Shown one piece after another: positions 1 to 64,000 of a stretch of DNA of 64,000 nt (positions are counted from its first letter, which is position 1; every line of letters begins with the position of its first letter). The translations under genes and the position numbers were made by a program. Source of the stretch: Escherichia phage slur16. The stretch lies in the sequence record NC_028248.1; one strand, 5' to 3'. The notes under the pieces were generated by a model. The model worked only from the letters and a program-made list of their open reading frames with translations, did not search any database and was not told the origin of the DNA.

Positions 1-1820
1 ACCTTAGCGGTTGATTCTGTCTTGCTTGCCATCCATACGCTAAACCATATTAGATAAGCATCCCTATCTGCAATATAGAACTGCGGCAGCGTGTTTACGC
101 AGTACAGATCAAACAAGCCATTACCTATCTGCCTGTCGCTTAGGCTGAAATCTACAGAGGTGAGCCCCTTAGGATTAGCAAAGAAAGGTTTAATCTCTTC
201 TTCGGTGTGATGAGGTTGTGTCGGATCTAGTTTGAAATCTCCTAGAGTAAGAGTTTCTGTTATCCATTGTCCATTAGTGGCATATAGATCAGCATACCAT
301 AACCACCTATCTTTGTCAAGAAATTTGACCCTTACCATCTCATCATCTGATCGATAAGTTACTGAGTTTAAAGAAATCTCTCTCCCAAAATTGAAAGTTA
401 CTTTACCTCTTGCTATATTACAACGGGTGAAGTTGTCAGAGTGGTTGTAAATGTCGGTATCATACTGCATACTAACACTAGCGCCACCGCTTACGACAAT
501 GTTTTCCTCTTTAGGTAAGAGATACGGATTACCGTCTTTACCAACTACCTCTACGAAATCAGTAACCTTGGCAACTATTTCTGTTACCTCTGCCCCTCCA
601 AAAGGAACCCCTATCCTGTACTGTTTTTTGTTATTGTTGCCATCATTAAGGATGAAATGTGGCTGGAACAGAACCCCTTCTCCTCCGAAATTCATAACAA
701 TTTCAGCATCTCTGCCTATTTTGTATGTAGTCCCTTTTTGAATTATTTCGCAAGGCTGGCGTGCGTTCATTCTAAAATTGATATACCCGTCACTGTCCCT
801 GCTCATGGCAGGAACTGTTCCTGCAACAAGGCAAGTACCATCTGTAAACGGTGCCTTAATCAACGTGGTCTTCCTAAACAGTTTGTCGTAGGCGTTTATA
901 TCACTGAAATTAAGCAATTTGTTGTAAGACTGTTTAAACGCGGTGTAATACTTTTCCTCACCTGTCAAGGTGTAGAGTTGATAACAAGCGTCACACCACA
1001 TTTCTTCCCCGTCCAACTCTGGGGCCTGATTATCTGCAACCACGTTTATAGGATTTACAATTACAGGGGATCCTGCAGGTATCACCGATCCGCCCTGCTC
1101 TTGAGGTAATCTTACACAATAGGTCACCTTGTGGCTGCCTGTAACACCCTTATCTTGTAATTGGATTGTGCCGAACTCTACAGACGTATGACCACTGTCG
1201 GCTATGCTACCGTTAGCCCAATAGCGGTTACCATCCCATGCTATGTACCACTCAACCCACCAACTTAATCCGGATGTTGTCCAATCTGGGTTAGCATCTG
1301 TGCCACCGTAAACATCAGAGTCTACAGTGTTTCTTCCTAACACACCGTTATACGCTTGGAATGCCTTGTCAAGGTATTCTCCCCATGTCGGAGATCCAGC
1401 TGGGATTTTTCCTCTACCGTTGGTAAAAGACACCACCACATCTTTAAACCCACCATGTGATGGAACCCCATCTGTGGATAGGGGGTAGTGGGACAATCTT
1501 TGCATTTTACTTTCTACTGCATATGCACCCAGAAGATGGCTATTGTAAGCTTCCCAAGCATCTTTTGCCCTACCCAGATAGAAATCGCTTTTCGATGCCC
1601 TGTATGCTTCAATGTATCCCAGAATCAACACAGCTTGGGACTCATGCATTGCCCAATCATTATTTATCTTATTACCTGCCCACCCTGCAGCTATAAGACC
1701 ATCAGGGTTTACTAGCTTATTTTGTGTAGGGGTGTTGGTAATACCTGTGTTGTTATCGAGGCACTTCCTGTGCCCCTCAATCATCTGAAATACGTTATCA
1801 ATGTTATGTTGAATACGCAT
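1..1820 (-). CDS. tail fibre / receptor-binding structural protein (partial; N-terminal ~606 codons, continues past window start)
   Basis: Open minus-strand frame from ATG at 1820 (MRIQHNIDNVFQ...) with no stop to the window edge; distal end of the tail gene string; plus-strand ORFs 451-1715 look like antisense noise. Confidence 0.55.
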   Translation of the reverse strand, partial: MRIQHNIDNVFQMIEGHRKCLDNNTGITNTPTQNKLVNPDGLIAAGWAGNKINNDWAMHESQAVLILGYIEAYRASKSDFYLGRAKDAWEAYNSHLLGAYAVESKMQRLSHYPLSTDGVPSHGGFKDVVVSFTNGRGKIPAGSPTWGEYLDKAFQAYNGVLGRNTVDSDVYGGTDANPDWTTSGLSWWVEWYIAWDGNRYWANGSIADSGHTSVEFGTIQLQDKGVTGSHKVTYCVRLPQEQGGSVIPAGSPVIVNPINVVADNQAPELDGEEMWCDACYQLYTLTGEEKYYTAFKQSYNKLLNFSDINAYDKLFRKTTLIKAPFTDGTCLVAGTVPAMSRDSDGYINFRMNARQPCEIIQKGTTYKIGRDAEIVMNFGGEGVLFQPHFILNDGNNNKKQYRIGVPFGGAEVTEIVAKVTDFVEVVGKDGNPYLLPKEENIVVSGGASVSMQYDTDIYNHSDNFTRCNIARGKVTFNFGREISLNSVTYRSDDEMVRVKFLDKDRWLWYADLYATNGQWITETLTLGDFKLDPTQPHHTEEEIKPFFANPKGLTSVDFSLSDRQIGNGLFDLYCVNTLPQFYIADRDAYLIWFSVWMASKTESTAK

Positions 1821-1821
1821 C

Positions 1822-2490
1822 TTAGATAGCTCCTGCGATAATCAGTGCCCCGTACCAAGTTAACCCGTTGTCGTAGGTTTCCAACTTGAAAATATCTGTT
1901 GCACCAGCTGTAAATGTTAGGATAGGATCTCTTCCGTAGGACCATTTAACATTACCAGGCCAATAGACTTTGTTGCCGCCAGAGGTCTGAGTAATGCATA
2001 CGGTTATAGTTCTCGCCACTCCTTCAAGACCTTCTGTTTGATTTTCAAAAGAGATTGTGGTATTTGAAGTTAGTCGAACCTTAAAGGTATCCGCAACTTC
2101 AAGATCCATATCAAGCTGACCACCGATAGATCCGTAATCAACTATTCTGCCAGAAGAAGTTGCAGCAAGCTCACCAAAAACAGACCAGGCATTTGCAGAC
2201 ACACCCCCAGCACCCTCTACAGTGGAGTCTGGGAGGATTATTTTAGGATAATCCCCGTTCCACGTGTAGTAGCGCTTAGTTTCTGGGTCATAAGCAAAGT
2301 CCTTCTTGCTCTTAAGATAACCACCCTCTGTGAAATAGACTATCTTAGTAATGCTAAGATCGTTGACAACATCGTCAATCTTAGCCTTTCTTGTCCCATC
2401 AGTCTGGTTGACAACCAAGAAGTCATCACTCAAGACTGTTTCTGCATCTTCAAGATCTGGAATTGGTATTGTAGGATAAGCTACAGCCAT
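1822..2490 (-). CDS. tail fibre-associated / baseplate structural protein
   Basis: 222 aa ORF tightly packed between baseplate genes and the fibre gene; Gly/Thr-rich; position only. Confidence 0.4.
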   Translation of the reverse strand: MAVAYPTIPIPDLEDAETVLSDDFLVVNQTDGTRKAKIDDVVNDLSITKIVYFTEGGYLKSKKDFAYDPETKRYYTWNGDYPKIILPDSTVEGAGGVSANAWSVFGELAATSSGRIVDYGSIGGQLDMDLEVADTFKVRLTSNTTISFENQTEGLEGVARTITVCITQTSGGNKVYWPGNVKWSYGRDPILTFTAGATDIFKLETYDNGLTWYGALIIAGAI

Positions 2491-2499
2491 GATTTCTCC

Positions 2500-3216
2500 T
2501 TAGTTAACATCAATAGCACGACCAGACTGGTTGGCAATAGCCTCATCATTGGAGGTAGCAATAACACCAGAGTATTCGCGCTCATCTGGAGCAAGCGTCC
2601 AGGTATTGCGGTTAATGGTTTGTTCTGCCTCAGTCATCAGCAGATCTTTATCCTGAGTCAACAGAGAGCCTACAGGGATCGGGTTTTCCATCTCAGGGCC
2701 AGCATACTGGTTCCACCATGTGGCATCTCCTGTTCTAGGCAATCTGAAGTTGATCAGATAGTACAGTTTATTAGCCCACTTAATCCAACCCTCATCATCA
2801 CAGAGAGAGGTTGTCCCAGAATCAGGCTGTGGGTAGGTGAACTGATCAAGACCTACGAAAGCCAGCCTTACAATCTCGTTCTCTTTGGTAACAACCTCGA
2901 AGAACGCTTGGTATGTTCTCGATCTTCGGTCCATGGTAGACTGGAAGTTTATGATGTTTAGCACATCCGGCTCTTGTCTTGCCACTTCCATGATCTTGTT
3001 ATCAAGAACAGTCTTCATGACCTTCTTGCTGAGAAAGTCCATATAAGGGAAGCCAAACAGCTCGTCAAAGTACCAGCTCCCCTTCCACGTATTAAACCTC
3101 ATCCACAAGCGCTGGCGCAGACTTACCTGGTTTGAATCTATCAACTCAAGACCTTTGTCTATCGCCAAATCGCCTGTCTGTGGGTCCATCAATATATCAC
3201 TATAAAGCGTAGCCAT
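2500..3216 (-). CDS. baseplate structural protein
   Basis: 238 aa ORF in the post-tape-measure baseplate string; position only. Confidence 0.4.
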   Translation of the reverse strand: MATLYSDILMDPQTGDLAIDKGLELIDSNQVSLRQRLWMRFNTWKGSWYFDELFGFPYMDFLSKKVMKTVLDNKIMEVARQEPDVLNIINFQSTMDRRSRTYQAFFEVVTKENEIVRLAFVGLDQFTYPQPDSGTTSLCDDEGWIKWANKLYYLINFRLPRTGDATWWNQYAGPEMENPIPVGSLLTQDKDLLMTEAEQTINRNTWTLAPDEREYSGVIATSNDEAIANQSGRAIDVN

Positions 3217-3228
3217 GAAAGCCCTCTA

Positions 3229-3906
3229 TTAGTGCGGTCCACTTGTCTCGCCATCAGGGCAAGAGTGGGTATGACCTTTATATTCTGCATAGAATGAATC
3301 CAAATCCACGCCAGCAGCAGTTATAATTCTACCAGATGGGTCTATTGTAGCACCATTCATTCTGATATTCCCATCCACAGCAGCTCGCAAATTGGCAGCC
3401 CCGTTAGTGAAAGAAAACTCCCCGCTGCTGTCGCACCGTAATGTCCCACCAGGTGTTTGAAGCTCAAAATCGCCAGAAGGTGTCAGTTTAAAATAAACCC
3501 TATCATTCCATAACTCTACGTTATCAGGATCGATCTGTAAGGCGTTTGAGTCTGAATGAACAGAGGTGATTGCCCACCCCGGAAACAGGCCGTGAGTTTG
3601 TTGATCGTCGTTATTGTTTTCATTTCTCTCTGAAAACTGCAATCCTACAACATCTCCAGCCTTAATAGGGAGTGTTAACCTTGCCTTTCCGCTGTTTGCA
3701 GACATCACCTGAATTGGAACGTCATAGATAAGAGGGTATCTCTCCACATCTCCGTCATCAAACGTAGTTTCAGCTATTGGCTGCACGGCTGCAGAAGGTA
3801 TACTGTAGTCTACACTGACAACTCTGGCCCTGATACTGGTGTGGTAGTCCCTCATTATTTTTTCTATAAAAGATCTTACAGCAGCATCTTTCCTATTTAT
3901 TGCCAT
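3229..3906 (-). CDS. baseplate structural protein
   Basis: 225 aa ORF, stop/start abutting neighbours; position only. Confidence 0.4.
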   Translation of the reverse strand: MAINRKDAAVRSFIEKIMRDYHTSIRARVVSVDYSIPSAAVQPIAETTFDDGDVERYPLIYDVPIQVMSANSGKARLTLPIKAGDVVGLQFSERNENNNDDQQTHGLFPGWAITSVHSDSNALQIDPDNVELWNDRVYFKLTPSGDFELQTPGGTLRCDSSGEFSFTNGAANLRAAVDGNIRMNGATIDPSGRIITAAGVDLDSFYAEYKGHTHSCPDGETSGPH

Positions 3907-4910
3907 TATACCTCCTCAGTTTTGTCAACAACTCCACCCACTGTTTCCCCAAGGCCAAGCTCTGTAGTGTAATCACCACCTTCTATGGTGCCCTTATGAT
4001 GCACCGTGATCACCTTATAGAAGCCTGTATATTGCTTGCTTTTAAGATAAATAGTGGACTCTGGGAGGATAGCTCCGTTAAGGCATGTGGTTACAGTAAG
4101 GCCAACATCCTCTCTCGGGTTTTTCTTTTTCTTTTTAGATGTCGAACCACCTTTGGCAGCAGCTTTAGCTTTTCGTTTTTTAGCAGGTTCTGGGTTTTTA
4201 GGGGTAGGAGATCCGTGCATCCCAGACTCTGCACTTATTTCAAACACAGAGTCTTTGAACCTTTTTCCAACCTTGGTCCAATACAAAGCCCCATCCTGAA
4301 CGCTAAATGTTGAGTTGGTCAGCCTTGCAAACCTGCGGAGGTTCTCTGCAGTGTTTCCAGAGAAAGCCATAGAGTATTGCAAAGTCTGGTTTCCAAAACC
4401 AACAACCCTACCTTTTGGCAAGTTCATATCCTTCAGTAGGTCATTAAGCACAGAGTTCAGAGGTGTACCTTTCTGATAAGATCTTGTGCTTTGGCACTTA
4501 ATGATGTTCTCAGTGCCATCCCCAAAGATGAACTTAGTTTTTCTGGTCGGACCTTCCCACCTGTCTTCAACAAACTCCACAGTTCCGGAGAATATCAACT
4601 GGTTCTCATTATCATAGCCAGCTTCAAACATAACTGCAAGGGCATCAGCCTGATGCATATCCAGATAGTTAACTGTATCGTCAGACAGGTTGTAAACTGT
4701 CACATAACCTTTGTTTGGCTCTTTGGTATTGTCCTTTTGTATGTCAAACTCTATATTGGCAGCACCAGTGTCTGAGCTAACTTCATAAACTCCGGAATCA
4801 CTCTCCCCTTTCTTTTCAACAGATTTTGGGATATTGGTTTTTGATTTACCGCCATGTTCTACAGGACGACCAAACAATAATCGCCATGTTCTACGTCTGT
4901 ACTCTGCCAT
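3906..4910 (-). CDS. baseplate protein with Lys-rich low-complexity segment
   Basis: 334 aa ORF overlapping neighbours by 1-4 nt; contains PAKKRKAKAAAKGGSTSKKKKKNPRED. Confidence 0.4.
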   Translation of the reverse strand: MAEYRRRTWRLLFGRPVEHGGKSKTNIPKSVEKKGESDSGVYEVSSDTGAANIEFDIQKDNTKEPNKGYVTVYNLSDDTVNYLDMHQADALAVMFEAGYDNENQLIFSGTVEFVEDRWEGPTRKTKFIFGDGTENIIKCQSTRSYQKGTPLNSVLNDLLKDMNLPKGRVVGFGNQTLQYSMAFSGNTAENLRRFARLTNSTFSVQDGALYWTKVGKRFKDSVFEISAESGMHGSPTPKNPEPAKKRKAKAAAKGGSTSKKKKKNPREDVGLTVTTCLNGAILPESTIYLKSKQYTGFYKVITVHHKGTIEGGDYTTELGLGETVGGVVDKTEEV

Positions 4911-5290
4911 TATTCTAACCCTTGCTGTTCCTTGTAAAGATCAACCGGGGTGCCGTATACAAGTTGTAGCTCAGATCTCGCCCCAAGGTTATATCTTCCA
5001 ACCCTGCCCCAATATTGATCGTCTTTAAACGACAGCGCCATCAATCTACCTTTCGGTAAATCGTCTCTGTAATGCAGTCCGTCTAAAATATCTTGACAAG
5101 CTGTTACTTTTCTGGTTACTAAAGGGCTGTCACCTACCGGACCAAGAGATAACCACCAGGACTCATCCCTCTCATTCCATTGCATACGCATTTCATACGT
5201 CTCATTGTCTAAAACAACACGCATGGTTTGATCAGGAAAGCCGTCAATGTCCCACACAAAGGTGATTATGCACCAATCTTTAAGTTCCAT
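4910..5290 (-). CDS. small baseplate assembly protein (gpW-like size and position)
   Basis: 126 aa ORF coupled to downstream baseplate gene. Confidence 0.35.
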   Translation of the reverse strand: MELKDWCIITFVWDIDGFPDQTMRVVLDNETYEMRMQWNERDESWWLSLGPVGDSPLVTRKVTACQDILDGLHYRDDLPKGRLMALSFKDDQYWGRVGRYNLGARSELQLVYGTPVDLYKEQQGLE

Positions 5291-5302
5291 TACACGCTCC
5301 CC

Positions 5303-6214
5303 TTATTTTCCGTTAACTTTGTTGTAGTTTCCCTGCTCAGATGGGACTATGGTAGAAGGTCTTCCATATTCCTGATAATACCAATCCGCAGCAGATTGAG
5401 TAACACCGTTTTCATCCGTCCACATCATAGATTTGTAGGGCTGCCACTCTTCTGCGGCATTTGTTGATGCAGTGTCTGCAAATGCCCCTGTGTCCCTCTT
5501 GTTACCTACGTTACTGCCATTCTTACAGTCGTTGACAGCACCTTTTTGCTGGGTCTTGCCTACTTTCTTAGGGTTGCTGTATACAGTTGCATTAACAACC
5601 TTGTTCAAGTAGAATGTGCGGAACTCTGTAAGTTCTACATCAAACACCATCGCAGCACCTTCACCAACAGACTTGTTGGCAGAAAGGCTGGTTATGATGT
5701 AGTTCTCAAGGAGTCTCTCCTCGGTAACCAAAGAAACCAACTGGCGCTTATTAATGATCTCAGTCAAAGCCTCCAGTGCAGCGCCTGGTCGCATAGACGC
5801 TGCAGGGTTTTTAGAGTCAGTATTCCTGTCAATGTAGTTTTGCTCATAGATTATATGTGGTGATGTATTTACCCTACCAGTAAAAGAAAATACACCATCT
5901 TTAATTACAGCGTGGTCTGACAGGGTAGATTTATCTTCCACCGCAAACCCAGTCTTATCAACAGAATGTTTGAAAGAGTAATTCTCAACCTGATCGAAGA
6001 TGATGGCAAGATCGTTAGTAAAGTTTTTACCCTTCATCTCCGTATTGCGACCACCATAGTTAAGACCGCTGACAAACATAGTGTACTTTACATCGCTTTC
6101 AGTTTGCTGTTCTGCCTTTTCAGCCTTTGGAGATTTAACCTCTTGAGGCTTGTACAGGTCTTTTTCATCAACTATATTGCTTGGCATAACCTCTCCAGGA
6201 CACTCCGATACCAT
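5303..6214 (-). CDS. tail / baseplate hub protein
   Basis: 303 aa ORF immediately downstream of the tape measure gene. Confidence 0.4.
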   Translation of the reverse strand: MVSECPGEVMPSNIVDEKDLYKPQEVKSPKAEKAEQQTESDVKYTMFVSGLNYGGRNTEMKGKNFTNDLAIIFDQVENYSFKHSVDKTGFAVEDKSTLSDHAVIKDGVFSFTGRVNTSPHIIYEQNYIDRNTDSKNPAASMRPGAALEALTEIINKRQLVSLVTEERLLENYIITSLSANKSVGEGAAMVFDVELTEFRTFYLNKVVNATVYSNPKKVGKTQQKGAVNDCKNGSNVGNKRDTGAFADTASTNAAEEWQPYKSMMWTDENGVTQSAADWYYQEYGRPSTIVPSEQGNYNKVNGK

Positions 6215-6254
6215 CTAAATATTGTATCATAAAATAGCCGTTTTTACAACACCG

Positions 6255-6281
6255 ATAAAATAAAGGGGGCCGGAGCCCCCT
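6255..6281 (-). terminator. rho-independent terminator after tape measure gene
   Basis: Hairpin GGGGGC-CGGA-GCCCCC at 6265-6280; on the minus strand it is followed by a U-run (plus 6257-6264 AAAATAAA). Confidence 0.55.
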
Positions 6282-6293
6282 ATGTGCTGTTTA

Positions 6294-8630
6294 TTACCAA
6301 AGATCTGTTGACATAAAGTTAATATCTTTGTTATTCTCCCACTCAAGTTTTGCATCAAGTATTTTGCTAAACTCACCCTCATCTATTGAAATCGTGATTT
6401 TCCCATCACTAATCTCTAAAGGTAGCATTTCCATAGTTCTTAATTGAGAAGCAAAACCAGGGCCACCTGGCAACGGAAGAGTACCGCCCGGTAAGGTGTC
6501 CAAAGGATTAACAAATCCGTTACCTCCCGATATGATATCTTTGCGAATCATATCGCTGATAGTATCCAGCTGCTGATTTCTTTCACTTAGTGGGTTGTAA
6601 CGGTCATTAAATAATTCCCCGGCGCTTAGTATTGTACCGATAATACCCAGCTTACCGAGCAGACCAACTTTGCCACCAGGTGTCTTGAGGCCACCTCCCC
6701 CTTTTCCTGCCGGAGCGCCACCACCAGATCCTTCTGTAGTAGCGGCACCTGCTACTCCAGCTGCACCCCTTAGAGAGCTAAGGAATTTAAAGGTTTTTAC
6801 AAGCATAGATGCCATGACAAAACCTTTTGTTAGGGCGTTGACGACCAGCATGATGGCAGCAGCAAACCCTGCCCATTTAGCATAGCTAAAGGTGTCATGG
6901 AGCTCTTCAGAATATTCCTTCGTCTTAGCTGTTATGAACCCCCATTTAATCCCCCATTCAAGGAAAAACATGCGGATCTTGACTATAGTGTTGTTCAGTT
7001 CACCAACTACCCAGTTAAGGCCTCTCACAAACCCGCTAACAAAATCACCAGAGGCATCCCACACAAATTGCAGAGTCTCACCAGTGCGGATTAGTGTATA
7101 ATAGAACTCTGTTAGTTCGTCAGACCAACGGGTGAACAGTTTCTGACGAGTCAGTTCGATAAAGGTTTTCAGTCTGTTTTCTGCCAGCACGTTAGACTTC
7201 TGCATTCTTTCATAACCAGCTGCAGATGCCTCGTTCATGTACTTAGCCACATACTTCATGATCTTGGCTGTTTTAACCTCACCTTTCTTCATCATGTCCA
7301 TGAACTGATCCATGGAGAGTTCAGAAAGACCAAAAGCCTCTTTGGTGGCCTTGATAAAAGGTTCGTATGCACCAGGCAATGCTTCAGCAAGTTGTTGCTT
7401 CAGTTCTTCGGACATTACCTGTCCTTTCCCGAGCATCTGTTGGATTGCCATAATACCGCGCTGGTATTTTACCTCATCGGCACCATAAGCAGCAGCATAC
7501 TGGGAGTATGCAGAAAACAGCTCATGCACTTCCTGATTTGTCATCTGGTTTTTGGCGTTTACCGACATCTGGGCGTAACCTTGAAGACCAGATTTGAGAT
7601 CAAAACCAAGACGCATAGCCTCTTGCTGGACAAACGCAACCTCACTGTTGGCTTTGTTTGGATCTCCAGTAACAGCAGTAAGAGCAGCACTTGCCCCCTC
7701 CATCATGTGACCGGATCTGTTAACCGCAGCAAATCCAGAAAAAGCTGTATACGCAGCTGTTGCATTAATAACAGATCTACGTAAGTCTCTCATGGCATCG
7801 CCTAGTGTAAGCGTTTGGCTGGTGGCGCTTTTAAACCCAGACTGCAGCGCTGACAGGTGGGCGTTAAAGGTTGACTTCTTCATCTCCCCGCGAGCAAACC
7901 TGGACTCTAACTCTGAGTATCCTGGCAAGCTTCCACGGAATCCGGCCCCATACTTGGCAGAAAGTCTTATCGCGGAGTTGTAGAGGTGGGTTCTCCTTGC
8001 CTCACGATCCGACATAAGCCTATTATCCATACCAGCTTTACTGTCTCTTCTTAGCTGTCTATGATAACGATTCATAGCGGCTGTCTGAGCTTTCACAAGG
8101 TTAGGGTCGGAAGCCACACCACCCATATTAGGGTTACCGGGGATATATTTGAAAGATTTGGCATTAGCCAAAACTCTTGCCTTAGGTGCCTTATAACCAC
8201 CGTAAGACACTGGTGCAGATTTGGCAGCCTTTTTGGCCTCTTTAGCTTGCTGCTGGTAGAACTTACGCATCCTAGCCATTTCTGGATTTTTAGCGGTAAG
8301 ATTACCTACAGCTTGTTTACGTCTCGCATTCTCCCTACGTTCTATTGCAGCCCTTACTGCAGCCTCTTTCTTGGCCTGTGCTACGCTCTCTCTGTGCAGT
8401 TTAGCATTTGCCTGAGATTGCTGTCTGGCAACCCTCTGCATTGTCTGCTGGGTTTTAACAGCTACCGCCTGCCATCTACTCATTGGGTTGGCTGAGTTAA
8501 AATCCTCGCCCAGTTTCCTGAACTCCCTCCCAATACTGCGAATTTTCTCTACAGCTTTTTTGTAGGAGGAGTTCTCTATCTCAAAGCCAATCTTGTTGAC
8601 TGTTGTGGCAACTATTTTGTTTGTAGCCAT
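6294..8630 (-). CDS. tail tape measure protein
   Basis: 778 aa, longest ORF in the tail module; alpha-helical Ala/Lys/Gln-rich with Gly-rich segment (GGGAPAGKGGGGLKTPGGKVG); follows chaperone pair; GAGGAA RBS. Confidence 0.75.
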   Translation of the reverse strand: MATNKIVATTVNKIGFEIENSSYKKAVEKIRSIGREFRKLGEDFNSANPMSRWQAVAVKTQQTMQRVARQQSQANAKLHRESVAQAKKEAAVRAAIERRENARRKQAVGNLTAKNPEMARMRKFYQQQAKEAKKAAKSAPVSYGGYKAPKARVLANAKSFKYIPGNPNMGGVASDPNLVKAQTAAMNRYHRQLRRDSKAGMDNRLMSDREARRTHLYNSAIRLSAKYGAGFRGSLPGYSELESRFARGEMKKSTFNAHLSALQSGFKSATSQTLTLGDAMRDLRRSVINATAAYTAFSGFAAVNRSGHMMEGASAALTAVTGDPNKANSEVAFVQQEAMRLGFDLKSGLQGYAQMSVNAKNQMTNQEVHELFSAYSQYAAAYGADEVKYQRGIMAIQQMLGKGQVMSEELKQQLAEALPGAYEPFIKATKEAFGLSELSMDQFMDMMKKGEVKTAKIMKYVAKYMNEASAAGYERMQKSNVLAENRLKTFIELTRQKLFTRWSDELTEFYYTLIRTGETLQFVWDASGDFVSGFVRGLNWVVGELNNTIVKIRMFFLEWGIKWGFITAKTKEYSEELHDTFSYAKWAGFAAAIMLVVNALTKGFVMASMLVKTFKFLSSLRGAAGVAGAATTEGSGGGAPAGKGGGGLKTPGGKVGLLGKLGIIGTILSAGELFNDRYNPLSERNQQLDTISDMIRKDIISGGNGFVNPLDTLPGGTLPLPGGPGFASQLRTMEMLPLEISDGKITISIDEGEFSKILDAKLEWENNKDINFMSTDLW

Positions 8631-8684
8631 GGTTTCCTCATAATAAAAAGGGCCAGATCCCAGAAAAGGAATCCGGCCCTTAGA

Positions 8685-8933
8685 TTATCCTCTCCTGCGC
8701 TTAGCTTTCGCAGCAGCTGCGGCAGCCTTCTGCTCCCGCTCCATTTCCCTGTTTTGGACGGTATCTAGGAATTCTTCGATATCAAGATACTCACAGAGCT
8801 TCAGGAAATACGCCATATCTGCAAGATTTAGCGATTCAAAATTTTCCCCTTTGAAATTCTTGAGCACCCTGCACCAAAGAAAGTCGAACCAATTGAGTGA
8901 ACTGTTCTTGGCTGCCCACTCACTGGCCCTCAC
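8685..8933 (-). CDS. tail assembly chaperone, downstream ORF (possible frameshift partner)
   Basis: 82 aa ORF starting with GTG directly after the 157 aa chaperone ORF and before the tape measure gene. Confidence 0.35.
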   Translation of the reverse strand: MRASEWAAKNSSLNWFDFLWCRVLKNFKGENFESLNLADMAYFLKLCEYLDIEEFLDTVQNREMEREQKAAAAAAKAKRRRG

Positions 8934-8944
8934 AACAACCTTGC

Positions 8945-9418
8945 TTATTCCTGCTCTTCCGGAGTCTGATCCAGATTGTTCACCTGCTGAATCATACCCA
9001 TCTGCTGTAACATCTCCAGAAGGCTTCCTAAACCGTCTTGTGTGAAAAAACAGCCGTAGTTAACCTCCAGAACCTTACCTGCCAGCTTAATCATCTCCAG
9101 CAGATGCCCTGCAAACACAACATCCGGGTTAAGCCTATCCACACCATCTACGGTAATATCTTCGAACAAGATTTTAAATAGCTCTTCAATGGAGTTATCA
9201 TCAAGTTCTTGGAACAGGTAAGCCAGGGCTGTAGGAAGGACCTCTGCCATATTCTGACCACCTGAGAGAATAGATCCACCGATAGCACCTAGCGGGACAG
9301 CCACAATCTTACCGATTTTAGGCATGTTTTTCATTGCTTTCATCGGCCCCCAGTGGGTGATCACAAAGTTGTGCCCTGCTAAATCAATCTCTGTTGTAGG
9401 TCTAAAGTTTACAGCCAT
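8945..9418 (-). CDS. tail assembly chaperone
   Basis: 157 aa acidic ORF between tail tube and tape measure genes (canonical chaperone position). Confidence 0.45.
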   Translation of the reverse strand: MAVNFRPTTEIDLAGHNFVITHWGPMKAMKNMPKIGKIVAVPLGAIGGSILSGGQNMAEVLPTALAYLFQELDDNSIEELFKILFEDITVDGVDRLNPDVVFAGHLLEMIKLAGKVLEVNYGCFFTQDGLGSLLEMLQQMGMIQQVNNLDQTPEEQE

Positions 9419-9530
9419 TTTATAGCATCCTTATTAGTCATGTTGTGCACCATATTTGTGTATTTTACCATGATTATGGTGCATTGTCAATTTAACCTTT
9501 CAAGCAATTCAAGAACGTGTGTCAAAACCA

Positions 9531-9563
9531 TAAAAGCAAAAAGCCCCACCCGAAGGTGAGGCT
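9531..9563 (-). terminator. rho-independent terminator after tail tube gene
   Basis: Minus-sense hairpin GCCUCACC-UUCG-GGUGGGGC followed by UUUUUGCUUUU. Confidence 0.6.
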
Positions 9564-9580
9564 TATGCTAAAGTGTGCCC

Positions 9581-10054
9581 TTAGATAATACCTGCAAGAC
9601 CTGCGAGGCCAGTAAGAGCACCAGTGATGTTATCACGGTTGAGCCATGCATCCAGAATACCGATATCCCAGTCCAGCTGACCTACTTCGGTTCCGTAAGT
9701 CAGGTCAGGCTGTTTCTGGATCCAACCAATTGTGGAAATACCAGGGCCCTGGCTACCTTCCAGCAGAACCGGGAAGAATACCAGGCCAGTAATCGATGCC
9801 TGTTTCTGCCAGTCAGAAAGGTAAGCGTTCCATACAGAAGTGTTCTGCAAAGATACAGTCATAACACCAGATTGGTTACGAGACAGGGCAGCAGACATTT
9901 CGCCATCCACACCAACGTGAGGGTAGATGTTGTCTTCGTTTCTTGAAACAACGATCTTGGTGTCAGCAGCGAAGCCAGTGACACGCTGCTGCATCAGATA
10001 CAGTTTGACCTTTTTAGGATCATAAGCATAAGGAGTTAAAATTTGAGTTTCCAT
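9581..10054 (-). CDS. tail tube protein
   Basis: 157 aa ORF immediately downstream of the sheath gene. Confidence 0.55.
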   Translation of the reverse strand: METQILTPYAYDPKKVKLYLMQQRVTGFAADTKIVVSRNEDNIYPHVGVDGEMSAALSRNQSGVMTVSLQNTSVWNAYLSDWQKQASITGLVFFPVLLEGSQGPGISTIGWIQKQPDLTYGTEVGQLDWDIGILDAWLNRDNITGALTGLAGLAGII

Positions 10055-10064
10055 CTAGTCTTCC

Positions 10065-11441
10065 TTATTCAGTCATTGCAACAGCATTGGTGGATTTAGA
10101 ACCAACTTTGTCCAGAAGGACGTTGATCCGGATACGAACGAAGTGCAGGGCGTTGTTATACACCAGTTCTACTTTCACACCTTCCAGAACACGAGCAGCC
10201 AACTGATTGGTTGGAATCTCTGCACGTTTAGGAACTGTGATGATCGGGTCGTAGAACACATTGTTGTCTTCGTCAAAACCTGTCAGGATCGCACCATTCT
10301 TAATGCCAGTGTTGATTGGGTTGTTCATCAGGACAGACTTGATAACCGGAAGATCATCATCAGACATCTTCATGCTTAAACCCATGTTGGAGCGACGATG
10401 CATGTACCCAAACATAGATTCTTCAGATCTGAACTTGATCCAGTGTGCAAAACGAATAGCGTCTGCATACTGACCTGAAGCACACTTACCTTCCCAGAAA
10501 GCGCCAACACCGTTAATCATTCTGTAGAAGTTAACGTGGTTTTCCCAAATAGCCATACGCTGAGTTAAAGTCAGAGACGGTGCAATCACACCTGGCATCT
10601 GTTTTAAGTGCAAGCTGTCGCCGTAGGACGGATCGTTGGATGCCATAGCACCTATGATACCACCCTCCGGGAAGTCCTTATCTGCACGAGGATCGTACAT
10701 GCCAACACTGTCATATTGTGCAGCTTTCAGTTTGGTAGCGATGTTACTATCTTTGCCAGTCACATCTTCTGCAGTAGAGTAGACGTGCAGCTTGTAGTTG
10801 GCCTGAGCCCACTTAGCACATGCTTCAATGTCGGTGTGGTCTTCATGGCACAGGAAGTACCAATTGTCCCGCTCAGCATTGATCTTATCAACTACTGTAG
10901 AAGGTTTTTCAGCATTGGCGATATTTTTAATTGTATAGTTACCAGTATGATAACCTACAGTGCAGTCACCAGTGATGGTGATAACACCGTCTTCAGCCGC
11001 TACAGTGATATCGTCCAAGTTATCATCTGCTTCGATTTTAGTCTTCATGGACTCTGCGATCTGAGTTGCAGCTGTCCCACCAGAGATAGGAACTATCAAA
11101 GAGGTATTGTAGCCACCTTTTGCAATAGTCATTACTACATCGGTATCAGCTGCGGCAGCAATACCTTTAAAATCTACAGTGGTTTTTTCTTTGGCCTGTC
11201 TGCCGATCATAACATATTGTGGAGGGAATACACCACCAAAAGCTTTTGCTGCAAACTCATACGCTGCAGAGCCTTGTGCGAAACCATCTTCCACCATCTG
11301 ATCCAGCTCCGCATATACGCGAGCTCGCTCAGTAAAGTTGTTGTGGATAGCGATGAACAGGGGAGTTTCGAAACCTACAGTGTCAATAGGTTGGGTTCCG
11401 AGGTTAACTGTAACATCTACCACTTTATCTAAATATGGCAT
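10065..11441 (-). CDS. contractile tail sheath protein
   Basis: 458 aa ORF preceding the tube gene; size and order typical of myovirus sheath. Confidence 0.7.
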   Translation of the reverse strand: MPYLDKVVDVTVNLGTQPIDTVGFETPLFIAIHNNFTERARVYAELDQMVEDGFAQGSAAYEFAAKAFGGVFPPQYVMIGRQAKEKTTVDFKGIAAAADTDVVMTIAKGGYNTSLIVPISGGTAATQIAESMKTKIEADDNLDDITVAAEDGVITITGDCTVGYHTGNYTIKNIANAEKPSTVVDKINAERDNWYFLCHEDHTDIEACAKWAQANYKLHVYSTAEDVTGKDSNIATKLKAAQYDSVGMYDPRADKDFPEGGIIGAMASNDPSYGDSLHLKQMPGVIAPSLTLTQRMAIWENHVNFYRMINGVGAFWEGKCASGQYADAIRFAHWIKFRSEESMFGYMHRRSNMGLSMKMSDDDLPVIKSVLMNNPINTGIKNGAILTGFDEDNNVFYDPIITVPKRAEIPTNQLAARVLEGVKVELVYNNALHFVRIRINVLLDKVGSKSTNAVAMTE

Positions 11442-11513
11442 TTGTTTCCTCTTAATATCTGTGCACGGATATCAAACACGCAGTGTAATCATTACACTAC
11501 ACAATTATAACGA

Positions 11514-12065
11514 TTACTGACCACTGTCTGTAACCGATTTATCAGAATTGGGTGAAGGGAAGTGTGTGGTTATTTCAGCCTTAATTCCCTGAAGATCCTC
11601 AAAAGCCCCAATGTCTGTCTCAACAAACCTTACGTTAAATGTCAGCATTACCGTGGCTCTATTTTCATACGTCTGCTTATTCAACGGCACTCTTTGAGGT
11701 GAGATTGTTGAATTGTTAGAGTAGGCAAAGCACGATCCCAGAGGGAAATACTTGTCATAAAACATTGGAAGGTTTATTGCTTGCAATACTCTGCTAAGTG
11801 CAGCATATGCCCTGCCGCGATAAGCTGTTAACAGATAAGTAACAGTGTAACTGTGGGTGACGTAAGCATTACCTTCCGCATCTTGAAACTCATTATCTTC
11901 CCAAGTGGTGGGATTGATCGCCAGGGTTTGCAAAAGTACAAACTCACCTTCCGGCTTCGGTATGGTAGAGCTTTCTGCCAGAACTACAGTTCTTCCTGTG
12001 GCAACCTTGACAAGCTTAGCGATGGTTGTTTCAAGATCAGAAAAAACTTTTTCGAAAGCTTCCAT
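11514..12065 (-). CDS. tail completion / neck protein
   Basis: 183 aa ORF between head and tail modules; position only. Confidence 0.35.
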   Translation of the reverse strand: MEAFEKVFSDLETTIAKLVKVATGRTVVLAESSTIPKPEGEFVLLQTLAINPTTWEDNEFQDAEGNAYVTHSYTVTYLLTAYRGRAYAALSRVLQAINLPMFYDKYFPLGSCFAYSNNSTISPQRVPLNKQTYENRATVMLTFNVRFVETDIGAFEDLQGIKAEITTHFPSPNSDKSVTDSGQ

Positions 12066-12490
12066 CAGTTTTCTCCTTCAGGCTCTTCTACCACAAAAAA
12101 TCTATATCTTCCACCACCAGACGTGACATAAGCATCACATTTTAAAACGGTAAACCACTTCAGGTCACCACGGATGTCAGGCAGTTGAATTTGATCAGCC
12201 ATTGCATATGTTCCTTCGTCTGGACTATACAACTTGGTTGAGGAGTAAACTGTAAAAGCCTCGTACTGTCTGTCACCCTCAGGATTTATCTGGGAGGAGT
12301 AATCTTTAGCTGCCCTTCCTGTCAACGGCTGCACAACACACTCTAAGACATCAAACTCTTCATACTCAAGTTCTAACCCCTCGTTGGCAAAAGGGCCACC
12401 AACTGTTTTGTTATACACTCTGTGGCGACCTTTGAATGTTTTACGAGGTATTAGTCTGTTCTTTCCTATCAGCTTATAACCTGCTGCCAC
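12065..12490 (-). CDS. neck / tail terminator-like protein
   Basis: 141 aa ORF, start overlaps downstream gene. Confidence 0.35.
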   Translation of the reverse strand: MAAGYKLIGKNRLIPRKTFKGRHRVYNKTVGGPFANEGLELEYEEFDVLECVVQPLTGRAAKDYSSQINPEGDRQYEAFTVYSSTKLYSPDEGTYAMADQIQLPDIRGDLKWFTVLKCDAYVTSGGGRYRFFVVEEPEGEN

Positions 12491-12506
12491 TCAACCCCCC
12501 TTATTT

Positions 12507-12977
12507 TTACTGTCCGATTTTAAAGGTTGCAGATTCAAGCAGCACATCGTAATGCCGCATAGCCTCGTTGAAGCCTTTCTCTTGTGCCCACTGCTCGCTA
12601 ACAGTAGGATTACTAAACTGCCCAGCCTCAATAACAAACTGGATAGCTTTGGCCCCTGTGTCCCCCATCTGCTTAAGAATAGCCTCTGCACTCGATCCCC
12701 TAGCCATAGCTCTCAACAATTTTTCTGTCAAGGTCTGTAGTTGAGTACTATGAAATGCAAAAGCTGTCTCCATGAAATTGCGAACAGGCAGCCCGTTCCA
12801 ACCGAAGTTGTGAATGGCTGCCAATGTTGCCATATTTAAGCCTGACGGGTGAGGTTCGTCATAAAAGCCGTAGGTTATTGTTTTACTTTCAAGTCTCACA
12901 AGCTCTTTGTAGAAGCGATCTAAACGCTTTAGGTTGAACCTTGTTTGACATTTAACCTTTAGCATTATATCCCTCAC
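12507..12977 (-). CDS. head-tail joining protein
   Basis: 156 aa ORF in the head-tail connector region. Confidence 0.35.
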   Translation of the reverse strand: MRDIMLKVKCQTRFNLKRLDRFYKELVRLESKTITYGFYDEPHPSGLNMATLAAIHNFGWNGLPVRNFMETAFAFHSTQLQTLTEKLLRAMARGSSAEAILKQMGDTGAKAIQFVIEAGQFSNPTVSEQWAQEKGFNEAMRHYDVLLESATFKIGQ

Positions 12978-13018
12978 TAATGTATTTTACCACAAAGATG
13001 CATCAAAAGCAACAATTT

Positions 13019-13696
13019 TTAAAAACTGCGTTTGCGTCTTGGGTGGCGAGGAGGTTGGTTATTTAGACCACTGATAGGTGTAATCCCCTGGACATCGAAC
13101 GGTCCGTTGCTGTTTTCATTAAATTTAACCCGAATTCCTTCGTCTACACGAACACCACCAATGATAATCATTCTGCTGTAAGCATCTAACTCAGAATCTA
13201 CATAGTCTGGGTGTGCCAGCAGCCAATCAAGAAAATCCTTCCATTGGGCGTAGGAAGATCCACCACGAATCTCTATGGTCTCATCACCTATTTTTTCCAG
13301 ACGGGAAGTTATACTTGCATTACCACTGGACACTTCCTGCATCATCAGCCACCGCACAAGTTGCACAAGAACATTGTACTTAAGCAGCGGTAGCTTATCA
13401 GGATCTGCCGGATAATTTAGTTTCAACTTCTCCATGTCAAGGAATGTTTTAATTACCTCATCAGGGAGAGTTTCCTCATCAACATTGCCAAGCAATAACC
13501 TCATAATATCAATAAGAGGTTGGTCTGGATCAGGTTCCGGAGGCACAGGATCTTCTTTTGGTGGTTCTTCTGGGGTATCGACTACACCATCATGGTTAGG
13601 CGGTGACGGGATAATCTCTTCATCTTCATACCATGCCATTTGAAAATACCTCGTAAAAATAAAGCCCCATTCCTGATTTGGAAGGGGCCTTAACAA
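13019..13696 (-). CDS. head completion / connector protein
   Basis: 225 aa ORF with Pro/Glu/Asp-rich N-terminal segment. Confidence 0.35.
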   Translation of the reverse strand: MLRPLPNQEWGFIFTRYFQMAWYEDEEIIPSPPNHDGVVDTPEEPPKEDPVPPEPDPDQPLIDIMRLLLGNVDEETLPDEVIKTFLDMEKLKLNYPADPDKLPLLKYNVLVQLVRWLMMQEVSSGNASITSRLEKIGDETIEIRGGSSYAQWKDFLDWLLAHPDYVDSELDAYSRMIIIGGVRVDEGIRVKFNENSNGPFDVQGITPISGLNNQPPRHPRRKRSF

Positions 13697-13698
13697 AA

Positions 13699-14526
13699 TT
13701 ATGCCAGTGCAGCCTCAAAATCTTTCATCATATTTTGGAAAGTTTTTGCCTTACTTAAGGTAACACCGTACTCTTTAGCGAAGGTTTGGAGTGCATCTTT
13801 TGAACCACTTTTGTCATCTTCGTTGTTAAGAGCTGCGGCCTGTTTAAGGATTTCATCCTTATTCTCAACGGCTACAAATGAGGAAGAGGATACAGTCACA
13901 TCTTGCGGATCTGCTACAGTAACTTCACCGTCACCACCAGGTTCAGTAGGACCTACAGGTGGCTCCGGCTCTGGTTCAGGCGGTGGAGCTATCGTAGAGA
14001 CCAGTCCAAGATTTACAACCTGAGAACGTTTCTTAGGCCACTCAATGGTGAAAGTTTGGGTATCTTCTTCATAAACAATGTTGCATTGCTCATCGTTTAT
14101 GGTCACTTTTTTAGGCATCCCTACAGGGTCCCATAGATGGCCCTCTGCCACGGAAACTTGGAAAGCCGCATCTACCTCTTTAAACACTGACGGGGTGAGT
14201 GTGATATTGACATCCCCGCTTTGCAGTGTTAAAGTGCTTTCATCAAGGTTCTCTGTGAAGAACAGAAGAATAACACCCATACGGATAGTTGAAATACCAG
14301 TATCAATTGGCAGGCCTGTGTGTTTTGCAATCTTCTCGAAGAAGTCTACAATCGTTCTGCACGGATAGTGAACACTGCCAATAACGAATTCTGTTGGTGG
14401 CAGCAGGGCTGATAAACCAACATTGATTTCTGGATTGTATTGTGATAAAAATTGATAAAAACTTAACTGATTGTTGAAAACTCTTAATAGAGGATCATAC
14501 TCGACTGGATATACAGCTCTCTTCAC
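13699..14526 (-). CDS. head-associated structural protein
   Basis: 275 aa ORF directly downstream of capsid gene and terminator; PEPEPEPP linker. Confidence 0.35.
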   Translation of the reverse strand: MKRAVYPVEYDPLLRVFNNQLSFYQFLSQYNPEINVGLSALLPPTEFVIGSVHYPCRTIVDFFEKIAKHTGLPIDTGISTIRMGVILLFFTENLDESTLTLQSGDVNITLTPSVFKEVDAAFQVSVAEGHLWDPVGMPKKVTINDEQCNIVYEEDTQTFTIEWPKKRSQVVNLGLVSTIAPPPEPEPEPPVGPTEPGGDGEVTVADPQDVTVSSSSFVAVENKDEILKQAAALNNEDDKSGSKDALQTFAKEYGVTLSKAKTFQNMMKDFEAALA

Positions 14527-14550
14527 GGGACACTCCTGTTAAACCCTAAT

Positions 14551-14582
14551 AAATAAAAAGGGGAGGGGAGAACCCCCTCCCC
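14551..14582 (-). terminator. rho-independent terminator after major capsid gene
   Basis: Perfect hairpin GGGGAGGGG-AGAA-CCCCTCCCC; minus-sense U-run from plus 14551-14559. Confidence 0.7.
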
Positions 14583-14606
14583 ATATGGGATGAATCACCT
14601 TAGTGA

Positions 14607-15614
14607 TTATTCACTTTTCAGAGTTACTTTAACAACCAGCTCTGGACGGGTGTTAACTGCCAGCATAGAAGTTTCAGATTCAATCTTCTCTTCACGCAGG
14701 TATGCAGAGTGTTTATACCACATGTACAGTTCCTGTGCTGGAGTGTTTGCTTCGTTAACATCGTCTGCCGGAGCAAAGTGCAGCTGGAACATCTGATCAA
14801 TACCCATCGGCAGAATGCGAGCTTCTTTCTTAGGAATATTGCCAGAGATATCTTCGATAAAGGTGATACCTTTATGCTCAAACACACGGTATACGCTGTC
14901 TTGACCGCCAGCACCCAGACGGCGACGCAGAGGTTCCTGAGCAGAGCCGTAATAGGTGTATGCCAGTTCTACCAGCGGGTGATGAGTAACAGCACTGAAG
15001 AACTCCGGTGAGCACAGGGCTACAATGCGATAGCCAGCTGCGTTATCACCAGCTTGCAGTGCGATGTGCAGACGAGCTTCTTCCAGAACCTCCATAGGAT
15101 CCTGATCTGCTTTTGCAGGGTCGATCTCAACAGACTTCTGAGACACACCCCACAGAGTGTAGTAATCATACTGGCAGGTAGCGTCACCAGGTGCATAGGA
15201 TTTACCCAGAATAGCCTGGAACAGCGCTTTCTCACGCAGTGCTTCATGGGAAACACGGATACGGCGAACAACGCGGGTCACTACGTCCTGAACAGTTTTC
15301 GGAGCATCAGGGGTGAAGTAACGACGGAAGTTCTGGACATCTGCAGCAGTGATGCCTTTATCCAGAGGGAAGAACGGGATGTTCAGGTTTTTAACCTGAG
15401 CACGTTCATTACCAACGTAGTTACGCTCACCACCACGACGGCGTGCTGGAATGTCGGTTACAACTTCATCAACACGCTCAATCTGAGCAATTGTTGAGGT
15501 GCCGAGACGAGTTTCGAACAGATCCATACCGGTAATCAGGCGAAATTGACGCGGAACAAGGTCCAGAGTAGCACCTAAATCGACAATGCCAAATTCATCT
15601 TTACGAGTAATCAT
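14607..15614 (-). CDS. major capsid protein (lambda E-like)
   Basis: 335 aa ORF after decoration and scaffold genes, followed by strong terminator; composition resembles lambda gpE-type capsid proteins. Confidence 0.7.
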   Translation of the reverse strand: MITRKDEFGIVDLGATLDLVPRQFRLITGMDLFETRLGTSTIAQIERVDEVVTDIPARRRGGERNYVGNERAQVKNLNIPFFPLDKGITAADVQNFRRYFTPDAPKTVQDVVTRVVRRIRVSHEALREKALFQAILGKSYAPGDATCQYDYYTLWGVSQKSVEIDPAKADQDPMEVLEEARLHIALQAGDNAAGYRIVALCSPEFFSAVTHHPLVELAYTYYGSAQEPLRRRLGAGGQDSVYRVFEHKGITFIEDISGNIPKKEARILPMGIDQMFQLHFAPADDVNEANTPAQELYMWYKHSAYLREEKIESETSMLAVNTRPELVVKVTLKSE

Positions 15615-15666
15615 TTATTTCTCCAAAGTAAAACTTAAATATTTTTCCCGAACAATTTAGGGCTTA

Positions 15667-16053
15667 TTATTCACCAATAGTCTGGACGTGAACTTTGTTA
15701 CCTAAAGCTTCCAACTTATCCAGAATTCTTTGGTCTGCTTTAGCTCCATCTGCACCTAACAGCATGTCTTTTGCAAAGGTGACACCATGGACGGCAACAA
15801 CCAGGTTATAGGATTGTCCTACTTCTAACGGTTTTGCAAGATGAACCGTACCAGCATCTTTGACAAGAGCACGGTCAACAAGAACGCCGTACACATCAGA
15901 ACCGTCTGCGTTAGCGATGGTCCCGGTTTTTGTTACAACAGTGCCAGCGTGGTGATGCTCTGTCAGTGTTACCTTAATCTCTTTAAAATTGTAGCCAGCA
16001 TCGCTAGAATCAACTTTGCCGAGCACGATATCAGAATATTGAGCGGTAATCAT
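15667..16053 (-). CDS. head decoration protein (lambda D-like position)
   Basis: 128 aa Gly/Val/Ala-rich ORF immediately upstream of capsid gene. Confidence 0.5.
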   Translation of the reverse strand: MITAQYSDIVLGKVDSSDAGYNFKEIKVTLTEHHHAGTVVTKTGTIANADGSDVYGVLVDRALVKDAGTVHLAKPLEVGQSYNLVVAVHGVTFAKDMLLGADGAKADQRILDKLEALGNKVHVQTIGE

Positions 16054-16073
16054 TTATTTCCCCCGTTAATGTC

Positions 16074-17051
16074 TTATTTGTTAGATTCTGCACGTGCACG
16101 AGCAAGTGCTTTTGCAACGTTTTCAGCAAGAATTTCTTCTGCGGATTTTGCAATATCATCCACAACAGGTTCGCCATCATTACCATGTTCAGTGGTGGCA
16201 AACTCTTCTTTGGTTTTATGCACCTCTGCTTCCAGCTCTTCAATTTTTGCTTGAGCTTTCTCCAGCATAGCTACGATAGGTTCGTTAGCTTTTTCCAGCA
16301 TGAAGTCAACTAGGGTTGCATGATCTTCTTCACCAACAAAGCTTAAAGCTTGAGCCTTAGTCAGCATTTTAGCTTTTTCAACTTCAACCTGGGCCTTGAT
16401 GATTTCTTCAGCTTTACTCTGGGTTGCTTTCAGCTCTTCTACTTGCTTCAGCAGATCCAGATACTCTTTAGTTTTGGTTACGTCCACCGGATTCTCCTCG
16501 GTATTTGCGGATTTTGCAACATCATCCACCTCGGCAGTTTTATCCACCTCAGCAGGTTCCTGTACCGCCTTGATCAGGTTCCCTTCTTTATCGAAGAGAT
16601 CAGCGGTTACTTGTTCAAAAATCTGTTGTGTTTTTAACAGGCTGTACTGATCTACCACGCTAAGCTGCTTACCTTCTTTTGCAGCTTTATGAATGGTCAC
16701 GTTATCACAACGCTCTTCCAGCCATGCAATACAAGACTCTGCGTCAGCTTGCGCCCATTCCCAATCAGGATGCTCTTTGGCCCAAGCCTCCTCTTCAATC
16801 TCAAAACCAAGCATGTGTGCAAGTGCTTTAGCATCATCATACCACATATCGAAGAAACGACGCAGGTATTCTTCAAAACTAAGCTCCACAGTAACTTGGC
16901 GAAGTGCCTTAACAATATCGTCTGTTAACTGCTCAGGCTTAAGATCACTCTTCATCAAAAGAGATACAGGTCTGTTGTTAGCGCTATAGCCTTGCGCCTT
17001 ATGGCACAGGGCAATCCCCTTCTCTTTAATAGTAATCGTTTTTTCAGACAT
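16074..17051 (-). CDS. scaffolding protein
   Basis: 325 aa, acidic, C-terminal half is coiled-coil-like (EELKATQSKAEEIIKAQVEVEKAK...); between portal and capsid genes. Confidence 0.5.
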   Translation of the reverse strand: MSEKTITIKEKGIALCHKAQGYSANNRPVSLLMKSDLKPEQLTDDIVKALRQVTVELSFEEYLRRFFDMWYDDAKALAHMLGFEIEEEAWAKEHPDWEWAQADAESCIAWLEERCDNVTIHKAAKEGKQLSVVDQYSLLKTQQIFEQVTADLFDKEGNLIKAVQEPAEVDKTAEVDDVAKSANTEENPVDVTKTKEYLDLLKQVEELKATQSKAEEIIKAQVEVEKAKMLTKAQALSFVGEEDHATLVDFMLEKANEPIVAMLEKAQAKIEELEAEVHKTKEEFATTEHGNDGEPVVDDIAKSAEEILAENVAKALARARAESNK

Positions 17052-17470
17052 TATTCATTGCCCTCTTCTACAACACTGATCCCGAAGTTTACGTTGGTAA
17101 TTTCACCAGTTTCTTCATCAACATTACCTGTTGCCTGAATGCTTAGGCCACCAACAATGCCAGCCTTCTTAGCTTCCCATAATTCAGGATTATTGTATTT
17201 AACTTTAGCAACCCAAGAGCCAGCCTTGATGACCTGCTCAGTGCCAATTACTACAACATCAAACTCTTCTTGAATCCACGTCTTTTCAATAGTGAAAGCA
17301 TCTGTAGAGGTCAAGTGAAAAAGGTTTTCAGAAACTAGGCCTGCGGCGTATGCTGCGTCCCAGTTATCTTTAGCCTTTTTGATGGTGTCTTTACTCATCC
17401 ACTCACCGTGAGCATCTTTAGTGTCAGGCTCGTAGATGATTTCGTAGGAAATCATTTCTTCCTGTGGCAT
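17051..17470 (-). CDS. head morphogenesis protein (possible prohead protease)
   Basis: ORF between portal and scaffold; start placed at internal ATG 17470 to avoid 88 nt overlap with portal gene. Confidence 0.3.
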   Translation of the reverse strand: MPQEEMISYEIIYEPDTKDAHGEWMSKDTIKKAKDNWDAAYAAGLVSENLFHLTSTDAFTIEKTWIQEEFDVVVIGTEQVIKAGSWVAKVKYNNPELWEAKKAGIVGGLSIQATGNVDEETGEITNVNFGISVVEEGNE

Positions 17471-17537
17471 CTTATTCCCCATGTGGATTATTTTATCACG
17501 CCAAAGGAGGTTTTGCAACCCCCTGTGTTGATAATTT

Positions 17538-19094
17538 TTAATTTTCCATGTTGGATATGGAATTATCTCTGGTTGATGACATCTTAGAAGTGCCGTTGCC
17601 AGTGGATCCTGCAGCCATTCCATCACCAGCCCTACTAATGTCCTGGCCCAAGAGCTTCATCAGCTCTTCCTGATCCATGTCCTCGTCAAATCTTTCATCA
17701 AACCCGCCTACTTCAAGAATCTTATTAATTACTGCAGGAGTTTTTGGCAAGTAACCTACAGCACCGATCCTCTGGACAAACTTGGAGAAGCTCTCCATAT
17801 CCACTTCTTCAATCAGACCAGGTTTCAGTTTAGGCATATCATCATCTTCAAGGATGATACCATTCAATGCCAGAAGCTGCGGAATAAGATCTTTATTGAA
17901 GGCCTCAGTGATAATATCTATATCACGCTGAACAAAATGACCATGGATAGACTGTTTTGACTCAGACAGAGAGAAGGACCCAACGTTATCGTTACCGAGG
18001 TTAATAAAGCCAGCACCGAAACGGTCAAGAATCGCCTTCTTACGGGCATCAATCAAATCTTTAGTGGAATACTGCTTACCCATACCGTCAACCCCCTTCA
18101 GGGTCATGGAGTAAAGCTCTTTACCAGACTTATCTCTATCAGACGGAAGTATAAAGAAACTTTGCTCACCACTATGGGCGTTTGCTGCGTCAAGCATAAG
18201 GTCTGCAACCATTCTCCCTTCCATTGAATTCGGGTCAATGCTGGCCTTGTTCAAAATATTGGAAGGAATTTTCAGCTCAAGCACACCACCAAGGTCTTTG
18301 GAACAGCCAACAACCTCAAGGTTTTCAATCAGAACTTTCTCACGGAAAGATCTGTAGCAACCTATCATCGGTGACACACCTGCAGGGTTAGATTCTGTTC
18401 CTGACAGGGTCATGAGCATAAGCTTTTTAGCAGGGATGAAAATTTCAGGCTCATTAAAGCCTTTTGAAGGCATTGCAGCAAGAGGTCCAGCCCAGCGTGC
18501 ATTCTGAGTGTTTAGAAATGCATTAGGTGATTGATAAATACCTGTCAGTGTTCTACTATTCTTGTCAAAGACAAACGGCTCTGATCTGGACAAACTGGCC
18601 TGAGGTCGGAATGCAATTTTATCAATAAGAAGCATCCCGGCATATTTACCTTCTTTCTCTCTGCGGTATACTTTCTCAAACAGTGAAAAACCATACTCGT
18701 TAAAGGTAGCTGCACTTCTTGCAATATCTCGAAGAGTTTGTTGGTTTGCCAAATTACGCAAAGAATACTCTATAAGCTCGGCAGCTTTCTTAGAGTCTTC
18801 ACTTTTAACATTATAAAGGATCTTAAAATCATTAAATGCTTTCGTGATGAAAACATATTTTGTATCTAAGGCAGTAGCAACTGTGGAATCACATTTCATA
18901 GTCTCCACTGTAGCAATCAGCTGAGGCCAACGCAATTCCTCAACCATCATAGATTGCGATTCTGCCATAATTTGGGAAAGTGCGCCAGAACCGATCTCAC
19001 TCATACGAACATTATGAGTTGGTGCGCCTGCGTTCCCAGATTTATTCACAGTTTTGGCTGTGGCGTTGTGTTTCCTGCGGTTCTTTTTGGACAC
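17538..19094 (-). CDS. portal protein
   Basis: 518 aa ORF immediately downstream of terminase large subunit. Confidence 0.7.
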   Translation of the reverse strand: MSKKNRRKHNATAKTVNKSGNAGAPTHNVRMSEIGSGALSQIMAESQSMMVEELRWPQLIATVETMKCDSTVATALDTKYVFITKAFNDFKILYNVKSEDSKKAAELIEYSLRNLANQQTLRDIARSAATFNEYGFSLFEKVYRREKEGKYAGMLLIDKIAFRPQASLSRSEPFVFDKNSRTLTGIYQSPNAFLNTQNARWAGPLAAMPSKGFNEPEIFIPAKKLMLMTLSGTESNPAGVSPMIGCYRSFREKVLIENLEVVGCSKDLGGVLELKIPSNILNKASIDPNSMEGRMVADLMLDAANAHSGEQSFFILPSDRDKSGKELYSMTLKGVDGMGKQYSTKDLIDARKKAILDRFGAGFINLGNDNVGSFSLSESKQSIHGHFVQRDIDIITEAFNKDLIPQLLALNGIILEDDDMPKLKPGLIEEVDMESFSKFVQRIGAVGYLPKTPAVINKILEVGGFDERFDEDMDQEELMKLLGQDISRAGDGMAAGSTGNGTSKMSSTRDNSISNMEN

Positions 19095-19196
19095 AAGCTT
19101 TACCCCTCAAAACAGTATAACAAAATAGCCCTCGTGTTAGAGGGCTAGTATCTCCGATTACTCTATTCTACCACATCTAATTAAGATTGGCAACAC

Positions 19197-20318
19197 TTAG
19201 ATAAAACGCTTGAACATAGAAGGTGATGAGATTGATGGAATCACACAAGGAAGTGCTACTTCCTCTTTCTCCAGGAAATTAATAGCAGAAGCTACACAGT
19301 CAGCCCAGTCGTCTTTTCTGTTAAATGTTGATCTTTCCCCGTTGAATTTTTCAAGTTCAGTCAGAAATGCTTCCAGAGTATCAGGATGGAAACTGGATTT
19401 TACAATCCTCACCATTCCTTGTTGGGCAAGATTGGCAAAAGGTGAGAACCTTGTCAGTTTAGATTTGTTGGAAGGCATTGGGTCTTCTTCAACCCTAAAC
19501 CCTTCGGCAAGCAAGGATCTGGAGGAGGTTAAGAACTCACTCTTACCTGCCTGACCGGGGTCCACAGAGAATACGATTATACAATCATCACCATCAAACT
19601 GCGCCTGTTTCCTGATGATCACATCTCGTTCACCAGCCTTTTTACAGAACTTGCCTTCTAGACCTGTGGAATACCTCCCGTCATCCACGTTCTCAGGACA
19701 ATAATCACCGGACAGGTAATAAAAGCCGTCGCTATCTTTACTTACCTTAACACTGGCGGTAAAGTCAGGAAATTTATTACCGGAAGTTCTCTCGGTTCCT
19801 GCCTTATCCCATGCCCTGCAAGATACTGATCCAAGGGGTACTCTATCGGCATCACGAAGGAAAGATCTTTGAAAATAGTTTGCGCCCTCAGGCTTTGCAA
19901 ACCAGTTACCATGAAGAAGCTGAGCTTTTTCCAGTTCCGGCAGACCTTCAAGGAAAGCAAGGTATTCTGGGTTGTCTCTTAAGCAAACAGGATTATCGAA
20001 TATTGTTGCGCCTATAAACGAGAATGACAACGGTCTTGGCTTGATCTCCACACCAAGTCCGTTAACCGTGGTGTATTTCTCTATCAACTCTTCTTTAGAG
20101 TCCCCCCAGATAAATTCACCGTCGCGTCGGATAAAATATCTTTTCTTACCGCATTTCTCCGGATCTGGATACCCTTCATCGTCCAACCACCACCTAACCA
20201 GTTTGGCAAGCATGTGTTCTGAATCGGGGTTACAGCTGATAACCATTCTTGATGGATACTTTGACTGAGATCGCAGACGAGACATCAGATAGTCTATCTG
20301 CTCCCATTCGAATTGTGT
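19197..20318 (-). CDS. terL: terminase large subunit, exon 2 (nuclease domain)
   Basis: Contains ISCNP coupling motif and acidic nuclease-type C-terminal domain; frame stays open upstream of the ORF-track ATG to ~20321 (TTQFEWEQIDYLMSRL...); 3' splice site approximate. Confidence 0.75.
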   Translation of the reverse strand, partial: TQFEWEQIDYLMSRLRSQSKYPSRMVISCNPDSEHMLAKLVRWWLDDEGYPDPEKCGKKRYFIRRDGEFIWGDSKEELIEKYTTVNGLGVEIKPRPLSFSFIGATIFDNPVCLRDNPEYLAFLEGLPELEKAQLLHGNWFAKPEGANYFQRSFLRDADRVPLGSVSCRAWDKAGTERTSGNKFPDFTASVKVSKDSDGFYYLSGDYCPENVDDGRYSTGLEGKFCKKAGERDVIIRKQAQFDGDDCIIVFSVDPGQAGKSEFLTSSRSLLAEGFRVEEDPMPSNKSKLTRFSPFANLAQQGMVRIVKSSFHPDTLEAFLTELEKFNGERSTFNRKDDWADCVASAINFLEKEEVALPCVIPSISSPSMFKRFI

Positions 20319-20637
20319 CGTTTATGTTCGGGCAAGGTCGCTAGTCTTGCCCCGCCATTTTCAGGCAGCTGCATGTCTCCATGCAGACCAGACTATATCT
20401 TATAAGCGACAACAACCGCTTATCCTCCCGTTTCGAATCGCTTGATTCTACGTCTTTCGACTAGTCGTTGAACGTTCATCCTCTCGGATGCTTCGCTGCG
20501 GATTATCTAAATTAACACACTGTTACCATACCTTCGATCTCTCTTCGAAGCCTCTATCATGTTACCATGACAGGTTGGTGGTATTAATAGTAAAGATTTC
20601 CCCGCAATTAGGGAGGTTTTACGAGAGCTACAAATTA
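20319..20637 (-). mobile_element. group I self-splicing intron (ORF-less) in terL
   Basis: Minus-sense conserved elements in order: P AAUUGCGGGGAA (20609-20598), Q AAUCCGCAGC (20504-20495), R GUUCAACGACUAGUC (20473-20459), S AAGAUAUAGUCUGG (20401-20388); no ORF; splits Walker ATPase from nuclease domain. Confidence 0.8.
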
Positions 20638-21063
20638 ACCCTCATCGAAGCAAACCATGGTGTACTCAAGCCCTTGATGGTTAAGCTTATCTTGTACATA
20701 CTCCATGTGGCAGTATTTTACAACAGCTCCCTTTTTGCTTCTATCCCACTTGCCAGTGTTCGGATCAAACCGTGGAAAAATGAACTTATGATCCTTCTCT
20801 CTGAACTTTGGCTTAATGTTTTCAGGCAGATCACTATAAATAGCTACCGCTTTAGGCCATAGTCCACCCTCACCTTCCAACTGCGGGGTTGTTCTTCGGA
20901 ACATAACCACAGAGCTGTGGGGGTCATCAATAATTTTAAGTGGCATCAATTGCAAGAGGAACGACTTGCCAGACCCTGCGGCACCGCCGATTACCAAAAT
21001 ATCTGCATCGTTTTCGAGGATCATCTTCTGCTTTTCAGAACACGGTCCGTAAATCTTAGACAT
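20638..21063 (-). CDS. terL: terminase large subunit, exon 1 (ATPase domain)
   Basis: Walker A GGAAGSGKS and Walker B-like VCFDE; ORF-track stop at 20635 lies in intron sequence. Confidence 0.8.
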
Positions 21064-21350
21064 TAACCGCTCTCCTTTGGAAACAGTGTTCTAATATAGT
21101 CTTGCAAAATGATCAATTTAGCTCTATCATTGCTACAAGACAGATTATTATCCCTCATAATGCCAGAATTCACTGCATCTGGCGCACCTTTCTTCAAAGG
21201 CATAGCTTTAGCAGGTGGTTTCATGGCACCTTCCGGGGGTTTAACAATCAACCTTCCTACATCCGGAGGGTCAATCTTGTATTCTCTCTCAACGTTGGTT
21301 GCACACCCACATAATAACAAGCACACAATAAACAGTGTAGCAACTCTCAT
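21063..21350 (-). CDS. o-spanin (outer-membrane lipoprotein, Rz1-like)
   Basis: 95 aa; signal peptide with lipobox LLLCGC; Pro-rich mature region; coupled to upstream i-spanin. Confidence 0.65.
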   Translation of the reverse strand: MRVATLFIVCLLLCGCATNVEREYKIDPPDVGRLIVKPPEGAMKPPAKAMPLKKGAPDAVNSGIMRDNNLSCSNDRAKLIILQDYIRTLFPKESG

Positions 21351-21745
21351 CGATCCTCCTGATTGATACTCTCATTATAAATATCTATAAGCTGATCAGG
21401 GAGTGTTGACTTCTTGCCTTCAGGTGACTGGAGGTAGATAATCTGCTTTTCTTTACCTGCCTTCTCAGCCATATTTAATTTATCCTGCAGATCAGAAAGG
21501 GATTTTTCAAGGTTTTTAACCTCCTCTGCGTGGCCCATTTTAATTTTGTCGGCCTGCTTTTGTTGCTGATCAAGGATCCGTTCCCACTTTAACTCTGTTG
21601 CTGACACACCCTCTTGGTAGGCTTCATTAAGCTTAAAGTTAAACCAATATACGGCTCCAAGATAAGCTGTACCTAGCGCAGCTGCAAAAACTAAACCTTT
21701 TATGATCCCTCTATACCTACTCAGCCATGTTAAAACTGAAATCAT
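21347..21745 (-). CDS. i-spanin (Rz-like)
   Basis: 132 aa; N-terminal transmembrane segment (LVFAAALGTAYLGAVYWF) then charged coiled-coil-like periplasmic domain; overlaps o-spanin start. Confidence 0.65.
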   Translation of the reverse strand: MISVLTWLSRYRGIIKGLVFAAALGTAYLGAVYWFNFKLNEAYQEGVSATELKWERILDQQQKQADKIKMGHAEEVKNLEKSLSDLQDKLNMAEKAGKEKQIIYLQSPEGKKSTLPDQLIDIYNESINQEDR

Positions 21746-21850
21746 TTTAAGGCTCCAGAAACGAAAAAACCCCGCAGCTATACAGCTAACGGGGCGGGTT
21801 AAAATTGAGTAACCTAAATAGATCGAAACTAACTAAAAGGAGACTAATAC

Positions 21851-22120
21851 TTATCGAGGCACTCGGTGGATGATTCTAACAGTAACTGCATTTTCATTCA
21901 TCAAGTATGCATCTACATCTCTGTAAATATAAAACTTCTGCTCACTATCAACAACACAAGCTACCGCCCCTTCAGAGTTGTCTTCAAAAAAGACCACCAC
22001 TGCATCGCAGCTGAGTTCATGATATGACTCTCGAAGATTTACAGCCAGAGGATTGAAATCGTCACGAAAATCTACGGTATGGGTTGGATTTACACGCTCT
22101 ACAATTTTAAGTGTATACAT
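21851..22120 (-). CDS. hypothetical protein
   Basis: Start moved to internal ATG 22120 (AGGAA RBS 8 nt upstream) so it does not overlap tRNA-Pro. Confidence 0.45.
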   Translation of the reverse strand: MYTLKIVERVNPTHTVDFRDDFNPLAVNLRESYHELSCDAVVVFFEDNSEGAVACVVDSEQKFYIYRDVDAYLMNENAVTVRIIHRVPR

Positions 22121-22166
22121 TTTAAAGGTTCCTTTTGTTTGTATATGTTTAAAGTATAACTGAAAG

Positions 22167-22243
22167 TGGTCTCCACGGAGTGATTCGAACACTCGACCTC
22201 CTGATCCCAAATCAGGCGCTCTACCAAGCTGAGCTACGCGGAG
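22167..22243 (-). tRNA. tRNA-Pro (anticodon UGG)
   Basis: Cloverleaf with C1:G72, anticodon loop UUUGGGA, T-arm GAGUG-UUCGAAU-CACUC, CCA encoded. Confidence 0.85.
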
Positions 22244-22254
22244 TATTTATTATT

Positions 22255-22329
22255 TGGTGGCCCTGGGTGGAATTGAACCACCGTCTGGCGATTATGAGTC
22301 GCTTGCTTGAACCTTCCAGCTACAGGGCC
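22255..22329 (-). tRNA. tRNA-Met (anticodon CAU; elongator, initiator or Ile-lysidine type not resolved)
   Basis: Acceptor GGCCCUG/CAGGGCC, anticodon loop CUCAUAA, T-arm GGUGG-UUCAAUU-CCACC, CCA encoded. Confidence 0.8.
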
Positions 22330-22330
22330 A

Positions 22331-22406
22331 TGGTGCTGATGGCAGGACTTGAACCTGCAACCTATTGATTACAAATCAATTGCACTACCAATTGTGCTAC
22401 ATCAGC
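22331..22406 (-). tRNA. tRNA-Thr (anticodon UGU)
   Basis: Acceptor GCUGAUG/CAUCAGC, anticodon stem AUUGA/UCAAU with loop UUUGUAA, T-arm GCAGG-UUCAAGU-CCUGC, CCA encoded. Confidence 0.85.
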
Positions 22407-22412
22407 AAAAAA

Positions 22413-22511
22413 GGTGCTAGGTGATGGAATCGAACCACCTATGTATTCAACGACTACCTCGTCTATTTTCAGGATTAAAAATCCTCGCCCTTGCCAAAGG
22501 GCTTACCTAGC
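22413..22511 (-). tRNA. aberrant tRNA-like gene (possible pseudo-tRNA; Lys-UUU-like anticodon loop but oversized variable region)
   Basis: Perfect 7 bp acceptor GCUAGGU/ACCUAGC, D-arm GCCC-UUUGGCAA-GGGC and T-arm GGUGG-UUCGAUU-CCAUC, but ~47 nt between D- and T-arms; only CC encoded at 3' end. Confidence 0.3.
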
Positions 22512-22609
22512 TCAGTATGTTGACCATGTTGCTAGTCGGCGATGACGACTGTAACATTTGATAATCCGGTTCTGCTTCCGGCTTTCGCTTAATTACAAGG
22601 TCAACAATA

Positions 22610-22700
22610 TGGCTGAGGGTAATGGAATCGAACCATCATCGAGTCATCCTCAACGGGACGGTTTTCAAGACCGCTTGAGCACCATTGCTCCCTACCCTCA
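22610..22700 (-). tRNA. tRNA-Ser (anticodon UGA), type II with long variable arm
   Basis: Anticodon arm GCGGUCUUGAAAACCGU nearly identical to E. coli tRNA-Ser(UGA); T-arm GAUGG-UUCGAUU-CCAUU; discriminator G; CCA encoded; position 1 is U. Confidence 0.8.
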
Positions 22701-22814
22701 TTTATAAACAATACTGATAATGACACTGATTTTCGAGCAGTTAGTGACTAGTATAAACGACGATAAATATCAATGCCATTATCTGTATGATTTATGCATT
22801 TAAAACTATAAATT

Positions 22815-22901
22815 TGGTGGGGAGTGGTGGAGTCGAACCACCCGAGTCGTAATGACAATAGATTTACAGTCTACACCGCTACCTCTACGGGATAACTCCC
22901 C
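22815..22901 (-). tRNA. tRNA-Tyr (anticodon GUA), type II
   Basis: Acceptor GGGGAGU/ACUCCCC; anticodon region AGACUGUAAAUCU as in E. coli tRNA-Tyr; long variable arm; T-arm GGUGG-UUCGACU-CCACC; CCA encoded. Confidence 0.85.
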
Positions 22902-22905
22902 AATT

Positions 22906-22980
22906 TGGCACCCCGTACTGGACTCGAACCAGTGTCAACGGCTTAGAAGGCCGCTGCTTTATCCACTAAGCTAACAGGGC
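22906..22980 (-). tRNA. tRNA-Arg (anticodon UCU)
   Basis: D-arm GCUU-AGUGGAUA-AAGC, anticodon stem GCGGC/GCCGU with loop CUUCUAA, T-arm ACUGG-UUCGAGU-CCAGU, CCA encoded. Confidence 0.8.
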
Positions 22981-23076
22981 ACTGGGTGGCTTTCTTTTAC
23001 ACCTTAGCCGCCAGAAAAGGTGGGAGACCATGTTTACAATATTACACTGTTAAGCAAAGTTTGTCAAGAAAATATT

Positions 23077-23415
23077 TTAGCTATTGCTAACAGGTTGTAT
23101 TTCTGTGGTAAATGGCATAAAAGGTGCTGGTTTTTCAGCCTCTTCTACTACCACCTCTTCCTCTTCACCAAACATCTCATCATATTCTTCCTGCATTCGG
23201 TCTGCCTTATCAAGAACATACTCTGCAATGCTTTGACGAATATTTTGTTTGGTTTTCGGGTCCAACATCAGCTCTCTTAGAACTTTGTGAGCTTCTGGAA
23301 CCATCGCTATAAAAGATTCCTTCATATCGAGGATGTTCTTCTCTAGCTGAATGGCGTTGGACTCCTCTTTCAGAGGTCTGCCTCTACGGCGACGCTTTTT
23401 AGTTGTATCCGCCAT
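23077..23415 (-). CDS. small basic protein with AT-hook-like RGRP motif
   Basis: Start at ATG 23415 with GGAGGA RBS; N-terminal KKRRRRGRP, acidic C-terminus; ORF-track upstream extension has no RBS. Confidence 0.45.
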   Translation of the reverse strand: MADTTKKRRRRGRPLKEESNAIQLEKNILDMKESFIAMVPEAHKVLRELMLDPKTKQNIRQSIAEYVLDKADRMQEEYDEMFGEEEEVVVEEAEKPAPFMPFTTEIQPVSNS

Positions 23416-23763
23416 GTTTCCTCCATTATCACGTGATAGGTGGATTTTATCATAGCAAATACTGATTGTCAAGTTCGCCGCAGGGTGGTATTCCCTGCGA
23501 CTTGTCCAGCGTCCTGGACCAGCAAGACCCAACAAGTGGGTTTTCCAGCTATACCCATTACCGCGCACAGGCTCGACCTTATTACAGGTTGGCTGGGGTC
23601 ACATCGTCATGTGCTGGCTGCCCCTACCATTTTAAGTGTGGTGCACTATCAAGCCCTCTAAGGGGAACTCAGCTTTCTCCGAACCCTGTTTCAAAGCATC
23701 CGGAGATAAAGCCATCAAATTCATCTTTAAATTGGATATTCATCATGATACACGAAAACAACC

Positions 23764-24006
23764 TCATTGTAAAGCACAAATAAATAAAACATACTTGATT
23801 TGTTTGTTATCGGGCTCAGGGTAGAAGTAGAAGATCTTGCTATCACCGATCTGAACACCACCATCCCAACAGCATAGCCCATAACCCGTATTCATACAAG
23901 CTAAGTCGTTGGCAAAATCTATTGCATCATCCAGTGCACGAAATTCACCTTCATCTTCTAAATAATCCTCATTCATGGAACGAAAAACGAGCTTAACCTT
24001 AAACAT
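23764..24006 (-). CDS. hypothetical protein
   Basis: 80 aa ORF in minus-strand gene string. Confidence 0.35.
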   Translation of the reverse strand: MFKVKLVFRSMNEDYLEDEGEFRALDDAIDFANDLACMNTGYGLCCWDGGVQIGDSKIFYFYPEPDNKQIKYVLFICALQ

Positions 24007-24082
24007 AGCATTACCTGTAGACCTCGTAAGTTAAAATTGTATCACATCATATTGCAGATCTTATCAGGTAACATTATTTTTG

Positions 24083-24292
24083 TCAACAGATTCCGGCCTT
24101 ATCCCTCCTGTCTGCGTATTCTTTAATCGCAACCTCATCTGCATTGGTGACTAAATCTTCAAAGTAACTCTCAAGCTCCTCGTCAATGTCAGGAAACCAA
24201 CTCTTTTTCCTGTCAGTGTGAATCGCAGACTTGTTGAATTTATTACAGTTCTTTGCTACCGGATTGTTCATTAATCGCCCCTCAGCGTTCAT
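24083..24292 (-). CDS. hypothetical protein
   Basis: 69 aa ORF overlapping upstream gene end by 11 nt. Confidence 0.35.
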   Translation of the reverse strand: MNAEGRLMNNPVAKNCNKFNKSAIHTDRKKSWFPDIDEELESYFEDLVTNADEVAIKEYADRRDKAGIC

Positions 24293-24860
24293 AGTAAATC
24301 TTATTTAACATTACCTCATCCTTTGCAGAAAGAATACCGAGATATGCATCACCGAACCTACCTGCAACAACCTCTACATGATACATAACTTCGTTAATAT
24401 CGTCAAGAGTGATAACTGGATGACCGTACCTCTCTGAGTATTGTCTCAGAGTGCGATGTAGGGAATCATCATCGTAGGCAGACTTTTTAATATCACAAAC
24501 ACGACGAATAGCCTTGATGTCGAAAAACCCTGTGCGATACCAACCAAGAAAAAGGTTTCGTACAGTGTCAACACCTACATCAACACCGTCAAGAACCTTA
24601 TCTACAAGATAGCTGTCATCCTTTGGACCTGCTTCCTTAGTTCGAATGTAGTTGCCATCTTTTCCTGGTGACAGCTCCTTCTCATCACCAACCTGAATGC
24701 CATCATTTGGCGGTGTTAACCACTTATCCGGATGCTTACGATCACGAGCGTTAGAATGATTACGCTGGAAACCTGGCTTCCACTTGAAAGTTTTCTCCAT
24801 CTGTTCTTCATTCTGATAACGTTTTGCAATCTTTTCACGGTCATCTTTGCGTGGACTCAT
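24282..24860 (-). CDS. hypothetical protein
   Basis: 192 aa ORF with strong RBS (GAGGAGG 5 nt before ATG at 24860). Confidence 0.5.
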   Translation of the reverse strand: MSPRKDDREKIAKRYQNEEQMEKTFKWKPGFQRNHSNARDRKHPDKWLTPPNDGIQVGDEKELSPGKDGNYIRTKEAGPKDDSYLVDKVLDGVDVGVDTVRNLFLGWYRTGFFDIKAIRRVCDIKKSAYDDDSLHRTLRQYSERYGHPVITLDDINEVMYHVEVVAGRFGDAYLGILSAKDEVMLNKIYYER

Positions 24861-25365
24861 AGCTGCCTCCTCTTCAAGTTATAGAAAAACTCACTGTATC
24901 GCTTTGTAACGAGCTTTTCTATCAAACTGGTGCGATTGCCTTACCTGGTATAGTTTATATAGCTGTGGAGCGATTTAGGGGCCTTCTTGTCCGTTTCCAC
25001 ACATAAACTTCATCCAAGCTCGCGCGGGAGACTCTCAACCGACTCCTTACGGCGCTGGCAAGCTTTCGTCGGTGGTCCACATCAGTGCTCGGCCTTTGGC
25101 CTGCGCTATCGCTTCGCTCCCACACATGTTAACAGACCTTCATGTATGCACTTCTGTTATTGTGTGCACCAAGGAGGCCCGGCATCTCGCCCCTCGTAGG
25201 CGAGTGCCAATGAAGGGCCGACACTACCTATAGTAAGTAATAAATTTAAAACATGGTACTTAGGATCTAGTATATTCTACATAAGTTAAGTATATGTATT
25301 TAGTACCATAAGTACTAGATCTTTTATTTTTTTTATTATTTAGTTATTTTAGTTATATTCTTTAT

Positions 25366-25448
25366 GTGTCCGTATCACGGACAGTTAGTGTCCGTATTAC
25401 GGACAGATGTGTCCGCGTGACGGACAGTAGTGTCCGTATCACGGACAG
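25366..25448. repeat. four tandem palindromic sites (core TGTCCGT-NNN-ACGGACA), spacing 21-22 bp
   Basis: Copies at 25366-25384, 25388-25406, 25409-25427, 25430-25448; copies 1 and 4 identical; flanked by AT-rich DNA (25321-25365). Confidence 0.9.
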
Positions 25449-25522
25449 TTACTAACCTCTGTTCCAGAGTGAACATAAAACATACGAATCCTTATAGTAC
25501 AGATATTTAAGTTTTTACTGGT

Positions 25523-25873
25523 CTAACCAGTTGTTGACATTCGAATAACTTCTTCTGGTGGCAAAACTTTGGAAAATGTGCATCTTTTACCTCTCCCTTG
25601 TGTGGATATTTCAACCACTCCTGCACATTCTAAAGTTTTAACGCACGCTGCTGCTTTTGTTTTCTTTATCCCAATATCTGCTGCAATTTTCCTTGTGCTG
25701 GGCGTGAAGCGTGAATTTCCTCCAAGCTTATACCAGTTGTGCAGGTAGCAGTATACGATCTTGTCATATAAGTCAAGAACAACAACCTCACCAGTTGTGT
25801 CATTCAAAACTTTTGACATAGACAGTATTTCAAGGGGGACTTTAAGATATAGCAGCTTATCCCCATCTTTCAT
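25523..25873 (-). CDS. winged-helix / HTH DNA-binding protein
   Basis: 116 aa; segment FTPSTRKIAADIGIKKTKAAACVKTLECAGVVEI resembles a winged-helix recognition unit; ends ~75 bp from the palindrome array. Confidence 0.45.
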   Translation of the reverse strand: MKDGDKLLYLKVPLEILSMSKVLNDTTGEVVVLDLYDKIVYCYLHNWYKLGGNSRFTPSTRKIAADIGIKKTKAAACVKTLECAGVVEISTQGRGKRCTFSKVLPPEEVIRMSTTG

Positions 25874-25920
25874 ATCTCCTGATTCTCCTTGTGTGGCAAT
25901 TTTCTTTAAAATAGCAGGGA

Positions 25921-26475
25921 TTACTCCACGCTGTCAATAGCAAGACTCATTGCAATACGGTATGCCTCTTCTAATGGTAAGAGTCTCCCCCACACATCCC
26001 AACCGACATCAAACTGCCTGCCAAACAACTGCTGTGTGGTTCCGTGAGCATGACCGAACAGTTGGACCGATCCGTGAGGCTTTCTGTTCCACTTTGCAAA
26101 CTGGTAATGGCTCATACAGATCAAATTCTTGTTGTGGCGAAGCTCGTAATAATCTACAACCTCATGACCGAACTCTTTCATAATTCTGACAGTCGTCCTT
26201 GTGTCATGGTTACCACGAACAAGAATAATATGTCCGTTCAACATATTTAGAACATCTGGGAGCAATTTGTTAATATTCTTATCATTAGTGCACGCAATAT
26301 CTCCTAAGTGAAACACAGTGTCTGCAGGTGACACAACAGAGTTCCACTTGGTGATGATCCCCGCATTCATACTGTCAAGATTGTGATCATACTGAGATCT
26401 GTGTTTTTGACATGAGTCAAACTCCATGACCCGCTGGTGGAGAAAGTGTGTGTCGCTTGTTACAAAGTATTTCAT
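25921..26475 (-). CDS. calcineurin-like metallophosphoesterase (candidate RNA-repair phosphatase)
   Basis: Motifs DTHF, GDIACTND, GNHD, GHAHG; start set to ATG 26475 (GAGGAA RBS) just after the kinase stop. Confidence 0.65.
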   Translation of the reverse strand: MKYFVTSDTHFLHQRVMEFDSCQKHRSQYDHNLDSMNAGIITKWNSVVSPADTVFHLGDIACTNDKNINKLLPDVLNMLNGHIILVRGNHDTRTTVRIMKEFGHEVVDYYELRHNKNLICMSHYQFAKWNRKPHGSVQLFGHAHGTTQQLFGRQFDVGWDVWGRLLPLEEAYRIAMSLAIDSVE

Positions 26476-26482
26476 ACATTCC

Positions 26483-26950
26483 TCATTTAAGTTTAATGCA
26501 GTTTTTAAGCTGGCGTTCCATACGATCCACAACCCTGTCTGGAACATCATGAATGCTTTTACTACCATGGCGGTTTTCAACCACGATTACGGTATAACTA
26601 TACCTATGACTGATCGCCATGTCAATATATTCTTGCACATATTTTTCTTTTGTAAATGTATTACTTACCACGATACGGTCGTATCCCATACGCATCATAT
26701 CTTCTACGTTATCTTTGCACCATTTTGCTGCAAGTGTTACTTTACTTGCATCCCAGTTGTAATTTCCATCATCGTCGTACCAGAACATGTCGTTCTCAAA
26801 ATGTGGATACAGACCTTCTAAAGATAGCGCACTTGCCAGTGTTGATTTGCCAGACCCTGGTAGACCACGCACGATATATAGCATTTTAGACATAGTAATC
26901 CTCCGTTTTAATTTCAACGATAGTATACCTAACTGTTTTGTTAATTTCAA
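26483..26950 (-). CDS. polynucleotide 5'-kinase, P-loop (T4 Pnk kinase-domain-like)
   Basis: Walker A GLPGSGKST near N-terminus; ~150 aa kinase-only size; adjacent to phosphoesterase and RNA ligase. Confidence 0.6.
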   Translation of the reverse strand: MKLTKQLGILSLKLKRRITMSKMLYIVRGLPGSGKSTLASALSLEGLYPHFENDMFWYDDDGNYNWDASKVTLAAKWCKDNVEDMMRMGYDRIVVSNTFTKEKYVQEYIDMAISHRYSYTVIVVENRHGSKSIHDVPDRVVDRMERQLKNCIKLK

Positions 26951-27011
26951 GTGTTGACACTAGGTTATTTGTGTGGCAGGATAGACTGACAAAATGACAA
27001 ATGAGGAACGT

Positions 27012-27929
27012 ATGATGAAGTATTTTAATGCAGACGACCTAGTTGACAAAGGTCTTGTAACCAGCAGATATCACCCAGACCTTGGGTTAAAGATCTATAA
27101 ATATGCCAGAAAAGTATTCTACAACAACTTATGGCATTTGTCTCCTCGATTACTGGAGTGCCGAGGCATTGTTGTCGGTAATGAAGGAAATGTTGTGGCA
27201 TGGCCCTTTACAAAAGTGTTTAACTTGGGAGAAAACTCCACCAACCTGCCTGACAATAAGCTTGTGACGGCGGTAGAGAAAAAGAACGGATTCCTTGGTG
27301 TGGTGTCATCTCATAAAGGTGAACTATTGTTCTCAACAACCGGGTCTCTTGATTCTCCATATTGTAACCTTGCAAAGGAAACCATCCAGGAGCAATGTGG
27401 TAATTTAGATCTTATCAAGAAGGTTATGGGCAATGAAAATATGACATTCATGTTTGAAATTTGTCACCCCTCAGATCCGCATATTGTTCAGGAAGATCAT
27501 GGCGCATATTTGATAGGTTGCAGATATAATGATTCTGGAATAATGCTACCAGAAGCAGCTTTAGATGGGATTGCCAAATACCTTGGTGCAAAACGTCCTC
27601 ACACTGTGCGTGAAATTCCGTTCAGTTATGCAAAAGAATTAGCTGCAGAAACAAGAGGTGAAGGGTATATGATTCGTAAGCCTTACTACCCTTATGATCT
27701 GCAGCTGAAGATTAAGTCTCCATACTATCTGGCACGGAAGGCCGTAATGAGGGGTAAAGCTTGGAAGATTTGGGATGATGATATCTTTAAACGTGTTGAC
27801 GAAGAGTTTTACGGCATGGTAAACTTCATTCGTAACAACTACACAGAGGATGTATGGAACTGCCTCCTGGAGCAGGAACGCCGTGAGATACTCGATTACT
27901 ATTTCCACAACGAGAACTATATGCAATGA
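27012..27929 (+). CDS. rnlA: RNA ligase 1 (T4 RnlA-like)
   Basis: LLECRGIVV, KVFNLGEN and motif I KKNG match T4 Rnl1 ALECRGIMF, KFFNLNEN, KEDG; start at ATG 27012 with GAGGA RBS (ORF-track ATG 26994 also possible). Confidence 0.75.
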   Translation: MMKYFNADDLVDKGLVTSRYHPDLGLKIYKYARKVFYNNLWHLSPRLLECRGIVVGNEGNVVAWPFTKVFNLGENSTNLPDNKLVTAVEKKNGFLGVVSSHKGELLFSTTGSLDSPYCNLAKETIQEQCGNLDLIKKVMGNENMTFMFEICHPSDPHIVQEDHGAYLIGCRYNDSGIMLPEAALDGIAKYLGAKRPHTVREIPFSYAKELAAETRGEGYMIRKPYYPYDLQLKIKSPYYLARKAVMRGKAWKIWDDDIFKRVDEEFYGMVNFIRNNYTEDVWNCLLEQERREILDYYFHNENYMQ

Positions 27930-28276
27930 AGAAGTTGATTGTGTGGCTAGATGACTTGAGAGATCCGTCAAAGTACGGGCTCCAAGACGCTGTTTGGCTA
28001 AAGAATTCCTCCGAGTTTATAGATTTTATTAACGATAATAGAAAGCTCTACAGACGCGTTTCTGAGTGGCATATGGACAACGACCTTGGAGAGGTATTCG
28101 AAGGGTACGATTGCCTATCTATGTTGGAGGAAAAATTTGTATTTGGTAAGCCTCCTGTAGTTGACAACGTGAAGATTTTCGTGCATACTTCTAACCCATC
28201 AGCGGCTCGTAAATTCATGCTTGCAGCTGACTCGTTTAAAAAGTTTGGAATAGAGATTAAACAAAACATCTACTGA
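27926..28276 (+). CDS. hypothetical protein
   Basis: 116 aa ORF, ATGA-coupled to upstream gene, immediately upstream of Sir2 gene. Confidence 0.45.
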   Translation: MKKLIVWLDDLRDPSKYGLQDAVWLKNSSEFIDFINDNRKLYRRVSEWHMDNDLGEVFEGYDCLSMLEEKFVFGKPPVVDNVKIFVHTSNPSAARKFMLAADSFKKFGIEIKQNIY

Positions 28277-28284
28277 GGACACTT

Positions 28285-29046
28285 ATGCGACGACTGATTA
28301 TTATCTCCGGTGCTGGTTTGAGCGCTGAATCTGGTATTCCCACTTTCCGATCTGGTAGCACTGCAATGTGGGAGAATTTCAGCATCGATGAGGTGTGCAA
28401 CATCCACACCTTTGCCAAGAACTACTATAAGGTGCATGACTTTTACAATGCACGTCGTGTAGCTTTAGGCAGTGTTGAGCCTAACCTTGCACATCTTCGG
28501 ATCGCTGAGTGGTATTCCCGCTGGTCTGGTCGTGTGATCAACCTTACCACCAATGTAGATGATTTGCTGGAGCGTGCTGGTGTAAAACATGAAGATATTT
28601 TACATGTCCACGGGTATTTGCCAGAAATAGTCTATGAGGACGATGAAGGAAGTGACGTCATTAAGGACATTGGATACTCTGAGGTAGACGCAGGAAAGTA
28701 TACCTGGGTTAAGCCTAATGTGGTGTTCTTCGGAGAAGTAGCTCCGAAGTATACAGACATGTATGACCTGTTGACTTCTCTTACGAGCAATGATATGGTT
28801 ATCCTTGTAGGGTGCTCCAACACAGTTATCAATTTTAACTGGGAGCTATTCCCTGCCTGCAATAAGGGAACCAAACTACTGATCGTTAATAAATACGACT
28901 CACAGCATCTAGAGGAGAATGGCATTTCACGTAGTGATATTTACCAGTATGAGGATCGTGGCATCCCAGTTTGGTTTAACGGTGCGGTTGATGCCTTCTC
29001 TGATAAAACATTCATTGAGACTGTAGAAAACTTTATGGAACTTTAA
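28285..29046 (+). CDS. Sir2-family (sirtuin-like) NAD-dependent enzyme lacking zinc ribbon
   Basis: GAGLSAESGIPTFRS (Sir2 Rossmann/NAD motif), TTNVDDLLERAG, catalytic HG in LHVHGY; no CxxC pairs. Confidence 0.75.
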   Translation: MRRLIIISGAGLSAESGIPTFRSGSTAMWENFSIDEVCNIHTFAKNYYKVHDFYNARRVALGSVEPNLAHLRIAEWYSRWSGRVINLTTNVDDLLERAGVKHEDILHVHGYLPEIVYEDDEGSDVIKDIGYSEVDAGKYTWVKPNVVFFGEVAPKYTDMYDLLTSLTSNDMVILVGCSNTVINFNWELFPACNKGTKLLIVNKYDSQHLEENGISRSDIYQYEDRGIPVWFNGAVDAFSDKTFIETVENFMEL

Positions 29047-29059
29047 AAGGAGACCTTTA

Positions 29060-29773
29060 ATGCTGAATACTAAACTGATCGACAACCTGGAAAAACTGTC
29101 TCAGCCTGAAAACTACCTTTGGTCTGCCAACTGGGTGGAAAACTGGAACCGTGTGGCAGCTAAAGTGAAAAAATCATACACACCATTCGAATTACAGCTT
29201 AGCTTCATTGAGGAAGAGTTCAATGAGGTTTTGGAAGAGCTGGAGAAAGGTGATGGTGGAGATCACCTGCTAAAAGAGGCCTGCGATCTTCACGTTGTCA
29301 CAAGTTATGCCGCTTATCTTGTTAATGATAATCACGAAAAGTGGTCAAACCTGTTTGATAATCCACGAGGTCTTAAGTTCAAGATCGGTGAGTTCTATGA
29401 TACACTGATCGCTGCGAAAAACACATCCAAGCAAAGAGCGTCAGCTTACCGTTTAGCTGAGTTGTCAACAGCTTTGCTGTTCCAGCTTCGCGGCGATGTG
29501 TGCGGGATGATGCGTAAGGTTCTCAAATCGAATGACAGCAAGTTTGCACGGGTCAACCATCTACGGTATTCACACGGTGCCAGTGCAGATATGCCTGCTG
29601 AACAACTCATAGAGTTGGAGATTAAAGATCTTGAGCGACGCTTTGATGGTCGATATGAAGGTTTTGTTGCTAAGGAAGAATTCTACAACGGTAATAAAGT
29701 TATCATATTCCTTGACAGTAAAGGTAAGATCATGAAGCCTTCGAGCTTCAAGGATGTAGCAGAGTATATTTAA
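29060..29773 (+). CDS. hypothetical protein (possible MazG-like NTP pyrophosphohydrolase fold)
   Basis: 237 aa; EEEFNEVLEELEKGDGGDHLLKEACDLH resembles MazG-type E-x-x-E ... E-x-x-D; weak. Confidence 0.3.
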   Translation: MLNTKLIDNLEKLSQPENYLWSANWVENWNRVAAKVKKSYTPFELQLSFIEEEFNEVLEELEKGDGGDHLLKEACDLHVVTSYAAYLVNDNHEKWSNLFDNPRGLKFKIGEFYDTLIAAKNTSKQRASAYRLAELSTALLFQLRGDVCGMMRKVLKSNDSKFARVNHLRYSHGASADMPAEQLIELEIKDLERRFDGRYEGFVAKEEFYNGNKVIIFLDSKGKIMKPSSFKDVAEYI

Positions 29774-29806
29774 CAACATGGCCGGGATTACCCGGCTTTA
29801 CTTGTT

Positions 29807-30145
29807 GTGGAAAGTATGCAAGTGAGGCAGATAGTTATGTACAAGCACTCTAGAGATCTTGAAAACGATGCTGTGTTTGGGGATCAGATGAAAGAGTTGG
29901 TTAAACTTATAGGCAGGATAGAGGATAAGTTTGACACTAAGATCTACATCGACAGCAAAGTATTCAACCACAAAATATGGACAAATCTGTGTGTTGGACT
30001 ACATGGAGATAAAGATGTGGTAAATTTAGTTGTAATTAAGTTCATAGTGTGGCAGAATAAAACTATAAATTATTACGATCCACACCTGCTTGTTTACCCA
30101 ATAAAAGATCTATTAGATAAGGAGGACTGCAATGCCGTTATTTAA
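29807..30145 (+). CDS. hypothetical protein
   Basis: 112 aa ORF. Confidence 0.4.
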   Translation: MESMQVRQIVMYKHSRDLENDAVFGDQMKELVKLIGRIEDKFDTKIYIDSKVFNHKIWTNLCVGLHGDKDVVNLVVIKFIVWQNKTINYYDPHLLVYPIKDLLDKEDCNAVI

Positions 30146-30401
30146 TCTTGCTAAACCTGTAGAAGCACACCAGTTTGACGGAAGCTCTTCATCAGTATCT
30201 GATCTGCAACGGTGGATTGATACAGGTGTGTTTACATCGTCACCTGTTCGGACCAGAGATCTTCGTCGCATGTGTGAGCTTGTAGAGCCGTTTGGTAACC
30301 TAGTCTTGTACCAGGGTGATTGGCTTGTTGATTTTATGGGGGACTGGTTGGTAATGAGTAAAGAAGAGATGTTTAAAATTTTTAAGGAAGAGGCCGAGTA
30401 A
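30132..30401 (+). CDS. hypothetical protein
   Basis: 89 aa ORF, stop overlaps ligase start. Confidence 0.4.
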   Translation: MPLFNLAKPVEAHQFDGSSSSVSDLQRWIDTGVFTSSPVRTRDLRRMCELVEPFGNLVLYQGDWLVDFMGDWLVMSKEEMFKIFKEEAE

Positions 30402-31684
30402 TGCATCAAATCAAAACAACACTGTACGCACTGAACAAAGATGGCAGCTACCAACAGTGGAAAGTATTCACGGATGGTGATAAGGTTATCGTAGAGTTTG
30501 GCAAGCTTGATGGTAAACTGCAATACAAAGAGACGATCTGCACACCTAAGAACGTGGGTCGCGCCAATGAAACTACAGCTGAGCAACAGGCCGAGCTGGA
30601 AGCGATCAGTAAGTGGGAAAAACAGGTCCGACTCGGGTACGTGGAGAGTATGGAAGATTGTGAGCAAGGTGTTGATCTTTTACCCATGTTGGTGCATGAC
30701 TACCTGAAGCGTGGCAAGGCACTTAAATTACCTTGCTGGATCTTGCGTAAGTTAGATGGCCTTCGTCTACTTGTTGTTTTCCAGAATGGTGAGCCTAAAT
30801 TTATTTCCCGTGGTAATAAGTCCTACCCTATTCAAGGAAAGCTTCTGGAGCAACTTCGCTCTTTCCACCTAACCACCGGGATTAAACAGCTCGACGGAGA
30901 GCTCTATATTCATGGTCTACCTCTGCAGAAAATAGTGTCTCTTGCTAAACGGTGGCGCACACAGGAAGAAATTCAGGCCGAGATCGATAAAGACTACAAG
31001 GCAGATAAAAAACGCCGTCAGGCTGCGATTAAAGCAGGTTTAGCAACATACAAAAACTTCAACAAGGTGGACATTCCTGTTGATGTTGAGCCTGTTCGTG
31101 ATGATTTGCGTTACGGAGGGTACTGCAGCTACGACTTAGAGTATCATATTTTCGATATTCCTAGCGATAAGGTGTGGTGGGATCCTGAAACAGAGTCTGG
31201 TCGCTGTAAGGATCTTATGGAGGCAAACGGTGCTATTACTTCTTTGATGCTTGATCATATTAAGGTTGTTGATGCAGAGCTTGCATATACGGTTGATCGG
31301 TGCGAAGAGTCTGTTGGTATATTTATGTCTGAAGGATATGAAGGTACCATTATGCGTAACTTCTGTGGTAAATATGAGTATGGTCAGCGAACATCTGAAG
31401 CATTGAAATGGAAAAAGTTCAACGACGCAGAGGTGAAAGTTATTGACGTTGAGAAAGATAAGAATGATGAAGGTGTTCTTATCTGTGTTGACAAGGAAGG
31501 TGTTGTTGTTAAAATGAAGATGAAAGGCACGCACGAGGAGCGTAGCTATGACAGGATGCAGGAAATGATCGGCAAGTTTGTCACCTTCAAATATCAAGCA
31601 AGGACAGAAGACAACAACTACCAATTCCCTGTCGGTATCTGCGTCCGAAATGTTAACCCAGATACTTGGGAGGTTCTGGAATGA
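30401..31684 (+). CDS. ATP-dependent DNA ligase
   Basis: Nucleotidyltransferase motif I KLDGLR (KxDGxR) in WILRKLDGLRLLVV; 427 aa. Confidence 0.7.
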   Translation: MHQIKTTLYALNKDGSYQQWKVFTDGDKVIVEFGKLDGKLQYKETICTPKNVGRANETTAEQQAELEAISKWEKQVRLGYVESMEDCEQGVDLLPMLVHDYLKRGKALKLPCWILRKLDGLRLLVVFQNGEPKFISRGNKSYPIQGKLLEQLRSFHLTTGIKQLDGELYIHGLPLQKIVSLAKRWRTQEEIQAEIDKDYKADKKRRQAAIKAGLATYKNFNKVDIPVDVEPVRDDLRYGGYCSYDLEYHIFDIPSDKVWWDPETESGRCKDLMEANGAITSLMLDHIKVVDAELAYTVDRCEESVGIFMSEGYEGTIMRNFCGKYEYGQRTSEALKWKKFNDAEVKVIDVEKDKNDEGVLICVDKEGVVVKMKMKGTHEERSYDRMQEMIGKFVTFKYQARTEDNNYQFPVGICVRNVNPDTWEVLE

Positions 31685-31808
31685 TGTAGGATGGTTTAGT
31701 AGGTAACGGTAGCCAATTGAATGATGGTTTTTCAATTGGCACCTACATAACCACACTATGCAGTGTTGTTGATCGGGTTAGTTATGAGCAAACTGGAGAG
31801 TATGAAAA

Positions 31809-32279
31809 ATGAAACTTGATAAAAATGTTCAACGAAAAGCTTTCTTGGATATGATCGCATATTCGGAAGGAACAGATAATGGTAGACAACCTACCAAGGA
31901 TCGGGGGTACGATGTCATAGTCGGCGGCAAGCTGTTCAGCGATTACAGCAAGCATCCAGGTGTTTACGTTAAGCTAAATGCTAAACTTACCTCCTCCGCT
32001 GCTGGTCGTTACCAGGTTTTGGAGAAGTTTGCTAAACACTACATGAAACAGTTAGGATTACCAGATTTTGGCCCTGCCAGTCAGGACAAGATTGCGTTGC
32101 AACTGATCCGTGAGTGCAAGGCTCTCGCCGACATTGACGAAGGGCGTATCCACGAAGCTATCCGCAAATGCCGTTCCCGCTGGGCTTCGTTACCCGGCGC
32201 TGGATATGGTCAGCATGAACAGAAGATCGAGAAGTTGATCGAGGTGTTTAAAAAGGCAGGCGGCATTGTCCTGGATTGA
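31809..32279 (+). CDS. endolysin (lambda R-like lytic transglycosylase)
   Basis: Close match to lambda R: NVQRKAFLDMIAYSEGTDNGRQ, GYDVIVGG, AAGRYQ, WASLPGAGYGQ. Confidence 0.85.
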   Translation: MKLDKNVQRKAFLDMIAYSEGTDNGRQPTKDRGYDVIVGGKLFSDYSKHPGVYVKLNAKLTSSAAGRYQVLEKFAKHYMKQLGLPDFGPASQDKIALQLIRECKALADIDEGRIHEAIRKCRSRWASLPGAGYGQHEQKIEKLIEVFKKAGGIVLD

Positions 32280-32342
32280 TCATTGACATAACCACACGGA
32301 CGTGGTATTGTTACCTCATAAAATGTTATGGAGTGTTTAACC

Positions 32343-32549
32343 ATGAAAGATTTTCTGTTGGCAATTTTGTTCATGGCAGCATGTCTGGCCTGTGGTGTCG
32401 TGTTTGCAGGTGAAACAGCGTATCTTGTCGATGTGTATCGGGACAATGGTAAACGTATTTGCCTTTATGAGACAAGCCAAGGTGAGCTCTACGAGCTTGT
32501 GAAACAAGGTGAGGCAGGTTCCTGCCCTCGCACCCATTTCTTTGAATAA
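32343..32549 (+). CDS. small secreted protein / putative lipoprotein
   Basis: N-terminal signal-like MKDFLLAILFMAACLACGVVFA; start at ATG 32343 (GGAG 9 nt upstream). Confidence 0.4.
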   Translation: MKDFLLAILFMAACLACGVVFAGETAYLVDVYRDNGKRICLYETSQGELYELVKQGEAGSCPRTHFFE

Positions 32550-32558
32550 GGGGGATAC

Positions 32559-33023
32559 GTGGAAGACGGACGTTTAATGAGGTCTGAACGCAGGCTTATT
32601 GTGCAACTGATCCCAGAAACAGCTTGGTATAATAACCTCCGAAACGCTGTGAAGAAGAGTGAGTGGGATAAGATCCGTAAGAAGTGCTACAGAGAGGCAA
32701 ACTACACTTGCGAGGTGTGCGGCGGTAAAGGCAGCAAACATCCAGTGGAGTGTCATGAACTTTACACTTTCGAAGAGGGAGTGATCCGGCTTGTCGGACT
32801 GATAGCGTTGTGCCCAGATTGTCACACATCGGTACATCCTGGATTAGCAAATATCCGTGGAAAGTATGCTCAGGCAGTTAATCAGTTGGCTAAGGTGAAT
32901 AAGATCACCAGAGGTATGGCAGAGGCGTATTACCGAGACTGCTTTGCAGAGTGGCGCGAGCTTAGTAAAGTTCCAGAATGGAAGACTGACTTTTCGTGGA
33001 TAGAGGGTTACCTTGATGGCTAA
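32559..33023 (+). CDS. HNH-type zinc-finger nuclease (free-standing)
   Basis: CEVCGG...HPVECHELY...CPDCHTSVH cysteine/histidine pattern; GTG start with GGGGGA RBS. Confidence 0.45.
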   Translation: MEDGRLMRSERRLIVQLIPETAWYNNLRNAVKKSEWDKIRKKCYREANYTCEVCGGKGSKHPVECHELYTFEEGVIRLVGLIALCPDCHTSVHPGLANIRGKYAQAVNQLAKVNKITRGMAEAYYRDCFAEWRELSKVPEWKTDFSWIEGYLDG

Positions 33024-33306
33024 GAGATCTGTAAAAGAGAAATTCGATAAGACAGCTTTTGTATTCGATACACCTCTGGACGATATCATCAGGGGTATGC
33101 AAGCCTTGTATCGGAAGGCTGAATCTGAGCAGTTGTCTGAATCAGAACTTTACTGGCTTGGTTGGTGGGAGTTAAACCTGCCTAAAGCTGAAAGCTCTTG
33201 TCTGAGAACTGTTAAAACGTGCGCCCAAGAAAACGCTGCACTTGGAATCTACCACAAAAGGAAAAGATCAACAAAAAGCTCTCCAAGAAAGACTAAAAAG
33301 TCTTGA
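33013..33306 (+). CDS. hypothetical protein with basic C-terminal tail
   Basis: 97 aa; C-terminus HKRKRSTKSSPRKTKKS. Confidence 0.4.
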   Translation: MMAKRSVKEKFDKTAFVFDTPLDDIIRGMQALYRKAESEQLSESELYWLGWWELNLPKAESSCLRTVKTCAQENAALGIYHKRKRSTKSSPRKTKKS

Positions 33307-33332
33307 CAAAAGTGTTATTAATCTGATATTAT
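33303..33332 (+). promoter_or_regulatory. sigma70-like promoter
   Basis: TTGACA (33303-33308), 18 nt spacer, TATTAT (33327-33332); AGGAG RBS and ATG 33366 downstream. Confidence 0.55.
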
Positions 33333-33365
33333 CGGTCAGATATCTATAAACTAGGAGAACTAGGT

Positions 33366-33674
33366 ATGCTTAAAATTTTTATTGTTGAAGATAAAGATAT
33401 TGTCCAGTTGTATGCAAACGAGAATCATAAAGGTATGATTCTGAAGAAGGCAAGCAACCTTCATGAAAACACAATTCAACCTGGCGATGTAATTAAGATC
33501 TGTGGTTATATGATACCAGACTCCTTGATGAAAATAACCCACCACTGGGGGTCTAATCCGTTCCTTTTTGAAAAGTATTGGGATGTTGAGTCACTTATTG
33601 CAGAGAGTGATGATGCATTCCATTACAGCATCCAACCATCTTGCAGAATAACTAACAGGAGGGTCTTTGAGTAG
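33366..33674 (+). CDS. hypothetical protein
   Basis: 102 aa ORF behind promoter and RBS. Confidence 0.45.
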   Translation: MLKIFIVEDKDIVQLYANENHKGMILKKASNLHENTIQPGDVIKICGYMIPDSLMKITHHWGSNPFLFEKYWDVESLIAESDDAFHYSIQPSCRITNRRVFE

Positions 33675-34806
33675 AGAATATCCACTTATTGAGTCCATAG
33701 ATTGTCTGGCTGATCTTCTTGAACCTGACGCTATAGTTTATTATGACTTCGATCAGGTTGCATATCAAGCTGCAGCAAGTTGTGAAAAAAGGACAATTGA
33801 GGTAACACACAAAGCCTCCGGACGTAAGAAGATGTTTAAAACACGAACAGAGTTCTGGGGGCGGCAGAAGAACACCGTTGGTGGTTGGCTAAAAGCTGAG
33901 AATACCAACCGTGAAGCCGCATGTAAAAAGTCTGGTAAGGAGTTTATTCCGTGGACACGTGAAGATTTTGATGTCTTGGATATCCAAACACCTGACCCTG
34001 TAGAGAACTGCTTGCACACAATAAAATGTAAGGCAAATGCAGTTCTTAACTATCTTGGTATTCCGGAAGAGCGATGTGTCGGGGTGTTGGGAGGCACAGG
34101 TAACTTCAGACTAGATCTTCCAATGCCGGAAAGATACAAAGCCAACCGTAACAATACTCTTCGACCACTGCTGCTTGGAGATGCAAGACAGTATCTCCAA
34201 AAGCAGTATAATGCTCAAGTGATCAACGGTATCGAGGCTGATGACTGGTTAGCTATCCAGCAATTTGAAGGTTGGAACCACTACCAAAAAACAGGTAAGT
34301 TCAACAAGTTTATTATCTCTATTGATAAGGACCAAAGAACACTACCGGGGCTTGTGTTCGATCCCATGCGAAACGATAAGGGAGATTTTGTAAGGGAAAC
34401 CCCTATGCTGATCGATAACGGTATGGGGAACATCTTCATGAAGCCTAATGGAGAGGTTGGTGGTTACGGAATGCTGTTCTTCGGATACCAAATGCTGTGT
34501 GGTGACTCTGCTGACAACATCAAGCCGTATCAAGGACTTATCGGTAAGGGTAAGTTCGGAGATGCCTCAGCATTCTACCTACTGTCTCAGTGCAGCACTC
34601 CAAAGGAGATGTGGGTGGCTATTATTGATCAGTACAAGAAGTGGTTCCCGAAAGGTGTTGTTAAGTATACTGACTTCAATGGTATTGATCGTAGAATCTC
34701 CGTAGGTCAATGGATGAGTATAATTTTTGACTGTTTGTATATGAAGCGAACATTCAATGATCAAACAAAACTTGTTAACGTTCTTAGAAATGTTGGAGCA
34801 ATTTGA
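33667..34806 (+). CDS. 5'-3' exonuclease / flap endonuclease (T5 D15 / T4 RNase H family)
   Basis: Signature GIEADDWLA (FEN-family G-x-EADD metal site); 379 aa. Confidence 0.65.
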   Translation: MSREYPLIESIDCLADLLEPDAIVYYDFDQVAYQAAASCEKRTIEVTHKASGRKKMFKTRTEFWGRQKNTVGGWLKAENTNREAACKKSGKEFIPWTREDFDVLDIQTPDPVENCLHTIKCKANAVLNYLGIPEERCVGVLGGTGNFRLDLPMPERYKANRNNTLRPLLLGDARQYLQKQYNAQVINGIEADDWLAIQQFEGWNHYQKTGKFNKFIISIDKDQRTLPGLVFDPMRNDKGDFVRETPMLIDNGMGNIFMKPNGEVGGYGMLFFGYQMLCGDSADNIKPYQGLIGKGKFGDASAFYLLSQCSTPKEMWVAIIDQYKKWFPKGVVKYTDFNGIDRRISVGQWMSIIFDCLYMKRTFNDQTKLVNVLRNVGAI

Positions 34807-35138
34807 TGACTAAAAATTCTGTAGATAACGCAATTATGGAAGCTGTTTTTGAGGATGATCACACAACAGGGACACTTAAAACAAAAAATACATTCGTTGT
34901 TGCCACAGGTATGTGGCGGTTGTATGAAGATGACACCATTTCATACATCCTGTACACGGATGATTACGCAGATGACCGTGTATGGTCTGCTGTTTTAAAA
35001 GAGGATTGTGAGCTGATTGAGGGCGAGCGGTTATGCATGTTCACCAGTGTGGAAACAGATGTTAAGCTTTGCTCTCTCGTATTGTTCAAAGATAAGGCTT
35101 ATGCTCCTGATGAAGGAGAGGAGGATGAGGAAGCATGA
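34803..35138 (+). CDS. hypothetical acidic protein
   Basis: 111 aa; ATGA coupling both sides; C-terminus EGEEDEEA. Confidence 0.4.
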   Translation: MMTKNSVDNAIMEAVFEDDHTTGTLKTKNTFVVATGMWRLYEDDTISYILYTDDYADDRVWSAVLKEDCELIEGERLCMFTSVETDVKLCSLVLFKDKAYAPDEGEEDEEA

Positions 35139-35764
35139 GAGAGCGTCTATTATCCATAGACCAGTCGTTGACACACACAGCTTGCGTTGTATGGGACGAT
35201 GGAAAGCCTGTTCATAAGGTTGTGTTACGAACTCAAAGCTCATCTGCAAAAGAGAAGAAACCAGGGACGGTTTCTTTTGCAACAGCTGCTGAGCGTATTG
35301 ACTGGATCTGCAAACAGGTCAGATATTATATCCACACGCACGGCGTTGACACTGTAGTTATGGAAGGGCTTTCCTTTGGATCACGCGGGGATGCCACACG
35401 TGAACTGGCTGGGTTGTTTTACGGTCTTGAAGTTATGCTTTGGGATGCCTTAGCTGATTGTGAAAATGACGGCCTGTTTAAGGTCCACACAGTGACACCA
35501 ACAACTGCCAAAAAGTTTGCTCGTGGTCATCTTCCTGAGGAACTTGCTTTCGAGGAGAAGAAAAAGCTTGACAAAAAGACAGGTAAAGAGCATACTGTGA
35601 AGAAACCTGTTACGATGGATAAAAAGTTGATGGTTAAGGCCTGCGAAGTATCTGAACCTGGGTTCCTAGATGGGATCAATTTGGTACAAGGTAAGGCCGA
35701 TCTCGCAGATGCTTATTGGATAGGCAGGGCGCATCTGGAGGGATTATCGCAAAGCGTAAAATAA
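35135..35764 (+). CDS. RuvC-like Holliday junction resolvase
   Basis: LSIDQSLTHTACVV (Asp motif), VVMEGLSFG (Glu), DLADAYWIGRAHL (C-terminal Asp pair). Confidence 0.5.
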   Translation: MRERLLSIDQSLTHTACVVWDDGKPVHKVVLRTQSSSAKEKKPGTVSFATAAERIDWICKQVRYYIHTHGVDTVVMEGLSFGSRGDATRELAGLFYGLEVMLWDALADCENDGLFKVHTVTPTTAKKFARGHLPEELAFEEKKKLDKKTGKEHTVKKPVTMDKKLMVKACEVSEPGFLDGINLVQGKADLADAYWIGRAHLEGLSQSVK

Positions 35765-36321
35765 GAAAGAAAGCTGTCAAAGCCCCCGTTCATAACGGGT
35801 GGTTAAAAGATTCTAAGGACATAGCCAACTTTCGAAAAGAATTGTCAGAGGAGCAGGATGGTCTTGATCCTATCTTGTGCGAGCCACTTCGTAAGCCTTG
35901 TTTGGATCATGACCATCTGACTGGTCGTTGCAGGGGTGTTTTGTCCCAATGCACTAATACCTTTGAGGGGTATGTGCTTAAATACTGGATGAAATACTGT
36001 AACGAGTATACAGATTGCAGTTTATCAGAGGCGTTGCGCCGGATGGCTGACTATTTGGAGAAAGACTACAGCGACTTCCCGCTCCACAAAAACTACAGAG
36101 ATGATATGACAAAGTTCTTGAGGAGATGCTCTAAAGCTACGATCATTGCACGAGCAGAATCAGATCTCAATCTTGTCATTAATCCGGAGTGCACCAAGCA
36201 TGAGGCTATTGAGTTCTACATGCAGGAGTTTATAAAGAAAACTGAGGAGAGAGATTTCTATGGGGATGAAAAAGGTATTCAATCCTTGCGATTCAGTTCT
36301 GATCAGGATGAAATACCGTAA
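35716..36321 (+). CDS. His-Me finger endonuclease (T4 endonuclease VII-like)
   Basis: CLDHDHLTGRCRGVLSQCTN matches endonuclease VII core. Confidence 0.6.
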   Translation: MDRQGASGGIIAKRKIRKKAVKAPVHNGWLKDSKDIANFRKELSEEQDGLDPILCEPLRKPCLDHDHLTGRCRGVLSQCTNTFEGYVLKYWMKYCNEYTDCSLSEALRRMADYLEKDYSDFPLHKNYRDDMTKFLRRCSKATIIARAESDLNLVINPECTKHEAIEFYMQEFIKKTEERDFYGDEKGIQSLRFSSDQDEIP

Positions 36322-36481
36322 CTGGAAAGGTGTTGTTGCAGATCGCTGCGTTACTGAGCCTAATTTATGGTTTGGCTCTACAGAGTATCATAAAGAAGAG
36401 CAGTGGTTGATGCGTGCCTTCGATGTAGACAAGGGCGAATATCGTGACTTCGCTTTAAAAGACATTCTTCAGTTTTACTAA
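36260..36481 (+). CDS. hypothetical protein
   Basis: 73 aa ORF; start may be the ATG at 36266. Confidence 0.35.
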   Translation: MGMKKVFNPCDSVLIRMKYRNWKGVVADRCVTEPNLWFGSTEYHKEEQWLMRAFDVDKGEYRDFALKDILQFY

Positions 36482-36493
36482 GGAATCTTAACG

Positions 36494-37477
36494 ATGATGA
36501 CAAAGTTAACTCTTGAGCAAATTTTAACACTAAAGCAACAGGGATACACTAATAGACAAATTGCTCGTGAATTTTTAGGCCGTGAGTCACGTGAGAGCTG
36601 GATCCGACTACAGCTTAAACGTGCACAAGAGAATATGTCAGAGATTGTAGGAGAAGCAACGGAGCGCTTCCTTGAAGAGCACAAAGGTGCTAAAGTTTGG
36701 GTGTATGATACAGAGACATCTCCAACAAACGGCTGGTTCTTTGGGCACTATAAGACCAACATTCAAACCTGCGGTATTGAAATTATGCCCTACATGCTAA
36801 CTTTCGCAGGTAAGTGGTTAGACAGTCCTAGTGTGGTTGACTGCGCTCTTCCTGATTACAAAATGTGGGATGAGGATATTCACAATGATCTCGAATTGAT
36901 TCAGGATTTGTGGTATTATCTGGATAAATGTGATGTCGCAGTAGCCCACAATTCAGGTTTTGACTGTGGGTGGGCCAACCAACGATTTGCATTTCACGGA
37001 TTGCCTCCAACAAGCCCCTACAAAGAGGTTGACACCCTTAAAATGATCAAGAAGGCATTCCGTTTGAATGCAAACACTTTGGAGTATGCATGCAAATACT
37101 TCCAACTTGCCCGACAGAAACTGATTGACCACACATTTGAAATGTGGATCAAGTGTGTTCACGGTGATCTTGAGGCGTTTAAACAGATGCGGGAGTACAA
37201 TGTTGGCGATATCCTATCTCTGGAAGGCCTGTATTTGCTGGCTCGCCCGTTTGCTAAGCAGCACCCCAACATGTCATTGTACTACCAGGATGAGGAGCCA
37301 AAAGTTCGTTGCCCACGCTGTGGTGGAGAACACCTTCACGAGGAAGAAGCTTTGGCGTATACTCAACTGAGTGCATTTAAAACATACCGCTGCGAAGGTT
37401 GTGGATCTGTTGTTCGTGACCGTAACAACATCCGCACCAGAGAAGAAATGAAAAATACCCTGATTCAGATAATCTAA
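36494..37477 (+). CDS. DnaQ-like 3'-5' exonuclease with C-terminal zinc ribbon
   Basis: Exo I VWVYDTETS, Exo II AHNSGFDCGW; C-terminal CPRCGG...CEGCGS. Confidence 0.6.
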   Translation: MMTKLTLEQILTLKQQGYTNRQIAREFLGRESRESWIRLQLKRAQENMSEIVGEATERFLEEHKGAKVWVYDTETSPTNGWFFGHYKTNIQTCGIEIMPYMLTFAGKWLDSPSVVDCALPDYKMWDEDIHNDLELIQDLWYYLDKCDVAVAHNSGFDCGWANQRFAFHGLPPTSPYKEVDTLKMIKKAFRLNANTLEYACKYFQLARQKLIDHTFEMWIKCVHGDLEAFKQMREYNVGDILSLEGLYLLARPFAKQHPNMSLYYQDEEPKVRCPRCGGEHLHEEEALAYTQLSAFKTYRCEGCGSVVRDRNNIRTREEMKNTLIQII

Positions 37478-37492
37478 CAATTATAGGGAGGC

Positions 37493-38341
37493 TTGCGCCT
37501 CCCTTTTCCTTTTGGAGGCACTTTGAGCAAGAAAGAGTCCAACGACAAATACTACACAAACCCTGAGTATGCAGAATATCTTGTTGGTAAAGTAAAAGAT
37601 AAGTATGGGAATTGTGCATACGTTGAGCCTTCTGCTGGAAGGGGTTCTTTTTCAAAACTATTTTCAGAGATACTGTCGTACGATTTAGTACCAGATCCTG
37701 AATTTGAAGGACCAACACCGTGCATTCAGGCAAACTTCTTGGAGGTGCATCCCAAGGCAGATGTCTTCATAGGTAACCCACCATTTGGCAAGAATTCATC
37801 CTTAGCTTGCAAATTCTTTAACCATTGTGCATCATTGCTAGAGCTTGGAGGGGCTATAGCCTTCATCTTGCCACGGACATTTGAAAAAATATTTTTTGCA
37901 AACAAACTGGACATGTCGATGCACCTTGTCTACAGCGAAAGGTGCCCTAAGAATTCGTTTTTACTTAATGGCAAACCTTATGACGTGCCATGTGTTTTCC
38001 AAATTTGGGAGAAAAAGGCGTGCAATAGGGATCCTGTAGAGATTGGAGAGAATAAGTTATTTTCTTTTAGCACACCAGATGACTACGACTTCTGTGTAAG
38101 ACGTGTTGGGTATAATGCTGGAAAAGTATTGGGGGATGATGACCCAAAATCTGAAGAATCAACATATTTCATAAAATCTTTAGTTAACGGTGTTGACAGA
38201 GTGTTTGCTGAATGCTATTCTTCTTTTCAAGAAGAAGCAGGTAAGACTGCTGGAATGAAGAGTATAGGTAAGAAAGAACTACAATACATTTTGGAGACCA
38301 GGTATGATCAAAAGCATAGACTTGACCAAAGAACTTACTGA
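37493..38341 (+). CDS. DNA N6-adenine methyltransferase
   Basis: Motif I VEPSAGRG and motif IV NPPFG; non-ATG start in ORF track, start uncertain. Confidence 0.55.
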   Translation: MRLPFPFGGTLSKKESNDKYYTNPEYAEYLVGKVKDKYGNCAYVEPSAGRGSFSKLFSEILSYDLVPDPEFEGPTPCIQANFLEVHPKADVFIGNPPFGKNSSLACKFFNHCASLLELGGAIAFILPRTFEKIFFANKLDMSMHLVYSERCPKNSFLLNGKPYDVPCVFQIWEKKACNRDPVEIGENKLFSFSTPDDYDFCVRRVGYNAGKVLGDDDPKSEESTYFIKSLVNGVDRVFAECYSSFQEEAGKTAGMKSIGKKELQYILETRYDQKHRLDQRTY

Positions 38342-38762
38342 TGCAAAAGCTTTTGGTGAGACAGCGGTACAAAGAGGACAGGCGATGGGACTGGCACTAC
38401 CTTTTGTCTTAAAAGAGCACTTTACAGATTTTCAACTTATCAAAGGTGATAAGGGAATGCTTATCCTGGAGCATAAGTTGAGTAAGAAACGCTATAAAGT
38501 CGTTTTTAATTCTAAAGCTCCAACAAAACTGGGATTCAGAACTTACAATCTTAACCCATCCTACACTAAGGGTGTTGGAAGGGTAGAACAACAGCATTTC
38601 AGTGCCAGAGCTTCTTTAGCCCCTTTGATGCTAAATTTCTCAGGGGTGGCTTTAGGATACCTTGATAAGAAAAGGGTTCTTCATGTTCGTTTCACAGACT
38701 TTGTAACGCTTTTAGCTAACAACGAGGTTGATGAGAAGGGACGTGTAAAAACAAACTTCTAA
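38304..38762 (+). CDS. hypothetical protein
   Basis: 152 aa ORF. Confidence 0.4.
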   Translation: MIKSIDLTKELTDAKAFGETAVQRGQAMGLALPFVLKEHFTDFQLIKGDKGMLILEHKLSKKRYKVVFNSKAPTKLGFRTYNLNPSYTKGVGRVEQQHFSARASLAPLMLNFSGVALGYLDKKRVLHVRFTDFVTLLANNEVDEKGRVKTNF

Positions 38763-38777
38763 TAACGCATAGTATGA

Positions 38778-38981
38778 TTGGAGACCGAAATGACACTAGA
38801 GTTAACAATTCCAGACAGCTTTTCAGAAAACTTTATCCCAGAAATGATGAGTAAGATGCGATCATTGCTTGATCAGATTGAGGAGGCTGTTTGGGAAGAC
38901 GATGCTGTAGTGGCTAACGAGCTGGTAGATAAGTGTAAAAGTATTATTGATGCAGTTGAAGAATACCACGGAGGTTTTTAA
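38778..38981 (+). CDS. hypothetical acidic protein
   Basis: 67 aa, ATGA-coupled to next gene. Confidence 0.4.
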   Translation: METEMTLELTIPDSFSENFIPEMMSKMRSLLDQIEEAVWEDDAVVANELVDKCKSIIDAVEEYHGGF

Positions 38982-39595
38982 TGGATATTATTGTTCTTAA
39001 CGCCCCACCCAGCAGTGGTAAGGATCACATTGCAGATCTCTTGTTGGAAGCTATTCCTAACTCACACCACCGTGAGGTTAAGGAAATGCTCTTCAGTGTG
39101 GCAATTAAGGCAGCTGGTGTAACTCCTCAACTCTGGAATGCACTTTATGACCGCCACTACAAAGAAGAGCCTTGCCCTTTCTTAATGATAGACGGCAAGC
39201 ATGTTTCTCCGCGAGAATGGATGATCCATTGTAGTGAAAATCTGATTAAACCTATCTTTGGTGAAGATGCTTTCGGTAAAGCCGCAGTCGCATCTTTGAA
39301 GAAAGATTTCCCTGAAGGTAAAGGGGTTATTGTTTACTCCGATGGGGGATTCAAAGAGGAGCTGGCATGCCTTAGCGAGTACGCATACAGCACAGGTGGA
39401 GATCTGTTGTTGTTCCGTATTCACCGTGTAGGATATGACTGGGGAAATGATTCCAGAACCTATCTAAGTCTGGAAAAGAACGGAATAAAAGGGGTTGAGT
39501 TTGATGTTGTAAACCCTGAAGGCGCACCTTGGGAGTGTGCATCGGAGATTGTGTGCAAGTATATTGATGCTAAAGAGGCCCAAGAAGAATGTTAA
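38981..39595 (+). CDS. deoxynucleoside monophosphate kinase-like P-loop protein
   Basis: N-terminal P-loop NAPPSSGKD resembles T4 gp1 dNMP kinase GVKRSGKD. Confidence 0.5.
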   Translation: MDIIVLNAPPSSGKDHIADLLLEAIPNSHHREVKEMLFSVAIKAAGVTPQLWNALYDRHYKEEPCPFLMIDGKHVSPREWMIHCSENLIKPIFGEDAFGKAAVASLKKDFPEGKGVIVYSDGGFKEELACLSEYAYSTGGDLLLFRIHRVGYDWGNDSRTYLSLEKNGIKGVEFDVVNPEGAPWECASEIVCKYIDAKEAQEEC

Positions 39596-40182
39596 TCGGA
39601 ATTGATGTAGATCTGACACTGGTAGATTCAGGAACAGCATGGTGGGAGTGGTTGGAGCGTTTGTATGGTCCAGCCAGTAAGACAGTAGCTAAACCTTCTA
39701 ATGGGCTAATGTATTACGATCTGTCAAAGTATTGGCCTGATCGTCCCAAAGAAAACATCATAGGACCTTTTGATTTCTGGAGTGATCCGTTCCTCTACGA
39801 CTTCCTTAAGCCTGAAGAGGGGGCTATTGAGGTTATGAAAGATTTGGTGGCTCGTGGTCACAAGCTTGCATTTATCTCGGTATGCAAGAAAGGTCACCTT
39901 GCATCTAAATCAAGGTTCTTAAAGCGTTGGACCAGTGATTTTATGGATCTGGACGATCACACCCAGGGCCACGGCTTCTACGCCACACATTTCAAAGGGA
40001 ATGTGGCTGTAGATGTTATAATTGACGACAGGCATGAATACCTGAACCAATTCGCTTCACGACCTGAAGTTATTAAAATCCTAAAAGATACACCTTATGA
40101 GCAATTCGAGGAGTTAAAGGTCAGTGTTGACTATACCGCTAATAGCTGGTATAAAATAGGAAAATTTTTAGAAGGTATTTGA
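39589..40182 (+). CDS. HAD-superfamily hydrolase (possible 5'-deoxynucleotidase)
   Basis: N-terminal HAD motif I in LIGIDVDLTL (DxDxT). Confidence 0.45.
   Translation: MLIGIDVDLTLVDSGTAWWEWLERLYGPASKTVAKPSNGLMYYDLSKYWPDRPKENIIGPFDFWSDPFLYDFLKPEEGAIEVMKDLVARGHKLAFISVCKKGHLASKSRFLKRWTSDFMDLDDHTQGHGFYATHFKGNVAVDVIIDDRHEYLNQFASRPEVIKILKDTPYEQFEELKVSVDYTANSWYKIGKFLEGI
40127..40155 (+). promoter_or_regulatory. sigma70-like promoter
   Basis: TTGACT (40127-40132), 17 nt spacer, TATAAA (40150-40155). Confidence 0.45.
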
Positions 40183-40183
40183 A

Positions 40184-40384
40184 ATGGGCAGATGTTCTAA
40201 AGGTGGCGATCCTGTAGTCAGATACGGTGACTGGCTAGAGGTGTATGATCTAGGAGGTAAGCTAGTGTATGCCTCTAGGATCACCCAAGATATGTGCTCT
40301 GACATGTTCAACAGATACCTTGCATTTAAGGCCAACATAAACCCAGACGAAATTTCCAAAATTAAAACAAGGAGAGCTAAATAA
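40184..40384 (+). CDS. hypothetical protein
   Basis: 66 aa, ATGA-coupled to thyX. Confidence 0.4.
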   Translation: MGRCSKGGDPVVRYGDWLEVYDLGGKLVYASRITQDMCSDMFNRYLAFKANINPDEISKIKTRRAK

Positions 40385-41367
40385 TGCTAAAACTGTGCAC
40401 TGCAAAGATTATTGCTGACAGCATTTCCGAGAAAGGTAAGCGTATCACCACTTTTGAACTAGAGTATCCTCGAATTATTCACTCAGAGCTTATGACGCAC
40501 CGAGTGTTCAGCCGAAACGCCATGTCTTCCCGTGCAGTACCTGTCGGCAAGATGCTGCAACAGATTGTGGAGAATCCGGCAATGCCAGTTCGCTTCGGTG
40601 TAAATAAGCGAGGAATGGAAGATGGTGGGGAACACGATCAAAAGATCCGTGTAGAGTACACTGACATGGAGCTAACTCCTGAAGAGTTTTGGAAAGAAGC
40701 TGCAAAAAACGCCGCTTGGCATGCAGAGAAGTTCGCCCTTGCTGGTTACCATAAGCAAGTATGTAACCGCTTAGTGGAGCCGTTCCAGCGCATGAAAACA
40801 GTTGTAACAAGCACCGAGTGGAATAATTTTTTCCACCTCCGTTGCTGGCACGATGCGGATCCTACGATTCAGATGTTAGCTAATTGTATGTGGGAGGCTC
40901 TTGAGAATAGCACTCCTGAAATCCTTAAACCGGGTCAATGGCACACCCCATATGTAGAGCACGTTTATTTGGACGGAGAGTTTAACTACGCTGTACGTGA
41001 CACAGAAGGAAAGCTCTGCATTCTCGATACTAAAGAAGCTCTGTCTATCAGTGCTAGTTGCTGTGCACAAGTATCTTATCGAAATATTGACAGCACGTTT
41101 GAAAAGGCAGATAGTGTGGCTAAAAAATTGATTGGTGGGGATCGTATTCATGCAAGCCCTTACGAGCACCAGGCAACACCTATGGATCACGATAACGCAA
41201 TGGAACGTTTAAACTACTACCTGTCTTCATGTGAAATCACACAAGACATCAGTACTTGGCAGGAAGGTGTAACCCATCAAGACCGTGATGGTAAATTCTG
41301 GTCTGCCAACTTTTGTGGGTGGGTTCAGCACAGACAACTGCTTAATAACCACTTCGTGAAAGGTTAA
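40384..41367 (+). CDS. thyX: flavin-dependent thymidylate synthase ThyX
   Basis: ThyX-like motif THRVFSRNAMSSRA (cf. RHRxxSxxxxSSRY); ~327 aa. Confidence 0.7.
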   Translation: MLKLCTAKIIADSISEKGKRITTFELEYPRIIHSELMTHRVFSRNAMSSRAVPVGKMLQQIVENPAMPVRFGVNKRGMEDGGEHDQKIRVEYTDMELTPEEFWKEAAKNAAWHAEKFALAGYHKQVCNRLVEPFQRMKTVVTSTEWNNFFHLRCWHDADPTIQMLANCMWEALENSTPEILKPGQWHTPYVEHVYLDGEFNYAVRDTEGKLCILDTKEALSISASCCAQVSYRNIDSTFEKADSVAKKLIGGDRIHASPYEHQATPMDHDNAMERLNYYLSSCEITQDISTWQEGVTHQDRDGKFWSANFCGWVQHRQLLNNHFVKG

Positions 41368-41396
41368 TCCTATCACAGCGATAGGTAACTTTTGTG

Positions 41397-41425
41397 TTGA
41401 CTAATAGTATTAGATAATCTATAAT
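41397..41425 (+). promoter_or_regulatory. sigma70-like promoter (near consensus)
   Basis: TTGACT (41397-41402), 17 nt spacer, TATAAT (41420-41425). Confidence 0.6.
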
Positions 41426-41465
41426 AATGGCTCACTTTGTTGGTGAGCCAGAAATGGAGACAGAT

Positions 41466-41927
41466 ATGAGTAATGTTATGATTCCTAAAAAGACATTTAT
41501 TTCAGTTACTTTAGATTTTCTATCTACCGTCCCTGGGTTTAACGTTCGCACACGAAACGGTCTCCGAGCTGCACTCTTTGCCGTAGGGTTTGATTTAAAA
41601 AGTATTGATGTTCTTCGTGGAAAAAACGTTCGATGCAAAAATAAGCCAACACATTATCGAAAGGCAGATGTATTTGCTGGTGTCATGCGTGCAGACTTTA
41701 GATACCCACAAATGTATAACGGTGTAGATATTTTAGATGTAGATAAAGCACCTGGTGAGGCAATGCTTGTTCAAGATCTCCCGTATGATATCCCTGTAGA
41801 GGATCGTGTTAATGTAAGAAAGTATACAAAACAATCTGAAAAGGCTGAAGATATTCATATTGTTGATGAACCTTTCAATTTTGAAGATCTGCATCGCCTG
41901 GAAAAATTATTCGGTATTGAAAGCTAA
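41466..41927 (+). CDS. hypothetical protein
   Basis: ORF-track ATG 41427 sits 2 nt after the -10 box; start moved to ATG 41466 with GGAGA RBS. Confidence 0.4.
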   Translation: MSNVMIPKKTFISVTLDFLSTVPGFNVRTRNGLRAALFAVGFDLKSIDVLRGKNVRCKNKPTHYRKADVFAGVMRADFRYPQMYNGVDILDVDKAPGEAMLVQDLPYDIPVEDRVNVRKYTKQSEKAEDIHIVDEPFNFEDLHRLEKLFGIES

Positions 41928-41937
41928 GGTGGTGAAG

Positions 41938-42168
41938 ATGAGTCATAACTCCAAGTGGAAGGATCTTGGTTTTGCAAGTCGGGCAGAGTATGTTGGTTGG
42001 CTTTGGTTCAATGGCCTGACAAACGATATTAAAATGTATGATGATGTCTATTATGACGAGTATACAGGTAAAATTATAAATATCTCTGTAGAAGAGGATA
42101 CTTTTATCCAGCAAGATACTGATACCTGTCTTGATAAATACGTTAGTGAAGTGGAGGAAGCAAATTGA
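41938..42168 (+). CDS. hypothetical protein
   Basis: Start at ATG 41938 (AAGGTGGTGAAG RBS); ATGA-coupled to nrdA. Confidence 0.4.
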   Translation: MSHNSKWKDLGFASRAEYVGWLWFNGLTNDIKMYDDVYYDEYTGKIINISVEEDTFIQQDTDTCLDKYVSEVEEAN

Positions 42169-44480
42169 TCACCAAGGTAATTAAAAGCAACGGATGTGAA
42201 GTGGCATTCGATCCAGAACGTTTAAATAAGGCAGCTATTTTCGGTGACGATGGTAACGGCAATTGGTCACATATTGCACTGGATGCCTACAAGCGGTTGT
42301 ATGATGGATGTACAACCAAAGAAGTTAACCAAGCTATTATAGACTCTTGTGTTAGCCGTAAAGACGAAGCACATTCCCGTATGGCTGGTCGTGTTCTCAT
42401 TGGTCAGATCTATAAAGAGGCTTTTGGAGGGTTTACAAAGATCCCTTCCTTACCATTATTTTACAATGACATGGTTGAGAAAGGTTATTGGGAGGATATG
42501 GGTTATAGCTTTACCGAGCTAAACACTTTAGACGCTGTTATTGACCACAGTAAAGATCTCGGTTATGGCTATGCAGTCCTTAAACAGTTTCGCGACAAAT
42601 ACGGGATCAAGGATACTCTTAAAGACACCTTGTTTGAATCTCCCCAGATGATGTTTATGGGGATAGCAATGGCTGTCATGAAGAATATGCCGAAAGAACG
42701 TCGTATCAACGATGTTGTAAAATTATACACTTATCTGTCCGACTTAAAGATCAATGCCCCAACACCGTACTTAAACGGGCTGCGCACAGGTAAGACAGGG
42801 TATGCATCTTGTTGTGTAATAAAAGCTGACGATACAGCAAAATCTATTGGTGTGGCACGTGAAGTTGCGTACACAATGACGGTTAACCAGGCAGGTATCG
42901 GCTACTATTTATCCTCAAGATCTGCAGGCGATGGTGTTCGTGGTAACACTATTAAACATATGGGTAAGATTCCATATTATCGAGGTATTGATGCTGGGGT
43001 TAAGGAGAACAGACAACAATCACGTGGCGGTTCTGCAACAGTATCATTCCTTGCACTGGATCCGCAGATTGATGAGCTAATCCGTTTGAGAAACCCTATG
43101 ACTGTTGCTTCAAAAAGAATCAACACCATGGACTACTCTATAGGTATTAACAGGTCGTTTATCAACCGTGTGGCTAAGAATTTAGATTGGATGCTTGTTT
43201 CTTATAAGCACGCGCCTCAACTGCATGAGGGTATCTTCACCATGTCTATGGAGGAGTTTGATGCAGAGGTTGATCGTATCGCTAAAGATGACAGTATTCC
43301 TAAAACATGGATCCGAGCTAGAGATCTTGCTGTTGAACTGCTCACGCAGCGTACTGAGGTTGGAAGGCTGTTCGTATACTGGACAGACGAGATGAATAGA
43401 CATACACCTTTTAAAGATGTGATCTATTCAAGTAACCTGTGTGCAGAAATAGCCCTCCCGACAAAAGGCTATTCAGATATGCGTAATATCTTCAAGCACG
43501 ATGTTGATGATGGCGAAGTTGCATTGTGCTTCCTGTCATCCCTTGTAGCTGGAAGGGTTACCCCAGAGGAGTATGAGGATGTTGCATATTACACTGTGCT
43601 TATGATTGACAATGTTATGGAAATCATGACATATCCGTATGAAAATATGGAGAGCACTGTTAAAAAACGCAGATCCATCGGAGTTGGCCTTACCAATGTT
43701 GCACATTTTATTGCCAGCCACAAGGTTACTTACGGATCTCCTGAAAGTAAACAGCTTGTTCACGATCTTGCAGAACTTCACAGCTACAGTTTGCATAAGG
43801 CAAGTTTACGATTGGCAAAAGAGCGTGGTGTCTGTGAGTGGATGCATAAAACAAAATACCCGGAGGGTTGGTTACCAATCGACACCTATAACAAAGAGGT
43901 CGATAGCGTGGTGAAAGATCCTTCTCTTAAACAGGATTGGGAAGGGTTACGTAAAGAAATCATTGAAAATGGTGGGCTACGTAATAGCGTTCTTGAAGCA
44001 TATATGCCTAATGAAAGCTCTTCGCTGGCAACAAACACCACTAACGGGGTTTATCCTGTCCGTGAGCACATTATCTTTAAAAAGTCGCCACAAGGGCAGG
44101 TGCTGTTTATCGTTCCTGACTATGATGAGTTGAAAGAGTATTACACTTCGGCTTGGGACGTTGATACTAACGACATGATCGATATGTATGCTGTGATTCA
44201 AAAATTCACAGGTCAGGCAATCAGCGCGGATTTATACATAGACTACACCAAGTTGAAAGATGGTAAAATTTCAATGAAGGAGCAGCTAGGGTACCTTATC
44301 CGTGCCACTAAATTCGGGATGAAGACATGGTATTATTTAAACTCTAGGGTTGGTGCTGGTGACTCCTTGGCAGAGGAACTTCATGCCAAGAAACAGGCTG
44401 AAGATGAAACCAGAAAGAACTACCCTTTGATTGCAGATAGTTCAGTTGAAGATCCGTATTGCGAAAGCTGTGCACTATAA
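42165..44480 (+). CDS. nrdA: ribonucleotide reductase class Ia large subunit
   Basis: 771 aa; catalytic NLCAEIALPT; C-terminal CESCAL; followed by nrdB. Confidence 0.9.
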   Translation: MITKVIKSNGCEVAFDPERLNKAAIFGDDGNGNWSHIALDAYKRLYDGCTTKEVNQAIIDSCVSRKDEAHSRMAGRVLIGQIYKEAFGGFTKIPSLPLFYNDMVEKGYWEDMGYSFTELNTLDAVIDHSKDLGYGYAVLKQFRDKYGIKDTLKDTLFESPQMMFMGIAMAVMKNMPKERRINDVVKLYTYLSDLKINAPTPYLNGLRTGKTGYASCCVIKADDTAKSIGVAREVAYTMTVNQAGIGYYLSSRSAGDGVRGNTIKHMGKIPYYRGIDAGVKENRQQSRGGSATVSFLALDPQIDELIRLRNPMTVASKRINTMDYSIGINRSFINRVAKNLDWMLVSYKHAPQLHEGIFTMSMEEFDAEVDRIAKDDSIPKTWIRARDLAVELLTQRTEVGRLFVYWTDEMNRHTPFKDVIYSSNLCAEIALPTKGYSDMRNIFKHDVDDGEVALCFLSSLVAGRVTPEEYEDVAYYTVLMIDNVMEIMTYPYENMESTVKKRRSIGVGLTNVAHFIASHKVTYGSPESKQLVHDLAELHSYSLHKASLRLAKERGVCEWMHKTKYPEGWLPIDTYNKEVDSVVKDPSLKQDWEGLRKEIIENGGLRNSVLEAYMPNESSSLATNTTNGVYPVREHIIFKKSPQGQVLFIVPDYDELKEYYTSAWDVDTNDMIDMYAVIQKFTGQAISADLYIDYTKLKDGKISMKEQLGYLIRATKFGMKTWYYLNSRVGAGDSLAEELHAKKQAEDETRKNYPLIADSSVEDPYCESCAL

Positions 44481-44484
44481 TTTT

Positions 44485-44506
44485 AAAGGGGCTTCGGCCC
44501 CATTTT
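44485..44506 (+). terminator. rho-independent terminator / attenuator between nrdA and nrdB
   Basis: GGGGC-TTCG-GCCCC hairpin then ATTTT. Confidence 0.55.
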
Positions 44507-44518
44507 AGAGGTAGAATA

Positions 44519-45607
44519 ATGGCTGTATTTAATGCTGAGAACACCGCTCATAAAACTGGTGACTATCCGCTGTTTCTGGGACAGCAAATGGGTATGTACG
44601 ACTCTATCAACAAAAAATATCCACAACTGTTCGAACTGTACAAAAAACAAAAAGAACAAGACTGGGCAGAGGATGAAGTGGATTTGTCGCAATCTATTTC
44701 AGATTTTGTAACATGCTCCAAGTCAACTTATGATGTGATGGTGCAGACCTTGATGTGGCAATGGGAGGCTGATAGCGTTGCGGCAAGATCGATCATCTGC
44801 CTCTTTTCACCATTCATCACTAATAGTGAGCTTTTCACTCTATTGATGAAACAGTCAGAGATTGAAGTTCTTCACGCACTAACTTACTCAGAGATTGTTA
44901 GACAATGCCTCCCCAATGCCCGTGAGATTATAGAAGAGATTCAGGAAAACCAAAACGTTCTGAGCAGATCTGGCGTTATTGTCAAATACATGCAAGAGCT
45001 TGAGGTTATTGGTGCAAAATACCGACTGGATCCTTCTAGTGTTGAAGAGGATATTGTGCGGAAATGCATTCTTAGAGCGCTTTTTGCACTTTTAGCCCTG
45101 GAAAGTATTGAGTTTATTGCAAGTTTTGCATGCACTTTCGCAGTAGCTGAACAGGGTATTTTTGTTCAGGTGGCGCAGCTTGTTCAAAAAATCATGCTTG
45201 ACGAAATGCTACATTCGAAAGGTGATTTTGCCATCATTGATATCCTGCTTAATGATCCGGCATGGGAGAAAAGCTTCCTTGAGATAAAAGGGGAGTTAAA
45301 AGAGATTCTTGATGAAGTACGAACCAAAGAGTACGGTTGGAGTGACTATATTTTCAGCGAAGGAAGAGCGATTATAGGTCTTAACTCACCGTTGCTTAAA
45401 GAATGGGTTGACTATAACTGCTCACCGATTTATGATTACTACGGCATCGACAAAGACTTTGTGCCGCCAACAAAGGACCCTCTACCGTTTATGCAGGTGT
45501 GGATGAAACCTTCATTGCAACAGACGGCGAACCAAGAAATGTCGAACACTGACTACCGCGTCAACACAACTGTTAATGACGCTGAAGAAGAAATTTGGGA
45601 GTTTTAA
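44519..45607 (+). CDS. nrdB: ribonucleotide reductase class Ia small subunit
   Basis: Di-iron ferritin-like helices; start at ATG 44519 (AGAGG RBS), ORF-track extension overlaps nrdA. Confidence 0.85.
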   Translation: MAVFNAENTAHKTGDYPLFLGQQMGMYDSINKKYPQLFELYKKQKEQDWAEDEVDLSQSISDFVTCSKSTYDVMVQTLMWQWEADSVAARSIICLFSPFITNSELFTLLMKQSEIEVLHALTYSEIVRQCLPNAREIIEEIQENQNVLSRSGVIVKYMQELEVIGAKYRLDPSSVEEDIVRKCILRALFALLALESIEFIASFACTFAVAEQGIFVQVAQLVQKIMLDEMLHSKGDFAIIDILLNDPAWEKSFLEIKGELKEILDEVRTKEYGWSDYIFSEGRAIIGLNSPLLKEWVDYNCSPIYDYYGIDKDFVPPTKDPLPFMQVWMKPSLQQTANQEMSNTDYRVNTTVNDAEEEIWEF

Positions 45608-45610
45608 TAC

Positions 45611-45889
45611 ATGAGCTGTGAAAAATCTTTTTTCTTTATTATTTACGGTAAAGATAACTGCCCACATTGTGTAAGAGCAAAAGAATTTGCAGTCAGTAAA
45701 GGTCTGCCTTTTGTATATAAGACACTTGGCGAGGGTTACACAAAAGAAGAGCTTATTGAGAAGTGCAGTCCAATCGTACCCAGAACGTTGCCGCAGATCT
45801 TCTTAGAAAGCAATCTTGAAAGTGTCCATATAGGCGGTGCCGACGATTTCATCTCTTTTGTTAAGAATGGTTTTGGAGAGAAAAAGTGA
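45611..45889 (+). CDS. glutaredoxin / NrdH-like redoxin
   Basis: 92 aa with CPHC active site (YGKDNCPHCVRAKEF); between nrdB and nrdD. Confidence 0.7.
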   Translation: MSCEKSFFFIIYGKDNCPHCVRAKEFAVSKGLPFVYKTLGEGYTKEELIEKCSPIVPRTLPQIFLESNLESVHIGGADDFISFVKNGFGEKK

Positions 45890-46746
45890 AAGTTGTAAAA
45901 CGGGACGGTAGAGAAGAGGTCTATAACGGAATTAAGGTGATCAAGGCGGCAGAGTCCGCCTTACTTGAGTCTGGACATACTGAAGAAGAAGCTTACCGGA
46001 TCGCCTGTGCGGTTAATGAAGTTGTTGCTAACAATCTACCAACCGATCAGTGCACGATCTCTGTAAAAAATATCCATATCCTTGTTGAAGATGCTCTTAT
46101 GGATATGGGTTTAAAATGTGCAGCCAGAGAATACATCCAGTATAGGCAGACAAGAGATAATAACAGAGAGGCAGGTGGAAAACTGCTTGCAGATATTAGT
46201 GGCTTCTTGGATCGCACTTGTGATGAATTTACAAAAGAAAACGCAAATAAGCCTACCAATCATGTACACACTCATCGTGACCTGCTTGCAGGCATCCTTA
46301 GCAAACACCTTGCATCAACACAGATCCTGCCAGACCGTGTCTCAGAAGAGCACAATAAAGGCTTCATCCATGTGCATGATCTTGACTACTTGATCAGTCC
46401 GTTAACAAACTGTTGTTTGGTAAATTATCCAGATATGTTGGAAAACGGATTCAACATTGGCAACGCCCATGTCAGTAAGCCGAAGTCAATAGGGGTTGCA
46501 ACAACAATCCTTAGCCAAATCTCTAGTGCGGTAGCTAGTGCTCAATATGGTGGTCAGACTATGAGCCATATTGATCATTATCTGGCACAGTATGCTGAAG
46601 CAACCTATGAGAAGAACCTTAAATTTTGCCAGGAACATTGGTTGCCGGATGCTGAAACTGTTGCAATGCAAATGACAGATAAAGACGTATTTGACAGCAT
46701 GCAGACTTTGCTCTATCAAATCAATACGTTAACTTCTGTCAACGGT
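45886..46746 (+). CDS. nrdD: anaerobic ribonucleotide reductase, exon 1
   Basis: N-terminal ATP-cone-like start (MKVVKRDGREEVYNGIKV); frame ends in intron; 5' splice site approximate. Confidence 0.8.
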
Positions 46747-46749
46747 TAA

Positions 46750-47560
46750 CAAACTGGCCGTTGTAAAACTCTCCTAACCTCATAAGAGGGGTCGGTAAAT
46801 CCGGCTAACGGGGAACGCTAAGGCGAAAGCTATGCCAATCCCGTGACTAGTTCTTACAGGAGTTGGAACGGTTGTAACGACTAACGAAAGGCAGAGATGC
46901 TTGACAAACATTTCTGAACCAAGTAGTGTAGGGGTTAGTTGAAATACTAACTTCGAAATGGAGAGGCTCTATGAAAAAGATCATTCTTAATGGTGAAGAA
47001 TCAAACTATGTGATTGATGAAGTTGGAAACGTATACGGAAAACGTGGAATGCTGCACCCAATATTGTGGGGAGGTTATGGAAAAGGTAATAAGCATGTTA
47101 AACGCCGTTATATGTACTCTTTCAACCACAAAGGTAAAAAGATTCGAATCCAAACCTCAAGGGTTGTTGCCTTGTATTGTTTGCCAGATGTCCCAGAAGA
47201 CCCTGAAAACTGGGAAGTGAATCATAAAGATGGCAATACATTGAATGATCATCCGTCTAACCTAGAGTGGGTTTTGCCGGAAGATAATAAGAGACATGCT
47301 TTCCGAACAGGACTTTGTCCAGGTAAGTGCTATAGGAAAGTGCAGGCATACAAAGGGAAAATCTTGGTGGGTGAATATCCTTCACTCTACGCCTGTGCAA
47401 AAGCCTTAAATTTGAACGTAGGTAACGTTCACAGGGCTATCGAAGGAAATGCCGAAGGTAAGCATCTCACAATAAAGGGTTATTATCTTATTGAAGTAGA
47501 GTAAGAGATAGTCTGGCCCTGTGGAAACACAGGGAGGAGACAGCAGACTCCATTCATCAC
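46750..47560 (+). mobile_element. group I intron in nrdD carrying HNH homing endonuclease
   Basis: Q-like AATCCCGTGAC (46848-46858), R-like GTTGTAACGACTAACG (46871-46886), S-like AAGAGATAGTCTGG (47503-47516) flanking the HNH ORF; splits one nrdD reading frame. Confidence 0.8.
46971..47504 (+). CDS. HNH homing endonuclease (intron-encoded)
   Basis: 177 aa; HNH core EVNHKDGNTLNDHPSNLEWV; lies inside nrdD intron. Confidence 0.8.
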   Translation: MKKIILNGEESNYVIDEVGNVYGKRGMLHPILWGGYGKGNKHVKRRYMYSFNHKGKKIRIQTSRVVALYCLPDVPEDPENWEVNHKDGNTLNDHPSNLEWVLPEDNKRHAFRTGLCPGKCYRKVQAYKGKILVGEYPSLYACAKALNLNVGNVHRAIEGNAEGKHLTIKGYYLIEVE

Positions 47561-47561
47561 A

Positions 47562-48806
47562 TTGAGTTTAGGACTGGATACCTCGGTCTTTGGTAGAATG
47601 ATTACCAAAAACTACCTGAAAGTCCACAAAATGGGTCTTGGTGAAGAACGTATCACACCTGTGTTCCCTAAAGTGCTGTTCTTCCTGGAAGAGGGTGTCA
47701 ACATGAACCCTGGGGATCCTAACTATGATTTGAAACGATTAGCTCTGGAATGCTGTGCAGAACGTATCTATCCTGACTTCGTATCTGTACCACTAAATAG
47801 AAAAGTGACAGGCTCGACAGATGGCAAAGTAACTAGCATGGGTTGCAGGAGTTTTCTTAGCAAATACAATGACTTGGAAACAGGCGAGGAGAAATACCTT
47901 GGCAGATTTAACTTAGGCGTTGTTAGCCTTAACCTGCCAATGATTGCGGCAAAAGCCAAGACGGAAGGTGTTGATTTCTTTGCAGTTCTTGACGAATACT
48001 TGGATCTTGCATACGAGGCTCACCTTGTAAGGGTTAATCGTCTAAAAGGAACAAAGGCAGGGCAGAACCCCATCATGTGGTGTGAAGGCGCTCTTGCTCG
48101 CCTGGATCCTGAAGAGAGTATTGATAAACTCTTCTATGACGGGTACGCTTCCATCAGTATTGGGTATATCGGTGTGTATGAAACCTGTCAGATTTTGGGC
48201 AGAGAGGGTGACAAGGCTTTAGCTCTTGGAATCCTTCAGCACATGAGAGATGCTTGTGAGCGATACAAGAAGGAAAGTAGACTAGCATTTAGCTTGTACG
48301 GCACTCCTTCTGAGAGTCTATGCTATAAAGCTGCAACCTGTCTGGATCGTGAATATCCGGAAGTGTTGAAGCACGAGCATGAATATCTCACCAACAGTTT
48401 CCATCAGCCAGTATGGATAAATAGCTCTCCTTTTGATAAGTGGGAGTATGAGGAAGGTTTTGCTATAATCTCCTCTGGTGGCAACATCGGATACGTAGAA
48501 ACACCTAACCTGAAAAACAACCTGGATGCTTTAGAGGCTCTTGTTGACTTCGGGTATAAACACATTATGTATTTTGGTATTAACCAACCTGTGGATAAAT
48601 GTCTCAAGTGTGGTTTCTCTGGTGAGTTCAGTGCAACAGCTAAAGGCTTTGTATGCCCAGAGTGTGGAAACCATGAAGAGGGAACGATCAGTGTAATTCG
48701 ACGTGTGTCTGGATACCTTTCCAGTCCTAACTCCCGTCCTTACAATAAAGGTAAGCAAGCGGAAGTTATCGAGCGAGTTAAGCACTACGGAAGTTGTGGT
48801 TGCTGA
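47562..48806 (+). CDS. nrdD: anaerobic ribonucleotide reductase, exon 2
   Basis: GRFNLGVVSLNLP; C-terminal zinc ribbon CLKCGF...CPECG and glycyl-radical motif RRVSGYL; exon probably begins 10-40 nt upstream of the ORF-track TTG. Confidence 0.8.
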   Translation: MSLGLDTSVFGRMITKNYLKVHKMGLGEERITPVFPKVLFFLEEGVNMNPGDPNYDLKRLALECCAERIYPDFVSVPLNRKVTGSTDGKVTSMGCRSFLSKYNDLETGEEKYLGRFNLGVVSLNLPMIAAKAKTEGVDFFAVLDEYLDLAYEAHLVRVNRLKGTKAGQNPIMWCEGALARLDPEESIDKLFYDGYASISIGYIGVYETCQILGREGDKALALGILQHMRDACERYKKESRLAFSLYGTPSESLCYKAATCLDREYPEVLKHEHEYLTNSFHQPVWINSSPFDKWEYEEGFAIISSGGNIGYVETPNLKNNLDALEALVDFGYKHIMYFGINQPVDKCLKCGFSGEFSATAKGFVCPECGNHEEGTISVIRRVSGYLSSPNSRPYNKGKQAEVIERVKHYGSCGC

Positions 48807-48869
48807 TTCTTGACAAAAGCCACAAGGATGTGGCATATTATTGACACACAGTGAGCTAGGAGGTGCAGT

Positions 48870-48986
48870 ATGTCATCAGGTATTTATAAAATTTGCAAGT
48901 GCGGCTGTAGTTGTAATCTTCGTTGGTGCAAGGCACTAGACGATTTTATTTGGCATTGCCCTAAATGTGATGCGGAGTATCTATGA
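48870..48986 (+). CDS. small Cys-rich zinc-ribbon protein (38 aa)
   Basis: MSSGIYKICKCGCSCNLRWCKALDDFIWHCPKCDAEYL; AGGAGG RBS 7 nt upstream; stop overlaps nrdG start; below ORF-track size cutoff. Confidence 0.4.
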   Translation: MSSGIYKICKCGCSCNLRWCKALDDFIWHCPKCDAEYL

Positions 48987-49456
48987 ACATTGCTGGATAC
49001 ACAGAAATATCTTACACCGAAGGACCAGGTATTAGAACTGCCTTGTGGGTATCTGGGTGCCCACACGCTTGCCCTGGTTGCTTTAATCAGGCATTTTGGT
49101 CAAAAGATAAGGGGAGGAAGTTCACTGAAGAAGACTTGCAAAAAATCTTGTCAGATTTAGATAACCCGTCTGTGTGCGGTATCTCTCTACTGGGTGGAGA
49201 ACCCTTAGCATACTATAATGAGCCAGATATTATTAGCCTGATGGAGAAAATTAAGGAAAAATTTGGTGACAAGAAAACTATTCTTGTATATACTGGGTTC
49301 ACATTTGACCATATCTCTAGTGATGTTCTTAAACTGGCTGATATCATCATTGACGGTAAGTATGTAAAAGATTTACCAACCAAGAAACCGTTCCGAGGCA
49401 GTGATAACCAAAGAATGTTTAAAAAAGTATCAGGCGGTTGGGTTCAGGTAGACTAG
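48983..49456 (+). CDS. nrdG: anaerobic ribonucleotide reductase activating protein (radical SAM)
   Basis: Cysteine cluster CPHACPGC near N-terminus; ~157 aa; follows nrdD. Confidence 0.8.
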   Translation: MNIAGYTEISYTEGPGIRTALWVSGCPHACPGCFNQAFWSKDKGRKFTEEDLQKILSDLDNPSVCGISLLGGEPLAYYNEPDIISLMEKIKEKFGDKKTILVYTGFTFDHISSDVLKLADIIIDGKYVKDLPTKKPFRGSDNQRMFKKVSGGWVQVD

Positions 49457-49459
49457 TTG

Positions 49460-49489
49460 TTGACAAAGCTTTGTTGAGTTGGTTATAAT
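49460..49489 (+). promoter_or_regulatory. sigma70-like promoter (near consensus)
   Basis: TTGACA (49460-49465), 18 nt spacer, TATAAT (49484-49489). Confidence 0.6.
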
Positions 49490-49518
49490 TGCCGTAATGA
49501 AAGCAGAGGAGGTGCCAA

Positions 49519-49632
49519 ATGGCTAAAAAAGCCTTGAAGAAGGCGTACAAGAAAGAGATTGCGCTTGAGCTTAAGAAAAAACACAAGCGTGAAAAGAAAC
49601 ATCATGAAGATGAAGAGGGGGTGCAACAGTGA
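49519..49632 (+). CDS. small highly basic protein (37 aa)
   Basis: MAKKALKKAYKKEIALELKKKHKREKKHHEDEEGVQQ; strong RBS GAGGAGG; overlaps next ORF start. Confidence 0.35.
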   Translation: MAKKALKKAYKKEIALELKKKHKREKKHHEDEEGVQQ

Positions 49633-49979
49633 CACAAGAACGTATCGATTTGGCTAATAAGTTTGTAGATCTCATTTTGCCACGGTTAGTTACTCAACAT
49701 GCAGATGCTATTTCTACTAATCTTGATGGCTTACGCCTAATGCTGAATCGCACAGATGACCCTCGTATTCGGGCTGATTTAGAAGCCTCTGCCAACAAAC
49801 TGGAAAAGTTCTTGCAAGTAGACACGCAAGAAGCCTTGCACAAGATTATGGTGGAAGGTTTCTCTAAAGAATTTACCATTAAAGAGCTTAAGGAGCTGAT
49901 CCACCAAGAAGAGATGAATATCCGAGTTCAGGCTGTTGCAAGCAGCATGGAAGCGGCTATTGAAAAACTGTTGCAGTAA
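49629..49979 (+). CDS. hypothetical protein
   Basis: 116 aa helical ORF, GTG start. Confidence 0.4.
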   Translation: MTQERIDLANKFVDLILPRLVTQHADAISTNLDGLRLMLNRTDDPRIRADLEASANKLEKFLQVDTQEALHKIMVEGFSKEFTIKELKELIHQEEMNIRVQAVASSMEAAIEKLLQ

Positions 49980-50017
49980 AAGTACTTGGCACATCTCAAT
50001 CTGAAAGGAGTCCCAAC

Positions 50018-50806
50018 ATGGGTCGAGCTAAAGAAACAAAACGCATGCGTGATGAAGCTAGAGAGGCTCGCAAATCTGATCGCCTGCGTAAGGCTGCTGA
50101 GAAATTTGCTGACGAAAGAGAGCACACCGCTCCAGCTCTCCGACCAATGAATAAGAAGCAGCAAAAGTATCTTGATTATCTAGGGTCACGTAAGATTATT
50201 ATTGTAAACGGTGTGTTTGGATCCGGTAAGACATTCATGGCATCTGCATATGCAGGTGATCTTCTGCGTAAGAACGAGATTGATAAGATTATTGTTGCAC
50301 GTCCTTACGTTCAGACAGGAAAGACTTCAGGATTTAAACCTGGAAATGCAATGCAGAAACTGTGGCCCTATCTTCGAAGCATGATGGACACGATTTGTCG
50401 TCGTGTTGGCAAAGGTGCTTTTGCCGCAATGCTGGGAGACGGTCAGAACAGCCGTATCGAGATTTGTGAAGTTGAAAGCATTCGTGGTCGTAGTTTCGAT
50501 GAGCGATGCTTTGTCCTGATTGACGAGGCACAGCAAACTAACCCTGAAGAAATGTTGTCAATTATCACAAGGATCTCTGATCAAGCCACCCTTGTAATTA
50601 TGGGTGATAATAGCCAACGTGACATCCCTGGTAAATCTGGCCTTGCATGGGTGACGGATTTCTTTACTCGTCATCCAGATCCTGAGGTTGGAATGATCAG
50701 CTTTGATAGTCCAGACGATGTCGTTCGTTCTGGGTTGGGTCGTCAGATCGCACTCAATCTTATTGAGGATCGTGCAAATCATATTTGGACCCCTGTTTCC
50801 GAGTAA
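50018..50806 (+). CDS. phoH: PhoH-like ATPase
   Basis: Walker A GVFGSGKTFMA and Walker B-like VLIDEAQQ; ~262 aa. Confidence 0.8.
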   Translation: MGRAKETKRMRDEAREARKSDRLRKAAEKFADEREHTAPALRPMNKKQQKYLDYLGSRKIIIVNGVFGSGKTFMASAYAGDLLRKNEIDKIIVARPYVQTGKTSGFKPGNAMQKLWPYLRSMMDTICRRVGKGAFAAMLGDGQNSRIEICEVESIRGRSFDERCFVLIDEAQQTNPEEMLSIITRISDQATLVIMGDNSQRDIPGKSGLAWVTDFFTRHPDPEVGMISFDSPDDVVRSGLGRQIALNLIEDRANHIWTPVSE

Positions 50807-50850
50807 TACAGAAGGGTGGTTATTCCACCCTTAAATATCTAAAACAGTTG

Positions 50851-50879
50851 TTGACAAATAGGTAAGCTTTAGATATTAT
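50851..50879 (+). promoter_or_regulatory. sigma70-like promoter
   Basis: TTGACA (50851-50856), 17 nt spacer, TATTAT (50874-50879); same TATTATCGG downstream motif as promoter at 33327. Confidence 0.55.
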
Positions 50880-50907
50880 TATCGGACAAAACAGAGAGAA
50901 GGACAGT

Positions 50908-51219
50908 ATGGCTACAATACAAGAGAAACTGAATAAAATATACTGCCTGTTTGTCTATAACGGCGAGACAATTTTGGCAAATAAGGGATCCAAGAATGTG
51001 TGGACCAAGGACAGCGGTGGTAATATAATTAACTTAGCGTTGCTACGTGAGCGCCGACACAGATTCTTTATCGAGTCTCGAATTATTGAAAGCAGCACTT
51101 GCTACAGAACAGGCGATAAAGTAATTGTTGACAATGATACGTGGTATGTGGTAGACTGGCAATCATTGAGCTGTGATGCTTCTGACAATCGTAAGTATTC
51201 CATAGTGATTGCTAAATAA
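50908..51219 (+). CDS. hypothetical protein
   Basis: 103 aa ORF behind promoter. Confidence 0.4.
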   Translation: MATIQEKLNKIYCLFVYNGETILANKGSKNVWTKDSGGNIINLALLRERRHRFFIESRIIESSTCYRTGDKVIVDNDTWYVVDWQSLSCDASDNRKYSIVIAK

Positions 51220-51279
51220 AGGTAAATGTGAATCAGGTTTAAATAAATAGCTTTCAACTTCCAATATTAAGGATTTCTC

Positions 51280-52329
51280 ATGAATTTAACACCTCGCAGA
51301 ACCATGGTACACGGCATGAAAGAAAAACAGAACGGTTTCGAACCTATGAGTAATAAAATGTTTGGTATGCCGGGCGGTATCATGGAAACATACAGCTACC
51401 CAACACCTGTTGTTGACCACGTTCTTTATATCGACGATTTGGAAGACTTACAAGATCATATGTCTCGTCTGCAGACGATCCGTATGGCTCAGCCGGAAGA
51501 AAGCATTCGGGTGATCATCAATAGCCCTGGGGGTTGCGTGCACATTGCAATGGCTTATCTGCAGGCATTCCGAGAGTCTCAGGCAAGCGTTGTTGCACAT
51601 GCTGAAGGGATGTGCTGCTCTGCTGGAACAATCTTATGGCTTGGTTGTAAAGAACGTACTGTGGCTCCGGACACAGAGTTTATGTTCCACTACTATCAAG
51701 GTGGCACTTATGGTAACGGTGTGAACATGAATACTCAGGTCAGCTACTGGAAAAAACGTTTTGAACGCCTGATCGAAAAATACTACGGTGGGGTGCTGAC
51801 AGAAGATGAGATCGCATCCATCACAGCTGGTGGCGAAGTGTGGTTGGACGGAGAAGAGCTGGCAGCACGCACTGGAGCTATTATTCTGGATGAAGGCAAC
51901 ATACAACGCATCCAGAACGGACAAAAACCGAAAAAGCTTCTGGCAAAAGGTGATGAAGAAGGCGTGTTAGGTGAAGCAGGTCTTCCGGAGATTCACCAGT
52001 GCACATCTTTAGATGAGTTAGTTCATGCTGTTGAATCTGCAAAAGCGGGTGGTTCGAAAGGTGATGTTCACACTGTGTTCCTGAATCTGCAGATGGAAAG
52101 TGGCGAGACCGTCAGAATTGCCCTGAGTGAGATTACTTCAGAAGATCTGCAGAGATTCTCTGTCGTTGAACTTCAGGATATTCTGTCTCAATTGAAGACT
52201 ACTCTGAACGGCGGTGAAGAGGTTAAGGTGAAAGATAAGACTCGCAAGCGTCTGGTGGACAATATTATTAAAACAGCAAAAGAGCTCAATGAAAAAATCC
52301 TGGGTGCAGGAATTGTCGAAGAAGCTTAA
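51280..52329 (+). CDS. ClpP-like serine protease with ~150 aa C-terminal extension
   Basis: ClpP motifs INSPGG, Ser-site-like EGMCCSAGT, His-site-like MFHYY; located in early region, not head module. Confidence 0.65.
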   Translation: MNLTPRRTMVHGMKEKQNGFEPMSNKMFGMPGGIMETYSYPTPVVDHVLYIDDLEDLQDHMSRLQTIRMAQPEESIRVIINSPGGCVHIAMAYLQAFRESQASVVAHAEGMCCSAGTILWLGCKERTVAPDTEFMFHYYQGGTYGNGVNMNTQVSYWKKRFERLIEKYYGGVLTEDEIASITAGGEVWLDGEELAARTGAIILDEGNIQRIQNGQKPKKLLAKGDEEGVLGEAGLPEIHQCTSLDELVHAVESAKAGGSKGDVHTVFLNLQMESGETVRIALSEITSEDLQRFSVVELQDILSQLKTTLNGGEEVKVKDKTRKRLVDNIIKTAKELNEKILGAGIVEEA

Positions 52330-52341
52330 ACATTAATTCTA

Positions 52342-52364
52342 AAGCCCTCTTCGGAGGGCTTTTA
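52342..52364 (+). terminator. rho-independent terminator after ClpP-like gene
   Basis: GCCCTC-TTCG-GAGGGC hairpin then TTTT. Confidence 0.6.
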
Positions 52365-52380
52365 TGATCTGGAGATTTGC

Positions 52381-52914
52381 ATGACTTGTGCTAGAAAACC
52401 TGATGAACAACGTAACGCCTACGATGAGTATGTGACACCGGAGTGGTGTGCAGAAGGGCTGTATGACCTTATTCCGTTCCCAGAAGACTGGACCTACTTA
52501 GAGCCTTGCAGGAATAGTGCCTCAGGTGTGTTCTACTCCCGTATGCCGTTAGGATCTGCATGGGGAGAAATACAAGAAGGTGTTGACTATCTGAATACAG
52601 AATACAACCATGTTGACTGTATTATCACCAACCCACCATACAGCCTGGCTCGTGAGTTTGTAGACAAGGCGTTGAAAGATGCTGACGTAGTTATTATGCT
52701 TTTGCGTCTTAATTTTCTGGAAAGCAAAGCCAGATTTGAATGGTGGCTTGATAATGCACCTACTACTGTGATCACAATATCTAAGCGTCCATCATTTCAA
52801 TCAAACGGCAGAACTGACGGGCAAGCATATGCATATTTTGTGTGGGATAAGAAAAACCGTTTAGACTTGCCGCCGTTTATGTGGTTGGCACCCCCAGAGG
52901 TAGACCTGAAATGA
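52381..52914 (+). CDS. small DNA methyltransferase (NPPY motif)
   Basis: IITNPPYS catalytic motif; 177 aa. Confidence 0.5.
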   Translation: MTCARKPDEQRNAYDEYVTPEWCAEGLYDLIPFPEDWTYLEPCRNSASGVFYSRMPLGSAWGEIQEGVDYLNTEYNHVDCIITNPPYSLAREFVDKALKDADVVIMLLRLNFLESKARFEWWLDNAPTTVITISKRPSFQSNGRTDGQAYAYFVWDKKNRLDLPPFMWLAPPEVDLK

Positions 52915-53195
52915 AAATGAGTGCTAAGGACAAATTACACCAGCTAGCGCTAAAACGCCCTGTAACGCTCCCTGACGAGCTTAACTCCATTTATGATGCG
53001 ATTGTAGGGGAGATACAAAATAAAGCGTTAGCAGGCTTTCTGGGGTGCGGATTTTCGATAAATCTACCCTCGCATCTCTCAGATTACTTCCCGCACATTG
53101 TTGGAGATTTAAGGGCAGGAGGTCTGCAGGTAGATGTTGTTGGCATCTCCCCAGAGAAAAATAATACGGTTGCCTACTTGACAGTAACCTGGTAG
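52911..53195 (+). CDS. hypothetical protein
   Basis: Start at ATG 52911 overlapping upstream stop (ATGA). Confidence 0.4.
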   Translation: MKMSAKDKLHQLALKRPVTLPDELNSIYDAIVGEIQNKALAGFLGCGFSINLPSHLSDYFPHIVGDLRAGGLQVDVVGISPEKNNTVAYLTVTW

Positions 53196-53471
53196 TTGTG
53201 TATTGTTGTTTTCAACAAGAGGGGGTCATTTATGTACAAGTCATTTTCAATCTACTCAAGACAGGCGAAACACTACACAGAGATCCTGATCACTCAGAAA
53301 AAATCTGTGGAAGGTGAGTGGGAATATCACCATAAAATGTTGCGTCCAGACTGGGTTTTTGATAGACTTATTGCTATGATCCCTCTCGGAGAAGTATACC
53401 CTCTGACAGCCCATCGCGATGCTTGGGATTTAATTGATTACATAGATTCATTTAAGGAGCCTAGATTATGA
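53196..53471 (+). CDS. hypothetical protein
   Basis: 91 aa ORF, coupled. Confidence 0.4.
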   Translation: MCIVVFNKRGSFMYKSFSIYSRQAKHYTEILITQKKSVEGEWEYHHKMLRPDWVFDRLIAMIPLGEVYPLTAHRDAWDLIDYIDSFKEPRL

Positions 53472-53866
53472 AGATTGAGATTACTAAAGAAGGTAAGAAA
53501 GTGTCCGGCAACTATGCAACAGTAATTCGGGATTTAATGTTTGAAGCCACCAAGATCGGTACATCTAAAGTTGGTCAAACTGTTAGTGTGAAAAGTAATA
53601 TCTCCACAGGAGAGAAGGTATTCATTGTGGTCAAAGGGCAGGATCCCGTGGAAGGAACAGTGGGCCGAGGTGGCTACCTGTGCATTTCTGAAGAGCCGCG
53701 TATGTTAGTGGCTGACGCTACTATGGGTGGGAAACGTGTGTGCGAGGCGGATGAGGTAATGATTATCCAACCTGTTGATCCAGATGACCCAGCAACTTGG
53801 GTGGTAGGAAATGAAATCTTCTCTTTAGAAGAGTTATCCTTCCCAGCACCGCGCTCTGTTCAGTAA
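53468..53866 (+). CDS. hypothetical protein
   Basis: 132 aa ORF, ATGA-coupled. Confidence 0.4.
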   Translation: MKIEITKEGKKVSGNYATVIRDLMFEATKIGTSKVGQTVSVKSNISTGEKVFIVVKGQDPVEGTVGRGGYLCISEEPRMLVADATMGGKRVCEADEVMIIQPVDPDDPATWVVGNEIFSLEELSFPAPRSVQ

Positions 53867-53903
53867 TAATTTATCTTACCAGGGACGGTAGGTAGGAGGT
53901 AGC

Positions 53904-54137
53904 ATGAAAGTTAAATTTCTTACAGATTTAGGGTACCCTTCCTTGGTTGACTGTGTTGGTAAAATTGTGGAAGCAAAACGGCTATCTGCAAACGAGAATG
54001 TTGTCCTGGTTAAAGGGAAGGATTTACTAGCTGCAGGTGCAGAGTCTGGCAGGATCTCTCCTGATTATATGTATTACCTATCTTTAAGTAATCTGCCAGA
54101 GCGAGGCGGTAAAGGCCTTGAAGTTGTGGAGGAGTGA
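53904..54137 (+). CDS. small protein, paralog family A
   Basis: MKVKFL...LVKGKDLLAAGA...LEVVEE; shares N-terminus, KG-DL-AAGA core and VVEE-type end with 57463, 57680 and others. Confidence 0.5.
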   Translation: MKVKFLTDLGYPSLVDCVGKIVEAKRLSANENVVLVKGKDLLAAGAESGRISPDYMYYLSLSNLPERGGKGLEVVEE

Positions 54138-54667
54138 CAGGTATGCTTCTGATTAACTGGGAAGACCTCTATGGGGACAAAGACCCTGTTGCGTTTGTTG
54201 ATCGTAGGTGGAGATACACTGAAGAACAACTGGCGGCAAAAAATTTAACTGCAAAACGCAGAAAGATCATCCAGTGCAAGTACAAATACGCACAGTTTGC
54301 TGCAAAAGTGTCTCCACAAATCGAGAGCTTTGTGCTTAAATTGTATGACGAGTACCTCAAATTCAAATTGGATTTTGTGCAGGTGTACCGTGCACAGGTA
54401 CGACCAGATACCAACATATGTAGATGGAAGGTTGTTTGTGAAGGTAAAGATTTGCCGCTCAGCTTGACAATTGAGTGGCGTTATGGGTATCATGAGTGTG
54501 GTCTGTATGATATTTGGGATGTCATTGTAGATCCTGCTAAGCATCTGAACACAGAGGAGCTGGAATATATCAATAAGGTTATTCTCGATATGTTTTTCAG
54601 CTACACACATGAAAACTCTGAGAAAGAACGGGATAATTTTCTTGACACCCTCAGCGACCATTTGTAG
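54134..54667 (+). CDS. hypothetical protein
   Basis: 177 aa ORF. Confidence 0.4.
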   Translation: MTGMLLINWEDLYGDKDPVAFVDRRWRYTEEQLAAKNLTAKRRKIIQCKYKYAQFAAKVSPQIESFVLKLYDEYLKFKLDFVQVYRAQVRPDTNICRWKVVCEGKDLPLSLTIEWRYGYHECGLYDIWDVIVDPAKHLNTEELEYINKVILDMFFSYTHENSEKERDNFLDTLSDHL

Positions 54668-54697
54668 TATACAATTTAACCTACAAAGGGAGGACCA

Positions 54698-54925
54698 ATG
54701 AGTATAAATGTTGTGCTAATAGGTTACCTGGTAATGTCCGTTATAACAGCGGTATTCTTGACAGGTGTATGCATCGTGTCCAGACGAAGGGTGAAGTTTG
54801 ATGATTTTATCACCATCATCACTGCTGCACCTTTTTGGCCTGTTGTTATCTTCATCGTAATAATGTGCCTAGTTGATTACTACAAGAATATCAGGAAGGA
54901 GAGTAGGGATGGAGACCGCACCTAA
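54698..54925 (+). CDS. small membrane protein with two predicted TM helices (holin-like topology)
   Basis: Hydrophobic stretches VVLIGYLVMSVITAVFLTGVCIV and ITIITAAPFWPVVIFIVIMCLV, charged C-terminus. Confidence 0.4.
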   Translation: MSINVVLIGYLVMSVITAVFLTGVCIVSRRRVKFDDFITIITAAPFWPVVIFIVIMCLVDYYKNIRKESRDGDRT

Positions 54926-55061
54926 AACTATCTATACTGTTCTTAAAGAGATTGCGTTCTACGCAGATCTTAGCCAGGCACCTTTATGGGAAAAGAGCAT
55001 GTATTTAAAATGGTGCGTTAATTTAGGGAGACCTTCCAGTGTTTCAAGCCATGTTTATTGA
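54909..55061 (+). CDS. hypothetical small protein
   Basis: ATG 54909 with AGGAAGGAGAG RBS; overlaps upstream gene end. Confidence 0.3.
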   Translation: METAPKTIYTVLKEIAFYADLSQAPLWEKSMYLKWCVNLGRPSSVSSHVY

Positions 55062-55144
55062 GATGCTATCTGGGATATTGTTACTGGTAGCCATCTTAGG
55101 TGGTGCAGTTCTGATGTATAACTATCTTGAAAAAGGAGACAGCA

Positions 55145-55330
55145 ATGGTAAAAAATAAATCTTTAGAGCAGGCTGAAAACCTTCTCCACGAGCTGGTAAA
55201 GGAGTGGAAAGTTGAATACTCAGATTTTAATGCACGAGAGGGTGAAGATTATTGGCCTACGGAGCGCTCAGAGGGCGAATGGTATCAAGATTTTATAGAG
55301 TGGTTATATCAGACGTGCGATGAGGGGTGA
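55145..55330 (+). CDS. hypothetical acidic protein
   Basis: Start at ATG 55145 with AGGAG RBS. Confidence 0.4.
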   Translation: MVKNKSLEQAENLLHELVKEWKVEYSDFNAREGEDYWPTERSEGEWYQDFIEWLYQTCDEG

Positions 55331-55797
55331 CGATGTTTGTTAAATATGTAAAAACGTGCCTCAACAGTCTTGGCAGAGAGCATTGGTACACCTTGCTTGA
55401 AAAAGGGGAAATTTTAACAAAATCTGGAAAGATAACTTTGATACCTCTTGATAGTAAAGGTAAAGACCCGTCACGACTTGTTATAGATGATTACGTTACA
55501 GGTGTGACGTTCGAGGTCTCTGTGGAGAGGTTAATACGCAGAACTGGCGGCCCTTATGACCGAAGAGAGTATGTTTTCGATTCCGTTACAGAGATGGGGG
55601 AGCATCCGTCTTTAATGTTCAGGATGGTAATCAGAGATATGAGGTCATCTATAGATAGGATCGTAAAGGACATTAAGGAACCTTTTAGAGTAAAAGTTAA
55701 GAAGTTTTTCGATTCTAAGATTAACATACTCGCCGTTGCACTAGGTGTAGTTCAACTTCTGTTAATTTTGCACTATTTTGAACTACTATTTAAGTAG
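55327..55797 (+). CDS. hypothetical protein with C-terminal TM segment
   Basis: 156 aa; C-terminal hydrophobic ILAVALGVVQLLLILHYFELLF. Confidence 0.4.
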   Translation: MTMFVKYVKTCLNSLGREHWYTLLEKGEILTKSGKITLIPLDSKGKDPSRLVIDDYVTGVTFEVSVERLIRRTGGPYDRREYVFDSVTEMGEHPSLMFRMVIRDMRSSIDRIVKDIKEPFRVKVKKFFDSKINILAVALGVVQLLLILHYFELLFK

Positions 55798-55859
55798 TAG
55801 TTGAGATATGGCACAAAGGATGTGCCATAGTGAAATAAACTAAGAAAGAGGTAGAGAGA

Positions 55860-56207
55860 ATGCCAAAGATTAAAACGTTATTACTGTGGGTAGCTGTTTT
55901 AGCTTTTATAGGGTACTGGACTTGGGAAACTGAATTAAAAGATATCGGATATACCAGTCTTGAGAGCAAGGCGTGCATTGGCATAACCGATGCGTTCAGG
56001 CAAAATGCTATGGATCACGAATGTGTTGATGCAGATATAGATGAGAAACTGTCTAAGGACAAAGATTTTTACCATGGGCATGCTTTACTTGATAGTGGTG
56101 ACACTGTAGAGTTCTGGTCGTGGTTTCGTGAAGATGGAACAATAAAAACAGCAGTAAAGATCTCTAACAAAGAGTTAATGCTGTTGCAGCAAAAGGAGGC
56201 TCAATGA
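55860..56207 (+). CDS. hypothetical protein with N-terminal signal/anchor
   Basis: N-terminus MPKIKTLLLWVAVLAFIGYWTW. Confidence 0.4.
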   Translation: MPKIKTLLLWVAVLAFIGYWTWETELKDIGYTSLESKACIGITDAFRQNAMDHECVDADIDEKLSKDKDFYHGHALLDSGDTVEFWSWFREDGTIKTAVKISNKELMLLQQKEAQ

Positions 56208-56491
56208 TCTGGATATCCTATGCTGATGGCACCATGCTGTATACTGCAGGTACCAGATATGAAGTTCAGGAGAACGATAAAAAATTTATCGTAAAAACAT
56301 TTGACAAGGACGACAACCTTTTGCTAGAATTGACTTACAAAGTTGGAGAGGTATCCAATATCCAGTTGGATTGTGGTCATAAAGATAATCCACTCAAAAA
56401 ACCTGGAGTAGGTAAGGCTTCAGAAGAACGTCTGTCTCGTATTGCAGAAAGCGTTTCTCCCCAAAAATCTAAGAAGAGGACTAGAAAATGA
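56204..56491 (+). CDS. hypothetical protein
   Basis: 95 aa, ATGA-coupled. Confidence 0.4.
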   Translation: MIWISYADGTMLYTAGTRYEVQENDKKFIVKTFDKDDNLLLELTYKVGEVSNIQLDCGHKDNPLKKPGVGKASEERLSRIAESVSPQKSKKRTRK

Positions 56492-56682
56492 AAAACTTAC
56501 GTTTTAACACTTATTACTACAACACATTGAATGATTTGTATTATATTGTTCGAAGTAAAAGTCCTGAAACAGTCCTATTCTGCCGCGAACCTTTCAAAGG
56601 GGAGGAAGTAGAGTCTGAGATGAATGTTAGCCAGATCACCTCTTTGTTGCTCTCAGGCGCAATGGAAGAAGCAATATTCTAA
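56488..56682 (+). CDS. hypothetical protein
   Basis: 64 aa, coupled. Confidence 0.35.
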   Translation: MKNLRFNTYYYNTLNDLYYIVRSKSPETVLFCREPFKGEEVESEMNVSQITSLLLSGAMEEAIF

Positions 56683-56700
56683 ACCAGGCAGGAGGGTTTT

Positions 56701-56889
56701 ATGAAGCACTATTGCCTGTCTGGTAGAATGGGTGCAGATTGTGATTGGGTTTTCTTAAAACTTGTCAGCATTCGAGAGTTCATCCCAGAGGAAGAGCAAG
56801 AAAGCGAGCTGATGTCATGGATCAACCATTACGGTAACACTTTTCGGCATGTTAAGGTAGAAGAGTTGCCAAGCGAGGCTGAATTATGA
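56701..56889 (+). CDS. hypothetical protein
   Basis: 62 aa. Confidence 0.35.
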   Translation: MKHYCLSGRMGADCDWVFLKLVSIREFIPEEEQESELMSWINHYGNTFRHVKVEELPSEAEL

Positions 56890-57182
56890 AACTTTTTGAG
56901 TGGTTTAAAAAGTTTAAATATAAAGCTGTAGCCATCGTGCCGTGGTCCATTCAGTGGGTTGATGAAGGTGGTCTACCGATACCTGGTGACAAAGATACTG
57001 GGTACTGGATTATGATGGAGAACGGGTTTGGAAAGCGAAAGTATACGTGCACAAACTCTACTCGATCTGCACTTAATAGAGTGCCTGGTTACAAACTTAT
57101 GGTTGTGTGGAAAATGTCAGGCGTGCCTCCAGCCAATGCTCAATTTCTTACTGACAATCCGACCACGGTAGAGGGAGATTGA
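56886..57182 (+). CDS. hypothetical protein
   Basis: 98 aa, coupled. Confidence 0.4.
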   Translation: MKLFEWFKKFKYKAVAIVPWSIQWVDEGGLPIPGDKDTGYWIMMENGFGKRKYTCTNSTRSALNRVPGYKLMVVWKMSGVPPANAQFLTDNPTTVEGD

Positions 57183-57466
57183 TAATGAAAAAGATTAACA
57201 GTAGTGAAGTAGAGTTTAAACTTGTCGGAAAAGGCACTTACTGGGAAGTTCGTCAAAAGGTATATTTGTTCGGTCTTATTCCCTACTGGTCTAAATTCTA
57301 CTGGGGAGCTAACGAGTTGGGAAGATACGCCACCAAATCAATGGCACTTATTGGTATAGCAGAGTACATTGCAGCCCGAGACAGGGTTGGAACCACTTAT
57401 TACTACACTGCTGACGATATTCGTAACAGTGTTTACGTCCCACAACCACCTGATGGAGACCGTTGA
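57179..57466 (+). CDS. hypothetical protein
   Basis: 95 aa, coupled. Confidence 0.4.
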   Translation: MIMKKINSSEVEFKLVGKGTYWEVRQKVYLFGLIPYWSKFYWGANELGRYATKSMALIGIAEYIAARDRVGTTYYYTADDIRNSVYVPQPPDGDR

Positions 57467-57690
57467 TGAAAGTTAAAGTTTTAGATTCAAGCTTCTATAT
57501 TGGTCAGGAGCCTTTAGTAGGAAAAGTGTTTACTGCTGTCCCTAACGAAGATTACCCTGACCTTTTAAAAATAAAAGGAGCAGATCTTATTGCCGCTGGT
57601 GCATCTCAGGAATGCTTTGACAGTCAGTGGACCTATAACTTTGCCCTAGGTGAGGATGTAGAGGTAGTGGAGGACGATCATGAAGGTTAA
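57463..57690 (+). CDS. small protein, paralog family A
   Basis: MMKVKVLDSSFYIGQEPLVGKV...IKGADLIAAGA...VEVVEDD. Confidence 0.5.
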   Translation: MMKVKVLDSSFYIGQEPLVGKVFTAVPNEDYPDLLKIKGADLIAAGASQECFDSQWTYNFALGEDVEVVEDDHEG

Positions 57691-57934
57691 AATTCTTGAT
57701 TCTAACGTCTACTTGGGACAATCCTTCCTGAATGGAAAGGTCGTTCCTGCGGTATACTTTGAAGGGTTGCCGTGGGATGATCCTGTGCGGCAACATCACA
57801 GTTATGTAGGCCACAACGTGGTGTTTATCTTGGGATCAGACCTGATCACCGCTGGTGCACCTGAATATTATTTCGGGGAAGAGTCCTACTATGCCTTTGG
57901 GGTAGGGTCAGATGCAGATATTGTAGAGCTGTGA
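57680..57934 (+). CDS. small protein, paralog family A
   Basis: MKVKILDSNVYLGQSFLNGKV...ILGSDLITAGA...IVEL. Confidence 0.5.
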   Translation: MKVKILDSNVYLGQSFLNGKVVPAVYFEGLPWDDPVRQHHSYVGHNVVFILGSDLITAGAPEYYFGEESYYAFGVGSDADIVEL

Positions 57935-57946
57935 TGGGTAACCGTT

Positions 57947-58345
57947 GTGAAAAATAAACTGTTTAAAGTTACAATGAAAATTCGCGGGGCTTGGAGCGTA
58001 AAGCAAGGGCGTATTCCAGAATTTGAGAAAGACTTCTACGTAGTCTCCACCTCGGAGGAGGCTGCATGCTGGCAGGCTGGCTATGCCTATGCAAGAACCT
58101 GGTACGAAGGATACCAGACTGGGGGCTATGACGGAGAAATTATCAGCAAGGGTGTAGAAGAAATTAATGTGTTGACAAGTGAAAAAGTTTTTGTTATAGT
58201 GCATCCAGATTCCAGAGTGAAGCATTACTGGAATGCCAGAACAAAAACTTGGACACCGTTTGCAGATTCTGCTACGCCACTTTTAAACCAGAAAGCTCTT
58301 GACTCTGCCCCAAGTTATGGGGTTGTTGAAGAAAAGCTAAACTGA
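57947..58345 (+). CDS. protein, paralog family B
   Basis: Shares FYVVSTSEEAA...HP...YW...WTP...ATPLL pattern with ORF 60157-60552. Confidence 0.5.
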   Translation: MKNKLFKVTMKIRGAWSVKQGRIPEFEKDFYVVSTSEEAACWQAGYAYARTWYEGYQTGGYDGEIISKGVEEINVLTSEKVFVIVHPDSRVKHYWNARTKTWTPFADSATPLLNQKALDSAPSYGVVEEKLN

Positions 58346-58362
58346 AACAGTGAGGTGTCACC

Positions 58363-58653
58363 ATGATGGATTTAATTCTAAATATTGATAACGCAGGAGA
58401 GTTTAAAGACGATGGTGTAACAAGCATGGACAAACCCTGCTCTGCTAAGGTTGACTCAAAATGGACCTACAAGTTTGACGGAGAGATCTTCGCAAATGAT
58501 GAGAAGGTTGTAGATGCTGCAGCCATTTTAAACGCTCTAGGGTACGACCCTGTGAATTCTTTGATCAAGGATCCTGTTGAGTTTGCAGAGTATGTTCGAA
58601 AAATGGCAGATCTTGCTGTGGATATTTTAAAAACTATCGACAACAAGCTGTAA
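58363..58653 (+). CDS. hypothetical protein
   Basis: 96 aa. Confidence 0.4.
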   Translation: MMDLILNIDNAGEFKDDGVTSMDKPCSAKVDSKWTYKFDGEIFANDEKVVDAAAILNALGYDPVNSLIKDPVEFAEYVRKMADLAVDILKTIDNKL

Positions 58654-58659
58654 AAACTG

Positions 58660-58688
58660 TTGACACAACGCTTCAGATTTAGTATCAT
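58660..58688 (+). promoter_or_regulatory. sigma70-like promoter upstream of HPF-like gene
   Basis: TTGACA (58660-58665), 17 nt spacer, TATCAT (58683-58688). Confidence 0.5.
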
Positions 58689-58737
58689 TGTTTTCAAAGA
58701 GAGATAGTTATTCCCTCTTCCTTAAAAGGAACACGTT

Positions 58738-59058
58738 ATGCAAATTGAAATCACTGGCAACAATGTAGAAATCACAGAAGGTATGGTATCTTTTATTTCC
58801 CGCAAAATGTCCAAGCTGGAGCGTTTACATCCCTCTGTTAACTATGCACGTGTGAGTGTAAAAGTTGAAAATGATCACCAGGAAGTTATGGCGTTCATTT
58901 TTGACAATTCTGGAAAAGAAGTTATTGCCAAGGCTAAAGGCAGTGATGCTTACGAGGCAACTGACCGTATGGTAGATGTTGCAGCACGTCAGCTGGCTAA
59001 ATGCGGTGGAAAGAAAGGTAAGGGGAAAGGCAAAGTAAAGATTGACTTTGGAGAATGA
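58738..59058 (+). CDS. hpf: ribosome hibernation promoting factor homolog (RaiA/HPF family) with Lys/Gly-rich C-terminal tail
   Basis: MQIEITGNNVEITEGM...KLERL...VSVKVE...GSDAYEATDRMVDVAARQLAK aligns with E. coli HPF MQLNITGNNVEITEAL...KLEQY...VVLKVE...GQDMYAAIDGLIDKLARQLTK. Confidence 0.75.
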   Translation: MQIEITGNNVEITEGMVSFISRKMSKLERLHPSVNYARVSVKVENDHQEVMAFIFDNSGKEVIAKAKGSDAYEATDRMVDVAARQLAKCGGKKGKGKGKVKIDFGE

Positions 59059-59195
59059 GGTGCTACAATGGGTGTGATTAAGAAATTAGTCCCAAATGTA
59101 GAGATTGCATGCTTTGAAATTATGTTTGCAATCGCAGTTGTAGTTAATGTGTTAGGTTACGGCTATTAATATCAAATAATTGAGGAGACCTCTAA

Positions 59196-59465
59196 ATGAA
59201 AATTAAATTATTCCAAACTGAGCTGGCAGACAAAAATTGTGGACTGGTTGAAGGCATGATTGTTGAAGCACAACCAGTGGACTATATGAAGGTGGTTCGT
59301 GATGCCCTAGGTGAAGGTTTTGATCTGATGGAGCCAGCTCTGCGAGAAGATGTTATCGAGATGGCTAAAAAGCACACACCTGAAGGTTTGGTGGTGTTTG
59401 TTGCACCGGGTAACGGAGAAGAGTTGATTGTAACTCCTGATGTGTATGAGATTGTAGAGGAATAA
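59196..59465 (+). CDS. small protein, paralog family A (divergent)
   Basis: MKIKLF...LVVFVAPGNGEELIVTPDVYEIVEE. Confidence 0.45.
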   Translation: MKIKLFQTELADKNCGLVEGMIVEAQPVDYMKVVRDALGEGFDLMEPALREDVIEMAKKHTPEGLVVFVAPGNGEELIVTPDVYEIVEE

Positions 59466-59556
59466 TCCTGCTTGGATTAGCATACTTCCTCGCTAAGGAA
59501 GATTTGTAATTATTTGTGGGAAAGGAGTCCCAATCTCTTACCAGAGGTGATACTAT

Positions 59557-59820
59557 ATGATTGTTTATTTTAAAACTTCAGGTGGATACCCTGATTCTCA
59601 AAGCTTGATCGGAAAAACGTGCACAGCATACTCACCTCTTGATGAGGAGGTAAGCGATATTTTACGAAATATGTATCGGATTGACCCCCAAGAAGCCTTT
59701 GATCAAAACCTTGTATTTGTCAAGGGCTCAGATATGAAGTCTTTGGGAGCATTCCCTGAAGCAGATGATGATGCCGTTTATTCGTTCATGACTCCTTTTG
59801 AAGCTATGGTTGTTGGGTGA
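59557..59820 (+). CDS. small protein, paralog family A
   Basis: YFKTSGGYPDSQSLIGK...LVFVKGSDMKSLGAFPE...MVVG. Confidence 0.45.
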   Translation: MIVYFKTSGGYPDSQSLIGKTCTAYSPLDEEVSDILRNMYRIDPQEAFDQNLVFVKGSDMKSLGAFPEADDDAVYSFMTPFEAMVVG

Positions 59821-59824
59821 TAAT

Positions 59825-60157
59825 ATGAAAGTACGCTTTATTGGTGAAACAATTCCTGTGCATCTCCGGTCGCCTGAGGATTCTGCAGATCTTGCATCTA
59901 AAAAGGCGAGAGGTTATGATAAGAAAGTAACCTCAACCGATGTAGTGCTTGAGGCTACTAGTCTACCTGACCCTGCTGCATTCTTTAATCATTATGGGTA
60001 CTATTTCAGCAATCTGATGAATATCGGTGAGCTTGTGTTTATTAGTGGTGGAGAAATTGTTAGCAAGCTTGGCGGCGATCCGGATGTCTTTCATGAAACC
60101 TGTCCTTTTGCATTTGTGGTGGGTTCAGATGTGGAAGTTATTGAGGAGGTGCGGTAA
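59825..60157 (+). CDS. small protein, paralog family A
   Basis: Start at ATG 59825 (MKVRFIGE...); FAFVVGSDVEVIEEVR terminus. Confidence 0.45.
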   Translation: MKVRFIGETIPVHLRSPEDSADLASKKARGYDKKVTSTDVVLEATSLPDPAAFFNHYGYYFSNLMNIGELVFISGGEIVSKLGGDPDVFHETCPFAFVVGSDVEVIEEVR

Positions 60158-60552
60158 TGGTAAGCCTATACCGTGTTGAGTATAGCTCAGATACTGTATA
60201 CAACGTAAGAAGCAAAGATCGCAGCGACAGAGTGCAAGAAATGTATGTTCTTGCCGACAGTCCGTTATCTGCAGCGTTCAAGGCAGGGGCTCTTGCATCT
60301 CGTTGGAAATTTGAAGGCGGATCTTTCTATGAAGAAACCCTTGAAGATTCTGTTGTTATTTCTTCTGTAGAGGTTTCAGATGACTACGAAGGGAAAAAGT
60401 TCGTAATGCGGCACCCACACAGCAACATTGCGTACTACTGGGATGTTCTGAACAACGAGTGGACCCCAGATCTTCAGAAGGCTACTGTGCTAACACCGTT
60501 TTTGGCAGATAAGTTCCCACCAGAAGGTAATTTATCCGCACTGTTTCAGTAA
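60157..60552 (+). CDS. protein, paralog family B
   Basis: Paralog of 57947-58345 (YVLADSPLSAA...HPHS...YW...WTPDLQKATVLTP). Confidence 0.5.
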   Translation: MVSLYRVEYSSDTVYNVRSKDRSDRVQEMYVLADSPLSAAFKAGALASRWKFEGGSFYEETLEDSVVISSVEVSDDYEGKKFVMRHPHSNIAYYWDVLNNEWTPDLQKATVLTPFLADKFPPEGNLSALFQ

Positions 60553-60628
60553 TTTTCTTGCACACAGGTGTTGACAACACCAACCCTGTGTGAAATAATA
60601 CCTTCATCTTAACAAGACGGGAGACTGA

Positions 60629-60889
60629 TTGATGAAGATTAAACTGAAAAACCTTGAAATGGCAGAGATTCAGGATGGTGTTGATTTCCGCTCTAAAGAT
60701 GGTGACATCTTGGAGGTAAATCTTCCAACCTACGAGCTGATTAAAGGTTTTGGCAACGTTCAGGAAGAGGATATTCCAGAAACTCTTATGATGTTGATTC
60801 TTGACGGAACTGTGTTTGTAGGTGAAGGTGAGAACGCTATTGCAATCCCAGGCCATTTTTATGAAGTAGTTGACGAAGAGGTGCTGTAA
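60629..60889 (+). CDS. small protein, paralog family A (divergent)
   Basis: MMKIKLKNL...VFVGEGENAIAIPGHFYEVVDEEVL. Confidence 0.4.
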   Translation: MMKIKLKNLEMAEIQDGVDFRSKDGDILEVNLPTYELIKGFGNVQEEDIPETLMMLILDGTVFVGEGENAIAIPGHFYEVVDEEVL

Positions 60890-61240
60890 ATGAAAGTAGA
60901 AATTACTGGTTTTGATGTTAGTGTGGTTCCGGAAGATATTTTAGCTAACTTACCGGAAGGTTTTGGTAACGGTGTTGTGGTGGATGCTGTTCCTCCTACC
61001 AAAGACATTCTGCTGCAGTATGGTGTAGCAGAGGAAGATGTCGATAAAGTTCTTACAATGATGGCAATCGATCGTGTTGTCGTTGTTAAAGGTCTCGATA
61101 ATTTTGAGAGTGATCCTCTGATTATTCGCGGAGATGACTACAAAATCATCGATAATGAAGGCCAAGAGTTCTATGAGCCTTGTGCAGAAGATATTCTTAA
61201 CTTATTACTGGAAGCAGGCACCGAAGAGGAGGACGAATAA
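60890..61240 (+). CDS. small acidic protein (family A-like)
   Basis: MKVEITGFDV...VVVVKGLDNFESD; acidic C-terminus. Confidence 0.4.
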   Translation: MKVEITGFDVSVVPEDILANLPEGFGNGVVVDAVPPTKDILLQYGVAEEDVDKVLTMMAIDRVVVVKGLDNFESDPLIIRGDDYKIIDNEGQEFYEPCAEDILNLLLEAGTEEEDE

Positions 61241-61569
61241 TGAAGATTGACCCGTTACTGAAGGCTCGTGCAGAAAAAGCGTACACCATTAAGCTGACCA
61301 ACCTGGTTCCTACTTGTCATCCAGATGTAGGTTGGCCCGAAGGTTTGGTGGAGGGAACTGTAACAGCTGCATACCTTCCTAACATCAAATACCTTATGGA
61401 AATCTTGGAGCTGGATGAGGAAACGGCAGAAGAGTTACAGTTGGACATGAAACAAAGTGGGACTCTGGTTATTCACGGGTGGTATAATACTAAAGATGCA
61501 GAAGACCCTCTGGTAACTTCTAATCTGGCATATGAAATCTTAGGACCTTTGAACCTGGAGGAAGACTAA
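61240..61569 (+). CDS. hypothetical protein
   Basis: 109 aa, ATGA-coupled. Confidence 0.4.
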   Translation: MKIDPLLKARAEKAYTIKLTNLVPTCHPDVGWPEGLVEGTVTAAYLPNIKYLMEILELDEETAEELQLDMKQSGTLVIHGWYNTKDAEDPLVTSNLAYEILGPLNLEED

Positions 61570-61856
61570 TGAAAGATTTGGTTAAGATTAAGATTAAAGA
61601 TACCAATGGAGAACTCAGCCATTTTGGAATTAAGGATGGTGACGAGCTGATCGCACACTTGCCTACTAAGGAGGTTGTAAGCAAAGCAGTTGCCGGAGAA
61701 GAAGCTGCAATGCAGGCTGCAGGTGTGGATGAAAACTATGTAGCTATGTGCATGTGCCGAGATCAGGTTGTTCTGTATAAAGCGTATCGACCAAACGGAG
61801 CCACGGAGTGGCTTGTATTCCGACCCGAAGGATATGAAATCTTAGAGGCACTATGA
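61569..61856 (+). CDS. hypothetical protein
   Basis: 95 aa, coupled. Confidence 0.4.
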   Translation: MKDLVKIKIKDTNGELSHFGIKDGDELIAHLPTKEVVSKAVAGEEAAMQAAGVDENYVAMCMCRDQVVLYKAYRPNGATEWLVFRPEGYEILEAL

Positions 61857-61945
61857 TAAATCTTGCCAAGGTTGCAACGGCACTGTTAATTATTTGCTGG
61901 TCTGTAACCTTAACACTGTGTCTTGTATTTCAGTGAGGTGCTTGT

Positions 61946-62209
61946 ATGAACATCCTGATGTGGGTTATAGCAGTGGCGTTTGTTGCATGTTTTTGCTGCT
62001 GGGTTGCGGTGAGGATTTCTGTAGCTACCCTTCGGAAGTTGGGGTTCTCAGAATGGGATATTAATATCCTTTCTTTTCGCAATGAAACAATCTCAGCCGC
62101 CCTGCTTTGTAAGAAATTCAAGTGGGAACCTTGTGAGGTCATGAGCTATCTAAGAACAGGCGATATCCCTGAAAGATTTAAAAAAGTTCTTGACGGCAAG
62201 GATAAATGA
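61946..62209 (+). CDS. small membrane-anchored protein
   Basis: N-terminal hydrophobic NILMWVIAVAFVACFCCWVAV. Confidence 0.4.
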   Translation: MNILMWVIAVAFVACFCCWVAVRISVATLRKLGFSEWDINILSFRNETISAALLCKKFKWEPCEVMSYLRTGDIPERFKKVLDGKDK

Positions 62210-62364
62210 CAGTATAGTGACTAACAAGAGGTGAGGAGTGACTGATTTTACTGAAGCTTTAATGATGGCCTTGTCTGTTTTAGCGCTATCGGTGTGTTTT
62301 GGGGCGTTATTCACATCTCTGGTTAAAGTTTTACATACAGTATTATTACCCAAGGAGCGCAGTA

Positions 62365-62616
62365 ATGACGAAGATTGACTTGAATGCTGGTGATCATGTT
62401 GTTGTCAAATGCATTGGAGATTATCTTGGATTCACAATCGGCAATACTTACGAGGCGGTAGTGGCGAAGGTTTATCATGATAAAGTCCTCAGTCTTGTAT
62501 TTGACTGCGATGATGATGGGGATGACCGATACGTCTGTGAGGTGCTGGCACGAGACGATAGTGAAGACCAGAAATTCCTGGTTATTGAACTGAACGGTAT
62601 TTTTGTAGAACGTTAA
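62365..62616 (+). CDS. hypothetical acidic protein
   Basis: Start at ATG 62365 with AAGGAG RBS 7 nt upstream. Confidence 0.4.
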   Translation: MTKIDLNAGDHVVVKCIGDYLGFTIGNTYEAVVAKVYHDKVLSLVFDCDDDGDDRYVCEVLARDDSEDQKFLVIELNGIFVER

Positions 62617-62644
62617 TTTAAAACAACATAAGGAGACTCTTACT

Positions 62645-62950
62645 ATGGCTAAATCTAAAGTTGAACTGTTCACCTCTCTTCCTTCTGACACTGCAGAACG
62701 TGATCGCCTTCGCAAAACAATTGAAGAACTGGTGGAACTCCAGCTTCAGATTAAAGATTTGAAAGATGCCATCAAGGATATCATTCTTGTTGAGAAGCAG
62801 GATCATCTGTATTCTCCTAAATTCATCAAATCTCTGGTGGCTACCGAGTTCGATATTCGATATGAGGCTGAAAAACGTCGAGCTAAAATCGAAGAAGAGG
62901 TTGAGCACATGTCTGAGGCAGACATTCTGTTCAAACGCTCTGTAGAATAA
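62645..62950 (+). CDS. hypothetical coiled-coil protein
   Basis: 101 aa, charged helical; RBS AAGGAGA; followed by terminator. Confidence 0.45.
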   Translation: MAKSKVELFTSLPSDTAERDRLRKTIEELVELQLQIKDLKDAIKDIILVEKQDHLYSPKFIKSLVATEFDIRYEAEKRRAKIEEEVEHMSEADILFKRSVE

Positions 62951-62956
62951 TGACAA

Positions 62957-62982
62957 AGAGGGGGGCTTAGGCCCCTCTTTTT
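62957..62982 (+). terminator. rho-independent terminator
   Basis: AGAGGGG-loop-CCCCTCT hairpin then TTTTT. Confidence 0.6.
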
Positions 62983-63005
62983 ACTATCCATGAAGGAGAC
63001 TTGAG

Positions 63006-63338
63006 ATGGGTATACCGATCACTGTAAAAGAATTGAATGAACGTGATGCAGGTGGTCTATGGCCTGCACGAAAAATACGCTGCATCCGTATGAAAGAGAA
63101 CCTTCAGCATCTTGAGCAACAGAAACGGATTGAGGTTGGTGATATTTTCGAAGTATTTTATTCTGATCGCCGTAACTGGGAAACCATTCAACCTTCCGGT
63201 TTTGTTCTTGCTAAGCTTGACACTGGAGAAGTGATTGTTCCTGGGTTGGATATTGTCTTCGAAATTATACAGGAGTGGGATCCGGACAAGATTAGATACG
63301 AAGAGCTATTCGGTGAAGGTATTATCAAACCTGTGTGA
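63006..63338 (+). CDS. hypothetical protein
   Basis: 110 aa. Confidence 0.45.
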   Translation: MGIPITVKELNERDAGGLWPARKIRCIRMKENLQHLEQQKRIEVGDIFEVFYSDRRNWETIQPSGFVLAKLDTGEVIVPGLDIVFEIIQEWDPDKIRYEELFGEGIIKPV

Positions 63339-63646
63339 GGTGGATTATGTCTACAAAGGCGGCTAAATACTCCTATATGCCATCAACCTCTGCAGAGGTA
63401 GACTTTAGTTTCGATGTGTTTCCACTGTTTGAGGTGGTTCTGGCATACCCAACAATACTATCTACTCCTGAATCACTTGTGCCTGTTAAGTTGCAGAACG
63501 CTATGCATTCCATGCACTACAACAACAAATGTAGGCACAGATGGTGTCAGGACGAGGAAAAAGATTTGGATAGTTTGAGAGATTTTGACAGTCACCTTTT
63601 GACACCTTTCAGCTACTCCAACCTTGATAAGCCCTCGTGGGTATAG
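63335..63646 (+). CDS. hypothetical protein
   Basis: 103 aa, ATGA-coupled; followed by terminator. Confidence 0.4.
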   Translation: MRWIMSTKAAKYSYMPSTSAEVDFSFDVFPLFEVVLAYPTILSTPESLVPVKLQNAMHSMHYNNKCRHRWCQDEEKDLDSLRDFDSHLLTPFSYSNLDKPSWV

Positions 63647-63670
63647 CAAAATATCAAATTTAAGACACCT

Positions 63671-63697
63671 AGGACGCTCTGTGGCGTCCTTTTCTTT
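63671..63697 (+). terminator. rho-independent terminator
   Basis: AGGACGC-TCTGTG-GCGTCCT hairpin then TTTCTTT. Confidence 0.6.
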
Positions 63698-63859
63698 ATC
63701 TGGTGCACGATTGCATACCTTGGGTAGTTAATTTCATTACAGAGCGTTTAAGAGCTCCCTACAAACAACTCCATATTTCGAGCGTAGCGAGAACGCACGT
63801 CCGTTTTGACCCAAATCACCATACGCTCGGATTTTAACCAAACCCTCGCGGCGTTTCTG

Positions 63860-63888
63860 TTGACACATTACCGATCCAGTGATAGTAT
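63860..63888 (+). promoter_or_regulatory. sigma70-like promoter
   Basis: TTGACA (63860-63865), 17 nt spacer, TAGTAT (63883-63888). Confidence 0.5.
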
Positions 63889-63908
63889 CCACACATCGTT
63901 TGGAGAAT

Positions 63909-64000
63909 ATGGGATACACAATGAAAACATTGTCAGAGGTTTTGGTGGTGATCCTGATGATCATTACGTCCATAGTGGCTGTTGCCGGAATACTCACGGG
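63909..64000 (+). CDS. membrane protein (partial; runs off window end)
   Basis: ATG 63909 or 63921 after GGAG; hydrophobic LVVILMIITSIVAVAGIL; no stop before window end. Confidence 0.35.
   Translation, partial: MGYTMKTLSEVLVVILMIITSIVAVAGILT

Follow-up and report, generated by a model that had tools for sequence, protein, structure and literature searches.

What is the tRNA-like gene at 22413-22511 in the tRNA cluster of Escherichia phage slur16: a decaying tRNA gene, a tRNA with an unusual insertion, or a tRNA-like regulatory RNA? These options were set out in an earlier reading of the DNA made from the letters alone (here, the sequence-only reading). Public records variously call the element tRNA-???(atcc), tRNA-Lys, tRNA-OTHER, tRNA-Pseudo, tRNA-TERM, suppressor tRNA or hypothetical protein, and in the rV5 reference record it carries no annotation at all.

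The window, the whole 64,000 nt stretch analysed here (NC_028248.1), comes from an rV5-like phage (Vequintavirus), and its 1.4-kb tRNA region is 100% identical to that of Escherichia phage slur12 and 98.6% identical to that of rV5. All of the tRNA genes in the window are on the minus strand, where the cluster order is Arg(UCU), Tyr(GUA), Ser(UGA), a 98-nt spacer, the tRNA-like element, Thr(UGU), Met(CAU) and Pro(UGG). The element lies within the cluster, 6 nt upstream of tRNA-Thr(UGU). A candidate promoter, a strong sigma-70-like site, was found upstream of tRNA-Arg, and the rV5 reference record marks the corresponding site as 'P(tRNA)'; it likely drives the whole cluster, including the tRNA-like RNA. 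The features of the locus are:

23039..23067, minus strand: sigma-70-like promoter TTGACA-17-TAATAT, upstream of tRNA-Arg (consensus scan, 10/12 matches)
22609-22512, minus strand: separate structured element, the 98-nt 'spacer', between tRNA-Ser(UGA) and the tRNA-like element
22413..22511, minus strand: whole tRNA-like RNA gene, 99 nt including the discriminator A and CC (RNA position 1 is 22511; sequence tag GCTAGGTAAGCCC...)
22505..22511, minus strand: acceptor stem 5' strand GCUAGGU (RNA 1-7), which pairs with 22416-22422
22487..22504, minus strand: A8 A9 and the D-arm GCCC-UUUGGCAA-GGGC, in which the second loop G is G19
22471..22486, minus strand: G26 and hairpin A, AGGAU-UUUUA-AUCCU, the anticodon-arm equivalent
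22463..22470, minus strand: linker 1, GAAAAUAG, which contains GAAAA (family alignments)
22450..22462, minus strand: hairpin B, ACGA-GGUAG-UCGU, the variable-arm equivalent (RNAfold)
22440..22449, minus strand: linker 2, UGAAUACAUA, with AUACAUA directly 5' of the T stem
22423..22439, minus strand: T-arm GGUGG-UUCGAUU-CCAUC, with C56 in the loop
22413..22422, minus strand: acceptor stem 3' strand ACCUAGC, discriminator A73 and CC, then UUUUUU with no encoded final A

Every structural detail of the sequence-only reading was borne out. The 7-bp acceptor stem, D-arm and canonical T-arm that it described are all present in the minus-strand sequence, and its distance of 47 nt between the D- and T-arms was recovered, with the D stem ending at position 25 and the T stem starting at position 73. 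It had also reported a 3' end without an encoded CCA, and the gene indeed reads A-CC-U. Both of its drawings of hairpin A (4 bp with the loop UUUUUAA, or 6 bp with UUU) can be made, as can a third with 5 bp and UUUUA. Hairpin B was absent from it. ARAGORN, which it had proposed as a check, made a call at exactly 22413-22511, labelled 'tRNA-???'. Its 4-base anticodon 'atcc' was rejected as a forced-fold artefact, because these four bases belong to the 3' side of hairpin A, a helix supported by covariation. The Rfam tRNA model (RF00005) gave the window copy 35.5 bits against a gathering score of 29 (E = 9.5e-4 window-wide); its alignment puts 27 inserted nt into the variable region and reads UUUUUAA as a 7-nt loop.

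Using BLAST and pattern scans, we recovered diverged relatives. Copies were found in TH18-type E. coli phages, in Seunavirus (4MG, GAP31, NINP13076 and EC152), Mydovirus (Mydo, Ro1 and Klebsiella K54lambda1.1.1) and Henunavirus (Hena1 and pEa_SNUABM_55), and on further metagenomic contigs of 130-150 kb. With the family covariance model R1, 41 full-length copies were collected, 28 of them distinct, and the window copy scores 104.1 bits with this model (E 1.6e-23). In INPHARED, more than 250 records contain a member. The hosts of the carrier phages are Escherichia, Salmonella, Klebsiella, Cronobacter, Enterobacter, Proteus, Raoultella and Erwinia. When the 3' motif was used to search 185,579 bacterial and archaeal genomes, no matches were returned, and model R1 found only weak matches to ordinary tRNAs, mostly type II, in 80 unrelated viral loci. 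A scan with a 5' half motif (GGTARG...TTTGKCAA...CG) that did not require AUACAUA returned 92 viral loci, comprising the same phages and no new members; as model R1 found no members among the loci outside the known family, we regard those as chance matches. As far as these collections show, the family is confined to virulent phages of the Vequintavirinae type. We found no description of it in the literature searched. The element in the window belongs to this hitherto undescribed family, whose members are tRNA-like RNAs with five arms and a conserved structure.

The sequence-only reading had named an ordinary tRNA, or nothing, in the orthologous slot of related phages as the outcome that would count against it. 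No ordinary tRNA occupies that slot in any relative compared, and it is vacant only in V18 and O157 typing phage 4, which arose by deletion. Each of these two phages is a recombination chimera in which tRNA-Ser and the spacer element are missing as well. In V18, the 5' part of tRNA-Tyr is fused to the 3' part of the tRNA-like element at hairpin B, while in typing phage 4 tRNA-Tyr and the element are fused inside their nearly identical T-arms, leaving a mismatched acceptor stem. As the element has been lost twice by deletion in viable phages, the RNA is accessory for growth on laboratory hosts. In this it may resemble counter-defence genes, which are often accessory too.

The spacer lost with it is a structured element in its own right. 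Its core of approximately 66 nt is nearly invariant across settings, which include phage lambda (44866-44952, between orf-64 and S), P7 and P1-like plasmids (again after tRNA-Ser(UGA)), a Salmonella siphophage, more than 120 IMG/VR contigs and 584 of 5,426 complete E. coli genomes, where it is never annotated. It is not coding, as a 1-nt indel shifts the frame. There are two internal hairpins, one of which has a compensatory change in rV5 types, and a closing stem that is wholly different between contexts and still complementary. Rfam returned no match at this element. As the TH18, Seunavirus, Mydovirus and Henunavirus copies of the tRNA-like RNA are not accompanied by it, the two elements are independent. 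A stem-loop downstream of the lambda copy was considered as a remnant of the tRNA-like RNA and rejected, as model R1 found no match on the lambda locus. The spacer element deserves separate study.

Comparison of the family members revealed that the fold has been maintained while its sequence changed. In a MAFFT alignment of 16 sequences, the five-helix model was 98.9% paired with compensatory changes at 11/22 pairs, and when the 3' partners were slid by 1-3 columns as a control, pairing was only 33-45%. A model-guided alignment of 29 distinct rows had 98.6% of cells paired and compensatory changes at 13/22 pairs. By helix, compensatory changes were seen at 5/7 pairs of the acceptor stem, at 3/4 pairs of the D stem (100% paired) and at 3/5 pairs of the hairpin A stem (95% paired), and the T stem was 100% paired across the family. 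RNAfold drew a hairpin B stem in every member, with a sequence and length that differ between members. The tertiary pair of the elbow is G19:C56 in 19 rows and U19:A56 in nine, without a single mismatch; the D-loop UUUGGCAA always occurs with the T-loop UUCGAUU, and the D-loop UUUGUCAA always with UUAGAUU. This covariation indicates that the tRNA elbow is under selection.

The linkers are conserved too. The GAAAA that follows hairpin A is invariant except in one member, which has GUAAA, and no member departs from AUACAUA immediately before the T stem, an invariance that is partly built in, as two of the collection scans demanded this motif. Judged by eye, the linkers could extend helix B by non-canonical pairs, with 5'-AAUA opposite 5'-GAAU. 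Within the rV5 group, all of the polymorphisms are structure-neutral (A-U to G-U, G-U to G-C, or loop changes). As the helices are compensated and the single-stranded linkers invariant, we conclude that purifying selection, not decay, has acted here, and that this is very probably a real, selected, structured tRNA-like RNA.

The family satisfies part of the definition of a tRNA, with a 7-bp acceptor stem, a 4-bp D stem, a 5-bp T stem with its T-loop, and the 19:56 elbow pair. In place of the canonical 7-nt anticodon loop with U33 and a purine at 37, hairpin A has a 5-bp stem after G26 and a loop of 4-6 nt with no conserved U33 (UUUUA, UUAUA, AUCAA, CAUCCA, CUUCCA, CCUCCA, CCGCCA, CAGCCA, CCUCAA or UGAU). 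The last loop base is A in 27/28 members, the exception being UGAU. Only the rV5 type can be redrawn with 4 bp and the 7-nt loop UUUUUAA (U33, A37). In normal tRNAs, U8 and A14 form a reverse-Hoogsteen pair, and the variable region measures 4-5 nt in type I and no more than about 24 nt in type II. Here, A8/U14 is invariant, and the variable region is 31-41 nt and consists of GAAAA, the variable hairpin B and then AUACAUA; to our knowledge, no elongator tRNA has a variable region of this size, with its long unpaired linkers. The sequence-only reading's second option, a tRNA with an unusual insertion, therefore holds as a description of the variable region and fails as an account of a plain tRNA plus insert, because the family 'anticodon' loop is 4-6 nt without a conserved U33. 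In addition, the inserted part includes the most conserved single-stranded sequence of the whole molecule.

The annotation tools separate the rV5-type copy from the others. At the gathering threshold, the Rfam tRNA model reported none of the seven non-rV5 copies scored (L005, L006, L008, L015, L016, L018 and L020) and passed only the rV5-type copy. ARAGORN missed the element in all four other lineages tested (4MG, Mydo, Hena1 and TH18). The window copy thus appears to be the most tRNA-like member of a family that as a whole is no ordinary tRNA, and of the third option of the sequence-only reading, a tRNA-like regulatory RNA, the tRNA-like part fits best, a regulatory role being no more than a possibility. 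Three more specific identities were rejected. The suppressor tRNA(UCA) annotated in Hena1 has A, not U, at position 33, and the loop closes to 5 nt in a sister lineage. Against an intron or self-cleaving ribozyme in the insert, no Rfam ribozyme or intron model matched at E <= 1, and by eye CUGAAAA does not fit the hammerhead core CUGANGA.

The 3' ends differ between lineages. The gene ends in U73-CCA in Seunavirus, Mydovirus and Henunavirus, in A73-CC(U) in rV5 types and in C/U73-ACA in TH18 types; a U-run follows the element only in rV5 types. In TH18, 4MG and NINP13076, G1 is only 2 nt past the CCA of the preceding tRNA, a spacing that resembles that in the dimeric tRNA precursors of T-even phages.

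The discriminator base and loop can be compared with the identity sets of bacterial tRNAs, which for Gly are U73, G1-C72, C2-G71, G3-C70, C35 and C36, and for Lys are A73 and U34-U36 (PMC9976931). Seunavirus and Mydovirus copies have U73, G1-C72, C2-G71 and a loop ending (U/G)CC-A, in which the wobble-like base varies and CC-A is fixed, and rV5 copies have A73 with UUU-A, the full Lys set, matches that represent only 2-3 independent lineages. Henunavirus copies and NINP13076 combine U73 with UCA-A, and the TH18 group (UAU loop, C/U73, 3' ACA) fits no identity set. As a filler of gaps in the phage tRNA set, the loop triplet has a mixed record: the rV5 type (UUU) has no tRNA-Lys in its cluster, 4MG (GCC) has no canonical tRNA-Gly and TH18 (UAU) has no tRNA-Ile, yet Mydo (UCC) also has a canonical tRNA-Gly(UCC), and in Hena1 (UCA) Gly, Cys and Trp tRNAs are present. 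Two further tRNA look-alikes with a 5-bp stem and a 6-nt loop were seen in 4MG (UC-GUC-A) and Mydo (AC-GAU-A), and short-looped look-alikes are thus recurrent in these clusters.

Phage tRNA genes have lately come to be seen as a defence against bacterial immunity that cleaves or modifies tRNAs, and in every demonstrated case that we know of an ordinary decoding tRNA replaces the damaged host tRNA. If a look-alike keeps the processing and recognition surfaces of a tRNA without a normal anticodon loop, this would be a different strategy, namely mimicry, a decoy or a non-ribosomal use. The reading we prefer, with a probability of about 0.5, is that the family is a tRNA mimic. The RNA would be co-transcribed with the cluster tRNAs, cleaved by RNase P at G1 and matured at the 3' end as a tRNA is, and would fold into an L-shape; in the rV5 type, the host enzyme would complete the CCA. 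It would not decode, since in most lineages hairpin A is unable to present an anticodon loop of the standard form. Instead, a tRNA-binding protein would encounter in it a genuine acceptor/CCA end together with the elbow and a look-alike of the anticodon arm, and the host tRNA that it imitates would depend on the fast-changing loop and the discriminator base. For the target, our first guess, a tentative and in itself unlikely one, is a defence nuclease or toxin that acts on tRNA, and our second an aminoacyl-tRNA synthetase. Several considerations weigh against the mimic: the rV5-type copy might decode in slur16, as the 7-nt loop UUUUUAA can be drawn and the full Lys identity set is present; the identity-set matches come from few lineages, and the TH18 group does not share them; and the mimic idea gives no explanation for the invariant linkers.

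A narrower form, which we consider distinctly improbable, makes the mimic a non-decodable decoy against tRNA-targeting immunity, imitating the anticodon arm and acceptor identity of the host tRNA under attack. PARIS AriB cuts E. coli tRNA-Lys(UUU) at U36AAUC|A41, and UAAUC is common to its other targets, tRNA-Thr and tRNA-Asn (PMC12409363). UAAUC is present in hairpin A of the rV5 and TH18 types; as the phage's own tRNA-Thr keeps UAAUC too, we treat this as a lead and not as evidence. The decoys of E. coli phages might then imitate tRNA-Lys(UUU) through the UAAUC that AriB recognises, and those of Salmonella, Klebsiella and Proteus phages might imitate tRNA-Gly. The enzyme would be trapped or blocked by the GAAAA/AUACAUA domain, changes in the loop would follow the host defence repertoire, and the short-loop look-alikes of 4MG (GUC-A) and Mydo (GAU-A) could be further decoys. 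Abundance or tight binding would be required of any such decoy.

The main competitor to a mimic is an unusual but working decoder, reading Lys(UUU) in rV5 types and Gly(NCC) in Seunavirus and Mydovirus and replacing a cleaved host tRNA; a shorter stem-loop at the anticodon and the bulk of the variable domain would shield it from host nucleases that attack the anticodon arm. The rV5 copy passes the Rfam tRNA threshold with its 7-nt loop, several GenBank records name it tRNA-Lys, and phage tRNA-Lys rescues cells from AriB; a phage tRNA-Thr with a shorter anticodon stem is functional and resists P2 Old (PMC12445682). The Lys set and most of the Gly set (U73, G1-C72, C2-G71, xCC) are present where expected, and the tRNAs absent from rV5-type phages, 4MG and TH18 are those that such decoders would supply. 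It is for the rV5 copy itself that a hardened decoder is most plausible. Across the family we think it unlikely, given that most lineages have 5- or 6-nt loops lacking U33, from which a standard anticodon loop cannot form, that loop length shifts between close relatives, that Mydo and Hena1 carry the canonical tRNAs named above, that Rfam and ARAGORN rejected all non-rV5 copies examined, and that the variable region lies beyond that of the elongator tRNAs we know. A smaller chance again falls to an RNA that is charged by a host synthetase and kept off translation, serving as an amino-acid carrier, sink or decoy, for instance for GNAT toxins that acetylate Gly-tRNA or for aminoacyl-transferases. 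Non-proteinogenic tRNA-Gly species occur in Staphylococcus and offer a precedent; the complete acceptor stem and elbow, the U73-CCA encoded in most members, and the match of discriminator, first two acceptor pairs and C35/C36-like bases to the bacterial Gly set speak for it, and a loop position 34 that varies between U and G before a fixed CC-A is what would be expected if the identity of the triplet were read. Yet the G3-C70 of the Gly set is replaced by A-U or C-G, GlyRS or LysRS would have to tolerate a 6-nt loop or the large variable domain, rV5 and TH18 copies have no encoded CCA, and no partner enzyme was identified in these phages.

Two explanations remain. A structural or processing module that works only in cis within the tRNA precursor, as an entry site for RNase P or RNase E that eases the release of adjacent RNAs or, in the rV5 type, a partial terminator, would suit an element that always lies between tRNAs or other structured modules with spacers of 2-8 nt, next to non-tRNA structured elements that also need processing, and the T-arm/acceptor and UUUUUU of the window copy do score as terminator-like. 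Such a module would not require covariation at 19:56, a CCA in the gene, linkers of invariant sequence or a loop that is particular to each lineage, and the U-run is found in rV5 types only, so we consider it very unlikely. The decaying tRNA gene, first among the options of the sequence-only reading, is hardly credible: some annotators have written 'tRNA-Pseudo' or 'tRNA-OTHER', and two phages have deleted the element, but it is kept by at least four Vequintavirinae genera in 28 distinct copies, with every helix preserved by compensatory changes, and the pairing, the covariation at 19:56, the invariant linkers and the structure-neutral polymorphisms of the rV5 type all contradict decay. The mimic, our preferred reading, could be put to a direct test in well-studied coliphages, among them rV5 and those of the BASEL collection. 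Whatever the function, a dedicated covariance model would mend the inconsistent annotation of this gene and prevent false 'suppressor tRNA' calls in phages considered for therapy.

Among known RNAs, type II tRNAs (Ser, Leu and Tyr) are the nearest relatives by score, as the best non-self matches of model R1 are the window's own tRNA-Tyr (25.2 bits) and tRNA-Ser (23.8 bits). Shared with them are the 7-bp acceptor stem, D-arm, 5-bp T stem, UUCGAUU-type loop and a hairpin in the variable region, as well as the setting in a phage tRNA operon. The family lacks defining features of a decoding tRNA: its hairpin B is held by single-stranded linkers of 6-10 nt and invariant sequence, its variable region is longer, its 4-6 nt loop is without a conserved U33, and positions 8 and 14 are swapped. 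Most members have U73, while G73 is required for Ser and A73 for Leu and Tyr (PMC9976931). A73 is found only in rV5 types, where the loop is UUU and not GUA, and Ser, Leu or Tyr identity is thus not present. tRNA-Sec (RF01852) has an 8/5 or 9/4 arrangement, a 6-bp D stem, UCA and G73, whereas the family is 7/5 with a 4-bp D stem; UCA-like loops are found in only two lineages, both with U73 and not G73, and at 22413-22511 Rfam preferred tRNA over tRNA-Sec.

In setting, the closest analogues are T4 rnaC and rnaD (species 1 and 2), which are likewise non-tRNA stable RNAs inside a phage tRNA cluster, carry the annotation small stable RNA, and have no function that we know of. The former contains a tRNA-type T-arm (CCGGGUUCGAAUCCCGG). 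They differ from the family in length (139 and 119 nt) and architecture, and with filters off the best score of model R1 on T4 was 6.7 bits for rnaC (E 0.9), with nothing for rnaD, which ruled out homology. The tRNA-like domain of tmRNA and YrlA also put an acceptor/T-arm/elbow module to a non-decoding purpose. tmRNA lacks the D stem and anticodon arm, whereas the family keeps the full cloverleaf order, and in YrlA the order of the T- and D-arms is permuted (Rfam consensus line), whereas here it is normal; neither Rfam covariance model matched 22413-22511 at E <= 1.

The nuclease-resistant phage tRNAs, such as the tRNA-Lys, -Thr and -Asn of T5 that counter PARIS AriB and the phage tRNA-Tyr that counters retron-Eco7, are also found in the tRNA clusters of virulent coliphages and have anticodon stem-loops that depart from that of the host tRNA. 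Escape from P2 Old is likewise known for phage tRNAs, tRNA-Thr among them, whose anticodon stem is altered or shortened (PMC12445682). In the family, the rV5-type copy has a UUU loop, A73 and UAAUC. The resistant tRNAs differ from the family in being canonical decoders, with a loop of 7 nt and a variable region of the normal kind, and in replacing the cleaved host tRNA.

An unannotated structured element of approximately 90 nt lies immediately upstream of the tRNA-like RNA. The same element was found in lambda, P7 and the Salmonella phage ST1UNAM:

Window 22512-22609, (-) strand, the element in slur16
L002 601-687 (lambda 44866-44952), lambda copy, between orf-64 and S
L003 801-866, P7 copy
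L004 801-868, ST1UNAM copy

The 66-nt core, AAUUAAGCGA..CCGGAAGCAGAACCGG..GGCGUCAUCGCCGCC..AGCAA, is almost unchanged across rV5-like phages, lambda, P1/P7-type plasmids and one Salmonella siphophage. The sequence of the stem that closes the element varies with its context while complementarity is kept, and the L161 copy is a chimera in which two flank types have been joined. It has no match in Rfam. Because an indel shifts the reading frame, the element is noncoding. Among 5,426 complete E. coli genomes, 584 carry it, as do more than 120 IMG/VR contigs. In the P1/P7-type plasmids, it is placed after a tRNA-Ser(UGA).

Both P7 and ST1UNAM contain an array of noncoding modules closed by stems:

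L003 240-690, P7 array
L004 640-1010, ST1UNAM array

The modules are set apart by repeats like GTGCTCTTWCCGTTGTG and its complement. An 18 bp inverted repeat, CAACGTTGAGAACACTGG..., is found in the P7 array, and one module in the ST1UNAM array includes D-arm-like and T-arm-like hairpins, with no tRNA call.

Two relatives carry deletion chimeras of tRNA-Tyr and the tRNA-like RNA:

L007 1452-1543, phage V18
L254 ~1447-1527, O157 typing phage 4

In both, the deletion takes out tRNA-Ser and the lambda-type element together with the 5' portion of the tRNA-like RNA, and the acceptor stem of the typing phage 4 chimera is mismatched (GGTGAGT/ACCTAGC). As the junctions fall at hairpin B, the variable-arm equivalent, or within the near-identical T-arms, we conclude that similar T-arms serve as recombination sites within the cluster.

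In other relatives, a noncoding stretch of approximately 180 nt lies downstream of the tRNA-like RNA and separates it from the next tRNA:

L005 1606-1790, NINP13076
L006 1601-1797, TH18
L008 1539-1729, 4MG

This stretch, which includes tRNA-like fragments, is kept among Seunavirus and TH18-type phages and has BLAST relatives in Phapecoctavirus phages (~70% identity). The window lacks it, and it is not conserved in phages of the Mydo and Henuna types.

Further tRNA look-alikes were found in 4MG and Mydo:

L008 2763-2832, 4MG, loop UC-GUC-A
L251 8129-8203, Mydo, loop AC-GAU-A

Each has a 5 bp anticodon stem and a 6 nt loop that lacks U33, and ARAGORN assigned 2-nt 'anticodons' to both. The 4MG look-alike scores 38 bits with the Rfam tRNA model, and 4MG also encodes a canonical tRNA-Asp(GUC). 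The Mydo look-alike is labelled tRNA-Ser in GenBank.

Two other features of the window are:

20369-20647, (-) strand, group I intron (Rfam RF00028, 84.3 bits)
22610-22701, (-) strand, tRNA-Ser(UGA)

The intron is located in the region of the terminase large-subunit gene, and in the rV5 reference the terminase large-subunit CDS is annotated as three joined pieces. The tRNA-Ser(UGA) appears to have the acceptor stem UGAGGGU/ACCCUCA, followed by G73-CCA, with U1-A72 as its first pair, one base upstream of the ARAGORN start. P7 contains a close relative of this tRNA, in which the corresponding pair is G1-C72.

Follow-up and report, generated by a model that had tools for sequence, protein, structure and literature searches.

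The window analyzed here is a stretch of 64,000 nucleotides from Escherichia phage slur16 (NC_028248.1), an rV5-like phage (Vequintavirus). All genes at the locus under study are carried by the minus strand, and the order of transcription is ORF75 (24006–23764), an intervening interval, ORF74 (23415–23077) and seven tRNA genes (22980–22167). The interval is bounded on the minus strand by the stop codon of ORF75 (23764) and the ATG of ORF74 (23415), and over the surrounding 1.1 kb, identity amounts to 100% with Escherichia phage slur12 and to 95–100% with 117 rV5-like (Vequintavirus) records. An earlier note on this DNA had described the interval as about 350 bp without a convincing ORF. The description holds for the 196 nt at 23473–23668, where no conserved ORF was found, but not for the part taken up by a 32-aa ORF, which had been overlooked, as had promoter P74. 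Positions 23416–23763 are made up of three parts, namely the ORF74 leader with P74, a 196-nt non-coding RNA and the 32-aa ORF:

23669 to 23767, minus strand: 32-aa ORF, coding, outside the RNA; annotated in slur12, with a PHROG 6828 match at E = 8.7e-9
23473 to 23668, minus strand: the structured, non-coding RNA in full (196 nt); its position i is window coordinate 23669 − i
23444 to 23472, minus strand: promoter P74 (TTGACA-17-TAAAAT), outside the RNA; annotated in the rV5 record
23416 to 23443, minus strand: 5′ leader of ORF74 with a GGAGG ribosome-binding site, read from the sequence

The 32-aa ORF is translationally coupled to ORF75, its ATG overlapping the ORF75 stop (ATGA). P74 is a near-consensus sigma-70 site with 11 of 12 matches in the promoter scan; here and throughout, promoters and terminators are named as consensus matches only. 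ORF74 is a member of PHROG 3330 and gave no significant Pfam or PDB match. The RNA had been placed just upstream of the tRNA genes, which is not the case: it lies about 490 nt upstream of the first tRNA (ending at 22980), and ORF74, P74 and P(tRNA) intervene. With ORF74 and these two promoter-like sites in between, a processing leader for the tRNAs, as had also been suggested, is unlikely in the window, and in other phages the RNA is closed by a terminator or comes after the last tRNA. No intrinsic terminator-like site was found on the minus strand at 22900–25700, no tandem repeats at 23300–23900, and no homologue of vs.8, the gene next to the RNA in T4-like phages (see below), anywhere in the window. 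Another GC-rich non-coding stretch, at 24861–25530, had no similarity to the RNA region; it is confined to Vequintavirus.

The GC content was 0.51–0.59 at 23475–23700, compared with about 0.40 in the surroundings, in agreement with the GC-richness noted earlier. The minus-strand fold of the 196-nt region was better than those of shuffled sequences (z = −2.87, none of 200 shuffles as good), and the plus-strand fold was not (z = −1.60, 13 of 200 as good). The plus-strand ORFs are artefacts, as had been suspected, because close relatives are distinguished by 3-nt and 4-nt indels within 23473–23668 that shift the reading frame. Window positions 23668–23473 are, on the minus strand, a real, strand-specific structured non-coding RNA with the following elements:

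23625 to 23668, minus strand: 5′ block GUUCCCCUUAGAGGGCUUGAUAGUGCACCACACUUAAAAUGGUA, invariant between two Vequintavirinae genera (alignments A2 and A4)
23595 to 23624, minus strand: upstream hairpin domain S1/S2, both stems present in the minimum-free-energy and centroid folds
23624–23621 with 23598–23595, minus strand: stem S1, GGGG/CCCC, directly 5′ of P1
23614 to 23617, minus strand: pseudoknot strand a, CCAG, in the 5′ internal loop of S1
23613–23609 with 23604–23600, minus strand: stem S2 of the hairpin domain, CACAU/AUGUG with loop GACG
23553 to 23598, minus strand: three-way-junction core, 46 nt, scoring 66.6 bits with covariance model R1 (E = 9e-20)
23593–23590 with 23557 and 23555–23553, minus strand: stem P1, with G23556 bulged
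23589–23576, minus strand: P2, core stem-loop ACCU-GUAAUA-AGGU
23575–23573, minus strand: J2/3, CGA, with the family consensus C-R-A
23572–23563, minus strand: P3, a 3-bp mini-hairpin
23562–23558, minus strand: J3/1, GGUAA, the invariant junction strand
23545 to 23548, minus strand: pseudoknot strand b, CUGG, 3′ of P1, pairing with strand a
23541–23527, minus strand: 3′ hairpin H4, ACCCA/UGGGU
23526–23501, minus strand: 3′ hairpin H5, GUCCAG-GACG-CUGGAC
23499–23479, minus strand: 3′ hairpin H6, CGCAGGG/CCCUGCG

The core contains about 22 invariant bases, and its family-wide features are P2 with the sequence ACCU-GUAANA-AGGU, the C-R-A strand J2/3, the GGUAA strand J3/1 and the bulged G in P1. 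Covariance model R1 was built from an alignment of 24 diverse copies (A1), and membership of the family was defined by P1 (closing pair, bulged G and at least 3 further pairs), P2 as ACCU-GNRRNA-AGGU, C-R-A, P3 and GGUAA; the E-values of R1 are rough, its calibration having been shortened. A search of the window with this model gave a single copy, at 23598–23553, with all pairs formed. Among the sequences of A1, the closing pair of P1 was AU in 14, UA in 4, CG in 3 and UG in 3 and was unpaired in none (0/24), while the middle pair of P3 was CG in 21, UA in 2 and GC in 1. A second alignment, A3, comprised 58 distinct copies gathered by a looser pattern scan of IMG/VR and aligned to R1. Here, 91.5% of cells were paired and covariation reached 0.340 versus 0.103 for shuffled data, with none of 500 shuffles reaching 0.340; such controls ignore phylogeny, and related sequences in the alignments inflate the shuffle-based statistics. 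Sliding the 3′ partners reduced pairing in A3 to 25–42%, and alignment pairs 8–48 and 7–49 occurred as five and three pair types, respectively. A P1 register lacking the bulged G was replaced, as it gave 88.6% instead of 91.5% paired cells and a covariation of 0.276 instead of 0.340. The RNA was assigned to the minus strand on account of its many G-U pairs. The apparent invariance of P2 and of the junction is partly due to the collecting patterns, which fixed those bases; P2 variants were found only in copies detected by the model alone, with GC or GU as the closing pair and GUGAAA, GCAAAA or GUAGCA as the loop.

Stem S1 of the upstream hairpin is present in every lineage, its sequence differing and its complementarity being kept. 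It reads GGGAA/UUCCC in T4, GGAAC/GUUCC in the sister genus of Vequintavirus, UGAAUG/CAUUCA or UGAGUG/CACUCA in Klebsiella siphoviruses, and AAAGGC/GCCUUU, AAAGCU/AGCUUU or AAAGA/UCUUU in class-2 T4-likes; among 21 of the latter, pair 14–61 was GC in 12, CG in 7 and AU in 1. The pseudoknot pairing recurs likewise with other sequences: GAGG/CCUC in L012, GUGAGGG/CCCUUAC in L077, GGGUA/UACCC in L058, GGGAG/CUCCC in L106, GCCUA/UAGGU in L098, CUUAG/CUGAG in L108, CUCAU/AUGAG in L090 and UGAACC/GGUUUA in L112. In rV5, L008 and L109, CUGG itself is retained, although the linker between P1 and CUGG varies (GUAUAG, GCU, GUAU, GUU). Across 31 representatives, the duplex between the upstream region and its own tail averaged −11.9 kcal/mol compared with −9.9 kcal/mol for mismatched partners, and only 1 of 20,000 permutations did as well, a result that is supportive rather than proof because some of the representatives are related. 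The resulting pseudoknotted domain of about 80 nt (23624–23545) recurs across families.

Outside this domain, the 5′ block contains small hairpins (CCC/GGG and ACCA/UGGU), and the sister genus has an extra copy of CCC-AUAGA-GGG-CUUGAAAGUGC located 3′ of the core. The 3′ portion is occupied by H4, H5 and H6, the last of which (CGCAGGG/CCCTGCG in the DNA, at 23479–23499) is a real hairpin that had already been quoted in the earlier note. Since no U-tract follows them, these hairpins (23479–23541) are not an intrinsic terminator. A Vequintavirus phage contig, L109, differs by compensatory changes in several hairpins: H4 becomes UCCCA/UGGGA and H5 becomes GCUCAG/CUGAGC, with every change compensatory, and P3 has compensatory changes too. 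The eight full-length Vequintavirinae RNAs represent only two clades, so that RNAalifold produced a poor consensus from them; the family-wide model alignment was used instead. Taken together, the stems, the pseudoknot and the compensation in L109 imply that the whole 196 nt behaves as a structured RNA.

When the interval was compared with 50,697 phage records by sensitive blastn, 903 gave a match, and 117 of these were Vequintavirus records with full-length matches. The remaining records, about 786, matched only a 45-nt piece (23596–23552, CCAGCCAACCUGUAAUAAGGUCGAGCCUGUGCGCGGUAAUGGGUA) at 85–95% identity; they were mostly T4-likes of Escherichia, Shigella, Klebsiella, Yersinia, Salmonella and Citrobacter, together with Vibrio phages. 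Overall, the carriers of the core include T4-likes, rV5-likes, Klebsiella siphoviruses, a jumbo phage and marine phages, and tandem copies occur in L020, L043, L104 and L102. In 185,579 bacterial and archaeal species genomes, the strict pattern had no matches, and a loose pattern gave one credible copy, on the Pseudomonas megaplasmid pPLMAXa (38.7 bits). ORF74 homologues of Mydovirus, Seunavirus, Henunavirus, Certrevirus and a Serratia phage occur without the RNA, the R1 motif being absent from their vicinity in all five. In other Vequintavirinae genera, which lack the RNA, tRNA genes lie directly upstream of the ORF74 homologue. The RNA is therefore dispensable for Vequintavirinae, as other genera of the group do without it.

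Two checks proposed in the earlier note were an Rfam scan and a look at conservation in relatives. The second showed the core to be kept in about 900 phage records of unrelated families. In the first, none of the 4227 models of Rfam 15 overlapped 23416–23763, whether the gathering score was applied or relaxed filters with E up to 10; in T4 and the Vibrio phages, too, the copies remained without a match at E up to 10, ribozyme and riboswitch models included. The known self-cleaving ribozyme classes were discarded on the same grounds. A tRNA cloverleaf was not found in the RNA region by ARAGORN or the Rfam tRNA model, and a decayed tRNA was rejected as the region does not resemble the tRNAs that other Vequintavirinae carry at the equivalent position. 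A ToxI-like RNA of a type III toxin–antitoxin system was dismissed, too, because the tandem direct repeats of about 34–45 nt are lacking. A literature search for the core sequence found no paper printing its letters. With Rfam as the catalogue of comparison, the RNA is probably functional and as yet undescribed.

It has long been known that the tRNA clusters of phages contain extra small RNAs of unknown purpose, among which rnaC and rnaD of T4 (species 1 and 2) have, to our knowledge, stayed unexplained since the 1970s. The present RNA resembles them in being phage-encoded, non-coding and located within or next to tRNA arrays, on the same strand as the tRNAs, whereas sequence and structure are unrelated, and the tRNA-like T-arm at the end of rnaC has no equivalent in it. 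With filters off, R1 found only one copy at T4 positions 61.5–74.5 kb (L118), upstream of vs.8, at 67.8 bits; across the tRNA region 6 kb away, the score did not exceed 8.8 bits. Homology to rnaC/rnaD was accordingly rejected, and the earlier suggestion of an analogue of the T4 small stable RNAs finds no support in this form, R1 scoring nothing in either. The GOLLD and ROOL RNAs are large, ornate RNAs of several hundred nucleotides or longer, often found in phages near tRNA genes and represented in Rfam. The RNA described here is likewise phage-borne, intricately structured and adjacent to tRNA genes; in contrast, its domain measures about 80–196 nt, has no Rfam match and occurs in other hosts and phage groups.

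A further likeness concerns the double T-loop module of the tRNA elbow, characterized by six invariant bases, AG..A and UG..A (PMC3664808). The P2 loop UGUAA fits UG..A, the J3/1 strand is GGUAA, and the context is tRNA-related; since AG..A is not conserved in A3, the RNA does not belong to this module and the likeness is speculative. A survey of IMG/VR, the data source also scanned here, predicted 10,006 candidate structured RNAs and reported unnamed tRNA-like and cis-regulatory candidates of phages (Fremin and Kyrpides, 2023; PMC10690425). The main text of that survey names no motif of T4 or the Vequintavirinae, and its list of 10,006 candidates may overlap with the present family.

The genomic surroundings were compared between lineages. 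Among the non-T4-like lineages, 12 of 19 had a tRNA on the same strand within 1.2 kb of the RNA, as opposed to 0 of the 23 bacterial loci that match the pattern by chance and served as control (Fisher p = 4.6e-6). The RNA lies 36 nt after tRNA-Ser in L112 and 43 nt after tRNA-Glu in L088, a 360-kb contig; the distance to the tRNA is 131–166 nt in L096, L098 and L100. It lies between two tRNAs in L058, L093, L101, L103 and L108 and follows the last tRNA in L088, L096 and L098. The notion of a structured non-coding RNA linked to tRNA clusters is thereby upheld, both by covariation and by recurrence in the tRNA arrays of unrelated phages. Moreover, several copies have the appearance of units of their own. 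In the sister Vequintavirinae genus (L078), only 7 nt separate the end of a TTGACA-17-TATACT promoter from the point at which conservation of the RNA begins. A unit of about 175 nt in L115 consists of a promoter-like site, the motif and a strong terminator of 13 bp, and in L112, a hairpin with a U-run, read by eye, comes after the RNA. The fold delimits a family of RNAs without an entry in Rfam, nearly restricted to phages and typically placed on the tRNA strand within tRNA arrays.

T4-likes have a different arrangement, the RNA always being immediately 5′ of vs.8, with a varying gene upstream (denV, ip7, ipIII or a hypothetical gene). Vs.8 corresponds to PHROG 1488 and has a weak P-loop signal; searches of PHROGs, Pfam and PDB sequences with Vs.8 and ORF74 yielded only "unknown function" and sub-threshold P-loop/terminase-like matches. 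Identity between Vs.8 proteins drops to as little as 34%, but between RNA cores it remains at about 90%. In T4, the copy (about 64,830–64,940 of NC_000866, minus strand) falls inside the RefSeq-annotated start of the vs.8 CDS. At 16 of 19 T4-like loci, an in-frame stop separates the motif from the conserved vs.8 start, for which reason the 5′ extension of vs.8 in the T4 RefSeq record is probably an annotation artefact, and the start given for T4 vs.8 in the reference appears to be wrong. The strict position 5′ of vs.8 in T4-likes, kept even where Vs.8 is as divergent as 34% identity, fits cis-regulation or an RNA–protein partnership at least as well as it fits a free RNA.

These data bear directly on whether the region has a function at all. 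It might be composed of decayed tRNA genes, of GC-rich spacer or of a protein-coding stretch, be it the plus-strand ORFs or an N-terminal extension of Vs.8, and two observations could be read in this way: tRNA genes occupy the equivalent position in other Vequintavirinae, and the T4 RefSeq record marks the motif as coding. Nevertheless, the region does not resemble those tRNAs, nor is a tRNA recognized in it by ARAGORN or the Rfam tRNA model; the core is about 90% identical across families, compared with neighboring proteins down to 34%; base-pair changes are compensatory; and a coding role is opposed by the in-frame stops before vs.8 (16/19) and the frame-shifting indels among Vequintavirus relatives. 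A lack of function is hardly credible in the face of this and is close to being refuted already.

The main rival to the stand-alone RNA proposed below is a cis-acting leader, that is, a riboswitch-like element or a sensor of a protein or tRNA, controlling vs.8 in T4-likes and ORF74 plus the tRNAs here. The purine riboswitch is an example of an aptamer built on a three-way junction, and the present RNA shares with such aptamers a size of about 50–100 nt, covarying stems around invariant junction and loop bases, and tandem copies in some phages. A conserved aptamer-like domain with covarying stems is indeed what was found. The constant location immediately 5′ of vs.8 in T4-like genera, whatever gene precedes, adds to this (in T4-likes only, the RNA lies in a 5′ UTR, as riboswitches do), and so do the joint occurrence of RNA and vs.8 in the Vequintavirinae phage Av-05, the tandem arrangement in the four loci named above, the aptamer-like conservation pattern and a position 130–360 nt upstream of tRNAs in several phages. 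However, a constant 5′-UTR position with coherent downstream genes and an expression platform was not observed over the family, the arrangement holding only before vs.8. Outside the T4-likes, the downstream gene is inconsistent and no gene is common to the phages, and many copies stand alone or come after tRNAs: a terminator follows the RNA in L112 and L115, and in three lineages the RNA is placed behind the last tRNA. In the window, the near-consensus P74 separates the RNA from ORF74, and neither a terminator/antiterminator alternative nor one sequestering the Shine–Dalgarno sequence was found; furthermore, the ORF74 homologues of five other genera do without the RNA. We regard control in cis as rather unlikely on this evidence.

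Catalysis is another conceivable role, small ribozymes being typically pseudoknotted junctions in which, as here, many unpaired bases are invariant. A self-cleaving ribozyme or processing module would cut the polycistronic transcripts of tRNA operons, in keeping with its restriction to phages and its placement between or beside tRNAs that need excision. The ribozyme models of Rfam gave no match even at E up to 10, though, no cleavage site was identified, and neither the position in T4-likes nor the stand-alone units call for processing, making this an improbable explanation.

Still less probability, indeed very little, can be given to a nut-like recognition site for the ORF74 protein. The Arg-rich N-terminus of ORF74 (MADTTKKRRRRGRP) resembles the RNA-binding arm of lambda N; both RNA-bearing genera have P74 and ORF74 next to the RNA; and the P2 loops GUAA, GCAA and GUGA are GNRA-like, as in boxB. 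Less in keeping with such a partnership are the ORF74 homologues that lack the RNA in Mydovirus, Seunavirus, Henunavirus, Certrevirus and the Serratia phage, the spread of the RNA over hundreds of phages in which no ORF74 homologue came to notice, and the want of a significant Pfam or PDB match for ORF74.

The reading that we would favor, with confidence only a little better than even, is a stand-alone stable RNA derived from an operon transcript, the junction of which binds a conserved partner related to tRNAs or translation, or to tRNA-directed defence. In this phage, the RNA would be transcribed along with ORF75 and the 32-aa ORF from an upstream promoter, P75, and in the sister genus from a promoter of its own. 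It would then be cut out of the polycistronic transcript, or persist from it, as a stable small RNA acting alone and not as a control of the gene behind it. A single conserved partner, common to all these hosts or phages, would recognize the invariant surface formed by its junction and loops. The most plausible candidate is a component handling tRNAs or translation, or else a tRNA-directed defence nuclease, which the RNA might titrate, decoy or assist; the choice of partner is pure inference.

A broader and more tentative possibility, to which we give distinctly less than even chances, is a new class of functional RNA that virulent phages of many families, T4 among them, have exchanged and kept, acting as a miniature tRNA mimic, a new small ribozyme or a new ligand sensor. 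As a tRNA mimic, it may decoy or recruit a tRNA-handling enzyme or an anticodon-nuclease defence system. The motif would in that case have escaped notice in T4 owing to its annotation as the first ~40 codons of vs.8.

Whatever its partner, the RNA described here adds to the phage small RNAs one that is different from rnaC and rnaD and far more widespread. Its core is almost unchanged over myoviruses, siphoviruses and a jumbo phage, and cellular genomes essentially lack it. The strong conservation across families, together with horizontal spread such as that of the RNA–vs.8 cassette in Av-05, indicates a selected function, which probably touches translation, tRNA handling or counter-defence. 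As T4 carries a copy, this function is directly testable in the best-developed phage genetic system.

The hairpin loop GACG recurs around the three-way-junction RNA motif. In the window, it caps both S2, a hairpin stem 5' of the core (loop at 23608-23605), and H5, one of the 3' hairpins (loop at 23513-23510). Outside the window, where the comparison took in L012, L077 and L098, the sister Vequintavirinae genus carrying the RNA has the same loop on S2 as well as on its 3' hairpin, and L098, a copy from a non-T4-like phage, has it on S2. Several Kanagawavirus-like T4-likes and one uncultivated phage carry two copies of the motif in tandem, approximately 70-90 nt apart, and in the second copies P2 is closed by a G-C pair and the J2/3 joining segment is shortened. 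The pairs are located as follows:

L020, 1195-1376: tandem motif pair
L043, 5096-5252: tandem motif pair
L104, 9019-9176: tandem motif pair
L102, 828-958: tandem motif pair

The tRNA region of the 46-kb Klebsiella/Roufvirus-like siphoviruses (L025, L032, L048, L059 and L105) consists of modules flanked by long inverted repeats of about 16 bp (CACAACAGGTAAGAGCA ... TGCTCTTTCCGTTGTG), which resemble processing stems of the RNase III type. The RNA motif sits between two modules bracketed in this way. The sole credible non-phage member (L133 4521-4569, 38.7 bits) belongs to the 949-kb plasmid pPLMAXa of Pseudomonas sp. PLMAX; its S1 stem is present, and the closing pair of P2 is G-C. No convincing ORF was found in the gap of about 0.8 kb around this copy, and no tRNA in the surrounding 8-kb stretch.

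Two other RNA features were detected in the window:

22413-22511, minus strand: ARAGORN call 'tRNA-???', 99 nt, four-base anticodon atcc
20369-20647, minus strand: group I intron, Rfam RF00028, 84.3 bits

The former scored 35.5 bits against the Rfam tRNA model and is annotated in the related phage slur12 while being absent from the rV5 annotation; it may be an unusual decoder or else a tRNA that carries an insertion. The intron probably lies inside the terminase large-subunit gene, which in the rV5 record is composed of three joined pieces, with a CDS end at most about 0.5 kb from the intron on the scale of the window.

Another long non-coding stretch of the window, 24861-25520 (minus strand), is restricted to Vequintavirus and proved unrelated when compared with the stretch of the three-way-junction RNA. 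Within it, the palindrome TGTCCGT-NNNN-CGGACA occurs four times at about 25363-25455, immediately downstream of ORF79 (25873-25523), which encodes an HTH protein (Pfam HTH_36, E = 1.5e-5). Beyond the palindromes follow an AT-rich segment and then a GC-rich one (0.58) at about 24960-25200.

The T4 copy of the motif (L118 3360-3405, i.e., about 64,859-64,904 of NC_000866, minus strand) is spanned by a 5' extension of approximately 40 codons in vs.8, the gene directly 3' of the motif, as given in RefSeq (64253-64912). Since the region of this extension contains an in-frame stop in 16 of the 19 T4-like loci, and vs.8 in relatives starts further downstream, the RefSeq start of the T4 gene is probably mis-annotated. 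A conserved hairpin, GCCA-AGGAA-UGGC, is located 40-70 nt 3' of the core in T4-like loci (e.g., L019 about 1285-1300), immediately preceding the vs.8 ribosome-binding site and with an AUGGA motif upstream. In form it is similar to a GGA-in-loop (CsrA-type) binding site.

The RNA and vs.8 also occur together outside the T4-likes. The 120,938-bp contig L014 (probably Escherichia phage Av-05, Vequintavirinae) has both a T4-type RNA and a vs.8 gene, the product of which shares 91% amino-acid identity with that of T4, which suggests that the RNA-vs.8 cassette moved horizontally between phage families.

Follow-up and report, generated by a model that had tools for sequence, protein, structure and literature searches.

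The origin of replication of the rV5-like phages (genus Vequintavirus) has never been located; in the rV5 genome paper it was sought by skew analysis and could not be defined. Widely isolated, these phages are components of cocktails for phage therapy and biocontrol, and with a concrete candidate origin their replication would become accessible to study and engineering. Does a gene-free island of 660 bp in one of them, Escherichia phage slur16, a virulent myovirus infecting E. coli, provide such a candidate? A first-pass annotation of the window (the whole stretch of 64,000 nucleotides of record NC_028248.1 analysed here, from an assembled genome of 136,898 bp) had offered three readings of the island: an origin, a partition site or an operator array. 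Protein homology, the repeats, the AT-rich tract and a module swap favour the first of these; the second is left without support, and the third is less likely than the first. The island is most likely the replication origin of the phage, a reading that stops short of proof.

Results

A gene-free island upstream of a long operon

The island (24861-25522) is real, and every feature described in it was found at or near the position given for it. Position 25,300 of the window corresponds to about 43,500 in LN881735.1. It is devoid of annotation in nearly all of 117 relatives (Vequintavirus records). Its left boundary is the downstream gene, a minus-strand gene for a 192-aa protein (24282-24860; PHROG 12226) with no assigned function and no match in Pfam, and on its right lies the minus-strand gene of a 116-aa winged-helix protein (25523-25873). 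Among GenBank phages, both proteins are confined to the genus. Neighbouring genes encode an AAA_33 kinase-like ATPase, a metallophosphatase (phosphoesterase) and an RNA ligase. On a larger scale, the island is located between early-type genes and a long operon of the same strand, made of the 192-aa gene, tRNAs, lysis, terminase and structural genes. The tRNA cluster is found 2 kb downstream of the island and the large terminase gene about 3.5 kb downstream, both on this strand, with some ten genes and the tRNA cluster between island and terminase. Among the genes of rV5-like phages are those of a helicase and a polymerase, namely a T7-like primase-helicase (gene at LN881735.1 114092-116170) and a family A polymerase.

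The earlier statement that no open reading frame is present over these 660 bp has to be qualified: mechanical frames of 31-70 aa exist, and are annotated in some GenBank records, but none is supported as coding. No frame has a third-position bias, and a frame running across the repeat array cannot be conserved, because the length of the array shifts in steps of 21-43 bp among relatives.

At the left end, the 5' untranslated region of the 192-aa gene (24861-24974, minus strand) includes a 12-bp A/U-rich hairpin (24881-24922, inverted repeat I9), directly upstream of the ribosome-binding site. Its arms are 92% complementary, and the sole non-Watson-Crick position is a G.U pair on the minus strand. 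At the right end, a poorly conserved spacer (25449-25522) separates the repeat array from the stop codon of the winged-helix gene. It has a mean pairwise identity of 0.894 and 32% variable columns, versus identities of 0.96-0.99 in the other parts, and provides a local near-neutral baseline.

Four phased repeats and the least stable DNA of the genome

Next to this spacer are four direct repeats of 21-22 bp (25366-25451), each containing a 7-3-7 palindrome, TGTCCGT-N3-ACGGACA, with cores at 25367-25383, 25389-25405, 25410-25426 and 25431-25447. The four palindromes reported at 21-22 bp spacing were thus recovered, and the 22-nt direct-repeat family to which they belong is spaced by 22, 21 and 21 bp, so that the copies are phased. 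The sequence TGTCCGTNNNACGGACA starts at 25367, 25389, 25410 (one mismatch) and 25431; only 0.15 matches are expected, and four or more were obtained in none of 100 shuffles. A search of the rest of the genome, which the first-pass annotation had proposed as a check, revealed no further site with up to two mismatches in 136,898 bp. Among relatives, the array counts two to six copies, in which the arms TGTCCG/CGGACA are invariant and the centre is variable, and its identity is 0.99, versus 0.89 in the adjoining spacer. Inverted 7-3-7 sub-repeats inside direct repeats of 21-22 bp correspond to the layout of semi-palindromic direct-repeat iterons. Judging from their sequence, the four repeats are candidate iterons, that is, putative initiator-binding sites.

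The repeats are followed by an AT-rich tract of 81% A+T (25226-25365), whose minus strand is A-rich on the side of the repeats and which is a candidate DNA unwinding element. The tract had been recognised at first reading, and its low GC content (19%) was found again, but its left edge is at 25226, not 25246. Nowhere in the 136.9-kb genome is the duplex less stable, whether windows of 60, 100 or 140 bp are used. For the 100-bp window, its value was -100.6 kcal/mol, the next-best being -111.7 and the genome mean -133.5 (sd 5.7), which places it at a z of about +5.8. Its identity among relatives is 0.97, above that of the neutral spacer. It contains two GATC sites and, on the plus strand, GATCTTTTATTTT (25318-25330), which agrees at every position with the 13-mer consensus of E. 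coli oriC, GATCTnTTnTTTT. This match is the sole perfect one in the window and in the genome, and is kept in four relatives (L001, L041, L042 and L046); a lone match of this kind in a T-rich tract can be due to chance, the probability of which is not negligible.

Matches to the DnaA box (TTWTNCACA) numbered ten in the window and none in 24861-25522, and initiation at the island would therefore not be driven by DnaA. DnaA boxes are present in many but not all iteron-type origins. The cumulative GC skew reaches its minimum at about 27,000, some 1.5 kb from the island, at a switch in gene orientation, which explains it. The remark that nothing else in the window looks like this island can be extended to the entire genome for the palindromes, the AT-rich tract and the core of the GC-rich block described below.

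The adjoining protein is related to the PLE replication initiator

The winged-helix gene was confirmed on the minus strand at 25523-25873, with 75 bp between its end and the last palindrome, as the first reading had it. The 116-aa protein matched 4RO3, the N-terminal domain of PLE RepA, with E=1.8e-6 and 25-29% identity over some 80-100 residues. In structural comparisons, the same entry ranked first or second and gave the longest alignment, while at the level of the fold the protein resembles many regulators as well as initiators. It matched HTH_36 in Pfam and initiator PHROGs, and its sole significant sequence relative of known function is a replication initiator. By these comparisons, the 116-aa protein and the DNA-binding domain of PLE RepA are homologous, and the former is a candidate origin-binding initiator.

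It is a reduced one, however. The N-terminal winged-helix DNA-binding domain of the RepA_N/DnaD-N type is present, but the C-terminal domain that is host- or replisome-specific is absent: the protein stops at residue 116, residues 111-116 are disordered in the model, and no domain able to recruit a helicase or a primase is found. At E up to 0.1, it did not match Pfam RepA_N (PF06970), only HTH_36 and DUF6945 being detected, nor did it match any O-like PHROG at E ≤ 0.01. A k-mer search for homologues of the winged-helix and 192-aa proteins returned close relatives only, and an exhaustive HMMER search for wider homologues gave 12 weak matches of the HTH_36 type.

The N-terminal domain of PLE RepA (4RO3) binds semi-palindromic iterons at the PLE origin, as determined by EMSA and genetics; this origin is the non-coding region 3 of PLE, a phage satellite of Vibrio cholerae, and RepA owes its place in the RepA_N family to its structure rather than to its sequence (Barth et al., Nucleic Acids Res 2020, PMC7145576). 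Besides the homologous DNA-binding domain, both the rV5-type island and the PLE origin have direct repeats that contain inverted sub-repeats, and in both these lie next to the gene in non-coding DNA. The differences are that the rV5-type protein, a putative binder, consists of the N-terminal domain alone (116 aa), escapes detection by Pfam RepA_N, and comes from a large virulent phage, whereas PLE RepA comes from a satellite. Moreover, the rV5-type repeats converge on a 3-nt centre, whereas most of the described RepA_N-type iterons converge on a poly-A tract (PMC7145576). If the proposed role is true, the range of initiators of the RepA_N/PLE-RepA type, so far satellites and Gram-positive plasmids, comes to include a large virulent coliphage.

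Protein, repeats and AT-rich tract are exchanged together

In a divergent relative, L011, the GC-rich block on the left is retained at 85% identity and the right flank is replaced. The counterpart of the winged-helix protein shows 27% identity and is still HTH_36-like, the repeats read TCTGATRCA..TGYATCAGA, unlike TGTCCGT-N3-ACGGACA, and the tract is T-rich and is the least stable DNA of that locus. Protein, repeats and AT-rich tract have been exchanged as a unit for a non-homologous, equivalent set.

The right part of the island combines the attributes of an iteron-type origin: phased repeat copies, an easily melted tract beside them and a candidate initiator gene adjoining. An iteron-type origin is therefore supported, given the unique phased repeats, the initiator homology, the least stable DNA of the genome and the module swap.

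A separable, GC-rich structured element

The left part of the island is a conserved, GC-rich structured element on the minus strand (24975-25225). The block had been drawn as 24975-25245; it is present, with 56.6% GC versus 43.2% for the window, but ends on the right at about 25225. Of all 251-bp stretches of the window, the richest in GC lies in it (0.574; mean 0.431, sd 0.033), and the identity of the block among rV5-like phages is 0.96. A protein-coding function was rejected, as the block has stops in all six frames, substitutions are evenly distributed over codon positions, and the ratio of synonymous to nonsynonymous changes is about 1:3. The view that block and array are parts of one device was not upheld: the block is separable, being kept where the initiator module was swapped, and its core has covarying stems of its own and is common to satellite-like plasmids.

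This core (25018-25086, minus strand) is 69 nt long and consists of two stacked stems, GGAC/GUCU and ACCGAC/GUCGGU, around an invariant 24-nt loop, GAAAGCUUGCCAGCGCCGKAAGGA. In the stems, 97.5% of cells are paired, and both sides have changed in four of the ten pairs. The covariation score is 0.33, versus 0.16 in shuffles, none of 500 of which reached it. The number of independent events behind this covariation is small: most of it comes from the split between phage and satellites, and the rest from L011 and L046. Both the satellites and L011 differ from the phage by compensatory changes in the stems. The core contains 15 G.U cells that would be A.C on the plus strand, and the pairing pattern favours the minus strand. 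The folding energy of the block as a single sequence did not differ significantly from that of shuffles on either strand, as RNA or as DNA (z -0.9 to -1.5), and the RNAalifold structure of the phage-only alignment (94% identity), which has almost no covariation, was not relied on. As a whole, the block is built of modular hairpins punctuated by a repeated UGUGUGGG motif (UGUGUGGG/CCCACACA), present three times in the phage and up to five times in satellites.

By covariance-model search, the core occurs once per genome. Across the phage collection, it was present in 117 Vequintavirus records and in no others. Searching for the block in IMG/VR gave one contig, and a metagenome scan gave 29 loci, of which five are real (L013, L016, L017, L027 and L011, the last being the same contig as L013); the remaining ones are chance matches in GC-rich soil contigs. 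An origin of the block in the E. coli chromosome was rejected, since matches were to satellite-like plasmids only and to no chromosome. The whole window was scanned with Rfam 15, and no match fell in the island at gathering thresholds; over the island at E up to 10 the best was rli43, with 21.9 bits for a cut-off of 100, and nothing was credible. ARAGORN detected neither tRNA nor tmRNA in the island. The block may be a replisome-entry or priming signal, or else a structured RNA; single-stranded DNA and RNA fit equally.

Plasmids of 13-14 kb carry the core

The core of the block is shared by E. coli plasmids of 13-14 kb that encode capsid, tape-measure and baseplate proteins, and of which a literature search found no published description. 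One of them is NZ_CP020521.1, from E. coli strain 190. They look like satellites of rV5-like phages: they have capsid and tail genes, and no annotated terminase or portal. They also have their own initiator, a 303-aa O-like protein with weak matches to O-like PHROGs, their own iterons (CGGAAATATTTACCG), three tandem 13-mer-like repeats (GATCTATT) beside these iterons, and TATATCA-N3-TGATATA palindromes at their least stable DNA. Their HTH proteins have no similarity to the winged-helix protein of the phage. The block is located upstream of, and co-oriented with, a long operon ending in the tape-measure gene, and a strong sigma-70 promoter is found downstream of it, between block and operon.

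Only two non-coding sequences are common to satellites and phage, the core and a 25-mer that lies at LN881735.1 3287-3311, in the other non-coding region of the phage. In three independent lineages (rV5-like phages, L011 and satellites), the block adjoins AT-rich/repeat arrays. If the plasmids are indeed satellites, they form with these phages a new helper-satellite pair in the best-studied bacterium, and the core would be their handle for using the helper. It is tentatively suggested that the core, with its invariant loop, is a new cis signal, acting as single-stranded DNA or RNA, for the replication or late-expression machinery of rV5-like phages, which the 13-14-kb plasmid satellites would have copied to parasitise them.

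Discussion

A proposed composite origin

We consider the balance to tilt slightly towards a composite island, made of an iteron-type origin with its initiator gene (25226-25873) and of a separate structured element (24975-25225). The 116-aa protein would bind as dimers to the four phased, semi-palindromic repeats of 21-22 bp downstream of its own gene, and the resulting nucleoprotein complex would melt the adjoining 140-bp AT-rich tract, at which the T7-like primase-helicase and the family A polymerase could then assemble. A fork leaving the tract leftward would render the structured element single-stranded before any other DNA, and the element might act there as a replisome-entry or priming signal, by analogy with the G-site of R1 and ssiA/ssiB of IncQ plasmids. 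Sharing the 69-nt core would let satellites that have their own initiator and repeats use the replication machinery of the helper.

Several known origins offer points of comparison. In R1, where oriR is followed by a downstream G-site, and in IncQ plasmids (RSF1010), where oriV is accompanied by ssiA/ssiB, repeats and an AT-rich tract are flanked by a strand-specific hairpin priming signal; IncQ oriV has iterons, GC-rich and AT-rich segments. The order of iterons, AT-rich tract and GC-rich structured DNA is alike in the phage, as far as descriptions rather than sequence comparison tell. However, the phage element is about 250 nt long instead of some 40-100 nt, it is a modular, multi-hairpin one with UGUGUGGG/CCCACACA, and its putative role in priming is suggested by the analogy.

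The lambda ori has four dyad-symmetric initiator sites of about 19-22 bp, placed at roughly two helical turns and directly followed by a strand-asymmetric AT-rich tract, and in lambda relatives initiator and sites co-vary as a specificity module. The phage island resembles it in its four dyad-symmetric sites, its AT-rich tract and its initiator/site module. It differs in that the lambda ori lies inside the O gene, whereas the rV5-type array is outside the winged-helix gene, and in that the 116-aa protein has no O-like PHROG match, only the 303-aa protein of the satellites being weakly O-like. Furthermore, lambda needs P and the host DnaB, whereas in the rV5-like phages helicase and polymerase are phage-encoded. 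With E. coli oriC, the likeness is limited to one perfect 13-mer (GATCTnTTnTTTT) in the AT-rich tract and to the GATC sites, the satellites having three repeats of the GATCTATT type; the phage has a single 13-mer and no DnaA box in the island.

Alternative readings

Control of late transcription is an unlikely alternative. The winged-helix protein would be a transcription factor, the palindromes its activator or operator sites, the AT-rich tract a promoter with an UP-like element, and the GC-rich block the structured 5' leader RNA, for instance an antitermination or regulatory one, of the long minus-strand operon; satellites would have copied the leader to follow the late programme of their helper. 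The position of the island between early-type genes and the structural/lysis operon agrees with this, as does the placement of the repeats, which follow the gene of the protein itself and precede the next transcription unit. In the block, the pairing fits the transcribed (minus) strand, the satellite block is likewise upstream of a co-oriented long operon, the fold of the protein is as close to many regulators as to initiators, and the region is probably transcribed by read-through, because no terminator follows the winged-helix gene. Yet no sigma-70-like promoter was predicted on the minus strand at 25220-25460, nor any intrinsic terminator that a leader could control, prediction over the island having given neither sigma-70 promoters nor terminators on the gene strand; in the rV5 study, no early-type promoter and no late motif of the TGGTAAAATA type was located in the island. 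A promoter would not need a tract as long as 140 bp, with 81% A+T and the lowest duplex stability in the genome, and the only significant relative of known function is an initiator of replication. In the satellites, the strong sigma-70 promoter is downstream of the block and ahead of the operon.

It is quite unlikely that the GC-rich block is a free-standing non-coding RNA gene to which the array is unrelated, its product being a stable RNA acting, for example, as a sponge or decoy that counters a host defence or an RNA-binding protein, with satellites carrying a related RNA for the same benefit. Sponge RNAs of the CsrB and CrcZ types are composed of modular hairpins punctuated by a repeated motif, which is the layout of the block with its repeated UGUGUGGG. 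The gene strand is the one favoured by the compensatory changes and G.U pairs, and it also carries the tRNA cluster, 2 kb downstream; PhiTE, of the same subfamily, encodes a functional anti-defence RNA. In contrast, neither promoter nor terminator was predicted around the block, Rfam gave no match even at E up to 10, and the folding energy was no better than that of shuffles. An unrelated array would also leave unexplained why the block is found beside AT-rich/repeat arrays in three independent lineages.

Very improbable is a function in packaging, in which the block core, the palindromes or both would be a pac site for the helper terminase, shared by satellites for their own packaging. Double-stranded pac sites are not known to have covarying stems with an invariant loop, and the protein adjoining the array is initiator-like, unlike a small terminase subunit. 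The large terminase gene is indeed on the same strand, about 3.5 kb downstream, but some ten genes and the tRNA cluster separate it from the island. The satellites, with capsid and tail genes and no annotated terminase or portal, would need a packaging signal of the helper type, and they have just two non-coding sequences in common with the phage, the core and the 25-mer, the latter being an equally good pac candidate.

Some type Ib/II centromeres have tandem palindromic sites beside the gene of a small DNA-binding protein, but a centromere-like partition site bound by the winged-helix protein is extremely improbable and was rejected, as this virulent myovirus has a lytic lifestyle with no plasmid-prophage state and no partner NTPase gene (ParA-, ParB-, ParM- or TubZ-like genes were sought nearby), and as AT-rich tract and initiator homology would be left unexplained.

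For the preferred reading, an iteron-type origin at the island, a second non-coding region of the phage has to be considered. It is 2.5 kb long (LN881735.1 1770-4318, outside the window), has iteron-like GTRAAYAGT repeats, and could be the origin, or another origin.

Antitoxin repeats of the ToxI type were rejected for the island: the unit length differs, there is no similarity, and no Rfam match was found. In the pseudo-ToxI locus of PhiTE (Vequintavirinae), which is made of non-coding tandem repeats, the units are 36-nt pseudoknot RNAs (Blower et al. 2012, PMC3475682), whereas the rV5-type units are palindromes of 21-22 bp. The two have in common that they are non-coding tandem-repeat loci of related phages, in which the copy number changes readily.

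Repeat array and AT-rich tract

The complete genome (136,898 bp) was assembled from the window and three further pieces. A 3-kb query around the gene-free island (24861-25522) was 100% identical to Escherichia phage slur12 (LN881735.1, in which window position w corresponds to 68875-w) and shared 91-99.9% identity with more than 110 other Vequintavirus (rV5-like) genomes. The island is without annotation in nearly all Vequintavirus records, and the remaining ones show there just small ORFs called mechanically, features labelled 'repeat_region' or a single predicted promoter. In the rV5 genome paper, the origin was sought by skew analysis, which gave only skew changes coinciding with changes in transcription direction, and the promoter and terminator tables of that paper have no entry inside the island. 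Throughout the region, eighteen 'UNVERIFIED Campylobacter phage' GenBank records (MG0656xx, e.g. MG065690.1, locus L043) are 91-98% identical to the E. coli Vequintavirus studied here, which makes their host label doubtful; in one of them, MG065672.1, assembly ends fall within the repeat array.

The first-pass annotation had described the island as devoid of ORFs. Small ORFs are in fact present, and none behaves as coding. The four palindromes that it reported were recovered: TGTCCGTNNNACGGACA occurs at 25367, 25389, 25410 (with one mismatch) and 25431, where 0.15 sites are expected, and the regular 21-22 bp spacing was borne out by 22-nt direct repeats spaced 22, 21 and 21. A search for the palindrome in the complete 136,898 bp revealed no further site at two mismatches or fewer. 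Among 12 relatives, the array (25366-25451) has 2, 3, 4 or 6 copies, and its TGTCCG/CGGACA arms are invariant, variation being confined to the central bases. Array length differs among relatives by steps that are not multiples of three, and identity is 0.99 in the array, versus 0.89 in the adjoining 74-bp spacer. These repeats behave like iterons.

The AT-rich tract noticed beside them (25226-25365) has a GC content of 19%. Nearest-neighbour energies show no less stable duplex anywhere in the genome, whether windows of 60, 100 or 140 bp are used: at 100 bp its value is -100.6 kcal/mol, the next-weakest window has -111.7, and the genome averages -133.5 (sd 5.7). On the minus strand, 33 of the 46 nt adjoining the repeats are A and 9 are T. 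Identity in the tract is 0.97, higher than in the near-neutral spacer. The genome's only perfect match to the oriC 13-mer consensus GATCTnTTnTTTT lies at 25318-25330 and is kept in relatives, but because the tract is T-rich, this match is merely suggestive. No DnaA box was found in the island. Overall, the tract behaves like an unwinding element.

The adjacent winged-helix protein

The gene at 25523-25873 (minus strand) ends 75 bp from the array, as had been noted. Its 116-aa product matches Pfam HTH_36 and DUF6945 as well as PHROG 12838, 'replication initiation protein'; three other initiator PHROGs were matched more weakly, via their DNA-binding regions. Among solved structures, the only significant match was 4RO3 (E=1.8e-6, residues 12-90 vs 10-92), and a Foldseek search with the AlphaFold model (mean pLDDT 70) ranked 4RO3 at the top and the N-terminal domains of RepA initiators from staphylococcal plasmids next. 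The 4RO3 structure shows the N-terminal domain of the RepA protein from the Vibrio cholerae satellite PLE. The iterons to which this RepA binds are semi-palindromic and lie in a non-coding region, and PLE replication depends on that binding, as established by EMSA and genetics (PMC7145576). In contrast to PLE RepA, the phage protein is without any C-terminal domain.

A divergent 137-kb phage contig (loci L011 and L013) keeps the 192-aa gene that bounds the island on the left (24282-24860, minus strand; 88% nucleotide identity over the first 100 nt) and the GC-rich block (85% identity), whereas right of about 25225 its similarity to slur12 falls to random. Its counterpart protein, of 143 aa, is just 27% identical to that of slur12 and is likewise of the HTH_36/initiator-PHROG type. 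Directly downstream of its gene lies a different palindrome array, TCTGATRCA..TGYATCAGA, followed by a T-rich tract that has the lowest duplex stability within that locus. Protein, sites and putative unwinding tract were thus replaced jointly and form one specificity module, from which the GC block is separable.

GC-rich block

The GC-rich block also proved real: 24975-25225 has a GC content of 56.6% and includes the window's most GC-rich 251 bp. It is single copy and not coding, no Rfam family matches it, and neither promoter nor terminator was predicted for it. Outside Vequintavirus, its sole matches were E. coli plasmids of 13.2-13.9 kb, one 39.6-kb record bearing three copies, and a pair of contigs from metagenomes (13.9 and 15.5 kb). 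Alignment revealed invariant stretches and, between them, stems with paired changes: where the phages have ACCGAC/GTCGGT, the plasmids have GCTGCC/GGCAGC, and GGCA..CTCGCC/GGCGAG..TGCC is replaced by GTCA..CTCTCC/GGAGAG..TGAC. The divergent contig has further paired changes (GGGAG/CTCCC to GGAAG/CTTCC, and CAGA/TCTG to CAGC/GCTG).

For the 69-nt core common to phages and plasmids (25018-25086, minus strand), a model of two stacked stems around a 24-nt loop was specified. In this model 97.5% of cells pair, four of the ten pairs have changes on both sides, and the covariation score, 0.33, exceeds that of shuffles (0.16; 0/500 reach 0.33), a signal that rests on few events, mainly one phage/satellite split. 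Pairing collapses to 30-51% in slid controls. On the minus strand, fifteen cells of the core form G.U, for which the plus strand would have A.C; the better candidate is therefore the minus strand, on which all neighbouring genes lie. Two further caveats apply to the structure: single-sequence folding was no better than shuffles, and several loops, when the plus strand is read, take the form of c-GNA-g triloops. The motif CCCACACA (UGUGUGGG on the minus strand) punctuates the hairpin modules of the block, with three copies in the phage and up to five in the plasmids, whose version has extra modules.

Satellite-like plasmids

The plasmid elements (NZ_CP020521.1, L009; NZ_CP035869.1, L010; CP148565.1; NZ_CP178698.1; NZ_CP043822.1, L008; and the metagenome loci L016 and L017) are circular and 13-14 kb long. 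Their gene products include a major capsid protein, a tape-measure protein (about 38% aa identity with its phage counterpart) and baseplate proteins (48-54% aa identity to the products of 5501-6058 and 12537-12878), together with HTH proteins and a 303-aa protein weakly matching lambda-O-like initiator PHROGs; no terminase or portal is annotated in them. Their non-coding, repeat-rich DNA, about 2.9 kb, includes the GC block, three TATATCA-N3-TGATATA palindromes located at the element's least stable DNA, three tandem 13-mer-like repeats GATCTATT and at least six iterons CGGAAATATTTACCG. They therefore have an origin-like apparatus of their own plus the phage's core. A comparison with the complete phage genome found just one more stretch of non-coding DNA in common, a 25-mer in the phage's second non-coding region. 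These elements look like plasmid-borne satellites of rV5-like helper phages; a literature search found no paper describing them.

A proposed origin

An iteron-type origin is the reading that agrees best with the evidence. In it, the RepA_N-like protein would bind the four phased repeats, the adjoining AT tract would melt, and the phage's own replisome would then assemble there. Genes for a replicative helicase and a family A polymerase are located at LN881735.1 114092-119006, and the rV5 authors note a primase-helicase (rV5 genome paper). With a leftward fork, the GC element would be the first DNA exposed, its minus strand serving as lagging-strand template. The R1 G-site and IncQ ssiA/ssiB suggest, as analogues, that it may be a signal for replisome entry or priming; the satellites would have copied this signal to use helper enzymes.

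Nearly as plausible is that the GC element is a structured leader or free-standing RNA.

In architecture, the island matches iteron origins described before: lambda ori, plasmid oriV and PLE ori. It departs from known kinds in three respects: its putative initiator consists of an N-terminal domain only and belongs to a large virulent coliphage, a covarying element of 250 nt is fused to the putative unwinding tract, and the core of that element also occurs in satellite-like elements that are plasmid-borne and encode capsid protein.

Other features of the phage

A second gene-free region, of 2.5 kb (LN881735.1 1770-4318), lies outside the window, which ends at record position 4875. It contains at least eight GTRAAYAGT iteron-like repeats, other repeat families and the 25-mer TGATATTTGAGAATTGTTAKAAGAA (3287-3311), matched at 24/25 in all satellites. 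This region may be a second origin or a pac region. A 12-bp A/U-rich hairpin (24881-24922, minus strand) that relatives also have lies just upstream of the site where ribosomes would bind to translate the 192-aa gene; it may be an mRNA 5' stabiliser or translational control element.

A group I intron (Rfam RF00028, 84.3 bits; 20369-20647, minus strand) interrupts the large terminase gene, annotated in records as two 'Terminase-like' pieces. The anaerobic ribonucleotide reductase gene nrdD (about 45886-48806; LN881735.1 20069-22989) is likewise annotated in two pieces, and the 177-aa ORF between them suggests another intervening element, which could be an intron or the insertion of a homing endonuclease; the Rfam search found no intron at this locus. 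Within the tRNA cluster, a 97-99-nt tRNA-like gene (22413-22511, minus strand) is given a 4-base anticodon (atcc) by ARAGORN, just 35.5 bits by Rfam, and tRNA-Lys in the BASEL record; the gene may contain an intron or encode a tRNA that is unusual in another way. A putative ribosome hibernation promoting factor (hpf) is annotated in the record at about 58738-59058 (LN881735.1 9817-10137).
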